In this document: piece by piece, positions 1-64,000 of the stretch | Layout: each line of letters starts with the position of its first letter | Position numbering within the stretch: position 1 is the first letter of the stretch | Origin: Desulfatiglandales bacterium | GTDB taxonomy: Bacteria; Desulfobacterota; DSM-4660; Desulfatiglandales; Desulfatiglandaceae | DNA: 64,000 nt | Reading direction: 5' to 3' | NCBI GenBank assembly: GCA_963662465.1 | Contig: OY759599.1 | Span: 608,001 to 672,000, forward strand | Made by a program: the position numbers and the translations under genes | Notes under the pieces: model-generated | What the model saw: the letters and a program-made list of their open reading frames with translations, nothing else | Told to the model about the DNA's origin: nothing | Database searches by the model: none

Positions 1-2
1 CG

Positions 3-2708
3 GCACAACTTTTAGAAATATTCACGCCCAAATCTCCTGAACGGGTTTATTTCTTTACTCTCCATAATCTGTTTCAGGAATCCATTGAAGACCTGGATGA
101 AGAAAAGATCATCAAAACCCGCACGGGAATCAAGGAAACCGAAGTTTGGAAAAGACTCTACCGATTTCAACGGGACGGTGTTCTGGGCGCCATTGACAAA
201 ATCGAAAAATATAATGGTTGTGTTCTGGCCGACAGCGTGGGACTCGGAAAAACGTTTGAGGCCCTGGCCATCATCAAATACTACGAATTGCGCAATGATC
301 GTGTTCTGGTACTTTGCCCCAAGAAAATTCGGGAAAACTGGACCATTTTTACGGTTAACGACAAGCGCAATCTTTTCGCGGATGACCGGTTTAACTACGA
401 TGTCCTCAACCACACTGACCTAACACGGCTGAAAGGGTACTCCGGTGAGTTGAACCTGGAAACACTTAACTTGGGCAACTACGATCTGGTGGTCATTGAC
501 GAATCCCACAATTTTCGTAACAACCCGCCTCGGAAAGACGGAATGACACGCTACTCCCGATTGATGCGGGATATCATCAAAACCGGTGTTAAAACAAAGG
601 TTCTCATGCTGTCAGCCACCCCGGTGAACAGCCGAATGAACGATTTAAAAAACCAGGTTGCCTTCATTACCGAAGGCATTGATGATGCCCTGGCGGGTTC
701 GGGACTCATCAGCATTGAGCAAACCCTCAAGAAGGCCCAGACCCGTTTCAATCGGTGGCTGAATCTTTCTGAGGCCAGGCGAACCACGGAATCTTTGCTT
801 GAAAGCCTCAATTTTGATTATTTTAAGCTCCTGGACCTCCTCACCATTGCCCGTTCACGGAAACACATCCAGAAATATTACGACATGGCTGAAATCGGAG
901 ACTTCCCGGAACGGGCCAGGCCCATCAACATCAAGGCGGACATCGATACTGAAAACCTTTTTCCACCGCTTAAGGAAATCAACCGGGACATTCGGCGGTT
1001 GAACCTCAGTGCGTATGCGCCGCTTAAGTATGTGCTTGCGGAAAAACTGACGGAATACAGCAGAAAATACGACATGCAGGTGGCGGGAGGTTCTGTTTTC
1101 AAACAGATTGACCGTGAAGAAAGCCTCATCCACCTCATACGCGTCAACCTCCTCAAGCGAATGGAAAGTTCCATCAGCAGTTTTGCCCGGACCCTGGAAA
1201 AATTGCTTCAGGGTGTGCAACACATCATCACCCGAATTGATTCCCATGAGGACATGGACCTTGAGGAATTGAACATCGAAGAGATAGAAATCGATTCCGA
1301 AGAATTTGAGCCCTTCCTCATCGGAAATAAAATCAAGGTGCTGATTCAGGATGTGGATTGTATCCGGTGGAAACAGGAACTGAAAGAGGATGAGGAACGG
1401 CTGGTTAAGATGCTGTGCCAGGCCCGTGAAGTAACGCCTGTAAGAGATGAGAAGCTCCGCAGGCTTCAGGAAATCATTTCCGAAAAAGCGACATCTCCCC
1501 GCAATCCCGGCAACCTGAAGGTAATGATATTTACGGCCTTCGCACATACCGCGGAATACTTATACTCCCATCTGGCCCAGTGGGCGCAACAGGACCTTGG
1601 AGTGCATTCCGCCATGGTCACCGGCGGTTCGGGAGGGAATAAAACCAACCTGCCGGGCATTCGAAAGGATATGGCATCCATAATCACGTCTTTTTCACCC
1701 ATATCCAAGGATCGAAAAAAAGTCGATCCCTCCCTTGAGGAAGAAATCGATATCCTGATTGCGACGGACTGCATTTCCGAAGGCCAGAATCTTCAGGACT
1801 GCGATTACCTGGTCAATTATGATATCCACTGGAACCCGGTCAGGATCATCCAGCGCTTCGGCCGAATCGACCGGCTGGGATCGATCAACACCACCATTCA
1901 ACTGGTCAATTTCTGGCCCAACATGGAACTTGACGAATACATCAATTTGGAAGCCAGGGTTTCAGGGCGAATGGTTCTGTTGGATATTTCCGCCACAGGT
2001 GAGGAAAACATCATTGAATTTTCCGATGCGGGGAAAATGAACGATCTGGAATACCGCCGCAGGCAACTGGAGCGGCTCCAAAATGAAGTGGTGGACATTG
2101 AAGACCTTGGTGGCGGTATCTCCATTACCGATCTGACGCTCAATGACTTTCGTATGGATTTATCCAATTACATTAAGGAGTCCCAGAAACGGTTTGATCA
2201 AACGGCGCTGGGCGCTTTTTCGGTAACCGACGGAGACAGTTTGCTGAACAATGAAATCGATCCAAGCGTACTCTTTTGCCTCAAGAGCGTCAATCCGAAA
2301 GTCCAGACCGAAGACAGCTATGCCCTTTCACCCCACTATCTGGTACATGTGTCTGAAAACGGAGAAATCCTCTTGAATATTTCCCAGGCAAAAAAAGCCA
2401 TGGACCTTTGGAAAAAGCTTTCCCTTGGCTGGGAAAACCCCGACCCGAAAGCCTTCCAGCGCTTCAACGTCGCCACTAGAAACGGTGCCGATATGAGCCT
2501 GTACCAGGATTTGCTGTCCCGAGCGGTGTCGGCTATCACCGGCAAAGCCGAAGAAAAAGGGGTTGAAAGCCTGTTTCATCGTGGGGGGACAGCATTGACC
2601 AAAGGCACTTTCAGGGGCATGAATGACTTTGAAGTGATCTCCTATCTGGCGATTCAATCCAAAGGAAGCTTCGTGGTGAAAAAAATCTGGGCTATCAGGT
2701 TCAACTGA
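3..2708 (+). CDS. SNF2-like SF2 helicase of type III RM-associated loci (5' end outside window)
   Basis: Frame is open from position 3 (…WKRLYRFQRDGV…CVLADSVGLGKT); motifs VVIDESH, SATP, ISEGQNLQ, QRFGRIDR. Confidence 0.88.
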   Translation, partial: AQLLEIFTPKSPERVYFFTLHNLFQESIEDLDEEKIIKTRTGIKETEVWKRLYRFQRDGVLGAIDKIEKYNGCVLADSVGLGKTFEALAIIKYYELRNDRVLVLCPKKIRENWTIFTVNDKRNLFADDRFNYDVLNHTDLTRLKGYSGELNLETLNLGNYDLVVIDESHNFRNNPPRKDGMTRYSRLMRDIIKTGVKTKVLMLSATPVNSRMNDLKNQVAFITEGIDDALAGSGLISIEQTLKKAQTRFNRWLNLSEARRTTESLLESLNFDYFKLLDLLTIARSRKHIQKYYDMAEIGDFPERARPINIKADIDTENLFPPLKEINRDIRRLNLSAYAPLKYVLAEKLTEYSRKYDMQVAGGSVFKQIDREESLIHLIRVNLLKRMESSISSFARTLEKLLQGVQHIITRIDSHEDMDLEELNIEEIEIDSEEFEPFLIGNKIKVLIQDVDCIRWKQELKEDEERLVKMLCQAREVTPVRDEKLRRLQEIISEKATSPRNPGNLKVMIFTAFAHTAEYLYSHLAQWAQQDLGVHSAMVTGGSGGNKTNLPGIRKDMASIITSFSPISKDRKKVDPSLEEEIDILIATDCISEGQNLQDCDYLVNYDIHWNPVRIIQRFGRIDRLGSINTTIQLVNFWPNMELDEYINLEARVSGRMVLLDISATGEENIIEFSDAGKMNDLEYRRRQLERLQNEVVDIEDLGGGISITDLTLNDFRMDLSNYIKESQKRFDQTALGAFSVTDGDSLLNNEIDPSVLFCLKSVNPKVQTEDSYALSPHYLVHVSENGEILLNISQAKKAMDLWKKLSLGWENPDPKAFQRFNVATRNGADMSLYQDLLSRAVSAITGKAEEKGVESLFHRGGTALTKGTFRGMNDFEVISYLAIQSKGSFVVKKIWAIRFN

Positions 2709-2788
2709 ACACCCAGAGAAAACACGCACGGGACCGCATTGAGGTCCTTAAAAGCCGGTTGTGATGGAAAACCAAATAGAGGGTTGGA

Positions 2789-4423
2789 ATGACGATTGAG
2801 GAATTAGAAAAAATTATGGCTTCCAAAGAAGGGGAACATCTGGAATTCAAGGAAGCCAAAACCAGATTCCACTTTGAAGACCTTGGGAAATACTGCACAG
2901 CCCTAGCCAACGAAGGCGGGGGGGAAATGGTTTTCGGGGTTACTGACAAACGGCCCCGGCGCGTTGTCGGTTCCAAGGCTTTCCAGCAGCCGGAACGGAC
3001 TCGTGCGAGCCTCATGGAGCAGTTGCATCTTCGCGTCGACTTCAGCATTGTCCATCACCCCAATGGCCGGGTGTTGATTTTTCATGTCCCCACACGACCC
3101 ATCGGCAATCCGGTAAAATACAAGGGCGTTTACTGGGAACGGTCCGGCGACAGCCTGGTCCCCATGGCAGATGACAGGCTTCGTACTGTTTTTGCGGAGG
3201 CGGGGCATGATTTTTCGGCGGATATCTGTACCCCCGCAACGCTGGATGATCTGGACCCGTTGGCCATAGCGGATTTTCGCGCCCGGTGGATTCGCAAATC
3301 CGGCAATCAGAGTCTCGAAACCCTTACCCCGGAACAGCTTCTGACCGATGCCGAAGCCCTGATGGATGGCAAAGTCACCTATGCGGCCTTTGTTTTGTTC
3401 GGCACCCGCAAGGCCCTTGGGCGACATCTGGCTCAAGCCGAGGTGATCTTTGAATACCGTTCATCCGACGTATCGGGTCCGCCCCAGAAGAGAGTCGAAT
3501 TTCGACAGGGGTTTTTCAGTTTTTATGATGAGTTGTGGGAGTTGATCAATCTCAGAAATGATACCCAGCATTTTCAGTCCGGCCTGTTTGTCCTGGATAT
3601 TTTTACCTTCTCGGAGCGGGTTGTCCGTGAAGCCATTTTGAATGCCATCAGCCATCGGGATTATCTGCATGGCGGCAATATCTTCATTCGGCAGTATCCT
3701 CGAAGGCTAACCATCGAAAGCCCCGGGGGATTTCCCCTGGGCATTACCCCGGGTAATATCCTGGATCGACAGTTGCCCCGCAACCGGCGCATTGCTGATA
3801 TTTTTGCCAAATGCGGCCTGGTGGAGCGCTCCGGCCAGGGCATGAACCTGATGTTTGAATTGAGCATTAAGGAAAGCAAACAGACCCCTGATTTCACCGG
3901 GACTGACCCCTACCAGGTGTTTCTTCACCTGAATGGTGAAGTGCAGGACCCCCACTTTCTCCAATTTCTTGAAAAGGTAGGTCAGGAGACCATAGCGCTT
4001 TTCAGCACCGCTGATTTCCTGCTGCTGGACCATATCAATCGGGAACAGAAGGTGCCGGATCACCTGAAGCACAGGCTGCCGTCCCTGGTAGACAAGGGGG
4101 TCATTGAGCGACATGGCCGGGGTCGGGGCGTCAAGTATATTCTCAGTCGCCGGTATTACGAAATGGTTGGCGAGGAAGGGGTTTACACCCGGCGAAAAGG
4201 GTTGGATCGTGAAGCCAACAAGACCCTGCTGCTGAAACATATCGTCCGAAACAGGAACAAAGGGAGTGGTTTAAAAGAATTTGTTCAGGTGCTTCCCTTT
4301 CTGTCGAAAAATCAGATTCAAAAGCTGGTTGCCGAACTAAAAAAAGAAGGGGAAATCTATAAAACCGGAGTGACAAAGAGCGCCCGTTGGTATCCCGCGG
4401 AGACCGAAATTATTACGCCGTAA
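2789..4423 (+). CDS. Schlafen/AlbA_2 domain + HATPase_c_4 + winged-HTH protein
   Basis: N-terminal EGEHLEFKEA…ALANEGGG.MVFGV.D (AlbA_2); REAILNAISHRDY, ESPGGFP, PRNRRIA, VERSGQGM (HATPase_c_4); C-terminal HTH-like segments. Confidence 0.85.
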   Translation: MTIEELEKIMASKEGEHLEFKEAKTRFHFEDLGKYCTALANEGGGEMVFGVTDKRPRRVVGSKAFQQPERTRASLMEQLHLRVDFSIVHHPNGRVLIFHVPTRPIGNPVKYKGVYWERSGDSLVPMADDRLRTVFAEAGHDFSADICTPATLDDLDPLAIADFRARWIRKSGNQSLETLTPEQLLTDAEALMDGKVTYAAFVLFGTRKALGRHLAQAEVIFEYRSSDVSGPPQKRVEFRQGFFSFYDELWELINLRNDTQHFQSGLFVLDIFTFSERVVREAILNAISHRDYLHGGNIFIRQYPRRLTIESPGGFPLGITPGNILDRQLPRNRRIADIFAKCGLVERSGQGMNLMFELSIKESKQTPDFTGTDPYQVFLHLNGEVQDPHFLQFLEKVGQETIALFSTADFLLLDHINREQKVPDHLKHRLPSLVDKGVIERHGRGRGVKYILSRRYYEMVGEEGVYTRRKGLDREANKTLLLKHIVRNRNKGSGLKEFVQVLPFLSKNQIQKLVAELKKEGEIYKTGVTKSARWYPAETEIITP

Positions 4424-4573
4424 AAAGGCATTTGGCGCAATCATGGCGCAATTGAATTCACATAACCATATGATAACAAAACAAGTAATTACGCGCCCAT
4501 TACAGTGGCAATGCCTAATTGCGCAATAAAATGATGTAATAGGAAATGCAATAGCCCTAAACCGGAGACTGAA

Positions 4574-6442
4574 ATGAAGGAAATAACGGAACAGGACGGA
4601 AAAAGTCTCGACCTGATCGAAGAAAACCTGAAAGTCCTCAAAACCTTTTTCCCTGAAGCCTTTACCGAAGACGGGATCGATTTTGAAATACTCAAACAAC
4701 TGCTGGGGGATTCTGTGGCTGAAGGTGATGAAAAGTATGGACTTACCTGGTACGGCAAGAAGAAGGCCCGCCAGATTGCCCTAACCCCTTCACTGGGAAC
4801 ACTCCGCCCCTGCCCGGAAGAAAGCGTGGACTGGGATACCACTCAAAACCTGTTTATCGAAGGCGACAACCTGGAAGCGCTGAAACTCCTGCAAAAAAGC
4901 TACGCCAACAAGGTCAAGATGATCTATATCGATCCGCCTTACAACACGGGAAAGGAGTTTATTTATCCGGATAGATTTCAAGACAATTTAGATACTTATC
5001 TTCGATATACCGGACAAAAGGGAGATGAAGATTTAAAAACATCCTCTAATGCTGAAAGTTCAGGACGGTATCATACCAACTGGCTAAATATGATGTATCC
5101 GAGATTGAAATTGGCGAGGAACCTTCTTCGGGATGATGGTGTTATCTTTGTGACAATTGACGATTGTGAGGTAGCTAATCTGCGAAGGATCTGCGATGAA
5201 ATTTTCGGTCAGGAAAACTTTGTTACAAGTGTTGTATGGCAAAAAAAGGTATCCCCATCTAATGATGCCACTTGGTTTAGTAGTGATCATGATCATATCT
5301 TAACTTATGCGAAAAACAAAATGATTTGGCGACCAAATCGACTTCCAATGAATAAAAGGCAAAAGGGTTACTATACGAATCCAGATAACGATCATCGCGG
5401 ACCGTGGAATTCTGCAACATACACATGCAACAAAAACAAAGAAGAACGTCCAAATCTTTATTATCCATTAATTAATCCAAATACTGGATCTGAAGTTTGG
5501 CCAAAAGAAACAGCAGTTTGGGCATATTCTAGAGATATGAGTAAATTACATGCAGAGGAAGGTATTATATATTGGGGTAAAGATGGAAAAAGTAATTCAC
5601 CACGTATGAAAAATTTTCTAACCGAGGCAAAAGGAGTAGTGCCTCGTACGGTCTGGCTTTACACGGATGTAGGTCATACACAGGAAGCAACAAAGATTCT
5701 TAAGGAGTTGGTCAATGATATAAAATTTGAGACCCCAAAGCCTCTTAGGCTTATTCAGCATATGTTAAAAATCGTTTCTAAGGTAGGTGAAAATGACATC
5801 ATTTTGGACTTTTTTGCCGGTTCATGTTCGACTGCGCACGCAATAATGGAATTGAATGTAATATCGGGTGCGAATCGACGTTATATTATGGTGCAACTTC
5901 CTGAACCAGTTGTACACACGAATTACAATAGCATCGCCGATATTGGCAAAGAACGTATTCGCCGGGCCGCAGCAAAGATCAAAGAGAAAAACCCAGATTA
6001 CAAAGGGGACCTCGGTTTTAAGGTCTTCAAACTGGACAGCAGCAACATTCGCGCATGGAACCCGGACCGAAGCGACATCCATCAAACGCTTATCGACCAT
6101 ATGGAGCATCTGGTGGAAGGCCGGAGCGAACAGGATGTGCTGTACGAACTCCTGTTGAAACGGGGGGTTGATCTGACGGTCCCCATCGAAGAGAAAACCA
6201 TAATAGGGAAAACCGTTTACAGTATCGCTTACGGGGTTTTGTTTACCTGTCTGGATAAGGCCATCCACCGGAATGAAATCGAGAAGCTGGCCCAGGGGAT
6301 TATCGACTGGCACAGGGCGCTTGAGCCCGCCGGGGATACCCAGGTGGTGTTTCGGGACAGCGCTTTTGAAAATGATGTTGCCAAGACGAACATGACAGCC
6401 ATTTTGGAGCAGTACGGTATTGCCCACGTGCGAAGCCTTTAG
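4574..6442 (+). CDS. mod: Type III restriction-modification adenine methyltransferase (Mod)
   Basis: IEGDNL, IYIDPPYNTG catalytic motif, DFFAGS SAM-binding motif, TPKP; directly upstream of res. Confidence 0.95.
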   Translation: MKEITEQDGKSLDLIEENLKVLKTFFPEAFTEDGIDFEILKQLLGDSVAEGDEKYGLTWYGKKKARQIALTPSLGTLRPCPEESVDWDTTQNLFIEGDNLEALKLLQKSYANKVKMIYIDPPYNTGKEFIYPDRFQDNLDTYLRYTGQKGDEDLKTSSNAESSGRYHTNWLNMMYPRLKLARNLLRDDGVIFVTIDDCEVANLRRICDEIFGQENFVTSVVWQKKVSPSNDATWFSSDHDHILTYAKNKMIWRPNRLPMNKRQKGYYTNPDNDHRGPWNSATYTCNKNKEERPNLYYPLINPNTGSEVWPKETAVWAYSRDMSKLHAEEGIIYWGKDGKSNSPRMKNFLTEAKGVVPRTVWLYTDVGHTQEATKILKELVNDIKFETPKPLRLIQHMLKIVSKVGENDIILDFFAGSCSTAHAIMELNVISGANRRYIMVQLPEPVVHTNYNSIADIGKERIRRAAAKIKEKNPDYKGDLGFKVFKLDSSNIRAWNPDRSDIHQTLIDHMEHLVEGRSEQDVLYELLLKRGVDLTVPIEEKTIIGKTVYSIAYGVLFTCLDKAIHRNEIEKLAQGIIDWHRALEPAGDTQVVFRDSAFENDVAKTNMTAILEQYGIAHVRSL

Positions 6443-6454
6443 GAAAAATCAAAA

Positions 6455-9445
6455 ATGAAACTTCACTTTGAGGACAATCTCGAATACCAGAAGACAGCCG
6501 TTCTGGCCGTGGCCGATCTCTTCTCCGGCCAAGACATCAACCGCACGGAATTTACCGTATCCAAGGCATCGGACTCGACGGGGCAGATCAAGATACCGGG
6601 CATGGAAGAATCAGACCTGGGCATCGGCAACCGTCTGCAACTGCTGGATGATGAAATTCTGGAAAACCTTCAGGACATCCAGCTCAAAAATGGACTGAGT
6701 CCTTCAAATGCGTTGGCCAGTGGGGATTTTACCATTGAAATGGAAACCGGGACCGGTAAAACCTATGTTTATCTGCGTACCATCTTTGAGTTGAACAAGC
6801 GGTACGGTTTTACCAAGTTCATGATCGTGGTCCCCTCCATCGCCATCAAGGAAGGGGTTTACAAGACCCTTCAAATTACCCAGGAGCATTTTGAAAACCT
6901 TTATCCCAACGCCAAAGGGTATGAATATTTCCTATATGATTCCAGCAAACTCGGTCAGGTGAGAAACTATGCCACCAGTCCGAATATCCAGATCATGGTG
7001 GTGACCGTAGGCGCCATCAACAAAAAGGATGTAAACAACCTGTACAAGGACAGCGAAAAGACCGGCGGAGAAAAACCCATTGATCTGGTGCGGGCTACCC
7101 GACCCTTTATTATTGTGGATGAACCTCAAAGCGTGGATGGCGGCCTCAAAGGCCAGGGCAAAAAGGCCCTGGAAAAAATGAATCCCCTCTGCACCTTGCG
7201 GTATTCGGCCACCCATGCGGACAAACACCACATGCTTTACCGCCTGGATGCCGTGGACGCTTATGAACGGGAGCTGGTGAAACAGATTGAAGTGGCTTCC
7301 CTTGAAGTCGAAGGCGCCCACAACAAGGCATATGTAAAGCTTATTTCCACCCACAATAAGCGGGGGTCCATTACGGCAAAAGTTGAAATCGATGTGGCCC
7401 GGGGCGGTAAGGTCAGGCGTGAAGTGATGACCGTGGAAGACGGAGATGACCTGGAGCAGGAAACGGGCAGGGGAATTTATGAAAACTGCCGCATCGGCAC
7501 CATTACCTGCGGGAAGAACACCGAATCCGTGGAAATCAACGTGCCGGGGGGTGAGTATACCCTCCACCCCGGAGAAGAAGTGGGCGGTGTCAACCCGGAC
7601 GATATAAAACGCCTCATGATCCGCCGCACCATCAAAGAGCATCTGGACAAGGAAATGCGCTTCATGGCCCAGAAGCGCGAAGTCAAGGTGTTGAGCCTGT
7701 TTTTCATCGACAGCGTAAAATATTATCGCCAGTATGATGAAACGAGAAACGAGATCAAGGGAAAATATGCCCTGATGTTTGAAGAGGAATACAAAAAACT
7801 GGCCAAGCAACCGGACTACCAGACCCTTTTTCAACAGATCGATCTGGATATGGACGTGGGACAAATCCATAACGGGTACTTTTCCATTGACAAAAAGGGC
7901 GGCTGGACAGAGACCGCCGAAAACAACCAGGCCAACCGCGACAACGCGGAACGTGCCTACAATTTGATCATGAAGGAGAAGGAAACGCTTTTGAGCTTTG
8001 ATTCCAAGCTGAAGTTTATCTTCTCCCACTCCGCCCTGCGGGAAGGCTGGGACAATCCGAATGTCTTTCAAATATGCGCGCTTCGTAACATGGGAACCGA
8101 AAGGGAACGCCGCCAGACCATCGGCCGGGGCTTAAGGCTCTGTGTCAATCAGGAGGGACAGCGCCTGCGGGGATTTGATGTAAACACCCTGACAGTGATC
8201 GCCACCGAAAGCTACCAGCAGTTTGCGGACAACCTTCAAAAGGAGATTGAAAAAGATACGGGTATTCGGTTTGGCATTGTTGAAAAACACCAGTTCGCTT
8301 CTCTCGTCACGACAGATGATAAAGGTGACAAACAACTTCTGGGGGTCGAAAAATCGAAGCAAATCTGGGATTTCTTATGCAAAAACGGCTTTGTGGACAA
8401 AAACGGGAAGGTGCAGGACACACTCCGAACAGCCCTCAAGGAAGACAAATTGAAACTCCCTTGGGAATTTTCCAATGAGGCCAAAGGCATCAAAGAGATT
8501 CTGCGAAAGCTGGCCGGAAAACTGGACATCAAAAATGCAGATGAACGCATCCCCATCATAACCCGACAGGCGGTTCTCGAAAGCGAAGAATTTAAAGCGT
8601 TATGGGACCGCATCAAGCACAAGACCACTTATCGGTTGTATTTTAACAACGAAAAATTAATCGAGCAAAGCGCCAAAGCCATTCAGGGTGGTCCTTCCGT
8701 CGCTAAAACAAGGGCGCAGTTCCGAAAAGCCGATATCGCCATCGGCAAGGGCGGCGTAATGGCCAGTGAAACCGCCACATCCGGCTTTACGGCCCTTCAG
8801 GAGACGGATATCGAGCTGCCGGACCTGTTGACCGACCTTCAGGACAAAACCTACTTGACGCGAAAAAGTCTGGTAGAAATCCTTATCCAAAGCAGGAGAC
8901 TGAACGATTTTACCCGCAACCCCCAAGAGTTCATCGATCTGGCAGCCCAGGCCATCAACAAAGCCAAACGGCTTGTTCTGGTAGATGGGATACGTTACCA
9001 GCGTATTGGCGACGATTTCTTTTATGCCCAGGAGCTTTTTGAAAAAGAAGAACTGACCGGTTACCTCAAAAACACGCTGAAAACGCAAAAATCCGTTTAT
9101 CAGCATGTGGTGTATGATTCCGCCGGTGTAGAGCGAAGGTTTGCCGAAGACCTGGAGAAAAATGAAGCGGTCAAAGTCTATGCTAAACTGCCCCCATGGT
9201 TTACGATTCCCACACCCCTGGGCAACTACAATCCTGACTGGGCGGTACTGGTCTCAATGGATAGTCAGGAAAAGCTATACTTCGTTGTGGAAACCAAGGG
9301 GAGCATGTGGTGGGATGACCTTCGTCATGTTGAGGGCGCCAAAATAGAATGCGCCAAAAAGCATTTTTCGGAATTGGCGGTGGATGAGCATCCCGCGCAG
9401 TACGTCAAGGCGAAAAGCGTGGATGATATGATGGGATGTGGGTAA
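6455..9445 (+). CDS. res: Type III restriction endonuclease (Res)
   Basis: EMETGTGKT, IIVDEPQ, ALREGWDNPNVFQIC, QTIGRGLRL, C-terminal YNPDWA…VVETKG nuclease motif. Confidence 0.95.
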   Translation: MKLHFEDNLEYQKTAVLAVADLFSGQDINRTEFTVSKASDSTGQIKIPGMEESDLGIGNRLQLLDDEILENLQDIQLKNGLSPSNALASGDFTIEMETGTGKTYVYLRTIFELNKRYGFTKFMIVVPSIAIKEGVYKTLQITQEHFENLYPNAKGYEYFLYDSSKLGQVRNYATSPNIQIMVVTVGAINKKDVNNLYKDSEKTGGEKPIDLVRATRPFIIVDEPQSVDGGLKGQGKKALEKMNPLCTLRYSATHADKHHMLYRLDAVDAYERELVKQIEVASLEVEGAHNKAYVKLISTHNKRGSITAKVEIDVARGGKVRREVMTVEDGDDLEQETGRGIYENCRIGTITCGKNTESVEINVPGGEYTLHPGEEVGGVNPDDIKRLMIRRTIKEHLDKEMRFMAQKREVKVLSLFFIDSVKYYRQYDETRNEIKGKYALMFEEEYKKLAKQPDYQTLFQQIDLDMDVGQIHNGYFSIDKKGGWTETAENNQANRDNAERAYNLIMKEKETLLSFDSKLKFIFSHSALREGWDNPNVFQICALRNMGTERERRQTIGRGLRLCVNQEGQRLRGFDVNTLTVIATESYQQFADNLQKEIEKDTGIRFGIVEKHQFASLVTTDDKGDKQLLGVEKSKQIWDFLCKNGFVDKNGKVQDTLRTALKEDKLKLPWEFSNEAKGIKEILRKLAGKLDIKNADERIPIITRQAVLESEEFKALWDRIKHKTTYRLYFNNEKLIEQSAKAIQGGPSVAKTRAQFRKADIAIGKGGVMASETATSGFTALQETDIELPDLLTDLQDKTYLTRKSLVEILIQSRRLNDFTRNPQEFIDLAAQAINKAKRLVLVDGIRYQRIGDDFFYAQELFEKEELTGYLKNTLKTQKSVYQHVVYDSAGVERRFAEDLEKNEAVKVYAKLPPWFTIPTPLGNYNPDWAVLVSMDSQEKLYFVVETKGSMWWDDLRHVEGAKIECAKKHFSELAVDEHPAQYVKAKSVDDMMGCG

Positions 9446-9907
9446 TTAGGGGTAGGCGGAAGCCGTCCCAACATCCATTCACTGCAACCCTGTGGGATAG
9501 ATATTGCTTTGTTGGCATGAATTCATTAATCTCTTTGACCGAATTCTACTTTCATGCTATTTTTAAATTCCGGCTGCCAGTGCGGAAGCGTGTCGGAAGG
9601 CACGCCGGCGCCCTGAATGAGCGACCGTAATTTTTGCGGTGTCGGGTTTGCAGGACCGGTGGATAGGCGCCTACCCATTGGATCTTGATTGTCTCGCCCC
9701 TGCATTGCACGTGGATCAGGGAGACTTTCAGGGTCTCCCTATTACCGGCGCCGGTCTTGACCGTCGGTGATAGGGTTTTCCCACTTCCGTATCTCAGCAT
9801 CATAACAATGCTGACCGCATTTCCTGCGGAGACCCAGCAATATGGTCGGCCTTTTGGATTTCCACTTTTTCAGCAAAAACGCCTGAAATTGGTGGTAAAA
9901 CTTTTTT

Positions 9908-10915
9908 TCACGTGTAAGAAATTGAAATAACGTAAAGTTTACATAAAATATCACCTGGGTCTTTCCCGTTGACCGGCGGCCAGCGTTTCGAGTTTGGGTA
10001 ATTTTCAGCCCACCAATGCCATGCCTGTTTCGCCCCGGCTAAGTCTGCGTCCAAAGCAACGAGGACGATATCCGCCTGTTTGAGAATTACATTGGTATTC
10101 ACGTCTGGTCTGGCTTGGGCGCTCCCCAACGCAATAGTAGTGATAAAGTCTCCGGCCTCTTGTTCAAGCAGTACGGCATCAAGTTCAGATTCCACAATGA
10201 TCGAAGCCTTGTGGGTTTCATCCCTCCGCAGAATCATAGGTGCTGTGTTACCTCCTGCAACATGGATATATCGCTGGCTGTCCCCAGGGTCTGGTTTGCG
10301 AATTTTGATTTTTACCATTTTCTCCCCTTCTCGGTGGGGAATGACTAGGCCCTTAGGCAACTATATCTTCTTAATTGTTTTGGTATCCCCCTGTTTGTCT
10401 GGCAACCCCCACACCTTTCGCGAAGGGAAGTAGTCCTGCGGATTCCACCCCAAATCGGCATTCCTGATTGTTTTCTGTGTCAAACCCCTTTCATCCATCA
10501 GCCATTCCCGCGCTTGGGAGGACTCCTTTTTCCAAAGATTTTTGGCGGCCCAATCAACGAAAGACTTCCCTTTTGCCTGCCAAATATCTGAGGGTGCATC
10601 CGATGTTTGTGGCTCCCATTTTGGTGTCGCGGAGGCATTTCGGGCGGTGTTTAATGGTCGATAGCGGCACTTTACTTCTTTTGGTTTAATGTTCAGTACA
10701 TCACAGGCTTCAGGGTAAGACATTCCCTTGACGTCTCGAAGATATTGAATTGCGTCTCCTTTTTTTCCACACTGGCGGCACCAATACCGGCCAGTGGGTC
10801 CCTCTTCAGGCTTAATAATGAACCGGTCAATTCCCCCACAAAAAGGGCATGCAGATGAGTATTCATTGGCTGTCTTTCGAGTAGCTTGTTCGTTCAAAAC
10901 GTCTAAAATATTCAT
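9908..10915 (-). pseudogene. Zinc-finger/Toprim primase, interrupted by an in-frame TAG (10361-10363) and truncated near 9950
   Basis: CPFCGGIDRF…WCRQCGKKGDAI zinc ribbon, then KKI*LPKGLVIP in the same frame, then VESELDA…ALDADLAG Toprim motif and KDPGD. Confidence 0.8.
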
Positions 10916-10967
10916 GACAAAACCGTATGTTCTTATATATGGCTAAATATGATTCGTTTTATGCGCT

Positions 10968-11073
10968 GTGCAGGAGGTGCAGGGTTTGCAAGGTTTTGCC
11001 TACAGTTTGCTATGGTGGAAAAATAAGCTTTCTCATAGGGTTTATCTGTGTAATAACCCTGCACACCCTGCAT
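10968..11073. repeat. Iteron-like direct and inverted GTGCAGG repeats, putative replication origin
   Basis: gtgcaggaggtgcagggtttgcaagg … accctgcacaccctgca around an AT-rich spacer, immediately after the D5/P4 primase-helicase stop. Confidence 0.45.
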
Positions 11074-11075
11074 AT

Positions 11076-12661
11076 TCACCTTTCCTGTTCCAGCAATAGC
11101 CCCACTCCCTTATAGTACAGTCCATCCCGGTCCTTACCCTGCTCGAAAAGCTCTTTTGCATTTATTCCGAAGCGAGTACCGCTGAAAGCCGCGTGTCCCA
11201 TCTCGTTACACCAACTCTTGTAAGCCTCGTAAAACTTTCCCGCTTTGATCTTCGCGTGTGGCGCCAAAAGACATTTTTCATCGATGAATTGACTAATCAG
11301 ATCATTTTCCTTGCGATAGTCTGTCGTCGCTGTTTCAACCACTGCCGGAGGATTGAGGCCTTTTTCCTGCCATTCGAGGGTTCCCCGGACAAGCCACGCC
11401 AAGATGCCGGAAGCTTCGGCTTCCAGTCTGTCCTGGAGACCTTTGTCCGCTTTACGTTCATTTTTTTTGCTTGGGTTGTCGATGAACGAGAGTGTGAAAG
11501 GGATCAGCTTCACGCGTTTCCAAATCGCAAAATCATTGGCGTTTATCCTCGGCTTGGCATTCGTCAGTAGGAATAATAGATGCGTTGGCGTAAATTCAAC
11601 CGGTCTCCGACCATATGGCGCTCTGGCTGTCAGAGTGTCACCGCCCGCCAGTTCCTTGACCTTGCCCACATTTAGCTTATTACCCTCGTTGGTTTCGCTG
11701 GCCCACACGATCCTCTTTCCTTTGAGCGCTAGAGTGTCAGCGTCGCTACTTCCGCTCGGTCTCATTCTCCCGGAATCCAAAAGTATTTCCGCTCTTGCAC
11801 GGTGAGCGATCGGTCCAAGAACAAATTTTAGGGTTTCGAGCATCGTTCCTTTCCCGTTTCGGCCATTTCCCCACATTATCGGATACACATGTTCTTGCCG
11901 GAGTCCTGTGATCTGTAGCCGAAAAGGCGCTGCACAAAACGCATGAGCTCTTCCTCACCATCAAAGATTTCACAAACAAAATTTTGCCAATCCCGCGCTG
12001 GAACTTCCAACCCCTTCCATTCTGTCGGTGCAATAGTCTTCATGTAATCGTGTTGATCCCTTGGCCGAAAATTCCCAGTTTTCAGATCGATGACCCCATT
12101 TTTACAACCCAGTAACCACGGGTTGCTGTCCCACTCTCCGTCTGTGAGCCCATTTCCTGCGGTGGCGAGGTTTAATACGTTCCGTTTTCGATGCAGGGTT
12201 TGGAGCTTGTCAATGCGTCTTAGTAAGCGCGCCCTCAATTCCTCATGCTCGTTTGCTGGATCGTTTTTCTTAGCTTTGCGAGCCTTTGTTGCCAGCCAGG
12301 CTTGGCGGTCAGCCTCTTTTCCGTAAATGTCTATCACCCCATCGAGGGTTCGCATAACCTCATGGCGTGCGTCTTGGATCCATTGGTGCCCCTCCCATTG
12401 AAACCACTCCGCAGCGGCATGGTCATAAACGAATTTGTTGCAAGTGATTTGGTTGAACATCCATGCGTCACCATCTTCGTTCGCGTCGAGGGCGGCCAAA
12501 ACTTTTTTGCTAGTTAATTCAATATCTTGTTTATGTTCTTGCGCGAAGCTTATTTTTTCATCCGCAACCTGCCGCTCCACTAATCTCTGCATCTCCTGGA
12601 TGTCTTGGATTGCAGCCTTTTCACGAACTGTCTGTTGTTTCTGGGTAGCTGCCGCCATCAC
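11076..12661 (-). pseudogene. P4/D5-family phage/plasmid primase-helicase, frameshifted near 11913
   Basis: D5_N-like WDSNPWLLGCKNGVIDLKTG and SF3 Walker A GNGRNGKGT lie in two frames; restoring 1 nt gives LFGY-x-ITGLRQEHVYPIMWG. Confidence 0.85.
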
Positions 12662-12671
12662 TTATCCACCC

Positions 12672-12956
12672 TCAGCTTTTCGCGCCAGTATTCCAAGAAG
12701 ATTTGTTGACATCTCGCACAACTAAGAGTTTGCGGCCCCCCTGCCGAATGAACATCCCATCAGGTGTTTCTCGCACAACTAAGAGTTTGCGGCCCCCCTG
12801 CCGAATGAACATCCCATCAGGTGTTTCTCCTCTCGATTTTTCATTCTGTACTGTCCGCCAGCGGATACCGTTCCCAGTAAGAGCATCCACGGATGTTCCT
12901 GCGAAAACCGGCGGCATCGCTTCCCTCATTTGTTTAAGGATGTCATCAATCTGCAT
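12672..12956 (-). CDS. Small putative DNA-binding protein of the element, with internal 19-aa duplication
   Basis: RBS (GAGGA) and position directly upstream of the primase; ETPDGMFIRQGGRKLLVVR occurs twice. Confidence 0.45.
   Translation of the reverse strand: MQIDDILKQMREAMPPVFAGTSVDALTGNGIRWRTVQNEKSRGETPDGMFIRQGGRKLLVVRETPDGMFIRQGGRKLLVVRDVNKSSWNTGAKS
12712..12829. repeat. Perfect 57-bp tandem duplication
   Basis: tctcgcacaactaagagtttgcggcccccctgccgaatgaacatcccatcaggtgtt at 12712 and 12769. Confidence 0.95.
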
Positions 12957-13470
12957 AATTTCCTCCTATGTTTAATTGTTTTCACGAGTGAGAGAATGAT
13001 ACGAAACCGCTCTGGGGAAAGGCTGGGGGAGTAGATGGGGTTTTTTCCGGGGGGTGTCGTTTTTTTTAATTTCAGGCAAAAAAATCCCCGCGCAAAGCCA
13101 CATTGTGTGACTTTGTGCGGGGAATTAAGGAGGCAGGGTAGGGACTGCTATAAATTGAGTTTTACCAGACCTTTTCGGCTTCCTGTTGCAATGAGGGCGC
13201 GCAGTGCCGCTTCATCCCCTTTGAAAACATCCTTCAGTCTCGGATTATCGGATGAGGAACCAGCCTCCTCATCTCTTTTCGCTGATTCAAGGGAATATGG
13301 AGACATTGTTTCTCTGCTATCGGGGTAGATATCCCGATTTCTATTTGGATTAGTTAGCCCAACACTTTTGTTTTACCTACATACATCCCGTTAAGGAGGA
13401 CATCCAATGATCACCCCGTTGGCATATTAACGATCGAACAAATCCCCTATCATATTTCATCCTCCTTTGG

Positions 13471-13513
13471 AAAGGCAGTTTCCAGCTTTTGGATGCTGCC
13501 TTTTTCTTTTTTT
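13471..13513 (+). terminator. Rho-independent terminator-like hairpin
   Basis: aaaggcagtttcca…tggatgctgccttt followed by a long T tract. Confidence 0.5.
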
Positions 13514-13818
13514 GGCAATTGACGTTAAGGCGCCAATCCAATATATTCCAGAAATGTTTCCAACGCCGCCGATGTTCTGATGATTCCTATGGCTTGTTCT
13601 ATGAAAGAGATTTCTTATATCTCCCCATGAGGGAAGAAAACCTTAAGAAATCTGTATATTTATGGTAAACCCTCATGGCAAGGGGGTTTGCCACCCCCTC
13701 GCATGAAAATGACATCTACCGCTTTTAAGCTAACAGCTAATAGCTAACAGCTAACTGCTGCATTTTCATGGTAAAGAATGGATGGATCAACAATATGAAA
13801 TTTTTGAGAAAATAAAAC

Positions 13819-14256
13819 ATGTCTAAAAAGAAGCGGAAGAAAACCCAAAAAGGGACCCATAAACAGCAACCAAACCCTACGCAGTCAGGCGGCATAAAAA
13901 TCTCTGAAGCCATTTTAAGCATAAGCGAGCCGCTAAGGAATCGATATCAAGAACCCCATAAGATTGAAACCATCATATTTCTAACAGTGATGGCATGGAA
14001 CATTTCTCTTTTTGAGGGAGAAGAACGAACCAAATTGCAAGAGAAGATTATCGAAAAGTTTCCACCGGACTTTGGTGGGGAGGATGTGGCTATAATATTT
14101 GACAATCTTGAAACGCTGATTGAGCGTAAGGAGAAAGCGTTCCCGGATATTCGGGAACATATTATTGACCATCGAGTTTCATTTTCAGGAAATTCTTTTA
14201 CTTTGAATGTGACCGCAGCACCAATAAAGGAGAGAAAGAAACAAGCCTTATCATGA
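13819..14256 (+). CDS. Hypothetical protein (basic N-terminus)
   Basis: 145-aa ORF with plausible composition; no recognised motif. Confidence 0.6.
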   Translation: MSKKKRKKTQKGTHKQQPNPTQSGGIKISEAILSISEPLRNRYQEPHKIETIIFLTVMAWNISLFEGEERTKLQEKIIEKFPPDFGGEDVAIIFDNLETLIERKEKAFPDIREHIIDHRVSFSGNSFTLNVTAAPIKERKKQALS

Positions 14257-14281
14257 CGACTCTTTCTGTCTTTGAATTAGA

Positions 14282-14680
14282 ATGCGTCCCAGCGAACACC
14301 TAAATAAAATCAATCGAAAATACTCCAAAGGGTATCATCTAATTAATGAATTCCGGCGGGATAAGGGAAAAGGTATTCCCAAATGGCCTAAATGGTGTTT
14401 CCTGCCGATGTCTGGTTTCTATGCTGTTATTTCTAAGGCTGCAGGGTATGACCAAATCCCGCCTCAATTGATTTCAGATGTCAGCAGACTGGCGGCAATC
14501 GCTACCTGGAGGTATTCCCAAGGTGTTTATCGTTTTGATCGACCTGTATTTGACGCATTATGGAAGACAAAACTGTCCGGAGACTTGCCCGCAGATGTAC
14601 TGTTGCGGTTGCTGGAATGGAGTATTTATGTCGAAACCCCTGACAAGAAATTCGGTGAATCTGATTTGTTCGGTTATTAA
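14282..14680 (+). pseudogene. N-terminal fragment of an AcrVA2/FinQ-family protein
   Basis: WPKWCFLP…WRYSQGVYRFD…DLPADVLLRLLEWSIYVE resembles the remembered AcrVA2 segment WRNTLGIYQLD…FLNLPDWCVYVD; ORF ends at 132 aa without the C-terminal PHxRRxHW motif. Confidence 0.6.
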
Positions 14681-14948
14681 TCTCCGTAGGCCCGTTGCTT
14701 GTAATCGACGCTTAAAGACATTCAATTAATTTCACCATATCATCCGACCCTGGCCCTTAACCGGGGAGGATTCCCGGAGGGGTTCTCCTGTCAACATTTG
14801 AACCCACTTCGGTACATTGTCCGCAGGGCTTCGCACCCCATCATCAGCGCAATGGTAACACGCCTGCGTAGGGTCCGGCAGGAACATGCCGGGTACTACA
14901 TGTAACTACATGAATACACTAAAACTATGCGACTTCGTGTCGCAAGCC

Positions 14949-15000
14949 AACCAGTGATTGTGCGGTTTTTTTTGTTATCAAGTATCCAAATCTACATGTT
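14949..15000. repeat. 52-bp att-like element, copy 1 (copy 2 at 48293-48344)
   Basis: AACCAGTGATTGTGCGGTTTTTTTT…ACATGTT; 4 mismatches between copies; identity ends at AAC and at GTT. Confidence 0.8.
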
Positions 15001-15057
15001 AGCTGATTTCCCGTCTTTAACTTCGCTAACAAATAAGTTAAGGAAAACGTGTTACCT

Positions 15058-15334
15058 TTAATTTAAGAAGCGTTTGAGGTAACGTTCAAAGGCATATGTT
15101 CGCCTACGCTGCTGACCGGTAGTTTCAACCAGAATGCCCAATTCAACCAATACCTTGATCAGTGCATTGGAGGTGGGCGTGGTCGCCTGTTCTACATCTC
15201 CGGCTTTGATGATGGGCCTACGGTATACCAGGTTCAGGGCCAACCGGGCCGAGTGGGCACGTTTACCAAGACCCAACACCGCCTGTTTCACCTCGGTTCG
15301 CAGAACAAGAATTTGGCGAAATACCTCTCCTCCC
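15058..15334 (-). pseudogene. C-terminal HTH fragment of a Fic-family protein
   Basis: …LVELGILVETTGQQRRRTYAFERYL is the typical Fic-protein C-terminus; 5' part is replaced by the efflux operon. Confidence 0.65.
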
Positions 15335-16774
15335 TTATGATCCGTTTTGGCTGTTTTCCCCGGACGGACCCCCGCCGCCTCCCAATACGGCGTAAAGCCT
15401 CACCCGGCTGGCAAGCCTGATCAGTCGGAGTTCGATCAGCACCTGCTGCTGCCCGTAGAGGGATCGTTGGGCAACCAGGACGGCCAGGTAGTTGTCAATC
15501 CCTTTTTCATAGCGAATATTTGAGAGTCGATATGTTTCAGCAGTTGCATCCACCAGAGATTGTTGCGCGGATACCTGCTGATTTATGGTCCCCTGCACCG
15601 CCAGAGAATCAGCAACTTCCCTGAAGGCCGTCTGGATGGCCTTCTCATACTGGGTCAGGGCAATTTTCCGATCGGCTTTGCTGACCCGCAGCGCAGCCCA
15701 GACGCGGGCATCAAAAATCGGCATAACGATCTGCGGCGCAAAGTTCCAGGCGCCCGAGCCGGCGCTGAACAGGCCGGACAGATCGGCGCTTGCGGTTCCG
15801 AAGGCAGCGGTCAGGGAAATGCGAGGGAAGAAGGCGGCTCGGGCCGCGCCGATATAGGCGTAGGCTCCCTTGAGCCGATGTTCCGCCGCCATAATGTCGG
15901 GCCGGTTCAGGAGTACCTGGGAGGAAAGGCCCGGAGAAAGTTCTTCGGGCGGGGTAACGCTGCTTAAATCCGCCGGCAGGAGATTTTTCGGTACCGGAGA
16001 CCCGGCCAGAAGGTTCAATGCGTTGTGGTCCTGGGCTGCCAGTTGCGTAAACCGGGGGATATCTCTTAACGCCGCATCCACCCGGGTTTGCGCTTCAGCC
16101 AGGTCCAACTCGGTGGCGAGTCCAAGTTCGAGACGCCGTTTAACAAAACGATAGCTGGCCTGTTGGGTTTCATGGGTGGATCGGGCCAGCTTGAGGTTTT
16201 CCCTGTCCGCGGCAAGGGTCAGATAAGCCCTGGCAACCTCAGCCACCAGCGCGATCTGTACACTGCGACGGGCCTGCTCCGTGGCCAGGTATTCCTCCAA
16301 AGCCCGCTCTTCCAGGCTGCGAATGCGGCCGAAGAAATCGATCTCCCAGGAAGCAATGCCCAGGCCCACGTCATATTGTGTCGCTGTCATGGATTGGCCG
16401 GTGGTGGAGAGGTCGGCCGGCACCCGTTGCCTGCTTCCGCCGGCCCCGGCATTGACCACCGGGAACAGTTCCGCCCGTTGAATGCCGTAGAGCGCTCGGG
16501 CCCTTTCCACATTCAGGGCCGCAAGCCGCAGATCAAGGTTGTTGTTAAGGGCCATTTCAATAATCTTCTGGAGCGGTTTGTCGGCAAAGAAATCCTCCCA
16601 CTTAAGATCCGGAACCGTTGGTACTCCGGGCATGGCCTGCGTGTCTTTGTAAGCGGCGCCCTTCGGCCATTCAGCCGGAATCGGCGCCTCGGGCTGTGTG
16701 TATTTCGGCGCCAGGGTGCAGCCGCTCAGAAGAAGGACGATTCCGACCAGTAGAAATAACGGTTGTTTATTCAT
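15335..16774 (-). CDS. RND efflux outer-membrane lipoprotein (OprM/NodT family)
   Basis: Lipobox LSGC-TLAPKY, WEIDFFGRIR, RPDIMAAE, AAFFPRISL, LYAVLGGG. Confidence 0.93.
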   Translation of the reverse strand: MNKQPLFLLVGIVLLLSGCTLAPKYTQPEAPIPAEWPKGAAYKDTQAMPGVPTVPDLKWEDFFADKPLQKIIEMALNNNLDLRLAALNVERARALYGIQRAELFPVVNAGAGGSRQRVPADLSTTGQSMTATQYDVGLGIASWEIDFFGRIRSLEERALEEYLATEQARRSVQIALVAEVARAYLTLAADRENLKLARSTHETQQASYRFVKRRLELGLATELDLAEAQTRVDAALRDIPRFTQLAAQDHNALNLLAGSPVPKNLLPADLSSVTPPEELSPGLSSQVLLNRPDIMAAEHRLKGAYAYIGAARAAFFPRISLTAAFGTASADLSGLFSAGSGAWNFAPQIVMPIFDARVWAALRVSKADRKIALTQYEKAIQTAFREVADSLAVQGTINQQVSAQQSLVDATAETYRLSNIRYEKGIDNYLAVLVAQRSLYGQQQVLIELRLIRLASRVRLYAVLGGGGGPSGENSQNGS

Positions 16775-19700
16775 GGGTTTGTCCCCCTGACGTCCTTTCA
16801 TCAGCGTGTTTTAGGGTGACGCGCTTCCGGTGTTTGCCCAATGCCTTATAAATGACCACATAAAAAAGCGGCGCAAACAGGGTGACCAGGAAGGTAGAGG
16901 TCACCATGCCTCCCAGCACCCCGGTGCCGATGGCATTTTGCGCCCCTGCCCCTGCTCCCATGGCGATGGCGAGGGGCAGGACGCCGAATCCGAAGGCCAG
17001 GGATGTCATGACAATGGGGCGCAGTCTTAATTTCGCCGCTTCCAGCGTTGCCGCGATCAGCTCCTCCCCTTCATCGACCCTGGCCTTGGCGAACTGGACG
17101 ATCAGGATGGCGTTTTTGGTGGTCAGCCCCAGGATGGTTAAGAGTCCTATCTGGAAATAGACGTCATTGGGGAACCCCCGCATGCTCGAGCTGATAACGC
17201 CGCCGATGACGCCTAAGGGCAGGGTCAGCAGGATGGCGATGGGGATGGGCCAGCTCTCATAGAGGGCTGCAAGAACCAGAAAAACCACAAAAATGGAGAA
17301 GGCATACAGAATCGGCCCCTGGGCCGTTGCCATCCGCTCCTGATAGGAAAGTCCGGTCCAGTCAAAACCGATCCCCTGGGGCAGCTTCGAGACCATTTCT
17401 TCCATTGCGGCCATGGCCTCGCCGGAACTCTTCCCCGGCGCCGGCTCACCCCAGATGTTGATGGACGGAAAGGCATTGTAGCGCTCCAGTTTGGGAGAAC
17501 CGAGGGTCCACCGTCCGGTGGCAAAGGAAGAGAACGGGACCATCTTGCCCACGCTGTTGCGCACATAGAGTTTTTTCAAATCCTTGGGCAGCATGCGGTA
17601 GGGGGCATCGGCCTGGACAAAGACCCGTTTGACCCGTCCGGCCTGGATAAAGTCGTTGACATAGGCGCTGCCGAAAGCCGATGCAATGGTGTTGTGAATG
17701 GAGGTGATGGGAACCCCCAGGGCTCCGGCCTTATCCCAATCCACGTCAATCCGGTATTCGGGCACATCCTCCATGCCGTTGGGCCGGACCCGGACCAATC
17801 GCGAATCCTGCGCCGCCATGCCCAGGAGCTGATTGCGAGCTGCCATGAGTTTTTCGTGGCCCAGGCCCCCACGATCCTGCAACTGAAAATCAAAGCCCGT
17901 GGCATTGCCCAGTTCAAGAACCGCCGGGGGCGCAAAGGCGAACACCATGGCCTCTTTTATTTGTGAGAAGGCGCCCATGGCCCTGCCGGCGATGGCCCGG
18001 GCTTTCAGGTCCGCCCGCTTACGCAGCTTCCAGTCCTTGAGCTGGACAAACCCCAGGGCCATATTCTGTCCCTGGCCGGAAAAGCTGTGACCTGAAATGG
18101 ACATGATGGAGTTCACCCCGTCTTTTTCCCTGATCAGGAAATGATCCCTGACCCGGTTCATGACTTTCTCGGTCTGTTCCAGGGTGGAACCCGACGGAAG
18201 CATGGCCTGGACCATCAGTAGCCCCTGGTCTTCATTGGGGAGATAGGCGGTGGGCATGCGCTGGAACAGATAGCCCATGGCCCCCGCAATGAGCAGAAAC
18301 AGGAAGAGATAGCGGAGTTTTTGGGCCAGAACGCGTCCCACCAGTCTGACATACAGGTCCCTGGCGCGAAAAAAGAAGCGGTCAAACCACTTGAAAAAAG
18401 GGCGCAGAAAAAAAACGGCATTGTCCGCCGGTTCATGTCCTTTGGCGACCGGTTTAAGAAGCGACACGCAGAGTACCGGGGTCAGGATCAGGGCCACGAG
18501 AACCGAAAGCAGCATGGAAGCGATGACGGTTACGGAAAACTGGCGGTAGATGACCCCGGTGGAGCCTGGGAAGAACGCCATGGGGCCGAATACCGCCGAA
18601 AGTACCAGACCGATGCCGACCAGGGCGCTGGTGATCTGCTCCATGGACTTGGCCGTGGCCTCCTTGGGAGAAAGGCCCTCTTCGCTCATGATCCGTTCCA
18701 CGTTTTCCACCACCACGATGGCGTCATCCACCAGCAGCCCGATGGCCAGCACCATGGCGAACATGGTCAGCATGTTGATGGAGAATCCGAACAGCCCCAG
18801 AACCCCGAAGGTTCCCAACAGCACCACCGGCACTGCGATGGTCGGAATCAGGGTGGCCCGGAAGGTCCCCATAAAAAGATACATGATGACAAAGACCAGC
18901 AACATCGCTTCCAAAAGGGTTTTGACCACCTCCTCAATGGCGACTTGGGTAAAGGGGGTAGTGTCGTAGGGATAAATCACCTTCATGCCGTGGGGGAAAT
19001 ACCGGCTCATCTCCGCCAGCTTCTGTTTGACTGCATCGGCCGTATCCAGCGCATTGGCGCCGGCGACCTGCCGGATGCCCATGGCGGCGGCGGGCATGCC
19101 ATTGTACTCAGCGATGACATCGTAACGCTCGGTGCCCAGTTCCGTCCGTCCGATGTCCTTGATACGGATTACGCTTCCATCCGGATTAGTGCGGACGGGG
19201 ATGGCGGCGAACTCCTCCGGGGTCTGGAGCAGATGCTGGACGATGATGGCGGCATTCAGGCGCTGGTTTTTTGTTGCGGGTATTCCGCCGAACTGACCGG
19301 CGGAAACCTCAACATTGTAGGCCCGCAGTGCCATGACGACGTCTTCCATGGTCAGGTTGTAATTGGTCAACTTGTCGGGATTGACCCAGACCCGCATGGC
19401 ATACTGGGAACCGAAATTCTCCACTTCGCCGACACCCGGCACCCGGGACAGGATCTTCTCCAGATTGGACTGAGCATAGTCCCGCAAGTCATCGCCGTCC
19501 ATGCTGCCGTCTTCCGAGATGAGCCCCACGATGATCAGGTAGTTCCGGGTGGATTTACTGACTTTAACTCCCTGGCGCTGCACCACGTCGGGCAGGCTGG
19601 CCATGGCGAGCTGAAGCTTGTTTTGCACTTTGGACCAGGCAAGATCCGGATCGGTCCCGGGGGTAAAGGTTAGTTCGATGCGGGATGCGCCGGATGAAGA

Positions 19701-19952
19701 ACTGGTGCCCGTGAGGTAAAGCATTTCGTCTAAGCCCGTCATCTTCTGCTCGATGATCTGGGTTACGGTGTTCTCAACGGTTTCCCCCGATGCCCCGGGG
19801 AAAAAGGCATCGATGGCGATGGAAGGCGGCGCGATGGGGGGATACTGCGATATGGGCAGTTTGTGGATAGCCAGCCCGCCGGCCGCCATCATGACGATGG
19901 CGATGACCCAGGCGAAGACCGGCCGGGCCAGGAAAAATTTTGATAACATCAC
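16767..19952 (-). CDS. HAE1-family RND efflux permease (AcrB/MexB-like)
   Basis: FFLARPVFAWVIAI, GLLVDDAIVVVENVER, KNAILIV, RLRPIVMTSLAF. Confidence 0.96.
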   Translation of the reverse strand: MMLSKFFLARPVFAWVIAIVMMAAGGLAIHKLPISQYPPIAPPSIAIDAFFPGASGETVENTVTQIIEQKMTGLDEMLYLTGTSSSSGASRIELTFTPGTDPDLAWSKVQNKLQLAMASLPDVVQRQGVKVSKSTRNYLIIVGLISEDGSMDGDDLRDYAQSNLEKILSRVPGVGEVENFGSQYAMRVWVNPDKLTNYNLTMEDVVMALRAYNVEVSAGQFGGIPATKNQRLNAAIIVQHLLQTPEEFAAIPVRTNPDGSVIRIKDIGRTELGTERYDVIAEYNGMPAAAMGIRQVAGANALDTADAVKQKLAEMSRYFPHGMKVIYPYDTTPFTQVAIEEVVKTLLEAMLLVFVIMYLFMGTFRATLIPTIAVPVVLLGTFGVLGLFGFSINMLTMFAMVLAIGLLVDDAIVVVENVERIMSEEGLSPKEATAKSMEQITSALVGIGLVLSAVFGPMAFFPGSTGVIYRQFSVTVIASMLLSVLVALILTPVLCVSLLKPVAKGHEPADNAVFFLRPFFKWFDRFFFRARDLYVRLVGRVLAQKLRYLFLFLLIAGAMGYLFQRMPTAYLPNEDQGLLMVQAMLPSGSTLEQTEKVMNRVRDHFLIREKDGVNSIMSISGHSFSGQGQNMALGFVQLKDWKLRKRADLKARAIAGRAMGAFSQIKEAMVFAFAPPAVLELGNATGFDFQLQDRGGLGHEKLMAARNQLLGMAAQDSRLVRVRPNGMEDVPEYRIDVDWDKAGALGVPITSIHNTIASAFGSAYVNDFIQAGRVKRVFVQADAPYRMLPKDLKKLYVRNSVGKMVPFSSFATGRWTLGSPKLERYNAFPSINIWGEPAPGKSSGEAMAAMEEMVSKLPQGIGFDWTGLSYQERMATAQGPILYAFSIFVVFLVLAALYESWPIPIAILLTLPLGVIGGVISSSMRGFPNDVYFQIGLLTILGLTTKNAILIVQFAKARVDEGEELIAATLEAAKLRLRPIVMTSLAFGFGVLPLAIAMGAGAGAQNAIGTGVLGGMVTSTFLVTLFAPLFYVVIYKALGKHRKRVTLKHADERTSGGQTHE

Positions 19953-19974
19953 ACGCCTCCGTTGTGGGCGGACA

Positions 19975-21312
19975 CTACTTCGATTCAGCCGGTGCCCGGG
20001 GTGTATTTGCCGGTGTATTCCCGCTATCTTTAAAAGGAACCGCCTTCACGGCCGTCCCCGGTCGTAACATTTGCGTTCCCTCGACGATCACCCGATCACC
20101 GGGAGCAAGCCCCGCCGATACGAGCCATTGGTTGCCGATGGCACGGTCAAGGGTGAGCATGCGCAGTTCGACTTTGCCTGTGGTATCCACGATCATCGCG
20201 AAGGGATTCCCCTTGTGATCGCGGGCAACCCCCTGCTGGGGGACAAAAATGGCCTGCTCATTGAAGCCCTCCTTAATCTCCGCCCGGACGAACATCCCCG
20301 GTAGAAGAACGCCTTTCGGATTTGGAAGGACAACCCGCAGGATCACGGATCCCGTGCTTGGGTCCACGGTCACATCGCTGAATTGCAGTATCCCTTCGAG
20401 AGGGTAGGGGATGCCGTCTTCCAGGATGAGCTTGACCTTGTTCTGTTCGGTTCCGTTTTGATTGAGACGGCCCTCCTCCAGGCGCCGTTTCAATCGCAGC
20501 AGTTCGGCGGTGGATTGGGGCACGTCCACGTAAATGGGGTCCAGTTGCTGGATGGTGGCGAGAGGGGTGGGCTGATAGGCCGTCACAATGGCGCCCTCCG
20601 TCACGTTGGATTTACCGATACGGCCCATGACGGGTGCGGTGACCCTGCAGTATCTCAGATTGATACGGGCCGTCTCCACCATCGCTTCCGCCTGATGGAT
20701 GGTTGCCTCGGCGACTGCCACTGCTGCCCGGTCGCTTTCCAGCTGCGCCTCGACGGCCCGCAGGGTCGCCTCGGCGACATCGGCGTCGGTTTCGGCCTGG
20801 TCGCGCTGACTGGTGGAAACAACTTTGTCCTTAAACGCGTCCTCGAATCGCCGACGATTTGTCCGGGCAAGGGCCAGGGTGGCCCGCTGCTGCGTCACGC
20901 GTGCGATGCTCGCTTTCAGTGCGGCCCGCGCCTGGTCGGCCGACTTCCGTGTGACGGAAAGATTCGCGCTTGCATTGTCCAGGGCCGCCTGAAAGGGGGC
21001 CGGATCGATCTGATAAAGTATTTGGCCTGCCTTGACATCGGAACCTTCCGTAAACAGACGTTTCTGCACAAGGCCGCTGACTTGGGGCCGGATCTCGGCG
21101 ATACAAAAGGCGGCGGTGCGGCCCGGCAGTTCAGTGGTCAGCATGATCTTTTGGGGTTGGACCGTCACAGTGGCCATTTCCGGGGCAGTGGGCGGCTGGC
21201 GGGATTGCGTCGCCCGGTCGCACCCGGCGAGAAAAAAACCGCCCAACAGTACCGCCAGAATCACGGTATATCCAATGGGTTTGTAAATTATTCCGTTTTG
21301 TTGCATAAACAA
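19975..21312 (-). CDS. RND periplasmic adaptor (AcrA/MexA-like)
   Basis: Lipobox LAGC, ELPGRT…EIRPQVSG, LLPGMFV; extended coiled coil. Confidence 0.93.
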   Translation of the reverse strand: MFMQQNGIIYKPIGYTVILAVLLGGFFLAGCDRATQSRQPPTAPEMATVTVQPQKIMLTTELPGRTAAFCIAEIRPQVSGLVQKRLFTEGSDVKAGQILYQIDPAPFQAALDNASANLSVTRKSADQARAALKASIARVTQQRATLALARTNRRRFEDAFKDKVVSTSQRDQAETDADVAEATLRAVEAQLESDRAAVAVAEATIHQAEAMVETARINLRYCRVTAPVMGRIGKSNVTEGAIVTAYQPTPLATIQQLDPIYVDVPQSTAELLRLKRRLEEGRLNQNGTEQNKVKLILEDGIPYPLEGILQFSDVTVDPSTGSVILRVVLPNPKGVLLPGMFVRAEIKEGFNEQAIFVPQQGVARDHKGNPFAMIVDTTGKVELRMLTLDRAIGNQWLVSAGLAPGDRVIVEGTQMLRPGTAVKAVPFKDSGNTPANTPRAPAESK

Positions 21313-21337
21313 TCCTCCAAAACCCCAGTTTATCTAA

Positions 21338-21353
21338 GAGTGATCAGTCACTC
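21338..21353. promoter_or_regulatory. Putative TetR operator upstream of the adaptor gene
   Basis: Palindrome GAGTGATCAGTCACTC, matching the site upstream of the tetR-family gene. Confidence 0.65.
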
Positions 21354-21413
21354 CGCGCTTGCGCAAAAAATAGGCTTGCGTTTAAATTCAACCCCGAAAT
21401 CATATTGAACCAG

Positions 21414-22007
21414 CTATCGCTTTAGCGCATCCCAGCATGCCTCAACGGTTTTTTGAACCGTCCGGGAATCCAGATCAAACAACCCGAAAGATACGTCCCG
21501 AACCAAAAACACGATGGGGCCAAAGGCCAATGACATTAACACCGGCAAGGGCAGATCCTTAAGAATCTGCTGCGCCCTGGCCGATTCGAGCAGGGCGTGT
21601 ACCGGATTGAAATTATTTGTGCCCTTTTGGGTCCGGTCGACCACCAGCATATCCCGCTTGTGGGAAATGCCAAAGGGAGAATTGAAATACTGTTCGTTAA
21701 ACCTTTGGAATTTCGGATTTTCCAGCAAAAAATGAAAGAGATTGAACCCCAGCCGAAGGTATCGTTCTCGAATGGGCGCTTTGGGATCATGATCCCTTAG
21801 AATCGCCTTGCTTATTTCGTCCGCCACATATCGAAACACCTGATGAATCAGGGCCTCCTTGTCCTTAAAATGGCGATAGATGGAACCTTCTCCCACGCCG
21901 GCTTTTGATGCGATCATGGAAGTGGGGGCGCCATGAAATCCATTTTCGGCGATGAGCTCAAGCGCCGCTTCCACGATCACACGCGATTTATTCGGTTTCT
22001 CCGCCAT
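21414..22007 (-). CDS. TetR/AcrR-family transcriptional regulator
   Basis: AALELIAENGFHGAPTSMIASKAGVGEGSIYRHFKDKEAL HTH. Confidence 0.95.
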   Translation of the reverse strand: MAEKPNKSRVIVEAALELIAENGFHGAPTSMIASKAGVGEGSIYRHFKDKEALIHQVFRYVADEISKAILRDHDPKAPIRERYLRLGFNLFHFLLENPKFQRFNEQYFNSPFGISHKRDMLVVDRTQKGTNNFNPVHALLESARAQQILKDLPLPVLMSLAFGPIVFLVRDVSFGLFDLDSRTVQKTVEACWDALKR

Positions 22008-22025
22008 TTTATTCTCCTTCCAGCT

Positions 22026-22047
22026 ACGGAGTGACTAATCACTCCGT
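22026..22047. promoter_or_regulatory. Putative TetR autoregulatory operator
   Basis: Palindrome ACGGAGTGACTAATCACTCCGT between a minus-strand TTGACA (22070-22075) and the start codon. Confidence 0.7.
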
Positions 22048-22148
22048 TTTTATGCCTTAAATAAACCGTTGTCAAGAAAAAATGAAAAGATTCAACCTTG
22101 CCAACCTAAATCGGGGTAGGCGTTCACGGGTTTATCGCTTCCCTGTTA

Positions 22149-23927
22149 TCAGTCCGGTTTTGTAAAGCATACCCTTTCAAATCCCAGGGCCACGACAACA
22201 AATTTCTGCAAACGCAGGTTTCCATGTCTTTGCGCAAGCTGGTTTCCGTATTCCCGCACCTGCTTTTCGCCATCTTTTATCAGCCTTGCAATTTCGGGAA
22301 GTTGTTTTAACGCATTTTCGGAAAGCTTCTTTGCCTGGTCAGCGCTCATCCCGGCATTTTTGAGCTTTACAAACTTGAACTCAATCAAGACATCAAATAT
22401 CTTGCCATATCTCTTATCCGGTCTGATGATCATGGTCAAATCGGCATATCTGCGGCTGATCTCGGTTTCGGAGTCCATGATATAGATAATATCATTGTAA
22501 AGCAGGGTCAAAAACGCGGTCTTTAATGTCAGCTCATTTGCCCATCTGTAATCTCGGTTATGAAAGACCTTGAAATATCTCTCTTCCATGAATTTGCACA
22601 GCGGCGCCATATCTCCTTTTCCGTATACTTTTTCCGCGGCAAGCTTTCCATCATCCCTGTCTTCAGGCTCCGGCAGAAGCATTTTTTGAACCCGCTCCAC
22701 ATAAAGACTCTGCATCACCAAATTGGGAACTTTTAAAATAACCTTAAGGTCTTCAGTATCGCCTGCAATCGTCAGCACCCCAAAATAATAGAGAAAAGAT
22801 GCCAGAAATGTATTGTCCTTTGATTTGTCCGTCAGCATCTCCCGGATGCCAAAGCGCTTACTGATTCTGGATGCAATTACCTGCCGATCTTTTTCCATCA
22901 ATCTCATCAGAAGATCTCTTCCACTGGGAATTTGAGCAATATATTCAAGCTTTGATTCATCCACCGCAAGATTGTCATCCAGCATTTCCCTCGGATAGCC
23001 GCATGTTTTTTTGAATTGTTCAAAAAAATATAAGCAAAGCGTCGGATTATAAATATGCTCATCTGCTGCATGGGAAAAAACATAGCCGTTGTAATAAGTT
23101 TGCATCAAATTTACGGCTTCCCGGATCTTCTCCTTTTCAAAGCCGCATTTATCGACAATCTGCTTAAGTACATCTTCAATTTCATCCTGCTTAAACCCGC
23201 ACAGATCATTAAATTCAGGCTCAAAATAGATATTTTTTGCAATATTATATCCGCTGGTAATATCGCTCATCACAACAGGCGAAACCCCTGTTATGAAAAC
23301 GCGGTCCAACATGGAACCTGAAGTGGAAGATTTTACAGCCTTAAAAAAAGTTCTTAAAATGCCTTCGTCATACACAAGCGCTTCATATCTGTTTCCGGCA
23401 CTCTGTACCCCCATCATCACGGTATTGGCAAAATTGTCATATTCATCTATGAGTAAATAAACAGGGTGCGGACTCATGCGAACTGCGCCGGCAAGGGATT
23501 TAAGGGAACTTATGGCATTATTTCCGTTCACTTCAATATCAGGAAGATGATACCTTCCGTAATAGAGAATAAATTCTTTGATGCAGTCATTAATATGATC
23601 GAACAGAACCTGTTTCACCTCTTCAGCGCTCCCGGTAGGATCAACGCAGGAAAAGTCAAATTTCAAAATAAAATATGAATTGTGCAATTCCGTAGGATTC
23701 TTACCGATTTTTAGCCCGCCAAAAATCGTTTCAAACTCATCCTTTTTTGCCACGTCATAATAGTTTTCCAGCATTGAAAGCACAAGACTCTTGCCGAAAC
23801 GCCTGGGACGGATGAACAGTTGAGATTTTGTATTCTCAAGCAGCGGTATTTTATCTGTCCTGTCACAATAAAAATACCCTTCCGTGACAAGACTTTTAAA
23901 ATCAGAGATACCATATGGATATTTCAT
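22149..23927 (-). CDS. AAA-ATPase_like protein with C-terminal PD-(D/E)xK domain
   Basis: YPYGISDF, RPRRFGKSL, LIDEYD, FITGVSP, YNGY, ADL…IEFK. Confidence 0.9.
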   Translation of the reverse strand: MKYPYGISDFKSLVTEGYFYCDRTDKIPLLENTKSQLFIRPRRFGKSLVLSMLENYYDVAKKDEFETIFGGLKIGKNPTELHNSYFILKFDFSCVDPTGSAEEVKQVLFDHINDCIKEFILYYGRYHLPDIEVNGNNAISSLKSLAGAVRMSPHPVYLLIDEYDNFANTVMMGVQSAGNRYEALVYDEGILRTFFKAVKSSTSGSMLDRVFITGVSPVVMSDITSGYNIAKNIYFEPEFNDLCGFKQDEIEDVLKQIVDKCGFEKEKIREAVNLMQTYYNGYVFSHAADEHIYNPTLCLYFFEQFKKTCGYPREMLDDNLAVDESKLEYIAQIPSGRDLLMRLMEKDRQVIASRISKRFGIREMLTDKSKDNTFLASFLYYFGVLTIAGDTEDLKVILKVPNLVMQSLYVERVQKMLLPEPEDRDDGKLAAEKVYGKGDMAPLCKFMEERYFKVFHNRDYRWANELTLKTAFLTLLYNDIIYIMDSETEISRRYADLTMIIRPDKRYGKIFDVLIEFKFVKLKNAGMSADQAKKLSENALKQLPEIARLIKDGEKQVREYGNQLAQRHGNLRLQKFVVVALGFERVCFTKPD

Positions 23928-24149
23928 TATTCAATCCTCCTCCCATTATGCAGCGTCTTTGAGACAATGGAGTGATATGCCTTTTTATTTGTAAGCTTAT
24001 CAGATTCCTGTAGTTTTTCAATCGTATTTATGCCTATTGCGCATAAATCTAAATGTTGTGGGGTTGTATAATCTATCAAAATCCAGATCTTTTTCCCGAA
24101 CATCTTGCATCGGATGAAAAACATTCCCATTTAAAGGAAAAGAAAGTAT

Positions 24150-24413
24150 ATGTGGCTACAACGGTCGGCATTAAGGGTTTCTTTAACTGAAGATGCCGGA
24201 GAGAATGGCTTGACGGAAGTTTATGGTAAATTAAAGGACGAAGCTCTCAACTTAAATCTGGAATATGCACCGAAATCCGTCAACACCGATGCATGGAAGG
24301 CTACGATAAAATCCTGGAAATTATTATTTCCGAATATCTTTGTTATTTGCTGTTTTATGCATGAGTTCATCTACATTCGCGGTCGAGGGTCAATGAGGCG
24401 ATTGGAGAAATAG
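24150..24413 (+). mobile_element. Internal fragment of a DDE transposase
   Basis: YAPKSVNTDAWKAT…LFP…ICCFMH resembles the TD…C.FH region of IS256-like or unclassified transposases; no termini seen. Confidence 0.55.
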
Positions 24414-24414
24414 A

Positions 24415-27036
24415 ATGGAAGAATTGCAGCAAAATCCATTATCTCAAAACAATTTCAAAAAAGTTCCCGGGATAACGCCCCTACTGAACACCATTCATCC
24501 GTTCATCCTGGGGCAAACCAGGATGAACCGGTTAAAAAGACTCTTTGAAATGGCGCCGGCATATGCTTGCCTGGATCTATTTGATGCCGCAGTTTGTGAT
24601 TTGCGCGAGAAAATTTTTGCCGTCGGGTTTGATAATGCCCGAAAAAAGGCTGAGGAAGCAGCACTTCTCCGAATCGATCATCCCATGGCGTTGGAACACT
24701 ACCCGATCCAGGGGTTGGTGGATCTGGCCTATGCCAGTGGGATTCTGATCCAAACCCATTGGGAAAACCTCTGCCGATGCAGGGGAATCGTTCAAAGCAT
24801 GGGGCTGCAAGATTGCGATTGTAAAATAGGGGAAGACGACGCTTTTTTTCTCTGCAAAACATGCGTTGAGACCCTCTTGATCCGGGAAGCGGCTCCATCC
24901 GGTGTGTTGGATCATGAAAAAAGAGATCCGACGCCCATTTCATGGGCGTCTTCTCTTGGAAAAAACAGGGACGAAAGATGGGCGTCATCGACTGCCGACA
25001 CTGTTCTGGAGCATAAAACAGGGGAATGCGAAGCCAACCTTTTGGAATCGATCCTTGATGCCATGCAGGAAATGATTGTCTATTATGATGGCGAACTGAA
25101 TGTCATATGGGCGAATCGGGCCGCCGCGGAATTTGCCGGGCTCAATCGAGAAGAGATGTTCGGGAAGAATTTTTACAGTGTGGCCTGCCAACAAGAGGAA
25201 CCCTGCGAAGGATGCCCGGTCGTCAGGGGCCTTTCATCTGATTATGTCGAGGCCATCGATAACAACCTGTTTATAGGGCGGTTGTTTTTTACCCGATCTT
25301 TACCGGTTTTTTGCGGCAATAAAAAATTGCCGGGCAGGCTTCTGGTGGCCCAGGATATATCGGGGCTGAGAAATCGATTTGGCGTGACCGACATCCTAAA
25401 TGATATTTCGGAGATTTTTCATTCGCCTAAGCGTCTTCCGGAAATGTGTGAAGAAGTGGTTAAAACGATCGTTTCAAAATTCGATTTTCCCGCCGGTTAC
25501 ATCACGCTATACGACGAGACGGCTCAGGAGATCGTGAATTTGGGAGAAATTGACTTGACGGGAAAATTGCTTCCCCTGCCGAAGCGCTTGCCGCCTTTTA
25601 GAAGTTTTTCGGCAAAGGTCATGGAAGATGGGTTTCCCCTCAATGTGACCGGACTGAGCAAGATGGCGGATTTTTCGGGATATGCTTTGAAAGAGGCCGG
25701 GGCTGAAACCGTCCTTGCCGTCCCCTTGAATGTTGAAACAAATACCATCGGGGCCATTGTCCTGGTTGATCTTGTCGAGCGGCTGGAAACCGATCTGATG
25801 ATTGACGGATTTCAGGCCGTCGCAAACCGTCTCGGCGCCGAGATCAACAAAAAGCAGACCGAAGAAAAATTAAGGGAAGAACGCAATTTCACCATGGCCG
25901 TTCTGAATAGCGCCGGCCCGTTCATCCTGATCCTGGATACGGAAGGACGGATTGTCCGCTTCAATAAGGCCGGAGAGAAATTAACCGGTTATGCCTTTGA
26001 GGAGGCGGCGGGGAGACCCATCTGGGACTTTTTTCAGGATCCGAAGGAAAGTGGCTTTATCCGAAAGATGTTCCCGCTGAAAGGCGAAACGACGGCAGGA
26101 TCTTCTTTCGAGAATTGGGTGATTGCCAAAGATGGGAAAAGACGTTTGGTATCCTGGTCAAACAGCATCATGGGAGACCCGAAGGATAAGAAGGTGCATG
26201 TTGTTTGCATCGGCGTTGATATCACGGATAAACGAAAGGCCGAAGAGGAAGCCGAACTTAGGCGCCGACAGCTTCTGGATGCGGACAAGATGGCTTCCCT
26301 TGGCATGCTGGCGTCAGGGGTCGCCCACGAGATCAACAATCCGAACAATTTTATCATGATGAATGCGCCGATCCTTAGAGCCGTATGGGAAGACGTCTCT
26401 CCGATTCTGAATGAATATTATGCCAAATGCGGGGACTTCATGTTGGCCAACATCCCTTTTTCAGAAATGTGTGGAGAGGTCCCCAAACTTTTTGACGGCA
26501 TCGAGGACGGATCACGTCGCATCCGGCAGATTATCCTGAACATGAAAAATTATACCCGAAGAGACGCCTTGGATATGGGTCAAGAGGTCCATGTGAACGA
26601 TGCCATCATAGCCGCCCTGGGGCTGCTGTCCCATCTCATCAAAAAGTCCACCCAATCGGTTTTAAACTTCAACCCCAAGAGACTCCCCCCTGTCAGGGGA
26701 AATCAACAGCGGTTGGAGCAAGTGGTCGTTAACCTCGTTCAAAATGCCTGCCAGGCCCTGCCTGACCGAAAAAAAAAGATTTTCATTGTCGCCTCTCTTG
26801 ATGAAGAAAAAAATGAAGTCGTCGTATGTGTGGCGGATGAAGGCGTCGGCATCCGTCCTGAACATATGGCGCAGATCTTTGACCCATTTTTTACCACGAA
26901 ATTAGAAACGGGGGGAACGGGTCTCGGTCTCTCGGTCTGCCTCAGTATTGTGAAAGAACATAACGGAAGACTGGAATTCACTTCGGAAACCGGAAAGGGA
27001 ACTCGGGCATATCTCTCATTGCCGGTAATTCGGTAG
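24415..27036 (+). CDS. PAS/GAF sensor histidine kinase (start uncertain)
   Basis: Two PAS-like regions, GAF, H-box GVAHEINNP, N-box NLVQNA, DEGVG, FFTTK, GTGLGL. Confidence 0.92.
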   Translation: MEELQQNPLSQNNFKKVPGITPLLNTIHPFILGQTRMNRLKRLFEMAPAYACLDLFDAAVCDLREKIFAVGFDNARKKAEEAALLRIDHPMALEHYPIQGLVDLAYASGILIQTHWENLCRCRGIVQSMGLQDCDCKIGEDDAFFLCKTCVETLLIREAAPSGVLDHEKRDPTPISWASSLGKNRDERWASSTADTVLEHKTGECEANLLESILDAMQEMIVYYDGELNVIWANRAAAEFAGLNREEMFGKNFYSVACQQEEPCEGCPVVRGLSSDYVEAIDNNLFIGRLFFTRSLPVFCGNKKLPGRLLVAQDISGLRNRFGVTDILNDISEIFHSPKRLPEMCEEVVKTIVSKFDFPAGYITLYDETAQEIVNLGEIDLTGKLLPLPKRLPPFRSFSAKVMEDGFPLNVTGLSKMADFSGYALKEAGAETVLAVPLNVETNTIGAIVLVDLVERLETDLMIDGFQAVANRLGAEINKKQTEEKLREERNFTMAVLNSAGPFILILDTEGRIVRFNKAGEKLTGYAFEEAAGRPIWDFFQDPKESGFIRKMFPLKGETTAGSSFENWVIAKDGKRRLVSWSNSIMGDPKDKKVHVVCIGVDITDKRKAEEEAELRRRQLLDADKMASLGMLASGVAHEINNPNNFIMMNAPILRAVWEDVSPILNEYYAKCGDFMLANIPFSEMCGEVPKLFDGIEDGSRRIRQIILNMKNYTRRDALDMGQEVHVNDAIIAALGLLSHLIKKSTQSVLNFNPKRLPPVRGNQQRLEQVVVNLVQNACQALPDRKKKIFIVASLDEEKNEVVVCVADEGVGIRPEHMAQIFDPFFTTKLETGGTGLGLSVCLSIVKEHNGRLEFTSETGKGTRAYLSLPVIR

Positions 27037-27096
27037 GCATTGTTCCAGAACGACCCTTTCCATTTATTTACGATAAAACAGGAGATTCCCTCATTG

Positions 27097-28515
27097 ATGC
27101 ACAAGAAAGGTAAAAACCCTCAGCACCCCATCCTCATCGTTGATGATGAAGCGCATGCCATAAAGAGTTTTGAACTCACGCTGCGCTCAAGCGGATTCAA
27201 TCATATTAGACCCTGTTCCGAAAGCTTGAAAGTCTATGAAATTTTGGAACAGGGAGAGATCGAAGTGATCCTCCTCGATTTGATGATGCCGGATCTTTCA
27301 GGCGAGGAGATCCTGGCAAAAGTCGTCAAGGATTTTCCGGAAATTCCCGTCATCATGGCAACGGGCGTCAATGAGGTCGAGACGGCCGTGAGATGCATGC
27401 AGGGGGGGGCCTTTGACTATGTCTTGAAACCCGTTGACAGGGAACGGCTTATACCGAGTATTCAAAGAGCCATTGAGGTGCGCCGGCTCAGGAGCGAGAA
27501 TGCCAGACTGACCCGGTGTTTTTTCTCCGATTCTCTGGAACACCCTGGAAATTTTTTAAAGATTATCACCCGAAATCGCAAGATGAGGGCCATATTCCAA
27601 TATTGTGAAGCCATCGCCGGGGGAAGCTACCCCGTACTTATATTCGGCGAAACCGGCACGGGGAAAGAACTCATTGCAGAGGCGCTTCATACGGCAAGCG
27701 GCAGGGAAGGGCTTTTCGTGGCGGTTAACGCAGCGGGTCTGGACGACAATATGTTTTCGGACACCCTGTTCGGTCATATCAAAGGCGCCTTCACCAACGC
27801 CGCCCAGGTGCGGGCCGGCCAGATAGAACATGCCGCGGGAGGGACTCTCTTCCTGGATGAAATCGGCGATCTTAGTTTGAACTCGCAGGTAAAGCTCCTG
27901 CGGGTTCTCGACAAGCAGGAATACTTTCCTTTGGGGTCGGACATGGCAAGACCGGTGGATGCAAGATTCCTCTTCGCAACCCACAAAGACCTTTCCCAAT
28001 TGGTGAAAGAAGGGCGTTTTCGCGAAGACCTCTTCTACAGACTCCGCACTCACCGGATACAATTGCCGCCTCTGCGGGAGCGGATGGATGATATCCCGCT
28101 CTTTCTGGTGCATTTTATGGATGAGGCCGCCAAAGAGTTCAAAAAGAAAAAACCGACTTACCATCAGGGGCTGGTGGAACTCCTTCAAAGCTATCATTTT
28201 CCCGGCAATGTGAGAGAACTGCGCGCCATGATTTTCGACGCCGTGGGAAGACACAAGTCAAAGATGCTTTCCACAAAAACCTTCCGGAACGCCATAGCGG
28301 ACAGCATGAGTACCCGATCCGCTTCTTTCGTTCCCCTTGCCGCATCCAGTGCCTCCTGGTTGACGCATTTGGAACAGCTTCCTACCTTAAAAGAGGCTTC
28401 CGACGTCCTGATTCAGGAGGCATTGCGCCGCGCCAAGAATAACCAGCGGGTAGCCGCCTTGGCCCTCGGCATAACCCCCCAGGCTTTGAATCAGAGGCTC
28501 AAAAGACAATCATGA
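27097..28515 (+). CDS. Sigma-54-dependent response regulator (NtrC family)
   Basis: Receiver IVDD…LLDLMMP, GETGTGKE, GAFTNA, FLDEIG, FPGNVREL, Fis-type HTH. Confidence 0.95.
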   Translation: MHKKGKNPQHPILIVDDEAHAIKSFELTLRSSGFNHIRPCSESLKVYEILEQGEIEVILLDLMMPDLSGEEILAKVVKDFPEIPVIMATGVNEVETAVRCMQGGAFDYVLKPVDRERLIPSIQRAIEVRRLRSENARLTRCFFSDSLEHPGNFLKIITRNRKMRAIFQYCEAIAGGSYPVLIFGETGTGKELIAEALHTASGREGLFVAVNAAGLDDNMFSDTLFGHIKGAFTNAAQVRAGQIEHAAGGTLFLDEIGDLSLNSQVKLLRVLDKQEYFPLGSDMARPVDARFLFATHKDLSQLVKEGRFREDLFYRLRTHRIQLPPLRERMDDIPLFLVHFMDEAAKEFKKKKPTYHQGLVELLQSYHFPGNVRELRAMIFDAVGRHKSKMLSTKTFRNAIADSMSTRSASFVPLAASSASWLTHLEQLPTLKEASDVLIQEALRRAKNNQRVAALALGITPQALNQRLKRQS

Positions 28516-28574
28516 TAATGCAGGCCCTTTATAGACCATTGCCTTTCGGTGTTTCCCGATCCGCCAAAAACTGC

Positions 28575-28773
28575 ATCAAGATTTATTGATATATCAAGAA
28601 ATCTTGATGATCTCTCATCGTCTTTTTATTCCATTCGCACCCCTAAATTTTCAGTATCCCCATCAATATATATTGCCAGGGTTTCGCTGTGTCATCAGTG
28701 GCAAGAAAGCCCTGTAAACCATTAAATTAAAAATAAAAATGATCCTGTTTTGCTGTTTGGCACGCTTATTTCA
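28575..28773 (+). promoter_or_regulatory. Sigma-54 promoter with tandem upstream activator palindromes
   Basis: TGGCAC-N5-TTTCA at 28758-28773; ATCAAGATTTATTGAT (28575) and ATCAAGAAATCTTGAT (28593). Confidence 0.7.
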
Positions 28774-28833
28774 TTAAGATCAGTGATATTTACATGAATC
28801 CCCCGCGGAATCATTTTTGAAAGGAGATGAGCG

Positions 28834-29193
28834 ATGCCCAAAACCATTATTCTTTACAATTTGAAAGAAGGCGTCAGTGATGAAGATTATAAAAAATGGT
28901 GTGAAACCTACAAAGGCCCCCTGCTGCTATCACTGAATGCTTCAAAATCTTTCACCCTGGTCAGAATGTTAGGGGGGATAAAAGGCGATGGCCGGAAAAA
29001 CGAGCCTCCCCAAGAAACGGCTTCTCCGTTCAATTATATCGGAATCCTGGATGTAGCGGACCTGGCGGAAGCCAAAAAGGACACTGAAACCAAAGCGTTC
29101 AGGGAGGATTTTTTTCCGCAATGGCTTTCCGACTGGGTTGCTGATTTCTATGTTTTGGTGGGTGATGAGGTTTACGAAAAACAAAGCGATTAA
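28834..29193 (+). CDS. Small hypothetical protein (EthD/dimeric alpha-beta barrel-like)
   Basis: RBS AAGGAG; IILYNLKEGVSDEDYKKW pattern; first gene after the sigma-54 promoter. Confidence 0.7.
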   Translation: MPKTIILYNLKEGVSDEDYKKWCETYKGPLLLSLNASKSFTLVRMLGGIKGDGRKNEPPQETASPFNYIGILDVADLAEAKKDTETKAFREDFFPQWLSDWVADFYVLVGDEVYEKQSD

Positions 29194-29262
29194 TTCGGGA
29201 TCAGATTTCTGGAAGGGATGTCGTTTTATTTTAGGCGTTTAAAAAAAACAGGAGGATCAAGT

Positions 29263-30495
29263 ATGCCAAGACAGCATTTGGACATTTTTTTATCCAAAGA
29301 AGACTACATGATGAGGGATATGGTTCGCAGTTTCGTAGACAAAGAAATCATGCCGGTTCGTCAGAAACTAGACGACGACAAGGACCACGAGATTGTAAAC
29401 AAAATTCTTCAGGGCATTACCGATCTTGGGCTCCCGAAAGCTGCTTTCCCTCCGGAGTACGGTGGAATGGGCGCCAAATCGGTCTTACCGGTTTGCATAT
29501 TGCATGAAGAGCTTTCCCGGGGCGATAGCGGCATATGCACTGCCTTTGGTGTTACCGGATGGGCATGGATTCCGGCCCTTGCGGCAGAAAACAAGGCCGT
29601 GCTGGATTGTTTTGCACCGGAGTTCTGTGGAGATAAGCTCAGGCTGGGCTGTTTTTCCATGACGGAGCCCGGCGGTTCCCATGGAGGCGGCGGCTGCGAC
29701 ATTGAAAACTTGGATCTTGAAGGCCGAAAGATCAAAACCAGAGCCGTACTTGATGGAGATGAATGGGTGATCAACGGCCAGAAAATGTGGCCATCCAACA
29801 GCGGCATCGCCGACCTTTACTGTGTGGTCTGCACAACCGATCCTGAGCTGGGAGACGACGGCGTCGCCTTGATTTATGTGCCCAAGGGAACTCCGGGTGT
29901 TTCCTTTGGCAAGAACGAAGCTAAGGCCGGCATGAGGTCGGATAAGAATCATCCCATGTTTCTGGAAAATGTGAGAGTGCCGAAGGAATGGCGGGCCGCC
30001 GGACCGGGCGTGGATGCCGAACTGCTGCATAATAATCTGGTTGTCGGACGGATTGTTTCTGCTGCATCGGCGATCGGCCAGGCCCAGGGCGCCTTTGAGA
30101 CCGTTTTGAAGTATACGGGAGAGCGGATTGTGGCGAATAAACCCATCCGGCAACATTCCATGGCCGCCGGTATTCTGGCGGATATGGCCATCGGCATAGA
30201 GACGGCCCGCTGGTCTTATTTGGCAGTGGCTTATATGTACGATCACCCGGACATCTATGGCGCGCCTACGTCGAATTTCATGCTTTCCAGAGGAAGCGCC
30301 GCGAAAGTGTACGCCTGCGACATAGCCGTGTCGGTTTGCAATAAGGCCATGGAACTGATGGGCGCCTTCGGTTACGTCCGGGATTACGATGTAGAGAAAT
30401 ACTGGCGGGATTGTAAAATGATCCAATTATGGGAGGGTGGCGCTCAAATGGGACGTCTTGACGTATGCCGAGCTTACTATGATTTAGATCTTTAG
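29263..30495 (+). CDS. Acyl-CoA dehydrogenase
   Basis: FSMTEPG, WVINGQKMWPSN, MELMGAFGYVRDYDVEKYWRD…QLWEG. Confidence 0.95.
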   Translation: MPRQHLDIFLSKEDYMMRDMVRSFVDKEIMPVRQKLDDDKDHEIVNKILQGITDLGLPKAAFPPEYGGMGAKSVLPVCILHEELSRGDSGICTAFGVTGWAWIPALAAENKAVLDCFAPEFCGDKLRLGCFSMTEPGGSHGGGGCDIENLDLEGRKIKTRAVLDGDEWVINGQKMWPSNSGIADLYCVVCTTDPELGDDGVALIYVPKGTPGVSFGKNEAKAGMRSDKNHPMFLENVRVPKEWRAAGPGVDAELLHNNLVVGRIVSAASAIGQAQGAFETVLKYTGERIVANKPIRQHSMAAGILADMAIGIETARWSYLAVAYMYDHPDIYGAPTSNFMLSRGSAAKVYACDIAVSVCNKAMELMGAFGYVRDYDVEKYWRDCKMIQLWEGGAQMGRLDVCRAYYDLDL

Positions 30496-30618
30496 CAAAT
30501 GGACGCGAACCCGCAACCAGATCAAAATGGAAGAGATCCATATCCGGAAATCGTCGTGGTTCGCGCGTATCATGGCGGAAAGCATATCTGCGGCAATTGG
30601 ATTGAATGGAGGGAATGA

Positions 30619-33273
30619 ATGAAAAAAGTTTCACTGAAAATAAACGGGAGAAGTTACCAGTTTGTAGTGGATTCGGAGCGGGTTCTTCTGGATCTCCTGC
30701 GGGAGGATCTGCACCTTATCGGTACCAAACAATCCTGTGACCGAAAAGGGCAATGCGGGGCCTGTACCGTTCTCGTCAATAAAAAAGCGACGCTGTCCTG
30801 TCTGACCAAGGTGGCCGATCTGGAAGGCGCCGATGTGATCACGGTGGAGGGCCTGGGCACACCGGATAATCCGCATCTGATTCAGGAGGCCTTTGTGCTG
30901 TCTGGGGCCGTCCAGTGCGGATTCTGCACGCCGGGCATGATCATGGCGACCAAGGCGCTTCTGGATCGGAATCCGGACCCGGATGCGGAGGCGATCAAGA
31001 AGGCCCTGGCGCATAATTTATGCCGCTGCACCGGATACACGAAGATTATTGACGCTGTGAAGCTGTCCGGTCGATTTTTACGCGGCGAGACGACGCCCGA
31101 TCAGGTGAGACCCGACCCAAAGAGCGGCGTGCTGGGCGTCTCCCACCCGAGACCTTCGGCCATGATCAAGGCCTGCGGACTGGCGGAATTCTCGGCCGAT
31201 ATAAAACTTCAGGGCGCAGCCGAATTGGCGGTGGTTCGCAGCACGGAGCATCACGCCAAAATAAAATCAATCGATACCGCCGAGGCCGAAAAGATGCCCG
31301 GCGTCATCGGGGTCATGACCGCCAGGGACATCCTGGGGACCAACCGAATTCAGTTCATATTTAATGACCAGCCCGTGTTGTGCGATGAGAAGGTCCGGTG
31401 CCTGGGGGATCCCATCGCGGTGGTGGCGGCCGATACCCTGGACCAGGCTCTGGCCGCGGCGGCAGCCGTAAAGGTAGCCTATGATCCCCTGCCGGTTATG
31501 ATGAGCCCGCCGGAGGCCCTTGTGGAAGGCGCCGTACAGCTCCATGACGAGTTTCCCAACCTTTGCTATCAACAACCCCAGATCAAGGGGGATGCCAAAA
31601 AAGCCTTTGCGGAATCCGCGAAGATGGTTGAGGCTGAGTTCATCACCCAGCTCAATCATCAGGCGCCCCTGGAGCCCGAAGCCTGCGTTTCCTATCTCGA
31701 AGGGGAAGGAGAAGAGGCCCTGCTCGTGGTGATTGGACGAAGCATCATGATTCACTCCCATATGGCCATGCTCCAGGGGGCCCTGGGATGGGAAAACATG
31801 CGCTATGAGGAGGCCTATACCGGAGGGCAGTTCGGGATCAAGGTGGGCATTACCTCAGAGGGCATTGCCGGGGCCGCGGCCCTTCATTTTAAAAGGCCTG
31901 TCCGGTATATCCCCGGCATCCATGAGTCCATGCTCATGACGAGCAAGCGGCATCCCTTCACCATGAAGGTCAAACTGGCGGCCGACAAGGACGGACATTT
32001 GACTGCATACGCCAATGATTTCGTTGTGGAAAACGGGGCCTACATGATTCTGGGCCTCATCGTTGTCAACCGCGCCCTCGACATGCTCTCGGGCGCCTAC
32101 AATATTCCCAATATTGACACGCTGGCAAGGCTGGTTTACACCAATAACCCGGCAGGCGGGGCGGCCAGAGGCGCCGGGCCGCCCCAGGTGAATTTTGCCC
32201 TGGAATCGGCCATGGACATGCTGGCGGACAAACTGGGGATTGATCCCCTGGAATTCCGTGTGAAAAACTCTCTTATGCCCGGTCAGAGCGTGTCCACCGG
32301 GGCGGTGGTGGAGCAGTGGACCTTCCCGGAAATCTGCGAACTCATAAGGCCCCATTACGAGCGGGCCAAAAAGGAGGCCTCTGCTTTCAAGGATGGCCCC
32401 ATCAAACGGGGTGTGGGTCTCGGCGCCCATTCCTTCGGTGTCGGCGGTCCCGGGGACGCGGCCCAGGTGGCCGTGGAATTGGATCCGGATAACGGCGTCA
32501 CCATCTTCGCCGCGGCAGCGGATCCGGGTGAAGGAAACGATTCCATGCTGACCCAGATCGCCGCGCATATCCTTGATTTACCCATGGACAAAATCCGCCT
32601 GGTGACCCGGAATACGGATCAGACCACTGAAACCGGACCGGCAGCCGGAAGCCGCATCACTTACATGGTGGGAGGCGCTCTGGTGAATGCCCTTGAGCAA
32701 TTGCGGGAGAATATGGTAGAAGCAGGGGTTTCCACCTATGAGGGGCTGAAAAAGGCAAACAAACCTATCCGCTATATGGGAACAAAGGCTGTGCCCGGAG
32801 GACCGCTTGATCCGGAAACCGGCCAGGGGCCTACCTTTGAGTCCCAGGTCCATAATATCCAGATGGCAGAGGTGGAGGTCAACACCGAGACGGGAGATGT
32901 TCGTGTGATCAAAATGACCACGGCGGTGGATCCGGGACCGGTGATCAATCCCCTGAATCTGGAAGGTCAGCTTGAAGGCGGCATGGATCAGGGGGTGGGA
33001 TACGCTTTAAGGGAGGAATATGTCAGCGGCAAAACCAAAGACTGGGTATCCTTTAAGTACCCCACCATGAAGACCGCCTTTGACATGGAAATCGTTACCC
33101 CCCTGGAAACGCCGCGAACAAAGGGAACCCTCGGTTCAACGGGCATCGGCGAGATGACCATGGTGTCGACGGCGCCCGCGGTCATCAATGCCATCAAGGA
33201 CGCCTGCGGCGTCAGGATCCGCAACTTGCCGGCTACGCCGGAAAAGATCAAGGCTGCCCTGGCCGAGGGATAA
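30619..33273 (+). CDS. Molybdopterin aldehyde oxidoreductase (MOP-like, xanthine oxidase family), copy 1
   Basis: Two [2Fe-2S] motifs (C…GQCGACTV; QCGFCTPG…NLCRCTGY), GGQFG, ARGAG, GQLEGG, GIGE. Confidence 0.95.
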   Translation: MKKVSLKINGRSYQFVVDSERVLLDLLREDLHLIGTKQSCDRKGQCGACTVLVNKKATLSCLTKVADLEGADVITVEGLGTPDNPHLIQEAFVLSGAVQCGFCTPGMIMATKALLDRNPDPDAEAIKKALAHNLCRCTGYTKIIDAVKLSGRFLRGETTPDQVRPDPKSGVLGVSHPRPSAMIKACGLAEFSADIKLQGAAELAVVRSTEHHAKIKSIDTAEAEKMPGVIGVMTARDILGTNRIQFIFNDQPVLCDEKVRCLGDPIAVVAADTLDQALAAAAAVKVAYDPLPVMMSPPEALVEGAVQLHDEFPNLCYQQPQIKGDAKKAFAESAKMVEAEFITQLNHQAPLEPEACVSYLEGEGEEALLVVIGRSIMIHSHMAMLQGALGWENMRYEEAYTGGQFGIKVGITSEGIAGAAALHFKRPVRYIPGIHESMLMTSKRHPFTMKVKLAADKDGHLTAYANDFVVENGAYMILGLIVVNRALDMLSGAYNIPNIDTLARLVYTNNPAGGAARGAGPPQVNFALESAMDMLADKLGIDPLEFRVKNSLMPGQSVSTGAVVEQWTFPEICELIRPHYERAKKEASAFKDGPIKRGVGLGAHSFGVGGPGDAAQVAVELDPDNGVTIFAAAADPGEGNDSMLTQIAAHILDLPMDKIRLVTRNTDQTTETGPAAGSRITYMVGGALVNALEQLRENMVEAGVSTYEGLKKANKPIRYMGTKAVPGGPLDPETGQGPTFESQVHNIQMAEVEVNTETGDVRVIKMTTAVDPGPVINPLNLEGQLEGGMDQGVGYALREEYVSGKTKDWVSFKYPTMKTAFDMEIVTPLETPRTKGTLGSTGIGEMTMVSTAPAVINAIKDACGVRIRNLPATPEKIKAALAEG

Positions 33274-33281
33274 AGGTGTAA

Positions 33282-33647
33282 ATGGAAGGATCACAAAGTT
33301 CCAAGCCCCTCTCCGGTCATCCTAATCGCGAGGTTCGGGTGATGGCGGGGAGGGAGATTCTCTTCGATAACGAGGGATTCCTGTGGAAAGCGAAAGACTG
33401 GACCGAGGAAGTGGCAAGGATCCTTGCCGCCGAGAGTGGGCTTGAAGAACTTAGCGAGATCCAATGGCGGGTCATAAATTTTTTGAGGGATTTTTACGCC
33501 TATAACGGCCGGGCGCCCATGAACCGGGATATCAAGGCGGAGATCGGTTTGAGCTTCATGGAGATGGAGGCCCTTTTTCCTGACGGCATCCGCAGAGGCG
33601 CCCGCCGCGTGGCAGGTTTGCCGAATCCCAAATCATGCTCGGGATAG
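33282..33647 (+). CDS. TusE/DsrC-family sulfur relay protein
   Basis: DNEGFL…WTEEVA…W.VINFLR…AGLPNPKSC with C-terminal Cys. Confidence 0.9.
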   Translation: MEGSQSSKPLSGHPNREVRVMAGREILFDNEGFLWKAKDWTEEVARILAAESGLEELSEIQWRVINFLRDFYAYNGRAPMNRDIKAEIGLSFMEMEALFPDGIRRGARRVAGLPNPKSCSG

Positions 33648-33652
33648 AGCCT

Positions 33653-34814
33653 ATGACGGAACATTTCATATACCTTGATAACGCGGCCACTACTTTTCCA
33701 AAACCGCAAGGCGCTCTGACCCGTATGGTGGAGACCTATGAGCGCATAGGGGTTTCCCCCGGACGCGGGAGCTATGACCTCGCTGTTGAGGCGGCGGATC
33801 TGGTTTTCGCGACGAGGAGACGGCTCGCGCGGCTATTCGGGGCGCCGGACCCTGATCGCGTCATATTCACGGGGAACGCCACGGATGCTTTGAACCTTTG
33901 CATTCAGGGCTTGATAGGGCAGGGCGATCATGTGGTTTCCACCCGGATCGAGCACAACTCGGTTCTTCGACCCCTGTATCACCTTCGGCATCAAGGCTTG
34001 ATAACATACGATCTGGCGCCCTTCGACGGCAGGGGCTTTGTTGACCCAAACGATATTGCCAAGGCCATAAAACCCCATACGAAGCTGGTGATCGTGTGCC
34101 ATGCCTCCAACGTGCTGGGAACCATCCAGCCCATAGCCGAAATCGGTCTGCTTTGCGCGGAAAAGGGGGTGCCCCTGCTGGTGGATGCGGCGTAGAGCGC
34201 GGGGGTGATCCCCATTGACATGGACGCCTGGAAGATTGCAGCCGTTGCCTTTACCGGCCACAAGTCTTTACTGGGTCCAACCGGCATCGGGGGGCCTGGT
34301 CATCCACCCTGACCTGGACCTTCGAACCACCCGCTTCGGCGGTACCGGCATCGATTCTGAAAACCCGATTCATACTCAGCGCTACCCCCATCGCCTGGAG
34401 GCCGGAACCATCAACCTCATGGGGATTATCGGGCTTTCGGAAGGTCTCCGCTTTCTGGAGAAGAAGGGCATTGAATCGATCCACCGGGAGGAGATGAGAT
34501 TGCTCACCAGACTCCGCGACGGGCTGGCGGCATTGGAGGGGGTGGAATGTTACTGTGTTGAAGATTTGTCAGATCATGTGGGCCTCATGACCATGAATAT
34601 CAGGGGCATGGATCCGGGGGATGCGGGCGCCATCCTGGACGCCGATTTCGGGATCGCCGTACGTGTGGGGCTTCATTGCGCACCGCTGGCTCATGAGGGC
34701 ATCGGGACTTTTCCCCGGGGCGGCGTCCGTTTTAGCCTGGGGCCTTTTAACACGATGGATGATGTGGATCGGGCGGTGGAAGCCGTTACCCGGATGGGTC
34801 GTGCGCGGTTATGA
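33653..34814 (+). pseudogene. Cysteine desulfurase (class V PLP), disrupted by a TAG at 34193-34195 and a +1 frameshift in the G run at 34289-34294
   Basis: YLDNAATT, EHNSV, VDAA*SAG (normally Q), GHKSLLGP, EAGT, RVGLHCAP. Confidence 0.88.
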
Positions 34815-35177
34815 ATTAAGTTCAAATACAACCCTTAAAGACTGGTTAATTTCCTGTACGTTGTCTATTGACAATCTTCCCCGAATTTTAACCAGCCTAT
34901 GACGATGATCTATTGGACGTGTCTGCAAACAGTCTGCTACGGATTTTTTAGATAGGCCATTATCGGATGACGGATAAATTTTAACATTGGTTTTTATTCG
35001 CGCTTTTTTTGCACTCCATTCAGTAATTGGAACAACCTGGATAACAGGAACTCTTTCATTATAAATATCGTTAGTCACAACCACACATGGTCTAATTTTT
35101 CCAGTTTCTGAACCTTTTGTCGGATCAAGATTGACGTCAATAACCATACCTCTTTTCAGCACTATCATTTCGGCCAT
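34809..35177 (-). CDS. MazF/PemK-family toxin
   Basis: RG…VNLDPTKGSETGKIRPCVVVTND…VVPIT. Confidence 0.92.
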   Translation of the reverse strand: MAEMIVLKRGMVIDVNLDPTKGSETGKIRPCVVVTNDIYNERVPVIQVVPITEWSAKKARIKTNVKIYPSSDNGLSKKSVADCLQTRPIDHRHRLVKIRGRLSIDNVQEINQSLRVVFELNS

Positions 35178-35398
35178 CCGTTTAATGCAGTTTCGGTCAA
35201 TTCTTTTAAATCATCATCTTCAGAATAAATTTCAGAATATAGCTCAGCGGATTTTCTTAGACTTTCAAGTTCCATTTCTTTCTTGAAATGCTCTATAGCC
35301 TCACGAAGCATAGCGCTTTTATCCTTAAATCCATAAACTGTAAAATTATTCAAAAACTGGGCTTGCGTTTCTTCAACGCTGAATTTTGCCTGTAACAT
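35165..35398 (-). CDS. Putative antitoxin (RHH-like) of the MazF pair
   Basis: 77 aa, acidic C-terminus, overlaps the toxin start. Confidence 0.75.
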   Translation of the reverse strand: MLQAKFSVEETQAQFLNNFTVYGFKDKSAMLREAIEHFKKEMELESLRKSAELYSEIYSEDDDLKELTETALNGWPK

Positions 35399-35499
35399 AC
35401 GGCCTCCTTTTAAGTGCTTATATTGGGCCTTTATTTATAGGCCTACAATAGGGTCCAATGCACTGAAAGTCAATGAAACTGTTTGAGCAGACGGGAAAA

Positions 35500-35561
35500 G
35501 GCGAACGCTTCGGCTCACCGGACCCGCGCTGTTTGCGGGGGTCCGGGGGGAGCCGGTGGTT
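35500..35561 (-). other. attC site interrupted by a group II intron (rest of R'' at 36390-36393)
   Basis: Reconstituted top strand GCAT|AAC-CACC-GGCTCCCC…CCGGACCC…GGGTCCG-GTGAGCC-GAAGC-GTTCGCC. Confidence 0.8.
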
Positions 35562-36389
35562 GTGTGCCGGGCACGGCACGTGTTCTTAAGGGTGCGTGTA
35601 ATGTATCATGCTTCCGATATGTTACGCAAGTCCCAGACCCAGCCAGGTAGTGGCGAAGGGTGTGCGGGGTATCACAACCAGGTACCCGGTAACGGGCTTG
35701 GAGAGGCAGTGGCCTTGCTACGGCAGGGTACCGCGAACGCACGGGGCGACGAACAGAAATCGAGTCAAGCGGGTCTGGTGGGACGAGTCCGCAACACAGG
35801 ACAAAGTCCTCTAACTACTATAGGCCAGGCACGTAGTCGGCGCTCGTGTGCGGAAAGACACGTGTTTACCCCGGGAGGCTCGTTGCGTCTCGCAGGGAAC
35901 TGCAACTGAAACATACCGGAATATAAGTGAAAACCGGTAAAACAAAACCCTGGCGCCAGGGATATTTCGCGTCATGGCCCTGACGAGCCCGACCAACTGG
36001 TCGGGAAACACAAACAAATGGACTCGACAGATTGCAGAAACTACGAGTGAGTAAACTGCAAGGGGAGCCCACCGCGTAACGGGAGTCAGCAGAGGGCATA
36101 TTAAGCTGGAGAAACGAGTCCTGAATAAAGGGAGGCCTCACTCCGGTGAAGGCCCGAACGGTGCCACCTGCCGAATGGCAGGGGTAAATGGTTGTGGTTG
36201 TCAAAGAACGTGTACTTATTGGTCTAATGCAGCGGTAGCTGAAAGGTCGATAACGTCGCATTCTGGAAAACCCAGTAGGGCGGAACCTGTTTTATCCGTG
36301 CCTGCGCTGACCAGTCGAATCGCCGTATACGGACCCGTATGTACGGTGGTGTGGGAGGGGGGAGCTGTGAGGCTCCTCCCTATCCCTAT
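35562..36389 (+). mobile_element. ORF-less group IIC (attC-targeting) intron, 828 nt
   Basis: 5' GTGTGCCGG; DI end GGAGTCAGCAGAGGGCATA; DIII GAAGGCCCGAAC; IIC-type DV with CGC triad (GAATCGCCGTATACGGACCCGTATGTACGGTGGTGT); DVI ending CCCTAT; no RT ORF. Confidence 0.85.
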
Positions 36390-37221
36390 ATGCACACGTT
36401 TCACCGAACTTTTCTTTCAACCAGGCACACATTACCTGAAAGAAATCATCTTTTGCATATTTCTCTTTTGAAGGCGAATGCCCGCATTTTTCAAATTTAT
36501 GATATTCCAGTTGAGGTACATACCGTTTCAGTTCATCCCTTATCATTTCTCCCGGATGCGGATCATATGTGCCGTGCAGCATGAGTACCGGGGACCTGAT
36601 AACTGTAAAAGACTGAGGATATACCCTCTCTTCCTGGCAGCGGATCATGTCGTTCCATGTCTCTGTGTGCGCTTTCATATCAAACAATTCCGTTCCCGAA
36701 TTCCCGATGATGTCAGTCACACAATCGTAATTGTCTGTCATTTCATGCCACTTCATGATCTGTTCCTGAAAAGACAGATGCAGATCAGAACTGTGCTCCG
36801 GGTGCTTTTTTATGTAATCGAAAATTCTGCGCTTCCGTGTTCTTATCGCCTCCTCACGGGAACTTCTGTCAAAAGTTCCGCAACCGATAAGTACAAGAGG
36901 CCCGACTGTCTCAGGATACTCCGCGGCATAAGCCAATGCGAGCATTGCCCCCCATGAGTCACCGACAAGCGCGGGAACCTGATCGCCGCATCGGGCAGAT
37001 ATTAACTGATGGAGATCGGAAATATGAACAGCAACAGATAACGGCATGTCACCGCTGACACGCTGCCAGGGTTCAAATACTCTGAAATTGTCAGCCAGAC
37101 CTTCGGCTACCGGTGCGGCACTTCCCGATGCACCGGGGCCACCGTGCAGGACTATTACAGGAGATCCTTTTTCTCCGTAAATGCCGATACGTTTATTTTC
37201 CTTCCATCCCAACTTATCCAT
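36390..37221 (-). CDS. Alpha/beta hydrolase cassette gene; native stop codon split by the intron
   Basis: LHGGPG, GDSWG nucleophile elbow, D and H triad residues; removing the intron gives …GETCA-TAA. Confidence 0.88.
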
Positions 37222-37242
37222 AATCTTACATAATCATATTCA

Positions 37243-37320
37243 GTGTGCACCGATTTCAGCTGCGTTGCCCGGAGCGAGGAACGAGCGACGGGTAACGACA
37301 GGTGGAAACATTCGTTGGGC
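37243..37320 (-). other. attC site with deleted R' core
   Basis: GCCCAAC-GAATG-TTTCCAC…(CGCTCGTTCCTCGCT loop)…GCTGAAATCGG-TGCACAC; the expected GTTA of GTTATGC is missing. Confidence 0.7.
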
Positions 37321-37328
37321 TAAATTAG

Positions 37329-38294
37329 CTATAGATCGTCCACCCAATGAATTATATCCTCAAAAACAGACTCAGCTATAGAATCAGTATTCTTAGTTAA
37401 AAACCTATGTGTTGTATTTGGATATTTTTTGAATGAAATCATTTTAGCATTTGATGCTAGATTTTCCCAGTTTAAGACATTTTGTTGCAAGGTCTTTTGG
37501 GGATAGTTTTCATCTGCCAATCCTTGTAAAACCAGTGTTGGCTTGTTTAGCTCAGATAATATTTTATTAACGTTTTCAGTGTCTTCAATCCATTCTCGCC
37601 AGTAAATCTCACCACCACCCCATATCTGACCACCTTTTGGAAATTTCTTTTCTTTTAGAAGAACAAACGCTTTTTTTGTAGCTTCAATGTAAGGGCTATT
37701 CTGTGCCTTAAGCTGCTCGATAAATAAATCATCAATAGGGATTGAAGGGGACGCCATTATGATAACACCCGCAATATTGGGCAATTGGCTTGCTGCTACA
37801 GGCGCAATTGAGCCGCCTTCGCTATGTCCTAAAATGAATATCTTGTTTTTATCTATTTCGTTTCTGCTCTGGAGATATTTCACGGATGATACAATGTCAT
37901 TTATTTGATCACCTTGAGTAATTTCAAGCGGATTTAATGAGTTATGTGTTATGTATCGTTTGTCGTAGCGAAATGTAGCAATATGGTGAGATGATAAATA
38001 ATCCGCCCACCATTTATAAAACGGCAATTGATTATTTGTCTGAATAGTTGTTACTTTGCCGTCTCTGTCAATTGGACCTGATCCGCATACCATTACTACT
38101 CCTGGAACATTGTTTTTGTTTTGCGGTAAAAACAAAGTTCCTTCTAATTTCAATTTGTCGCTTTTTAAGTGTATCTGTTCGACTCTGTATTTTGATGAAC
38201 TAGGTATCGAATCAGACGCAAAAACTGGTGATCCATTTAAGATAAAACAGTAACCAAATGTAATAACTAATAATTTAACAACTTGGATTTTCAT
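37329..38294 (-). CDS. Secreted alpha/beta hydrolase, AT-rich cassette gene
   Basis: Signal-peptide-like N-terminus, GSGPIDRDG, RYDKR, GHSEGG. Confidence 0.85.
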   Translation of the reverse strand: MKIQVVKLLVITFGYCFILNGSPVFASDSIPSSSKYRVEQIHLKSDKLKLEGTLFLPQNKNNVPGVVMVCGSGPIDRDGKVTTIQTNNQLPFYKWWADYLSSHHIATFRYDKRYITHNSLNPLEITQGDQINDIVSSVKYLQSRNEIDKNKIFILGHSEGGSIAPVAASQLPNIAGVIIMASPSIPIDDLFIEQLKAQNSPYIEATKKAFVLLKEKKFPKGGQIWGGGEIYWREWIEDTENVNKILSELNKPTLVLQGLADENYPQKTLQQNVLNWENLASNAKMISFKKYPNTTHRFLTKNTDSIAESVFEDIIHWVDDL

Positions 38295-38330
38295 ATTATT
38301 TCCTAAATTTCTCAAAATTTTATCGTGCCC

Positions 38331-38384
38331 AATCGCGGTGTCCGGTCAAGCACCGCGATTCCCGGCGGCGAAGCCGCCGGGAAC
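38331..38384. repeat. 54-bp double-hairpin (REP/MITE-like) element, copy 1
   Basis: AATCGCGGTG-TCCGGTCAAG-CACCGCGATT + CCCGGCGGCGAAGCCGCCGGG-AAC; second copy at 43807-43860. Confidence 0.85.
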
Positions 38385-38427
38385 ATGAACATCACCGGTA
38401 AAATCCGGTGTATGTTCGTTGTTTGAC
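38382..38427 (-). other. Short attC-like site
   Basis: GTCAAAC-AACGA-ACATACAC-CGGATTTTACCG-GTGATGT-TCAT-GTT, just after the EFR1 gene stop. Confidence 0.5.
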
Positions 38428-38432
38428 ATTTT

Positions 38433-39263
38433 TCAAAGATACACCTCGGGTTCTTTCCTTTCATGACATGCCATTTGTAGCTGTTGAATTGCTCCGTTAA
38501 AATGGGGATCTGTCATTTGTTTGGCCTCTGACGGACAATTTTTAACACAGGCAAAACAAATCATGCACTGCCATTTGTCTATTTTGGAAACATCTTCCGG
38601 ATCAATCGCATTGGTGGGGCAAACTTCCACGCACAGGTTGCACTGGGTACACTTGCCTGCATCTGTTTCAGGCGTAAAGGATAATGTGTTACGAACCTCC
38701 TTGATCATATGTAGGTTTTTAGGTTCTATATATGGGATATTTCCTGGAATACTTATTTTTTCAATATCCTCAAGAGAATTTATAGCTTTTAGTTTCTCCT
38801 TAATTTTAAAACCAAAAGCTTTTGCCTTTTCAATATCATTTAAATCAGGCCTGCCATGTGCAATTGGCCGGGATGGAAGAGAGTATGAGTGCTCAGCAAT
38901 AAATGCTCCGCCTGCAACTGGGATGAACCCTTGTGCAACTGAAATATCATGAAGCTCTAAGAGTGCATCCTCATATTTTCGATTTCCATAAACCACGGCA
39001 AGCACCACTGGAGTATTCTGGGCACGTAATGCATTTAAAAAAGGGACCACCTCTTCGGGAACACGTCCATAATAAACAGGAGTACCGAGAATGACCATAT
39101 CCTTATTATTAAACGCAAAAGATTTACCCTTACGCTGAGACCGGTTGGTGCAGTCCATAATCTCAATTTGTTCTGCCTGCATGCCCTGTGCAATTTTCTC
39201 TATGATTGTCCTGGTTGTTCCTGTTGGCGAAAAAGATACACATGAAACTGTTTTTATTTCCAT
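38433..39263 (-). CDS. EFR1-family flavodoxin/4Fe-4S ferredoxin protein
   Basis: FSPTGTT, PVYYGRVP, VYGNR, CTQCNLCVEVCP, CMICFACVKNCP. Confidence 0.92.
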   Translation of the reverse strand: MEIKTVSCVSFSPTGTTRTIIEKIAQGMQAEQIEIMDCTNRSQRKGKSFAFNNKDMVILGTPVYYGRVPEEVVPFLNALRAQNTPVVLAVVYGNRKYEDALLELHDISVAQGFIPVAGGAFIAEHSYSLPSRPIAHGRPDLNDIEKAKAFGFKIKEKLKAINSLEDIEKISIPGNIPYIEPKNLHMIKEVRNTLSFTPETDAGKCTQCNLCVEVCPTNAIDPEDVSKIDKWQCMICFACVKNCPSEAKQMTDPHFNGAIQQLQMACHERKEPEVYL

Positions 39264-39329
39264 TTATTACCTTCCTTAACGCTTTTCTTGAAGCGCTTGA
39301 TACTCATGATCACGAACTGCTCTTATAAA

Positions 39330-39700
39330 AATAAGTTAAACCGAGGATTCGAAACGCCTTTTTCCTTCAATCACAACCAGAAGGAATATGAAATCCGCAT
39401 GATCATCCTCTTTGATCAGGGTTTGGCTTCCAGAAAGCGGCATGCACTTAATAACCGGGTCGAGAAGACCCGCCAGGCATTCGCAGATTTAGATGCCAGG
39501 CTGAATGCTTATCGGCTCAAAAGCAAAGAAGCCATCGAGAAAGCCTGCGACGCTGTTCTGCGAAAATATCAAACAGCTGACTTTTTCAGCTATATCATCT
39601 CAAATGAACCCATCGTCACCTACAAAAACAAAAAAAGGGGCTGCCCTGCAAAAGGTGAAAAGCAGGAACAGATCGATATTGTGAAGGATTTCTTTTATCT
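39330..39700 (+). mobile_element. Internal fragment of an IS1634-like transposase
   Basis: …LKSKEAIEKAC…YKNKKRGCPAKGE region is typical of IS1634/IS4-like transposases; no start or termini. Confidence 0.5.
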
Positions 39701-39852
39701 CTTGAGGGATCATATTTCAAGCATAGCATTATCCGTTCAATTTGTTCTCCAAAAATTGAATCTTTTTTCATTCCCCATGCCTTTTTAATTTTTTGCTGAA
39801 ACTACCAGGGAATTTGAATAGGATACTGTAAAAGAATAAAGAGTAGTCCCCT

Positions 39853-40704
39853 TTATTCGTCATTTAGTACCGCACCACAAAACTTGCAGTGGCGGGCATC
39901 GGCATCGTGACCTTCAGCGCTGCACTCCGGGCAGGCCTGGGTGGACACTTTGCGACCGAATGCCTGCGACATTTCCACGGTCACAATACCAGTCGGCACG
40001 GCGATGATGGCGTAGCCGAGAATCATCACCAGTGATGCCAGTGTCTGGCCAAAGACGGTTTGGGGAGAAATGTCGCCATATCCGACCGTGGTCAGGGTAA
40101 CGATTGCCCAGTAGATACTGCGCGGAATGCTTGTAAAGCCATTGACCCCGCCCTCTATGACATACATCAGCGAGCCGAAGATGACCACCAGGGTCAGTAC
40201 CGTGTAGATAAAGACGGCAATCTTGCGGCCACTCGCGCGCAGCGCCTTCATGAGGAGTCGTGCCTCCCCGAGATAGGGGACCAGCTTCAGGATACGGAAG
40301 ATGCGCAGGATGCGCAGAATGCGGATGACCAGCAGGTACTGGCTTCCCGGCAGGAACAGGCTAAAGTAGGTAGGGATGATCGCCAGCAAATCGACCACCC
40401 CATAAAAACTGACGGCATATTTGAGCGGCCGGCCGACACACATAAGTCGCAAAAGGTATTCGGCAGTGAAGATGATTGTAAAGAACCACTCGATCCCATA
40501 GAGTAGGCTGCCGTAATGTGATTGCACGGCACCGATACTGTCAAGCATCACCGCCACAACGCTCGCCAGGATGCTGACGATGAGCAATACGTCGAATCCT
40601 TTCCCCACCGGGGTGTCGGCCTCGAAGATCACCTCGTGCAAAACTTTCCGCCAGTGAGCCCTCGGCGGCGCTACCTCGCGGCGTGCATCCTTTAGCCATT
40701 TCAT
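39853..40704 (-). CDS. Voltage-gated potassium channel-like ion transporter
   Basis: S4 RILRILRIFRILK, pore TLTTVGYGD, C-terminal CPEC…CKFCG. Confidence 0.95.
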   Translation of the reverse strand: MKWLKDARREVAPPRAHWRKVLHEVIFEADTPVGKGFDVLLIVSILASVVAVMLDSIGAVQSHYGSLLYGIEWFFTIIFTAEYLLRLMCVGRPLKYAVSFYGVVDLLAIIPTYFSLFLPGSQYLLVIRILRILRIFRILKLVPYLGEARLLMKALRASGRKIAVFIYTVLTLVVIFGSLMYVIEGGVNGFTSIPRSIYWAIVTLTTVGYGDISPQTVFGQTLASLVMILGYAIIAVPTGIVTVEMSQAFGRKVSTQACPECSAEGHDADARHCKFCGAVLNDE

Positions 40705-41176
40705 GGTTTTACTCCTGTCAGTGTTGGGTGGAATCAGGGCATCCGTCGGCGTGTCAGGAATTCATAAAGAGGCATAAATCAGAATCTGTACCTGTGATTA
40801 TTGTATACATTTAAATGCTTCCTCCATGCTTGCTTTTTCATCGAATACCATTGCTCAGGCTACCATTTTTATTCGAATGTTCAATAGATTTTAGGAATTT
40901 TGATTTATAGGGGGGGGCAGGCCATGCGAAACTGAATTATTGCCGCCTAATTTGCTTAAGAATCGATGTGTCAGTGAGAGTCGTGATCGATTAGGTTGTG
41001 GGCTTCGTTCTTTACTATCACGGTTGGCATAATTTATCCTCCCTTTCGTAGATGCTACTGACGCCCCTCACATGAAAGACAAGGTCACCAGCGTTTCCTC
41101 CGGCCCCCGCCAAGGACCTCCGAAGTATCAGGCGGTCTGGTGCAGCGTTTGGTTCGCTATCCTGCCGTTGTGAAAG

Positions 41177-41392
41177 CTATGCAAACGCCAGCCTACGACC
41201 TTTGGGTTCAGGGATTTGGTCACCACACTCTTCGACTGTTGTGATCCAAAGTTCCATTGCTTCTTTTATGTTCGCTAATGCAGATTCATAGGTGTTACCA
41301 TGACCCATGCAACCTGGAAGCTCAGGAACATCAGCGATGAAAGCCTGATCTTCATCGCTCCAAAATATTGTAATTTGATATTTACTCATCAT
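41177..41392 (-). CDS. hicB: HicB-family antitoxin
   Basis: WSDEDQAFIADVPELPGCMGHG…IPEP. Confidence 0.9.
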   Translation of the reverse strand: MMSKYQITIFWSDEDQAFIADVPELPGCMGHGNTYESALANIKEAMELWITTVEECGDQIPEPKGRRLAFA

Positions 41393-41642
41393 CTTTTAGC
41401 CCCAATTGGTATTTCAAGATTAAACTCCGCACCTGTTTAACCTGATATGGTTTTGCCTTATTTCCTTCCTTTTGAAGATTCGGTCTTTCTTCAATTCCTT
41501 TTTTCCAAAAAATATGATGACTCCGTTTGATACGCATTTCAAATTCAAATTCTTGTAGAAGGTGAACTAAATCCGAAAAAGCTATATTGGCATCACTCAT
41601 ACCTCTTAAAATTTGGAAAATCAGTTTATCATACTTGCCCAT
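41382..41642 (-). CDS. hicA: HicA-family toxin
   Basis: RSHHIF…NLQ…KAKPYQVKQV; overlaps hicB. Confidence 0.88.
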   Translation of the reverse strand: MGKYDKLIFQILRGMSDANIAFSDLVHLLQEFEFEMRIKRSHHIFWKKGIEERPNLQKEGNKAKPYQVKQVRSLILKYQLGLKDDE

Positions 41643-41815
41643 TTTAAAATTCCTAACTCAAAATGATGTACGTGTATGGAAACCAGCCACGGGCTTCAGG
41701 AAATCGCCTATTCAAGTGAACCAGTGTCCTATTCTTTTTGCTGCACGAAAATAATGCTTTTTCGTGGGACCTTCTCATACTCATAAATAGGGGGAAAGGT
41801 CGACCATGGCAATTC

Positions 41816-41981
41816 CTAATGCAGCAGTAGCTGAAAGGTCGATAACGTCGCATTCTGGGAAACCCGGTAGGGCGGAACCTGTTTTATCCGTGCCTGCTCT
41901 GACTAGCCGAATCGCCGTATACGGACCCGTATGTACGGTGGTGTGGGAGGGGGGAGCTGTGAGGCTCCTCCCTATCCCTAT
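41816..41981 (+). mobile_element. 5'-truncated copy of the group IIC intron (end of DIV, DV, DVI)
   Basis: 166 nt nearly identical to 36224-36389, ending at the same CCCTAT boundary. Confidence 0.9.
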
Positions 41982-42211
41982 ATGTAAGTATTCTCTAAAA
42001 TAGGTTTAATGTTTTTAGCCTTCTTGTTGTCTTTCGGACACACCGGGAAGCAGTTGCCGATGCTACCCGCTCATGTGAAATTAAACAAATAGAACCAAAG
42101 AAGAAAAATGGAGCGGTTGCCTAAAATTATAAGGTGGATGTGGTGATTACCATAAAATCTCTGTGCCCGATCCAGAATACCGGCCAGATTTTTCCAAATA
42201 TATTTGGGCGA

Positions 42212-42841
42212 TCAGGCTAAATATGATTTCATTTCAACCATTTGGGTGTCTCCGTTCAGATATTCCATTATAAAATCAGGTGGCGGGGATCCCACGCCGA
42301 AAAGAGCCACCGCAGCCTTGGGATTATTTTCATACAATTTTGTAAATTCCATATGCTTCTCAGCCGCTTTGTAAAGTGAATAGGAAGAAGATGACTTGGT
42401 ATAGTGCTGTTGGAAATCCGGACGATCGTTCAATGCTTGTTCAAGCTCATTTCGATTGCTTTCCGGGAGGTCTGCGCTGACCCTGACTTTACCTTCGGCA
42501 TCCGTACTGATACTTATTTTTGTATTGGACGGGATTCCCAGCTCTTTAAGTGTTTCATCTAAGACCTGATCCGCCTTTTCCCGGTATTTTTCTCCGAAGG
42601 CAAGAATTTCCTCCACTGTAATCACCCCGTCTTTACCGGCACCATCCATGAACCCGTCAGTTATCTGGGAAAGGCTCAGGTTCCCGGTTGTTACATTGTT
42701 CAGTTTATCTTCAGGAGAAATTGTTATCTTGTCAGATCCCGGACGGGGAAGAGAAAATTTTGCCGGAGAAAGAGAACTTTTTGCCTGAGTGGCCTGACGA
42801 GAATAAATCGGTGAGTTTGATCCGAATGGATTGATATTCAT
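42212..42841 (-). CDS. Hypothetical protein
   Basis: 209-aa ORF with RBS AAGGA; preceded by a sigma-54-like AGGCAT-N5-TTGCT at 42895-42910. Confidence 0.7.
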   Translation of the reverse strand: MNINPFGSNSPIYSRQATQAKSSLSPAKFSLPRPGSDKITISPEDKLNNVTTGNLSLSQITDGFMDGAGKDGVITVEEILAFGEKYREKADQVLDETLKELGIPSNTKISISTDAEGKVRVSADLPESNRNELEQALNDRPDFQQHYTKSSSSYSLYKAAEKHMEFTKLYENNPKAAVALFGVGSPPPDFIMEYLNGDTQMVEMKSYLA

Positions 42842-43110
42842 GACATTTCCTTTTGTTTGATGTTAGAGAGTTGGCATTCCTGTCAATATGGTAAAGCAAA
42901 ATATATGCCTAATTTTGATATTAGCCATCGCGAAGGCTTCTCCGCATATTATAACGATTTCAGAAAGATCGAAAAAAGTAGGCAGGAAATCCAAATGATT
43001 AAAGCCATCGAAAAAGCTATTGCTGACTCAAAATTCATGTGACGATCCTTTAAGCTTTTTGATCAGGACCGGCATCGGCGCGGTTTCGTTTTTCTCTATG
43101 ATTATGGGTG

Positions 43111-43386
43111 CTACGCAACTTCTATGCGCAGGCTTTTACCAAGGGCTTGAGCAAATTTTTCCAATGTTGAAAGCTTGATATCTTCAGCATGATTTTCAAT
43201 ACGTGAGATGGCAGTTTTTTTCGTATTGAGTTTTTTTGCAAGTTGTTCTTGCGTCAAACCGGCGTCTTCCCTCGCAATTTTGAGCATTACACCAATTTTA
43301 AATTCTCCATAACCGGATTCGTAATCTTTGGCGAATGCTGGATCACTGGATTTGCGTTTGGCAACATATGATTTTAGTGTTTTCAT
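43111..43386 (-). CDS. XRE-HTH antitoxin (HigA-like)
   Basis: AREDAGLTQEQLAKKLNTKKTAISRIEN. Confidence 0.9.
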   Translation of the reverse strand: MKTLKSYVAKRKSSDPAFAKDYESGYGEFKIGVMLKIAREDAGLTQEQLAKKLNTKKTAISRIENHAEDIKLSTLEKFAQALGKSLRIEVA

Positions 43387-43387
43387 G

Positions 43388-43738
43388 CTATTTCCTCCTC
43401 TCAAAATAATCCTTCTTTCTGGCTTCTGCGATCTTGATAGCTTGTGGAGGAGTTTTCTGAGTTTTCTTTTGGAATGCGTGATTGAGGACTATGAGATTGG
43501 GGCCGTCGAAGAAGCCGAGTAAGCGGAATGTGTTGTTTCCCACAACTACTCTTACCTCCCAAATGCCATCGGTATTGACAAGCTTTTTCAAATAGCTCGA
43601 TGGTATGGTCGGCAATTCTTCTATTAACCGCAAGACCCATGTCGTTTTCTGTGCTTGCTTCGGAGACAGCGATTCTAAAAACTCCTCGACAGGACAATTG
43701 CCTGATGCCGTTTCATAAAATATTATCTCTCGTGTCAT
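43388..43738 (-). CDS. RelE/Gp49-family toxin (HigB-like)
   Basis: FYETASGNCPVEEFL…IWEVRV…HAFQKKTQKTP. Confidence 0.9.
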   Translation of the reverse strand: MTREIIFYETASGNCPVEEFLESLSPKQAQKTTWVLRLIEELPTIPSSYLKKLVNTDGIWEVRVVVGNNTFRLLGFFDGPNLIVLNHAFQKKTQKTPPQAIKIAEARKKDYFERRK

Positions 43739-43806
43739 ATGTGGATACATGTTAACGTGTGCGTTAACTTTGTCAAGGAGAATTGCATGTCGGGTTTTTT
43801 GAAGTG

Positions 43807-43860
43807 AATCGCGGTGTCCGGTCAAGCTCCGCGATTTCCGGCGGCGAAGCCGCCGGGAAC
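43807..43860. repeat. 54-bp double-hairpin element, copy 2
   Basis: 2 mismatches to 38331-38384. Confidence 0.85.
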
Positions 43861-44033
43861 GGCTGGGGTAACCAGCCAGTCCCGTGCTAATCTGCGCAAC
43901 ATAACGTTCGTCAGATTATAAGTTACTCAAAGGCTTTCGGTTCTTTCCCTTCAATTGAGCACTCTTCTATACTTCTCTTTACGAGTTTCGAGTGACATAT
44001 AAACTTATAATCTGAAGTACGTCCCCCAACTCA

Positions 44034-44161
44034 CGAAGGCAAGAATTTCCTCCACTGTAATCACCCCGTCTTTAGCGGCACCATCCATGAACCCGTCAGT
44101 TATCTGGGAAAGGCTCAGGTTCCCGGTTGTTACATTGTTCAGTTTATCTTTAGGAGAAATT
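44034..44161. repeat. 128-bp duplicate of 42595-42722 (internal part of the 42212-42841 gene)
   Basis: Direct repeat with 2 substitutions. Confidence 0.9.
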
Positions 44162-44239
44162 TAGTATTGTCTCCGGAATTCCCCCAGCCGGCGGCTTGCA
44201 AGGCAGGATCGATATGTTCAGCGCGGGTTTCGGCTTCGT

Positions 44240-44683
44240 TCATGTGTCTGTTCCGGCAATTGCGGTATAAATTTTCAGCAACAACGATTCATCGTCTTCT
44301 GTGCCACAAAGAACGGCCTTTATCCATTCACCGAGTAATTCTTTTGATATATTTCCAGCGGCAACGTGGTAGCTGATGTTTTCCGATTTGTGGATAAATG
44401 ATTGGACGCTTCGCAAATAACCGTTTAGCAAGAGCATCTGGGCGCAAAGGGTGATGGCGATGCGCTTATTGCCGTCCTCAAAGCAGTGGAACTTGCAGGC
44501 ACAGAAAAACAAATGGGTGAGTTTGGTATCAAATGTTGGATAATAGTCGTCATTTTGGATATTCTGGAGCACGGAATCTAGTTTGCCGAGTTCAAGATGG
44601 CCGAATGCACCGCCGCCACTGATATCTACGGTCTTTCGATGGATCTCTATCGCCTGCTCCAAGGTTAGATACGCCCAGGCCAT
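44240..44683 (-). CDS. Fic/Doc-family (death-on-curing) toxin
   Basis: HCFEDGNKR Fic motif. Confidence 0.9.
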   Translation of the reverse strand: MAWAYLTLEQAIEIHRKTVDISGGGAFGHLELGKLDSVLQNIQNDDYYPTFDTKLTHLFFCACKFHCFEDGNKRIAITLCAQMLLLNGYLRSVQSFIHKSENISYHVAAGNISKELLGEWIKAVLCGTEDDESLLLKIYTAIAGTDT

Positions 44684-44685
44684 TA

Positions 44686-45708
44686 TTAACGTTCCTTCAG
44701 ACGTTTCATCACATCCTTGGCTTCCTCCAGACGATCAGCCAATTCCTTGCTCTTTTCTCCGAGGAAGCGCTCAAATTCATCCCGCTGCAAAGGGGTGACA
44801 TATTCCTGCAGCTGGAGGTGCAAGGCATCCCGGAAAGCCAGATCACGGCTGGCCATTTTGTTGCGGGCCTTTTCTACCAGCGGTTTCCAGTGCGCCTGCT
44901 TTTCAAAGTTTGAAAACAACGCGTCCACCTCCCAGGACGTCAGTTTGCGTCCCTTTTCCATGCAAACGCTTGACAGTACATCGGCAAAGCCACACTCATA
45001 GGCTGCAATCAGGTCGAGCACTTCCGAATAAAAGGTGTTGCGGATATTAGCGCGGTTTTCCAAACGCAGCACCCGCCGATATTCCTTCGCTTTCTCGCGG
45101 AAAATGCTGACATAGATTTTATCCGTGTAGATTGCGTATTTGAAATTGCCCATGTCCACGCAATTTTTCATCGCATCGGTGAACTGTTTACGGAAATTTT
45201 CCTCGATAAAGGCCGACTGGATGAAATCTTCGTCGCGCTGGTTGATGTATTTGGTGCCGCCGCCTGTACGCTGGTTGATAGTGTCGATAACGATGTCTAA
45301 AATTGCCTTGCGCAACAAGGCGGCCCGCTCGGATTCTCGCATTAGCATCGCGAGGTTTAGAAACGCTCGGAAGTCAAATACCCCCAATTGAGGAGCTTTC
45401 GAGATGTTCCCGAAATCTGTTTCGGGAACATCCAATCCCTGAATCGCTAATTTCAAAGCTTTCAATCGTTTACCTTTCAACACCTCATACCCGTTCCGGA
45501 CCAATTCATCTGCGTTTTGTTCCAGATAGTTTTCCACAGTGCGCAGCGTTACCTCGAAAAACGACGCCACCTGTTCCTTGAGCACCACCGTCTTGCTCTC
45601 GAACGGAATGCCTTGGATGCCTGCCGCCTTCTCAATTTCTGCAAGAGCATATGGGTTATTGAGAATGTTTTGGCGATCCACCTCCGAATTTGTAAGGTCT
45701 TTGCTCAT
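44686..45708 (-). CDS. Putative DNA-binding partner of the Doc toxin
   Basis: 340-aa ORF ending 2 nt before the doc start; QVASFFEV..RTVENYL HTH-like N-terminal segment. Confidence 0.75.
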   Translation of the reverse strand: MSKDLTNSEVDRQNILNNPYALAEIEKAAGIQGIPFESKTVVLKEQVASFFEVTLRTVENYLEQNADELVRNGYEVLKGKRLKALKLAIQGLDVPETDFGNISKAPQLGVFDFRAFLNLAMLMRESERAALLRKAILDIVIDTINQRTGGGTKYINQRDEDFIQSAFIEENFRKQFTDAMKNCVDMGNFKYAIYTDKIYVSIFREKAKEYRRVLRLENRANIRNTFYSEVLDLIAAYECGFADVLSSVCMEKGRKLTSWEVDALFSNFEKQAHWKPLVEKARNKMASRDLAFRDALHLQLQEYVTPLQRDEFERFLGEKSKELADRLEEAKDVMKRLKER

Positions 45709-45887
45709 GAGTGTGTTCCCATCTATAGTTGTCCGCTGGGGGAATTCCGTGAAATGGAGGGGGCTTTTCTACTTTTTTCTTCCCCTGCCGTTTCTTCTCG
45801 TGTTGTTCGATTTCCATGAACCTGATGAAAAAGAAACTTTTCCCGCATCCCACGTTATCTGTCTTTGTCCACGATATCCGAAGTGCG

Positions 45888-45949
45888 TGCCAACGTTGCT
45901 TTTCAGCGGGCGCGGCCTTTTGCGCTCCGCTGCAAAAGCCTTGTTGGGC
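45888..45949 (-). other. attC site (62 bp)
   Basis: GCCCAAC-AAGGC-TTTTGCAG…CTGAAAA-GCAAC-GTTGGCA. Confidence 0.92.
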
Positions 45950-45970
45950 GCTGATTCATGAAGCATCAGT

Positions 45971-46819
45971 TCATTTCTTTGTTCTCGTAAAGTATGAGCC
46001 ATCTGCCCAGTCTTTCCATTTATCGACTATTGGACCAAAGATTACGAGGTTATGATAGTGACGTCCAGCATTACCGTGAACCCCAGGGATGTATAAACCG
46101 TCCCATCCATTCTTTCTGAAATAGGAGGATAGTATTTGGCTTACGTGATACCTGGATCTACTACGAGCTTGCAACTCTTCCTCGAAGCGATAACCTGAAG
46201 AGGTCCTTCCAGATTCTGCCATGTCAAAAGCCAATGCGAGGCTATTATGGATGTTCTTATTGGAAGGAGACAAATCAGCTATTTTCAGAGTATCTATTGG
46301 CATATTGAATTTCTGGACCAGGATCGATGAAGAATTTAGTTCGTTATATAGGAAATCTATTGTGTCGATTAAGTAGATGCACTTTTCCCCGACGGTGTTA
46401 TATCGTCCATCGCTCGGCTTGGGAGAGGGGCCAATTTGATTAGACCATAAATGCTTTAGTACTGAAATATCTACAGTCCTGTAGAATGCCGTGGTTGTTA
46501 AATATAAGCGGTTATTAAAATTATTTACCAAAGCCTCAATATAGAGTCCAAAATCTTTTCCGTCATGCTCAACATAGTCGACAATCAGCTTTTGGATCTT
46601 GACGGTATCTGTCTCATTTCGGCTATCAGCGTGAATGGTAGATCTGTTAGTCTTTCCGCTTGTAGATTGAATAACAAAGTCATCTCTCATTTCCAGTGTG
46701 TCCTTTACGACTACATGGATTGATCTTCCCGTCCTTCCACAGTTTGGACAAGGTTGATTATCTTCTGGGTCAAGAAGGGTGTCGCAATGACGACATTTTG
46801 TATAATCATCAGAACTCAT
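45971..46819 (-). CDS. Cassette gene: zinc-ribbon + RES-domain protein
   Basis: CRHC…CPNC; FYR…DGRYN…IYL…DGLYIPG…NLVIF. Confidence 0.75.
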   Translation of the reverse strand: MSSDDYTKCRHCDTLLDPEDNQPCPNCGRTGRSIHVVVKDTLEMRDDFVIQSTSGKTNRSTIHADSRNETDTVKIQKLIVDYVEHDGKDFGLYIEALVNNFNNRLYLTTTAFYRTVDISVLKHLWSNQIGPSPKPSDGRYNTVGEKCIYLIDTIDFLYNELNSSSILVQKFNMPIDTLKIADLSPSNKNIHNSLALAFDMAESGRTSSGYRFEEELQARSRSRYHVSQILSSYFRKNGWDGLYIPGVHGNAGRHYHNLVIFGPIVDKWKDWADGSYFTRTKK

Positions 46820-46846
46820 GTTCACTGGCCTTTCAATACTGCTTCT

Positions 46847-46908
46847 GCCCAACGCCGCTTTTCAGCGGGCGCGGCTTTTTGCGATCCGCTGCAAAAGCAT
46901 GGTTAGGT
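46847..46908 (-). other. attC site (62 bp)
   Basis: ACCTAAC-CATGC-TTTTGCAG…CTGAAAA-GCGGC-GTTGGGC. Confidence 0.93.
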
Positions 46909-46924
46909 CTTCGGCACAACATGA

Positions 46925-47602
46925 TCAGTCACCCCGTAGGCGAAGGAACCTGCTCAACTTGCTTGGCTCGATATCTGTCCTGCACTCCAACTCACGTATT
47001 ATCGCAAGCACAGAATTGACGGCCCAGGTTGCGCAGTCTGCGCTCATACACTTCATGCTCACGAAGTCTGCACCGTCATCTACAAAGCGGCTCGTAGTAA
47101 AACGGCCGTCTAAAATATCCACTAAGGCGACAGTCCTTTCGCGCTGTGGATCCCACGTGGGCTTGTAATGAACTAATGCGTTTCTCAGCTCTATCAGCGC
47201 CCATGCATCTCGGTAAGGTGCATTATCCTTATCCAGAGGCTCTGCGCCCAACATTTCCAACGCTATTTGATACTTTTTAAGGATCGGCTTCCACTCGATG
47301 CCTCCTTTACCCCAGAACTCTTTGTCGAAGTCCTTCAGCTGAGCCCGTAGCGGGCTATGATGCGCTATGAATAACTCGTTTATCAAAGCCTCTAATGATG
47401 CAGCGGAAGACATAAGACAGGCACTAGCATATGATCTGATATCCTCGAAAAATGGCCCGAACTCTGCACAATCGTGCTTAGCTTCCAGCCGCGCCACTTC
47501 GCTCTCGAAGGTTGTTGCCGCTTTCAGGTGCTGCAACGCGAAATTTGCTATGACCTGCTCTGTTGCTTCTACTTTCAAGAAGACACCCTCTTCCACATCC
47601 AT
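46925..47602 (-). CDS. Cassette gene: putative HEPN-domain protein
   Basis: Helical protein with LEALINE and an RxxxxH motif (LRNALVH). Confidence 0.65.
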   Translation of the reverse strand: MDVEEGVFLKVEATEQVIANFALQHLKAATTFESEVARLEAKHDCAEFGPFFEDIRSYASACLMSSAASLEALINELFIAHHSPLRAQLKDFDKEFWGKGGIEWKPILKKYQIALEMLGAEPLDKDNAPYRDAWALIELRNALVHYKPTWDPQRERTVALVDILDGRFTTSRFVDDGADFVSMKCMSADCATWAVNSVLAIIRELECRTDIEPSKLSRFLRLRGD

Positions 47603-47621
47603 TACCCGCTTCCCTCCTCAG

Positions 47622-47715
47622 ACCTAACGCTGCAAATCACCGGCAGCCAAAAGCTGCAGAGCGAGGTACGAGCGGCGCAGCTTTTGGCTGTCCGAGTGCA
47701 TTTGCCTTGTCATGT
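47622..47715 (-). other. attC site (94 bp)
   Basis: ACATGAC…AAATGCAC-TCGGACAGCCAAAAGCTGC…GCAGCTTTTGGCTGCCG-GTGATTT-GCAGC-GTTAGGT. Confidence 0.9.
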
Positions 47716-47718
47716 GCT

Positions 47719-48273
47719 TTATTCAACTACCAGCACCAGCTCATTTGGTTTTGGATAACTCACTGGAATATGCTCAATATTGAACGGGTAGTTTTTGTTC
47801 TTTACGTCACTTACCAAGCATTCCATCAAATCATTTTCAATGCAATAAACAATAACCAATTTCAAGTAACGCCTTAGAATCATCAGTGGTGGGAATGTAT
47901 TTTTGTAATCCATCCATTCCATCATATCTTTCTTCCCTTTGGAACTATTGCAAGACCGACACGCATAAATCAAATTGTCCCCTGCATCCTTACCACCCAA
48001 TTTTTTAGCAAAAATATGGTCAAGTGCTAAATTCTCAATTGAGCCACAATAACTACATTTGCTGCCTGACAATAATTTTATCTTTTCATCATCGAATAGT
48101 GTTCGGATGTTCATTGTCCCTTCGATGAGACCTTTGAATAATTTTGCCCGAATCATGTAATTAAAAGGAGCATACTTCTCTTGTTTTCTATCTACTGCCG
48201 TATGAGCCATGGCAAGATTAGCATACGACCAAAACAAGGTTTCTTTCACGGTGTTTAGTTCTTTCTTTGCCAC
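47719..48273 (-). CDS. Cassette gene: HNH endonuclease
   Basis: CSYCG…LDHI…GGKD..DNLIYACRSCNSSKG. Confidence 0.9.
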   Translation of the reverse strand: MAKKELNTVKETLFWSYANLAMAHTAVDRKQEKYAPFNYMIRAKLFKGLIEGTMNIRTLFDDEKIKLLSGSKCSYCGSIENLALDHIFAKKLGGKDAGDNLIYACRSCNSSKGKKDMMEWMDYKNTFPPLMILRRYLKLVIVYCIENDLMECLVSDVKNKNYPFNIEHIPVSYPKPNELVLVVE

Positions 48274-48292
48274 TACGCTTCCTTTTGTACAT

Positions 48293-48344
48293 AACCAGTG
48301 ATTGTGCGGTTTTTTTTATCATCAAGCATCCAAATTTACATGTT
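48293..48344. repeat. 52-bp att-like element, copy 2, heading the cassette array
   Basis: On the minus strand it ends …CACTG-GTTATGT, complementary (1 mismatch) to the ACATGAC of the first attC. Confidence 0.8.
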
Positions 48345-48844
48345 GTCCGACAAAACTATATTGATTTCCAATTAACCTTGGTCCCTAAACTATTCACGAA
48401 AAACATGCAAGGATTTTGTTCTTAGTTTTATATTCTTTTGGGGGAAATGTGGAGCTGGGGTTGGGCCACGATAACTGTTTGGAACCATTGTATAACGGAA
48501 GTAAAAACACCCATGTTTGATTAGCCCTATATCGAACTTTTCAGGGGAAGAAAGGGTTTTATTCCAATTTTGTAAAGGAAACAGATTTTCGTGTGATTGT
48601 TTGTGAATATCAGGTGGTATCCACGGGAAGGGTTTCATCGGATGATGAGGCGTGTTCTGCGCTAAGCTTATGCCGGTTTATCCCGGTACTTTCTGCTTGT
48701 CCCATGGGTAAAAGAGAATATTGGGTACAGTCTTGAGATAGCAAAACGCTCCGATGACGTGAGGGATTCAAGAATCCAAACCCGAACTTCCTACAAGATC
48801 ATCGACACCGATGGCGGCAGTTTCAGCTTTACTCTCATGCGCTG

Positions 48845-50295
48845 GGGTGTAAATCACGGCTGTTGGAGAGTTAGGCTGCCAACAACTTCTGATTCCTTTG
48901 AGTCCAGAAGTCATCCCACCAATCATCTGCTCTCAACACTCGCAATGCAAGCATAGGATCAATTGAAGAAGGGTGCCAAGTCGCACCGGGGATTTTCAAT
49001 CGTTTTTGCGGTATTGATTTATGAGCGCTTTCTATTTCCCCAGAGCCAATTGGATAGCCCTTCTCTCTATACTCATTGTAATTTACTGAGTCGCAAAATC
49101 TCTTTACATAGCCGATTAGCCTCTTCAATCTATCGTTCGGATTTTTATCATATCTTTGTTTAAGTTCTTCCAGGATTTCCATAACTTTTCCATCTGAAAT
49201 GCTTGCAATCTGACTTTTTACCCATCTTGGCCGTTCTTTCACAGGTATTCCCATTTTTTCTGCTGTCTCATAGACGTGGTCTTTCAAATGCGATTTGTCT
49301 AAAACAAATTGCATTTCTGGAAATTGCCTTTTCATTTCTTCGCTCAGGCCGATACCCCCATCGGCAACCCCTACCGTCTCTGTTTTTGGCGTCATGCCTA
49401 TCCATTCCGCGGCATTATGGAGGTCTCCTACGATTTCCTCGTATGAATCCATTTTACCAACAAAAATTTTTAAATCTGAATCAAGCGGCCTTACAAAACC
49501 CAAACGAACATCACGCCAATTGATAACTTTTTCTTTTTTTGGGTTATTGTAAACAGGGGTTGTTTCCTTAGTGTTTTCTTTTAGTTGGAGTTGTGCAGTT
49601 CGAATTTCGCATCCATCCAACTCAACCAACATTTTATCTATGGGTTTTCCGTCCTTAGGATGAGGGTTGGCAATTTTTTCCTCAATATAATCAATTGCTT
49701 CATGGGCAATTGCCTTTGTTGAGCGTAATACGGCACTTGGAGCGATATTGAAATGGTAGTGTTCATTGAATCGTTTCGCAGCAGCTGCAAAGGAAAACTC
49801 AATACCAAAATCACTTAAAGCACGTTTCACGGTTTCACTACGTCCTTGGTGAGTGATGTTCATTTCATCAACCAAAGGCTTGAAACCGCTACCACCCACC
49901 CATAAATAAGGGGACCTTATTTCTATTTTTCCAAAAATGGTGTTGAATTCTATGGTAGGATTTCTGTGAATTGTCAAATTTTCGGGTTTTTTTTAGCGAC
50001 TATTTCATCGCGAGTAACCTCCAAAATATTTTTGGTCGCTTTAAGACCGATGTTCTGGACCAAGTCTTGAACGTCCTGATCTATCATCGTTGCCCTTGCG
50101 GCTAATCCTTTTTCTTCGGAGCAAAATTTATCAGCCAATTTCTTGCTGACTTCTTCGATGATCTCCTTATAGCAGTCTTTTTCCATCGTAATCTCCTTAA
50201 GTTAGAGTTGTATATTTTGCTCTAACATAAAGAGAAAAAAATGTCCCCTACTTTCTCAAAATGCCTATTCTTTCCAACAGCCGTGATTTACACCC
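48845..50295 (-). mobile_element. Complete IS, ISKra4-like/UPF0236 transposase in two frames
   Basis: Terminal IR GGGTGTAAATCACGGCTGTTGGA; 9-bp target duplication CATGCGCTG (48836-48844, 50296-50304); ORFs 49974-50186 and 48871-49977 overlap near an A8 run; DG…DG…IGSGEIESAHK. Confidence 0.9.
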
Positions 50296-52050
50296 CATGC
50301 GCTGTCTTTTGACGCATCATCCATCGGGAGAGATCATCGATGATCAGATAAAATGACGGCACCATCACCAGTGTGATCACGGTGGCGAAAAGGACACCGA
50401 ATCCCAGGGAGATGGCCATGGGGATCATCATGCGCGCCTGGAACGATTTTTCCAGTATTATGGGCATCAGCCCGCCGAAAGTGGTCACCGTGGTCAGGAG
50501 TATGGGTCTGAAGCGTTGGATGCCCGCGGCATGAATCGCTTTTGTGGGAGCAATGCCGGCACGAACGTTGCGATTGGCCAGATCGATCAATACCAGTGAG
50601 TCGTTGACCACCACCCCCGACAGGGCCACCACGCCGAAAATGCTGTTCACCGACAGGGAGTAGCCCATCAGGATATGGCCTAAAACGGCGCCGATCATGC
50701 CGAAGGGAATACTGAACATGATGATCACCGGCTGGATGTAACTCCTGAAAGGAATGGCCAGCAGCGCATAGATGCCGAACAATGCCAGAAGCAATCCGGA
50801 AAAAAGGGAAGAAAGGCTCTCGCGGATGTCGGCCTGGTGGCCTTCGAAGTTGTAAGAGAGGCCCGGATAACGGTTCATCAGATCGGGCAGAATTTTCGAT
50901 TTTAGTTCCCGCTGGATATTCTCCGACTGGGCAGGTGGTGTGACATTGGCCGTCACCTCGATATTTCGGCGACCGTTGGTGCGTTCGATGGAGGTGTAGG
51001 CCCTGCCGGCGGTCATCTGCACGGCGTCCCGCAGAAAGACCTCGCCCTCGGGCGCCAACAGAATCAAATCCTCCAGGGTTGCCTCGGATGCCCGTTCGTT
51101 CTCCGGCAGACTCACGCGCACGGTCACTTCGTTGCGGCCGCGCTGCTGCCGCAACGCTTCAGCCCCCTGAAAGGCATAACGCACCTGACTGGCCACGGCC
51201 TGGGAGGTGAGGCCCATGCGTTCTCCCAGTGGCTGCAGTTTGATGTCGAACTGGCGTTTTCCCTGGGCCGACCCGTCGTCGATATCGTGCACAATGGAGA
51301 ATTGGGACAACTGATCCGCCAGTTGTTCGCCGGCCGTTTCCAGGGTGTCCGTGTTATTGTGGCTGAGCATGACGGTGAGGTTCTTGCCCGAACCGGGACC
51401 CCCCATATTGGATTCGAAGCGAATGGTTTCCAGACCGGCAATGGTCCCGGTGTTTTTGCGCCATAGATCCACCACCCGGGAGGTGGCCATGGGCCGTTTT
51501 TCGGCGGCGGTGAGATAGATGCGAACCGTAACGGCGTTGTTTGCCACATCGCTGAGTACACCCTTGGCCAGCCGGGATCCGCCGTTTTCCGCAACCACGG
51601 CCCTGGCGCTGTCCACCAGACGTTTTTCAACGGTTTTGAGGCGCGCTTCGGATGTGCCGTAGGGGAGGGTGGCGCCGCAATAGGCATAGTCCGATTCCGT
51701 GCTGGGGAACATCTCCATGCCCATGCGCCCGGAGGTCACATACCCTGCCAGCCCTATCATCATGGCAATGCCGAAAGCCAGCACGGCATACCGGCGCCGG
51801 ATGGTAAACCCGAGAAAAGCGCCGTAACGGTTGCGCACAAACACCTCGAATGCCGCACTGAACTTCTTCTGCCGGCGTTCCAGATGGTTGAGCGGCCAGA
51901 ATGCCTCACGCTCTCGGCTGTGCCCCAGGTGGGCGGGCAAAATAAAAATGCTTTCGATCAGCGAAACACCGAACACTGCCGCAACCACCAGGGGAATGAC
52001 CTTAAAGATCTTGCCCATGATGCCGGGAATGAACATCAGCGGCAGAAAAG
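50288..52050 (-). pseudogene. C-terminal half of an RND permease; native tail displaced by the IS to 48768-48844
   Basis: FLPLMFIPG…GVVVNDSLVL…RFRPILLT; N-terminal half is absent. Confidence 0.88.
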
Positions 52051-52205
52051 GCCGGCCGCCAATGTGGCCACCCAGTTGCTGAACAGGAGGTTGAGGGCGT
52101 CACTGGAAAATTCGGCCGCGGCTGACAGGGTGACGGCCGGCAGCCAATTGGCCCGGGCCGCGCTGACCTGCCAGTCCGCCTCTTTAAGGCGCAGACCCGC
52201 TGCAC
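52050..52205 (-). pseudogene. Fragment of an outer-membrane efflux protein fused to the RND fragment
   Basis: AAGLRLKEADWQVSAARANWLPAVTLSA…FSNWVATLAAG. Confidence 0.6.
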
Positions 52206-52382
52206 GATACCGGTCAAATGGCCATGATTACAACCCCGATGTTGAGGGCCACCGAAAACAGCGTCAATAGTCGTTTATGAAAGAGATTCACGGTAAAAGT
52301 CCTTTGCCGGCTCTGAAGGCCCGCAGCGTCTTGCGGGAAAGCGCGGCCGGTGCTGCCTTGGGTGGCAACTCGTCCAATGCGG

Positions 52383-54005
52383 CTACGATCCGTTTCCCTC
52401 CATCTCGTACTTTTTCAGTTTTCGATAAAGGGATGCGAGCCCAATATTCAGTTTTTCCGCTGCCAGCTTTTTATTGCCGTTTGTCATCTCCAAAGCGGCT
52501 AGAATATAGCTGCGCTCGATCTGGGCGAGTGGGCGGATGCCGTCGTGTTCTTCGGGCCTTGCAACACCTTTTAGAAGGGAACGAGGCAGATCGTCCAGTT
52601 GGATAACACCGTTTGCGCACAGGGCCACGGTTCTTTCCACCATATTCTGAAGTTCCCGGACGTTGCCCGGCCAGGCGTAGAGCAGCATGTGTTCCGCGGC
52701 CCCCGGCGAAAACCCGTTCATGGAACGGCCCATGTTTTTCGCAATTTTATCAAGAAAGAAGCGGGCCAGCGGCAGGATATCCTCCGTCCGTTCCCGAAGG
52801 GGCGGAACGGCGAGTTCGATAACGCACAGGCGATAATAAAGGTCACGGCGAAAACGACCCGCTTCAACTTCGCCCTCGATGTTGCGATTGGTGGCGGCGA
52901 TCACCTTCACATCTACGGGCCGAGACTTGTTTTCCCCCACGCGACGCACCTCTTTTTCCTGTAGAACGCGAAGGAGTTTTGTTTGCATGTCCTGAGGCAT
53001 TTCTCCAACCTCGTCAAGTAACAGGGTCCCGCCGTTGGCTGCTTCAAAGAGACCGGTGCGGTCACTGTCGGCCCCGGTGAAGGCCCCTTTGGCGTGTCCA
53101 AAAAATTCGCTTTCGAGCAGCGTTTCCGTGATGGCGCCGCAGTTCACCGCTACAAAAGGCCTTCCGGCGCGTGCGGATTCATCGTGAATGAACCGTGCGA
53201 TCATTTCCTTCCCGACGCCGCATTCTCCGGTGATAATGACGGATGAGTCAACCTTGGCGGCGCGTGCGGCCAGATCCAGCAGTTGCCTCATCGTCCGACT
53301 GCTCGTTATGATCCCCGATGGGTAAACATCACTGTCAAAGAGCTTCTTAAGTTGCCGGAGGCGCCTCTCGGACCGCCGCAGCCTGTCCGTAACACCCTTG
53401 AGTGCACCGTCTATGGTCTGTTCCTTGAAGAAAGGCAGATGCTCATCAATTGTTTTTCCCCAGCCTTCTTTGCTGCGACTTTCAATGTAGCAAACATTAT
53501 CTCCCTTTCCGCGACACTTATGTTCGATGCAATAGATCTCACGCCTCTGCATGCGGCTGATATACCCGCTTACGTAGCCCGTCAGGGTCCAGCACACCGG
53601 TTCACCGGAGATCCCCAAGTGGATAAGATGCTGCTCGGCTTCGTAAGAGTCCTTCCAGATGCATGTCACTTTATTATTGATAGGATCGTCCATATCGATA
53701 GCGCTGAATTCTCTCGCATCAACCATCCCCTTCAACATATGCAGGATCGGCCCACATGTATAATCCTTCAACAACTCGGGGTATTCGGAACCGAGGCTGT
53801 CAGCTGTTAACCACCCATCGGCATAACCGAGACGGGTGAGGAAATTCCGCGCCATCGATAAACCGAGGCTGTTTATGAGGTCTTTACGCAGGAGACCCAT
53901 GGCGCTGGCGTTGATCAGAAGGGAGCGATGCCCTATGAAATGCATTACGCCGCCTTTAGGCCTAAAGGCGAGAAGTTTGCCGAGATCCAAGTCTTTTGCT
54001 TTCAT
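52383..54005 (-). CDS. XylR/DmpR-type sigma-54 activator (XylR_N + V4R)
   Basis: SYEAEQH…[13 protein letters not shown]…EHKCRGKG…[23 protein letters not shown]. Confidence 0.93.
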
Positions 54006-54050
54006 CCAAGTCCCCCGTTTGAGTTTTGCATGCAATTCAATCCTAGCATT

Positions 54051-54168
54051 TTCTCAAAGTGAGAGCAATTATTTTCTCATAATGATAATTTAATTTATGC
54101 ACGTTGCATGTAACTATTTATAATTAATGGTATTATTTTCGGTGAACAGCTCTGGCACATTGCTTGCT
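54051..54168 (+). promoter_or_regulatory. Sigma-54 promoter with two UAS-like imperfect palindromes
   Basis: TGGCAC-ATTGC-TTGCT at 54153-54168; TTCTCAAAGTGAGAG (54051) and TTCTCATAATGATAA (54074). Confidence 0.8.
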
Positions 54169-54268
54169 TTGAAATAGCACAAAAGATTTTACAGTCGCCT
54201 GTTTTCATAGGGCTCAGCAATGGCGGGCAGTTAATCTCTGCCCGTTCAATTCCAAAGGAGGTGCAGAC

Positions 54269-55735
54269 ATGTCAGAAAGCGGTGCACTGGAAAAGATTGT
54301 CGGCAAGAAGAATGTTCTTTATGACCCGGCCATCCTGGGGGAGTATTCTTCGGATTCAAGTTTTGTTCCCCCCATGAGGCCGCGGTGCGTTGTGAAACCT
54401 TCAACGGCCGCGCAGGTGCAGGATCTTGTTAAGTGGGCCAACGAGACGACAACCCCCCTTGTACCGGTTAGCTCAGGCCCACCCCATTTCCGGGGCGACA
54501 CGGTTCCGGGTGTAGGCGGATCGATCATCATGGATCTGAGCGGGATGAAGAAGGTGATCCGGGTCGATTCCAGGAACCGGGTTGCCATGGTTGAGCCGGG
54601 CGTCACCTTCGGAGAGCTTCAGTCTGAACTGAAGAAGGCGGGGCTGTCCGCCTATATGCCCTTGTGCCCCAGGAGTTCCAAATCCGTCATGGGGAGCATG
54701 TTGGAAAGGGAGCCCATTACCATGCCCGGCCAACATTGGGACTCCCTCGACCCCTTCCTTTGCGCGGAGATCATCTTCGGTACGGGGGATAAGCTCAGAA
54801 GCGGTGAAGCGGCCGGGCCGGATTCCATTGAGGATCAGTGGAAAATCGGAAAGGCCCAGATGGTGCCTTTCGGGCTTGGCCAGTTTGATGAAAGCCGCCT
54901 CATATCGGGTGCCCAGGGCACCATCGGGATCACCACGTGGGCAACCCTCAAGTGCAGGCCTTTACCGGAATTGACCCGGACGTTTCTGATCACTTCGGAG
55001 ACCGTCGGCCCTTTGCTCGATCTCAGCTATCGGCTCATACGCTTCAGGCTTGGCGAGACGTGCTTCATCGTAAACGATCTGAACCTGGCATCCCTTCTTG
55101 CGCAAGGTCCCGAAGAGATCAAAGATCTGAGAGGTCCTCTCCCCCGGTGGATCCTTGTGACGACTTTCGAAGGGGTTGGCGCACTGCCGGAAGAGAAGGT
55201 GGCGTATCAGGAGGCCGATTTTCGGGATATGCTGTCTCATACCGGCAATCTCAAGGTTGCGAACTCCCTGGGCGGATTCAGCGCCGACCATGTGGGCGCC
55301 CTGCTCAAGAGACCCTCCGCGGAACCCTACTGGAAACTCAGGTACAAAGGGGCCTGCGAAGAACTCTTCTTTCTTACGACACTGGACAAAACGCCTGCCT
55401 TCCTTGGGGCAATGCCTGCCCTTGCACAGTCCCATCGCCTTTCAGCGGAGGAGATGGGCGTCTATATCCAGCCCATTGTCCAGGGCACGAGCTGTCACCT
55501 GGAATTCGACCTGTTTTATGATGCGGCCCATGCGGCCCAAGGGGAACGGGTGAGATCCCTGGTTGTCGATGGTGCAAAAGATCTGGCGAACATGGGGGCA
55601 TTCTTCTCCAGACCTTATGGCCCCTGGGCGGATATTGCATACAGCCGGGCAGCGGAGACCAACATCCTCCAGCGAAAAGTGAAAAAGATATTCGACCCCA
55701 ATAACGTCCTAAATCCGGGAAAATTGTGTTTTTAA
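54269..55735 (+). CDS. FAD-binding oxidoreductase (VAO/PCMH/GlcD fold)
   Basis: P.CVVKP, DLSGM, VEPGVT, GAQGTIGI, FDPNNVLNPGK. Confidence 0.9.
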   Translation: MSESGALEKIVGKKNVLYDPAILGEYSSDSSFVPPMRPRCVVKPSTAAQVQDLVKWANETTTPLVPVSSGPPHFRGDTVPGVGGSIIMDLSGMKKVIRVDSRNRVAMVEPGVTFGELQSELKKAGLSAYMPLCPRSSKSVMGSMLEREPITMPGQHWDSLDPFLCAEIIFGTGDKLRSGEAAGPDSIEDQWKIGKAQMVPFGLGQFDESRLISGAQGTIGITTWATLKCRPLPELTRTFLITSETVGPLLDLSYRLIRFRLGETCFIVNDLNLASLLAQGPEEIKDLRGPLPRWILVTTFEGVGALPEEKVAYQEADFRDMLSHTGNLKVANSLGGFSADHVGALLKRPSAEPYWKLRYKGACEELFFLTTLDKTPAFLGAMPALAQSHRLSAEEMGVYIQPIVQGTSCHLEFDLFYDAAHAAQGERVRSLVVDGAKDLANMGAFFSRPYGPWADIAYSRAAETNILQRKVKKIFDPNNVLNPGKLCF

Positions 55736-55748
55736 GGAGGGAACAGAT

Positions 55749-56045
55749 ATGGCAATAGACGGAACATATGACATCCTTGTCAAGACGCTGAAAGGCAGGC
55801 AGGAAGGCAGATTGGTATTTGATACGGACGGTTCCACCTTGACGGGCGCCTCGGACAGTGGGGGAGAGGTGGTGGAGATCCTGGACGGGAATGTGGACGG
55901 CAACGAATTCCAGTTCAAAGTGAAACAGAAAACCCCCATCGGCAGGTTGAGCATCAAATTCAAGGGGACGGTGGACGGCGATAAGATTTCGGGGAAGGTA
56001 AAGACGCCATTCGGTCCATCGCCATTCGAGGGTGCGAGGGTATAG
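55749..56045 (+). CDS. Small hypothetical beta-rich protein
   Basis: RBS AAGGAGG; IDGTY…GTVDGDKISG…FEG.R. Confidence 0.75.
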   Translation: MAIDGTYDILVKTLKGRQEGRLVFDTDGSTLTGASDSGGEVVEILDGNVDGNEFQFKVKQKTPIGRLSIKFKGTVDGDKISGKVKTPFGPSPFEGARV

Positions 56046-56090
56046 ACTCCGGAATCTTTATCCGGAACAAAAATGCGGGGAGGTATCACG

Positions 56091-57365
56091 ATGGCATTAG
56101 AAGATTACGAACACGATTCACTGCGTTGCATACGGTGCTCATATTGTAAGTGGATTCCATGGGAAAACATGCGTCATCCGGACTACATGGCAGGCTGTCC
56201 GTCCGCGGCGAGGTACCATTTTCACGCCTATGCCTCGGGTGGAAAGTTCAATATGGCGTATGCCATGATGAAGGGAAGGATCGACTATACGGACGGCTTT
56301 CTGGATGCGCTCTACCGATGTCAGATGTGTGGCAGCTGTGATGTTTCCTGTAAGGCCTGGAATGAGATAGAGCCGTTGCAGAGTATGCAGGAGTTGCGCA
56401 TCAAATGCGTCGAAGACGGCCAGATACTGCCTGAACATATGTTTGTCATCGAAGGTCTCAAGAAAGAGGATAATATGATGCAGGCCAAGAAGGCCGATCG
56501 CGGGAAATGGGCCGATGGCATTGCCGTGAAAGATCTTTCCCAAGAAAAGGCCAAGGTCGCCTTTTGGGCCGGATGCAGATACTCCTTTGATGAAGACCTT
56601 TGGCCCATTGTCAGGGGCGGGCTCTCCCTCCTTCTCGATGCGGGGGTTGATGCAGGCATCTGGGGAAAAGAGGAAGTCTGTTGTGGTGGGCGGGCCTACT
56701 CCATGGGATTCGCCGGCGAGCTCACCAAATATGCGGACCACAATCTGGAAGCGCTCAAGACTGCGGGCGTGGAGACGCTTGTGACGCCCTGCTCCGATTG
56801 CTACCAACACTATAAAGTCCTTTACGACAAGATCGGCAAGAAACCGGAGGTGGAGATCCTTCATCTGACGGAATATCTCCATCGCCTGATCAAAGACGGC
56901 GCCATTCAATTTACCAAGGAAATTCCGCTGACCGTGACCTACCATGACCCCTGCCATCTGGGTCGCCTTTCCGAGCCATGGGTACACTGGAAAGGCGAAG
57001 AAATCAAGGTGCTTAACCAGATGATCTGCCATGATCCTCCAAAAAAATACAGGCGGGGGGCCAACGGCGTCTATGACATCCCGAGGGAAATTTTGAAAAG
57101 CATCCCGGGAATCAGACTTGTGGAGATGTACCGGATCAGGGAATCCGCCTGGTGCTGCGGGGCCGGAGGCGGCGTTAAAGAGGCATTCCCCGGTTTTTCC
57201 AATTGGACCGCCACGGAGCGTCTGAAAGAGGCAAACGCCGTGGGCGCCGAAGCCCTTGCCACGGCTTGCGGCTGGTGTCGACGCAACTTCATCGACGCCA
57301 TGGAACAGGGGCCGGAGAAGATTGCCGTATACGACATTGTGGAACTTGTGCGGCAAGCCATGTAG
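56091..57365 (+). CDS. Fe-S oxidoreductase with CCG domains (HdrD/GlcF-like)
   Basis: CIRCSYC, CQMCGSCDVSC, EVCCG, YHDPCHLGR, WCCGAGGG. Confidence 0.92.
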   Translation: MALEDYEHDSLRCIRCSYCKWIPWENMRHPDYMAGCPSAARYHFHAYASGGKFNMAYAMMKGRIDYTDGFLDALYRCQMCGSCDVSCKAWNEIEPLQSMQELRIKCVEDGQILPEHMFVIEGLKKEDNMMQAKKADRGKWADGIAVKDLSQEKAKVAFWAGCRYSFDEDLWPIVRGGLSLLLDAGVDAGIWGKEEVCCGGRAYSMGFAGELTKYADHNLEALKTAGVETLVTPCSDCYQHYKVLYDKIGKKPEVEILHLTEYLHRLIKDGAIQFTKEIPLTVTYHDPCHLGRLSEPWVHWKGEEIKVLNQMICHDPPKKYRRGANGVYDIPREILKSIPGIRLVEMYRIRESAWCCGAGGGVKEAFPGFSNWTATERLKEANAVGAEALATACGWCRRNFIDAMEQGPEKIAVYDIVELVRQAM

Positions 57366-57392
57366 CGGGAAATGAAAAGAGAGGGGGATCAT

Positions 57393-59003
57393 ATGGATCA
57401 TATGGAATTAGCGAATGAGGCTTACCAGGCGTTGGAGGATATCGTAGGGCCTGAGAACGTAACCCGGGACCCGGCCATACGAGATACCTATAACCAGGTA
57501 TGGGGAAACAAACTCGTTTTCGATACAAAATTTTCAAACCGTCCGGCCGCAGTGGTTCTGCCGGGAAGCACCAAGGAAGTACAGGCGGTCGTTCGGGTCT
57601 GTAACCGGTACAAGATCTCGTTCAAGCCCTTCTCTTCGGGCTTTGAAATCGTATCCACGTCCCTCGTGAGTGAAAACAGCATTCTTCTGGATCTGAAAAG
57701 AATGAACAGGATTCTGGAAATTGATACGAAAAACATGCATGCCGTGGTGGAACCCTATGTGTCCGTGTTCAGGCTCCAGATGGAGCTGGCGAAACAGGGC
57801 CTGTTTCTCGGTCCCATCTCCGCCGGCCCCGAGGCCGGGGTTATCGCCAGTTCATGCTGTCATTTCGGTTCCGGCAATACACAGGTTTTCACCGGAGGTC
57901 TGGGCCGCAACGTTCTCGGGTGCGAGTGGGTCCTGCCGACCGGAGAACTCCTCCGCATGGGTTCCGCTGAAACGGGCAACGGCTGGTTCTCCGCCGATGG
58001 ACCTGGCTTTGGCCTCAGGGGGATATTGAGGGGTCATTCGGGTGCGAACGGCGGAAACGGCGTGATTACAAAAGTAAGTCATAAGCTTTATCCCTGGTAC
58101 GGACCGCCCGAGTGGGAACTTGTGGGTTCGCCCCCGGGAATGAAACAACTTGAGAAAATACCGGATGGTTTCAAGTTCTTTGTCTTCACGTTTCCGACCG
58201 AAGAGGTTATGTATGATGCCGTTCGTGAAGTCGGACAGGCGGAAATTACCTATTCCATCATGCAGCTTCTGGATGGCATAAAGTCGGAAAGCAACGACGA
58301 GCTTTTCGCCATCATTCAGGAAATGATGACAAATGCGCCTCCGGATGTCCCCAACTTCGGCGACACGTCACTCATGATAATGATCGGCGGAAACACGGCT
58401 GGAGAGCTTGAATACCGTGAAAAATGCCTCTTCAAGGTATGCGGGAATTTAGGCGGCACGAGGGTTCCCCATCTCAATGAACCCGACTTCCTGGCATGGC
58501 GGTTCGGCCTCGTCATGTGGGGCTTTAACTGCGTGAAGGAGGCTTTCCGCCCCTGTTCCGAATTCTACATCACCCCCTGCACCGATGCCACCGAGGACAT
58601 GCTAAAGCTTCAACGCAAGGCCGCCGTCGATGCCATCATGCCGCACGTTCTGGAAGGAGAGCTGATGTTCGTGCCTTCGCCTCCCGGATTCCATCTGCCC
58701 TACGAGAACTATTCCACCGGGAGCCATCTGGAGAACCTTACCATGTACGACCCCTACGATGAGGAGTCTCTCGCGGGAATCAGAGAGCTGATCACGGAGA
58801 CCTTTGACCCCAGGGGAAAATTTAAATCCTTCGGCGTACCCTGTCTCGGCGGGGGACTCCAGATAGAGTCAGAGAGCCATGTGGTTCAAAACTGGGGGCC
58901 CATGTATGATCACTACGATGTGTGGCTCAGGAAGATTAAGGAGGCTCTGGATCCGAACTGCCTCGGCGACTGGTCCGCCTACGTGCCCCCGGTATTTCCG
59001 TAA
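57393..59003 (+). CDS. FAD-binding oxidoreductase (second, divergent subunit)
   Basis: PAAVVLPGST.EVQ, DLKRMNRI, AVVEP, EWVLPTGE, IKEALDPN. Confidence 0.9.
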   Translation: MDHMELANEAYQALEDIVGPENVTRDPAIRDTYNQVWGNKLVFDTKFSNRPAAVVLPGSTKEVQAVVRVCNRYKISFKPFSSGFEIVSTSLVSENSILLDLKRMNRILEIDTKNMHAVVEPYVSVFRLQMELAKQGLFLGPISAGPEAGVIASSCCHFGSGNTQVFTGGLGRNVLGCEWVLPTGELLRMGSAETGNGWFSADGPGFGLRGILRGHSGANGGNGVITKVSHKLYPWYGPPEWELVGSPPGMKQLEKIPDGFKFFVFTFPTEEVMYDAVREVGQAEITYSIMQLLDGIKSESNDELFAIIQEMMTNAPPDVPNFGDTSLMIMIGGNTAGELEYREKCLFKVCGNLGGTRVPHLNEPDFLAWRFGLVMWGFNCVKEAFRPCSEFYITPCTDATEDMLKLQRKAAVDAIMPHVLEGELMFVPSPPGFHLPYENYSTGSHLENLTMYDPYDEESLAGIRELITETFDPRGKFKSFGVPCLGGGLQIESESHVVQNWGPMYDHYDVWLRKIKEALDPNCLGDWSAYVPPVFP

Positions 59004-59057
59004 TGGGTTTTCCCGTAAATTGTCATATCAGTCGATTATAAATAAGGAGCCTAAAAA

Positions 59058-60065
59058 TTGGAACGAGACCGAATTCTCGTGGTGGTACAAAAAAAGGGTA
59101 TCGGCCCTGGCCGGCCCGCATCCATTGCCCTTGAAAATCTGAAAGCGGCGTCGCTGCTTTCACGGCAGGGATCAGGCGAGAGGGTGTGCGCCTGCGTGCT
59201 GGGTTCGGGCGTGGGTGAGTTTGCTATGGATATCGCCTTCTATGCGGAGGAAGTCTATGTGGTGGATCACCCGTTGCTTGGCCATTTTCAGGCGGATCTT
59301 TATGCCTGCGCCCTCGAGGCGGTGTGTCGGGCCGTGAACCCTTGCACCGTTCTCATGGGGCACCGGTATGAGAACAGTGAGGTGGGGCCGAAATTGTCAT
59401 GCAAGATGGGGAGGGATCTGATCACCGATTGCGTGAAAATAGAGAGAGAAAAAGAGACCGGCGCGCTTCTGTGTACTAAACCCATTTACGGGGGCAATGC
59501 CACGGCTGTTTTCGCGCTTCACGATCGCCCCCAGATGGTGACCATCAGGGCAAAGGCAACGGACGCGCTGGAGAAAGGGACGGCAAAAGGTGTGATCAAG
59601 ACCTTGGACTGCGCCCTTGACCCCTCCATGGGACTCACGGAATCCCTGGGTCTTGTTGCGGGAGAAGATGCCGTGGACCTTAATCAGGCGGAGGTCATTG
59701 TTGCCGGGGGCAGGGGAGTTAAGACCGAGGATGACTTTGAGACGTTAAAGGGGCTTGTGGCCGCCTTCAGGCGGCGTTTCGATAAAGTGGAGCTGGGGGC
59801 GAGCCGGGCCGTGGTGGATGCGGGCCTGCTGCCCCATTCCCGTCAGATCGGTCAGACGGGGGAGAAGGTCGCTCCGCAACTTTACATTGCCATTGCCATA
59901 TCCGGTTCCGCTCAACACATGGCGGGTGTTACCGGGGCCAAGAAGATTCTAACCATTAATAAAGATGCGGATGCGGCGATCTTCGGCGCTTCGGACTACG
60001 GCGTTGTCGGCAAGTATGAAGATATTGTCCCCGCATTCATCCGGAAATTAGAGGAACTATCGTGA
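59058..60065 (+). CDS. etfA: Electron transfer flavoprotein alpha subunit
   Basis: VAGGRG, GASRAVVDAG, QIGQTGEKV, ISGSAQH, INKD. Confidence 0.93.
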   Translation: MERDRILVVVQKKGIGPGRPASIALENLKAASLLSRQGSGERVCACVLGSGVGEFAMDIAFYAEEVYVVDHPLLGHFQADLYACALEAVCRAVNPCTVLMGHRYENSEVGPKLSCKMGRDLITDCVKIEREKETGALLCTKPIYGGNATAVFALHDRPQMVTIRAKATDALEKGTAKGVIKTLDCALDPSMGLTESLGLVAGEDAVDLNQAEVIVAGGRGVKTEDDFETLKGLVAAFRRRFDKVELGASRAVVDAGLLPHSRQIGQTGEKVAPQLYIAIAISGSAQHMAGVTGAKKILTINKDADAAIFGASDYGVVGKYEDIVPAFIRKLEELS

Positions 60066-60859
60066 AAGCACCCACAATCATTGTTTGTATCAAGAATATC
60101 CCGGACCCGGAAGGACCTAAGGAAGCCTATGAGATTCACGGCGATATCAACAAAGTCGTGGTCGTGGGGATTCCACCGGTCATTAATCCGTACGATGAGA
60201 ATGCACTGGAACTGGCGATCCGGCTCAAGGAACGTTTCGGCGGAAAGGTCATTGCCCTCAATATGGCCGGGAAGGCCGTGAAGCCGGTCCTGAAGAAGGC
60301 GTTGAGCGTGGGGGCCGATGAGTTGATTTTATTGGAAGATCCGGCCTTCAAAGACCTGGGCAGTTATTCCACGGCCGAGGTTTTGAGTGCGGCCATTCGG
60401 AAGATTGGATCTTTTGACCTGATCCTAACCGGCAGACAGGCCGCTGACTGGGATTCCGGCCAGGTGGGCCTGCTCATGGGTGAAATGCTGAAAATTCCCG
60501 GCATAGCCCTGGTGCAAAAAGCGGAGATGGAAGACGGCATGGTGACGGTGGAAAAGTTGAAAAGAAACGGACACGAGAGGGTCCGGGCGCCCATGCCCGT
60601 TCTGCTGACCGTGAGCAGCGAGGTGGGCGATTTGAGATTTCCCACCCTTACGGCGATTAAGGCTGCGCTTAAAAAGCCCGTTGAGGTCTGGAACGCGTCG
60701 GATTTGGGTCTTGAGGCGGGCATCCTGAAGACGAAAGCCATACGGGCTGTCATTCCGCCGCCTTCCAACGAAAGGCAATGCTTGTATATGGAAGGCGCAA
60801 CGTCGCAGGAAAAAGGGGAAAATCTGGCCGTCAAGCTGCGGCGGGACAATGTCATATAA
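60062..60859 (+). CDS. etfB: Electron transfer flavoprotein beta subunit
   Basis: IVCIKNIPD, NPYDENALE, GRQAADWDSGQVG. Confidence 0.93.
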   Translation: MKAPTIIVCIKNIPDPEGPKEAYEIHGDINKVVVVGIPPVINPYDENALELAIRLKERFGGKVIALNMAGKAVKPVLKKALSVGADELILLEDPAFKDLGSYSTAEVLSAAIRKIGSFDLILTGRQAADWDSGQVGLLMGEMLKIPGIALVQKAEMEDGMVTVEKLKRNGHERVRAPMPVLLTVSSEVGDLRFPTLTAIKAALKKPVEVWNASDLGLEAGILKTKAIRAVIPPPSNERQCLYMEGATSQEKGENLAVKLRRDNVI

Positions 60860-60913
60860 AGCCGGACACAGAAAGTAAACGGACGAAATTATCAATTTAA
60901 GGAGGGGTAAATT

Positions 60914-62557
60914 ATGAGCGATCGGTCCTATCAGCCGGGAGAGGCTTACAAGTATCAATTGATCATCAAGCAGTTGTTCGATGGCACCTTGAACCTGGAT
61001 CTTAATCAGGAGATTGTATATCGGGACAAGGTCCGGCTGACGTATCGGAAGATGCGGGAGCGGGTCCACAGACTGGCCTCGGCCCTGACGAAGCTCGGCG
61101 TCGGAAAAGGGGATACCGTATGCGTATTCGATTACGACAGCCACCGTTACTTTGAGTGTTACTTCGCCGTTCCGATGATCGGTGCGGTTTTGCATACACA
61201 GAACTGGCGCCTTTCACCGGATCAGATCCTCTACACGATGAACCACGCTGAGGACAAAATCGTCCTGGTCAATGCGGAGTTCCTCCCGCTCCTCGAATCG
61301 GTCAGGGACAAGCTGCCCACTATAAAAAAGGTTATTCTCCTGACCGACGACGGATCAAAACCGGAAACGAAGATGAAGATCGACGGCGAGTATGAGGCGT
61401 TATTAAAAGAGGCCTCGGCGGAATACGAGTTCCCGGAGGATCTGGACGAGAATACCAGGGCCACCATCTTCTACACGAGCGGAACGACGGGCCTGCCCAA
61501 GGGCGTCTTTTTCTCCCACAGGCAGCTGGTCCTCCATACGCTCGTCAATACCCTTCAGGGGGTATACGAGACGCCCGGAAGGTTCCGTTCAACGGATGTC
61601 TATATGCCGCTTACCCCGATGTTTCATGTGCATGCCTGGGGTATGCCCTATAATGCGACGGTGATGGGGGTTAAACAGGTCTACCCCGGAAAATACGACC
61701 CCGCCTTTCTCCTGCAACTGATCAAGAACGAGAAGGTCACTTTCTCGCACTGTGTTCCGACGATCCTTCACATGCTCATCAGCCATCCCGCGGCAAAAGA
61801 GATCGATCTCTCCGGATGGAAACTCGTCATCGGAGGTGCCCGCCTTCCGAGGGGGCTTGCCAAAGCGGCCATGGATCTCGGAATCGAAATCTATTCCGGG
61901 TACGGTATGTCCGAGACCTGCCCGTGCCTCTCCACGGGCGCCCTAAAGCCCTATATGTTGGGATGGGATAAGGAAAAGAAACTCGACAGGTTGATTTCGA
62001 ACTGTGTGACGTTACCTCTGGTCAAGGCCAAGATCATTGATTCCGACGGGAAGGACCTCCCCCATGACGGCGCCGCTATCGGTGAACTGGTATTGCGGGG
62101 GCCGTGGTTTACCGAGGGGTATTTCAAAGATCTGGATAGAACAAAGGAATTGTGGGTTGACGGATGGCTCCACACCGGTGATGTGGCCTGCATCGATCAG
62201 GACGAATATATCCAGCTTACGGACCGGATGAAGGACGTGATCAAGACGGGTGGAGAGTGGATCTCTTCTCTGGACCTTGAAAACTTGGCGACCCTTCATG
62301 AGGCGGTGGCGGAGTCGGCCGCCATCGGCGTGGTGGATCCCAAGTGGGGGGAAAGGCCGATGATCCTGGTGGTACTCAAGCCGGAATTTGACGGCAGGGT
62401 TACGGGGGATGACATCCGAAGTTTCCTGACCGATTTCGCCGCAGCCGGAAAGATCCCCAAGTACGGGGTACCGGACACGGTTCAGATCGTGAAGGAGATC
62501 CCCAAGACGAGCGTCGGAAAGATCAACAAACTAGAACTGCGAAAGAGATACAGGTAA
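60914..62557 (+). CDS. Acyl-CoA synthetase (fatty acid-CoA ligase)
   Basis: YTSGTTGLPKG, MFHVHAWG, GYGMSET, WLHTGD, DRMKDVIKTGGEW, PKTSVGK. Confidence 0.95.
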   Translation: MSDRSYQPGEAYKYQLIIKQLFDGTLNLDLNQEIVYRDKVRLTYRKMRERVHRLASALTKLGVGKGDTVCVFDYDSHRYFECYFAVPMIGAVLHTQNWRLSPDQILYTMNHAEDKIVLVNAEFLPLLESVRDKLPTIKKVILLTDDGSKPETKMKIDGEYEALLKEASAEYEFPEDLDENTRATIFYTSGTTGLPKGVFFSHRQLVLHTLVNTLQGVYETPGRFRSTDVYMPLTPMFHVHAWGMPYNATVMGVKQVYPGKYDPAFLLQLIKNEKVTFSHCVPTILHMLISHPAAKEIDLSGWKLVIGGARLPRGLAKAAMDLGIEIYSGYGMSETCPCLSTGALKPYMLGWDKEKKLDRLISNCVTLPLVKAKIIDSDGKDLPHDGAAIGELVLRGPWFTEGYFKDLDRTKELWVDGWLHTGDVACIDQDEYIQLTDRMKDVIKTGGEWISSLDLENLATLHEAVAESAAIGVVDPKWGERPMILVVLKPEFDGRVTGDDIRSFLTDFAAAGKIPKYGVPDTVQIVKEIPKTSVGKINKLELRKRYR

Positions 62558-62675
62558 GACCTTTCGTTGGAGGAAGCCTCTACACGGCGGGAAAAAGCCG
62601 CAAATTAGTGTATACTTCCATGTGACGGTGGAAAAGTTGAAAAGAAACGGACACAAGAGGCAAGGAGAAAATTGA

Positions 62676-64000
62676 ATGAAAAAAATTTCACTGAAGGTAA
62701 ACGGACGAAATTATCAATTTGTGGTGGAACCGGAAAGGGTCCTTATTGATCTTCTGCGGGAGGACCTGCACCTTATCGGGGCCAAGCAATCCTGTGACCG
62801 AAAAGGTCAATGCGGGGCCTGTACCGTTCTCGTCAACAAAAAAGCGACGCTGTCCTGTCTGACCAAGGTGGCCGATCTGGAAGGCGCCGATGTGATCACC
62901 GTGGAGGGCCTGGGCACACCGGATAATCCGCATCTGATTCAGGAGGCCTTCGTGCTGTCAGGGGCCGTCCAATGCGGATTCTGCACGCCGGGCATGATCA
63001 TGGGGACCAAGGCGCTTCTGGACCGGAATCCGGACCCGGACGCGGAGGCGATCAAGAAGGCCCTGGCGCATAATTTATGCCGCTGCACCGGATACACGAA
63101 GATTATTGACGCCGTGAAGCTGTCCGGTCGATTTTTACGCGGCGAGACGACGCCCGATCAGGTGAGACCCGACCCAAAGAGCGGCGTGCTGGGCGTCTCC
63201 CACCCGAGACCTTCGGCCATGATCAAGGCCTGCGGACTGGCGGAATTCTCGGCCGATATAAAACTTCAGGGCGCAGCCGAATTGGCGGTGGTTCGCAGCA
63301 CGGAGCATCACGCCAAAATAAAATCAATCGATACCGCCGAGGCCGAAAAGATGCCCGGCGTCATCGGGGTCATGACCGCCAGGGACATCCTGGGGACCAA
63401 CCGAATTCAGTTCATATTTAATGACCAGCCCGTGTTGTGCGATGAGAAGGTCCGGTGCCTGGGGGATCCCATCGCGGTGGTGGCGGCCGATACCCTGGAC
63501 CAGGCTCTGGCCGCGGCGGCAGCCGTAGAGGTAGCCTATGATCCCCTGCCGGTTATGATGAGCCCGCCGGAGGCCCTTGTGGAGGGCGCAGTACAGCTCC
63601 ATGACGAGTTTCCCAACCTTTGCTATCAACAACCCCAGATCAAGGGGAATGCCAAAGAAGCCTTTGCAAAATCAGCCAAGATGGTTGAGGCCGAGTTCAC
63701 CACCCAGCTCAATCATCAGGCCCCTCTGGAGCCGGAAGCTAGTGTCGCCTATCTCGAAGGGGAAGGAGAAGAGGCCCTGCTCGTGGTGATTGGACGAAGC
63801 ATCATGATTCACTCCCATATGGCCATGCTCCAGGGGGCTCTGGGATGGGAAAACATGCGCTATGAGGAGGCCTATACCGGAGGGCAGTTCGGGATCAAGG
63901 TGGGCATTACCTCAGAGGGAATTGCCGGGGCCGCGGCCCTTCATTTTAAAAGACCCGTCCGGTATATCCCCAGCATTCATGAGTCCATGCTCATGACGAG
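62676..64000 (+). CDS. Molybdopterin aldehyde oxidoreductase, copy 2 (runs off window)
   Basis: ATG at 62676; near-identical to the 5' 1.3 kb of 30619-33273. Confidence 0.95.
   Translation, partial: MKKISLKVNGRNYQFVVEPERVLIDLLREDLHLIGAKQSCDRKGQCGACTVLVNKKATLSCLTKVADLEGADVITVEGLGTPDNPHLIQEAFVLSGAVQCGFCTPGMIMGTKALLDRNPDPDAEAIKKALAHNLCRCTGYTKIIDAVKLSGRFLRGETTPDQVRPDPKSGVLGVSHPRPSAMIKACGLAEFSADIKLQGAAELAVVRSTEHHAKIKSIDTAEAEKMPGVIGVMTARDILGTNRIQFIFNDQPVLCDEKVRCLGDPIAVVAADTLDQALAAAAAVEVAYDPLPVMMSPPEALVEGAVQLHDEFPNLCYQQPQIKGNAKEAFAKSAKMVEAEFTTQLNHQAPLEPEASVAYLEGEGEEALLVVIGRSIMIHSHMAMLQGALGWENMRYEEAYTGGQFGIKVGITSEGIAGAAALHFKRPVRYIPSIHESMLMT

Follow-up and report, generated by a model that had tools for sequence, protein, structure and literature searches.

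The 828-nt element described here very probably represents an old, multi-species lineage of non-autonomous, SINE-like group IIC introns, which would form an attC-targeting branch in the Desulfobacterota, be mobilised in trans, insert after the conserved GTT of the attC, and have a recombinant intron as its helper. It lies in a cassette array of the window, by which we mean the whole stretch of 64,000 nt of contig OY759599.1 (Desulfatiglandales bacterium) that was analysed. The features of the intron and its surroundings, in window coordinates, are:

34809-35177, minus strand: MazF/PemK toxin
35165-35398, minus strand: putative antitoxin of 77 aa, upstream of MazF, without a family match
35445-35473, minus strand: promoter-like TTGACT-17-TATTGT before the toxin-antitoxin pair (weak: 1 found, 0.6 expected by chance)
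35500-35561, plus strand: attC bottom strand forming the 5' exon, with the R' complement GGCGAAC, the L-box stem and an intact R'' GTT at 35559-35561
35562-36389, plus strand: ORF-less group IIC intron, 828 nt, GUGUG...AU, with Rfam RF02001 and RF00029 above gathering scores
35567-35874, plus strand: domain I (DI), about 310 nt, closed by CCGGG/CCCGG (fold z -3.0; RF02001)
35793-35796, plus strand: EBS1 AACA, part of the loop GCAACACA that caps a 4-bp stem, pairing with the exon end GTT
35876-36083, plus strand: domain II (DII), about 208 nt, multibranched (fold z -2.9)
36095-36159, plus strand: domain III (DIII), with approximate limits, from landmark motifs
36160-36318, plus strand: mini-domain IV (mini-DIV), 159 nt, conserved and covarying in the ORF-less lineage
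36205-36264, plus strand: long DIVa-like hairpin, putative maturase-binding site, homologous to the start-codon region of the RT-bearing G069 intron
36318-36389, plus strand: domains V and VI (DV, DVI), with the CGC triad at 36321-36323, the bulged A at 36382 and the AU end (model alignment)
36390-36393, plus strand: start of the 3' exon, ATGC, a displaced piece of the original R'' and the first base of the hydrolase TAA
36292-37221, minus strand: alpha/beta hydrolase cassette ORF (Pfam PF00561), 277 aa plus a 32-aa read-through into the intron
37243-37325, minus strand: upstream attC at the end of a 328-aa hydrolase cassette, with R' GGT rather than GTT
41816-41981, plus strand: 3' fragment of a second ORF-less copy (half of the mini-DIV, DV and DVI), with the 3' exon ATGT

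Structure of the intron and its mini-domain IV

The intron begins with GTGTG at 35562 and ends with CCCTAT at 36389. The Rfam model of the IIC-type DI (RF02001) matches it at 35683-35865 with 81.7 bits against a cut-off of 32, and the DV/DVI model (RF00029) at 36318-36389 with 45 bits against a cut-off of 40, with the CGC triad present. Boundaries, model matches and triad all agree with the ORF-less IIC intron of 828 nt that had been proposed in a reading made from the sequence alone (hereafter the sequence-only reading). The reverse transcriptase (RT) that it took to be missing is indeed absent from these 828 nt, the longest stop-free frame having 141 codons and a search there for YxDD finding none. 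The GUGYG 5' end, the AY 3' end, the six-domain fold and the bulged A of DVI are those of group IIC introns, and further IIC features are seen in the short CGC-triad DV, the compact DI, the EBS1 of 3-4 nt and a hairpin replacing IBS2. By these structural features the element is a group IIC intron, and splicing activity is predicted for it. The sequence-only reading measured DIV well (~160 nt, against 159 nt found) but erred in assigning about 540 nt to an unusually long DI: folding closes DI with a stem at 35567-35571/35870-35874, at about 310 nt as against 288-291 nt in canonical IIC-attC introns (n=2), and the long domain is DII. A DII of about this length is common to RT-bearing relatives (210 nt in G202), but those of G049 and G069 measure 62-65 nt.

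The mini-DIV is 154-167 nt long in 13 sequences, and the lineage carrying it spans seven genomes. Changes on both sides are seen in 16 of its 50 predicted pairs, a number reached in none of 500 shuffles, with slid controls giving 3-9; as these 13 related sequences also served to predict the structure, the count is biased in its favour. Within the mini-DIV, the hairpin at 36205-36264 can be aligned to the region around the start codon in the RT-bearing G069 intron, with the ATG changed to ATT at 36218-36220. By analogy with the TeI3 introns, we interpret this hairpin as a putative maturase-binding site; the ancestor of the lineage would have lost almost the whole RT ORF and retained the start-codon DIVa hairpin for docking. 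An origin of the mini-DIV by simple deletion of the resident RT intron was rejected, as the two match only over 31 nt at the start of the mini-DIV, 25 nt at its end and a further 16 nt (E = 0.14).

Copies of the lineage and their helper

The host genome (G000) contains five full-length ORF-less copies of 826-836 nt, including the one in the window, which is 94-95% identical to the others; these are 96-98% identical among themselves. Additionally, one copy is split by an IS, two are internally deleted with exact junctions and two are fragments. Every host copy sits at a different attC-like site, and all exons differ. Lesions in DV affect two host copies (c2371 and c3353), and four are truncated or deleted. 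The search for same-length copies at other attC sites that the sequence-only reading had suggested is answered by four more full-length copies in the host and by others in further genomes; with many same-length ORF-less copies at different attC sites, a deletion unique to the window copy after its insertion is not what is seen. The two internally deleted copies (G000:C1:6382247-6382658, 412 nt, and 3220684-3221161, 478 nt) have short microhomologies at the joins besides their exact exon junctions, and these deletions possibly reflect RT template jumps during homing.

All 829 nt of one host copy are matched exactly by a copy that occupies a different attC in a second species (G010), and near-identical pairs at different sites agree at 833/834 and 813/814 positions. 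Of 209 genomes of the order, six carry the same mini-DIV type (the host, G010, G049, G071, G172 and G175); a seventh genome with it (G539) turned up in a sample of 401 from the phylum, and metagenomes supplied 13 loci, nine of which cover 750 nt or more. Full-length identity to the window copy is 72-77% in distant members. In run X1 the depth of the intron contig is about 4.5 times that of a single copy. A blastn search of 72,556 plasmid records returned DV/DVI matches only, with no match covering 80% of the query, and a motif scan of genome contigs, using a pattern that was too strict, returned a single locus, the G049 copy.

The host genome carries a heavy load of mobile elements, with 49 DV matches, 47 RT matches and, among 68 IntI matches, five genes above the IntI cut-off. 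It also contains a second ORF-less intron family of about 790-870 nt with an AGC triad, whose copies are 93-97% alike (DVs at G000:C1 3354006+, 3334730+, 3323044+, 3315429+, 5887235+, 6378604- and 6751512-); an odd DVI and an identical 3' flank are seen in 5 of these 7 copies. At the attCs at G000:C1 294230, 3353176, 2371410 and 3345186, an IIC intron at R'' is combined with the 5' end of a top-strand intron of a different class, located at R' or immediately behind it; at 2371410 this 5' end directly follows the G of R'. Other ORF-less IIC introns of the order, L064 (G122), L065 (G136) and L024 (G028), measure 646-724 nt, one of them being a fragment, and have the EBS1 ACGU; their unrelated short DIVs indicate independent ORF losses within the same order.

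An RT-bearing sister intron at G000:C1:443329-445451 is the only cognate RT intron in the host. The related RT that the sequence-only reading proposed to look for is therefore present, but its gene is frameshifted: relative to G010 it has a 17-nt insertion, a 1-nt deletion and two 3-nt deletions, whether real or due to assembly error. The 99% identical copy in G010 is intact and encodes an RT of 469 aa from the first ATG, with the YADD motif and a match to TIGR04416. In G175 there is a 77% RT relative with one internal TAG, and G173 (C2) has at least 11 copies of an RT-bearing relative of the lineage; with this query, no cognate RT was matched in G049, G071 and G172, the assemblies of G049 and G071 being 95% and 87% complete. 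A tree of 22 proteins unites six RTs of the lineage in a clade sister to two canonical IIC-attC proteins (88/92), to which the cognate RT is 44-46% identical. The other host RTs, the best of which are 37-41% identical, fall outside this clade and were rejected as the cognate helper, although they might be used promiscuously.

We propose that the intron RNA is served by the maturase/RT of an RT-bearing intron that belongs to the same branch and resides in the same genome. The many same-length copies, the identical copies at different sites, the kept maturase-start hairpin and the cognate RT in the genus all favour the trans mobilisation of a non-autonomous ribozyme suggested in the sequence-only reading, at least as a prediction from sequence; against it stands the broken host RT. 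Given that the host helper gene is frameshifted, the host copies are probably stranded at present.

Comparison of its parts reveals that the helper is a mosaic. It is 99% identical to an ORF-less copy in DI, DII and DIII and 100% in DV-VI, but 57% in DIVa; against the RT-bearing G202 intron, the values are 64-66% for DI-DIII, 83% for DIVa and 78% (nt) for the ORF. In the DI tree it sits at the tips of a group of 11 ORF-less sequences that is separated from five G202-type RT introns (95/96); in the protein tree, its RT belongs with the G202 type (100/99). On these identities and trees the helper intron is a chimera of a ribozyme of the ORF-less lineage and the RT module of another; the helper in the genus would hence consist of ORF-less DI-DIII and DV-DVI around the DIV/RT module of an RT-bearing lineage. 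The ORF-less family and the G202-type RT introns have 42 identical nt in a row at the DIII/DIV junction, and the simplest reading is that an ORF-less ribozyme recaptured a DIV/RT module through this shared stretch, a direction that we infer.

Insertion register and the occupied attC

At all 21 junctions scored on both sides, which include 4 of RT-bearing relatives, the 5' exon ends in GTT (11 TGTT, 9 GGTT and 1 AGTT), and the first base of the 3' exon is A in 18 and G in 3; no loop position covaries cleanly as an EBS3 for these bases. In a wider set of 33 5' junctions, GTT is the terminal triplet of 31, and an AAC...GTT hairpin containing at least 10 L-box pairs is predicted for 30, the latter being a raw count without shuffle control; the misses in this set are due to one wrong coordinate, one junction after the end of another intron and one flank that is too short. 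Two copies in tandem arrangement (L045:355 and L072:924) abut the 3' end of a different IIC intron instead of a GTT.

The EBS1 loop GCAACACA of the ORF-less lineage (EBS1 AACA) corresponds to GCACAAGA in two canonical plasmid IIC-attC introns (L085 and L088; EBS1 ACAA), for which the junction is TTGT/T. Throughout the introns compared, the loop bases that pair with the last three of the exon are the three following GC. The stem beneath the loop shows a compensatory C-G/U-A change among copies. The pairing of EBS1 with the exon end that the sequence-only reading proposed to check is found at the window site, where AACA pairs with GTT, but it involves 3 of 4 bases there, as against 4 bp at TGTT sites. 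Since EBS1 changes in step with the exon end across all the introns examined, the ORF-less lineage inserts one base 3' of the canonical IIC-attC position as represented by these two references. An alternative register, in which the intron starts with U and the site is TTGT/T, was rejected: it breaks the GUGYG and AY ends and goes against the tracking of the exon end by EBS1. The target consensus of IIC-attC introns is given as TTGT/T for "the majority" (PMC7923331); the ORF-less lineage departs from it with NGTT/R at 21 of 21 junctions, although published exceptions may exist. Contrary to the sequence-only reading, then, the position occupied in the window is not the one at which the two canonical introns are found. 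Because it does not conform to TTGT/T, we file the window intron as a variant branch of the IIC-attC introns and not as a canonical member. The RNA would reverse-splice into the folded bottom strand of the attC, and the pairing of EBS1 AACA with the exon end (T/G)GTT would make the insertion fall after the conserved GTT and not inside it.

In the window, an AAC...GTT hairpin with the L-box stem lies at 35504-35561, directly 5' of the intron (z = -4.0, 0/200 shuffles), and the intron is on the plus strand with the cassette genes on the minus strand, an antisense position just after the attC hairpin that had been described correctly before. Equally, the earlier claim that excision restores R'' GCATAAC and the hydrolase TAA stop is reproduced in silico. 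The hydrolase ORF presently measures 309 aa instead of 277, with 32 codons inside the intron; its stop would have been lost at the DNA level, where antisense splicing would be unable to repair it. The start of the cassette (..GTGCACAC) mirrors the reconstituted cassette end (..GTGTGCATAAC), and the left boundary of the 277-aa hydrolase cassette, with its R' GGT, looks degraded independently of the intron. Contigs of runs X3 (a separate study) and X5 join the 3' end of the intron to the same hydrolase. Neither the host genome nor the 209 genomes yielded a hydrolase cassette free of the intron, and no empty allele of the window site was present among the joints listed for 4 runs, whose contigs show presence and not absence. 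A paralogue of the c3353 cassette at 6763402 diverges ahead of the site and is uninformative on the empty allele. An RNA run yielded 9 contigs of relatives only, too little to show transcription.

The array holds several attCs without a nearby integrase, the nearest full intI being 2.6 Mb away. The mazF cassette ends (window 34805-34815) with an R''-like TCATAAC that has no hairpin beyond it and abuts the stop of a convergent cysteine desulfurase, exactly at a GGTT/A junction resembling the intron target. This cysteine desulfurase-like gene (window 33635-34814) contains an in-frame TAG near 34195 and a frameshift, reflecting either a pseudogene or assembly error. Elsewhere in the window (14753-14955, minus strand), the 5' fragment of a non-IIC intron (RF02012), truncated at about 14750, follows an attC-like end.

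The conserved sequence of attC sites is restricted to AAC and GTT (PMC2727003). Canonical insertion splits this GTT, whereas insertion of the window type leaves the GTT/AAC triplets and the L-box stem whole. The first four bases of the intron provide a new R'', ACACAAC, which agrees with RYYYAAC in 6/7 positions, the same score as before insertion at the window site; over all 21 sites the score is 6/7 after insertion and 5-7/7 before. Computed L-box pairing is unchanged (13.5 vs 13.4 pairs at the window site). We regard it as reasonably probable that an intron-occupied attC stays recombinogenic. As insertion after GTT keeps GTT/AAC, the hairpin and a 6/7 R'', the inactivation of the attC claimed in the sequence-only reading is unsupported, and the further claim that it locks the hydrolase cassette to the MazF pair is likewise unsupported, given a second mazEF copy (97%, G000:C1:1348658-1349398) without hydrolase or intron, which retains half of the same attC, cut mid-hairpin; mazEF in the window also has its own weak promoter-like site. 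The statement that the intron inactivates the attC and locks the cassette is thus probably wrong. The intron would instead sit, in antisense orientation, between the cassette gene and an attC whose structure is complete, probably as cargo of the upstream cassette.

Alternative explanations, known systems and significance

Disabling of the attC by a non-autonomous intron nevertheless deserves serious weight, even if we tend to doubt it: the loss of the four bases beyond GTT, or refolding, would stop IntI, and the hydrolase would be fused to the mazEF cassette. The intron does replace the RYYY part of R'', a competing stem between exon end and intron 5' end is possible (35559-35577), and the pairing probability of the R-box falls in 8 of 16 sites, most strongly at c6765 (0.98 to 0.04) and m048; yet it rises in the other 8, and at the window site it is low both before (0.08) and after (0.04) insertion. 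The RYYY/RRRY positions are already mismatched in the empty state of the array (GGCGAAC vs GTTATGC), the triplets and the L-box are retained, and the new R'' never fares worse than a change from 7 to 6. The same intron-bearing cassette was not found with two different neighbours, as this explanation would have it, nor was any cassette found that had demonstrably moved together with its intron; with the nearest full intI so far off, however, locking would not be visible here anyway. Far less probable is a domesticated, protein-independent ribozyme serving the host through HYER-like DNA hydrolysis or as an outward promoter for the next cassette. The long life of the lineage would fit such a role, ORF-less IIC introns can hydrolyse ssDNA (PMC11754743, in the portions available), and IIC-attC introns often have outward promoters (PMC3001079, likewise). 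On the other side, different genomes have no insertion site in common, the maturase-start hairpin is retained, and a scan of the window intron at a threshold of 9/12 found no outward promoter-like site, a DI/DII promoter being common but not universal in IIC-attC introns.

The mosaic could also be read in reverse, with RT-bearing introns as the main lineage, in which an older mini-DIV module replaced the ORF via recombination or RT template switching, possibly several times, such that the ORF-less copies are recurrent derivatives. The identical 42-nt stretch would be a substrate for exchange either way, the "ORF-less" DI clade includes an RT-bearing intron, that of G069, and the unrelated mini-DIVs of G122, G136 and G028 point to recurrent ORF loss. 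We still consider this explanation unlikely, as the 11 ORF-less DIs come from several families and group apart from the five G202-type introns with the helper at their tips, and as the ORF-less copies of G175 coexist with a G174-type RT intron whose ribozyme is just 68% alike. That the window element is a decaying, immobile remnant, left by a one-off deletion of a co-resident RT intron after insertion and copied by DNA duplication or IntI shuffling, is hardly credible. The broken cognate RT gene of the host, the DV lesions in c2371 and c3353 and the four truncated or deleted copies do show decay; but the junctions of the copies are exact and their exons differ on either side, the mini-DIV is common to genomes of other families and cannot be aligned as a deletion of the resident RT intron, and the identical copies at different sites in two species already contradict it.

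Beyond the trans-mobilised, post-GTT lineage that we prefer, a wider scenario can be offered, which is speculative and, taken as a whole, somewhat unlikely: an attC-sparing, SINE-like IIC branch would have spread over the phylum with its own 5' GUGU rebuilding R'', IntI would continue to move occupied cassettes, which would take the intron from array to array and from species to species, RT acting in trans would spread it between attC sites, and autonomy would be regained via DIV/RT recapture.

Among known systems, the lineage is most directly compared with the group IIC-attC introns (S.ma.I2 type), with which it shares the CGC-triad IIC ribozyme, insertion at R'' of the attC bottom strand, opposite in orientation to the cassette genes, and an enlarged DII; it differs in the absence of an ORF, in combining NGTT/R with EBS1 AACA as against TTGT/T with ACAA, and in keeping GTT instead of splitting it. 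The TeI3 introns of Thermosynechococcus elongatus belong to subgroup IIB. In the available text of their description, ORF-less TeI3 introns are mobilised by driver IEPs, and they resemble the present lineage in a single ancestral ORF deletion, a retained and remodelled DIVa and spread beside RT-bearing relatives (PMC2882425); here, too, the same ORF deletion recurs in many copies at different EBS-matched sites. They were, however, described from one genome and have clear ORF remnants, whereas the window lineage is IIC, attC-specific and present in several families, and has as its helper a recombinant intron that carries the ORF-less ribozyme. HYERs (Liu et al. 2024, cited in PMC11754743) are likewise ORF-less class IIC ribozymes with a short EBS1; compared by description only, the window element is distinguished by its length of about 830 nt, long DII, structured mini-DIV and signs of recent attC retromobility. 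The attC is also a landing site of IS1111-attC elements and UHB.I2-type IIB introns (PMC3001079; PMC7923331, both in part), of which the former differ in chemistry (transposase) and the latter in class, strand and attC end (IIB, top strand, R' side).

As far as the parts of these sources at hand go, IIC-attC introns (PMC3001079), trans mobilisation of ORF-less introns (PMC2882425; PMC4424553) and ORF-less IIC introns (PMC11754743) are already known. The shifted register and the RT recapture appear to be new: the literature searched contains no ORF-less attC-targeting IIC lineage, shifted register, cross-family mini-DIV or RT recapture, although NGTT/N junctions or the family may be listed in the 2008-2009 attC-intron papers or the HYER catalogue.

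Together, the above observations would unite attC homing with the trans mobilisation of ORF-less introns, both of them known lifestyles, in a single lineage that persists across families. Non-standard intron derivatives seem not to persist for long in bacteria according to a statement in the available part of a review (PMC4424553), and the cross-family persistence of this ORF-less lineage runs against it. The 60-nt covarying hairpin offers a compact candidate for a maturase-binding site, and the mosaic helper is a candidate for an ORF-less ribozyme regaining an RT, which bears on the co-evolution of ribozymes and IEPs. The shift of one base provides a natural pair for testing whether introns disable integron cassettes or ride them, and the same pair bears on what IIC-attC introns do in integrons, where their role has been called undetermined (PMC3001079, in part).
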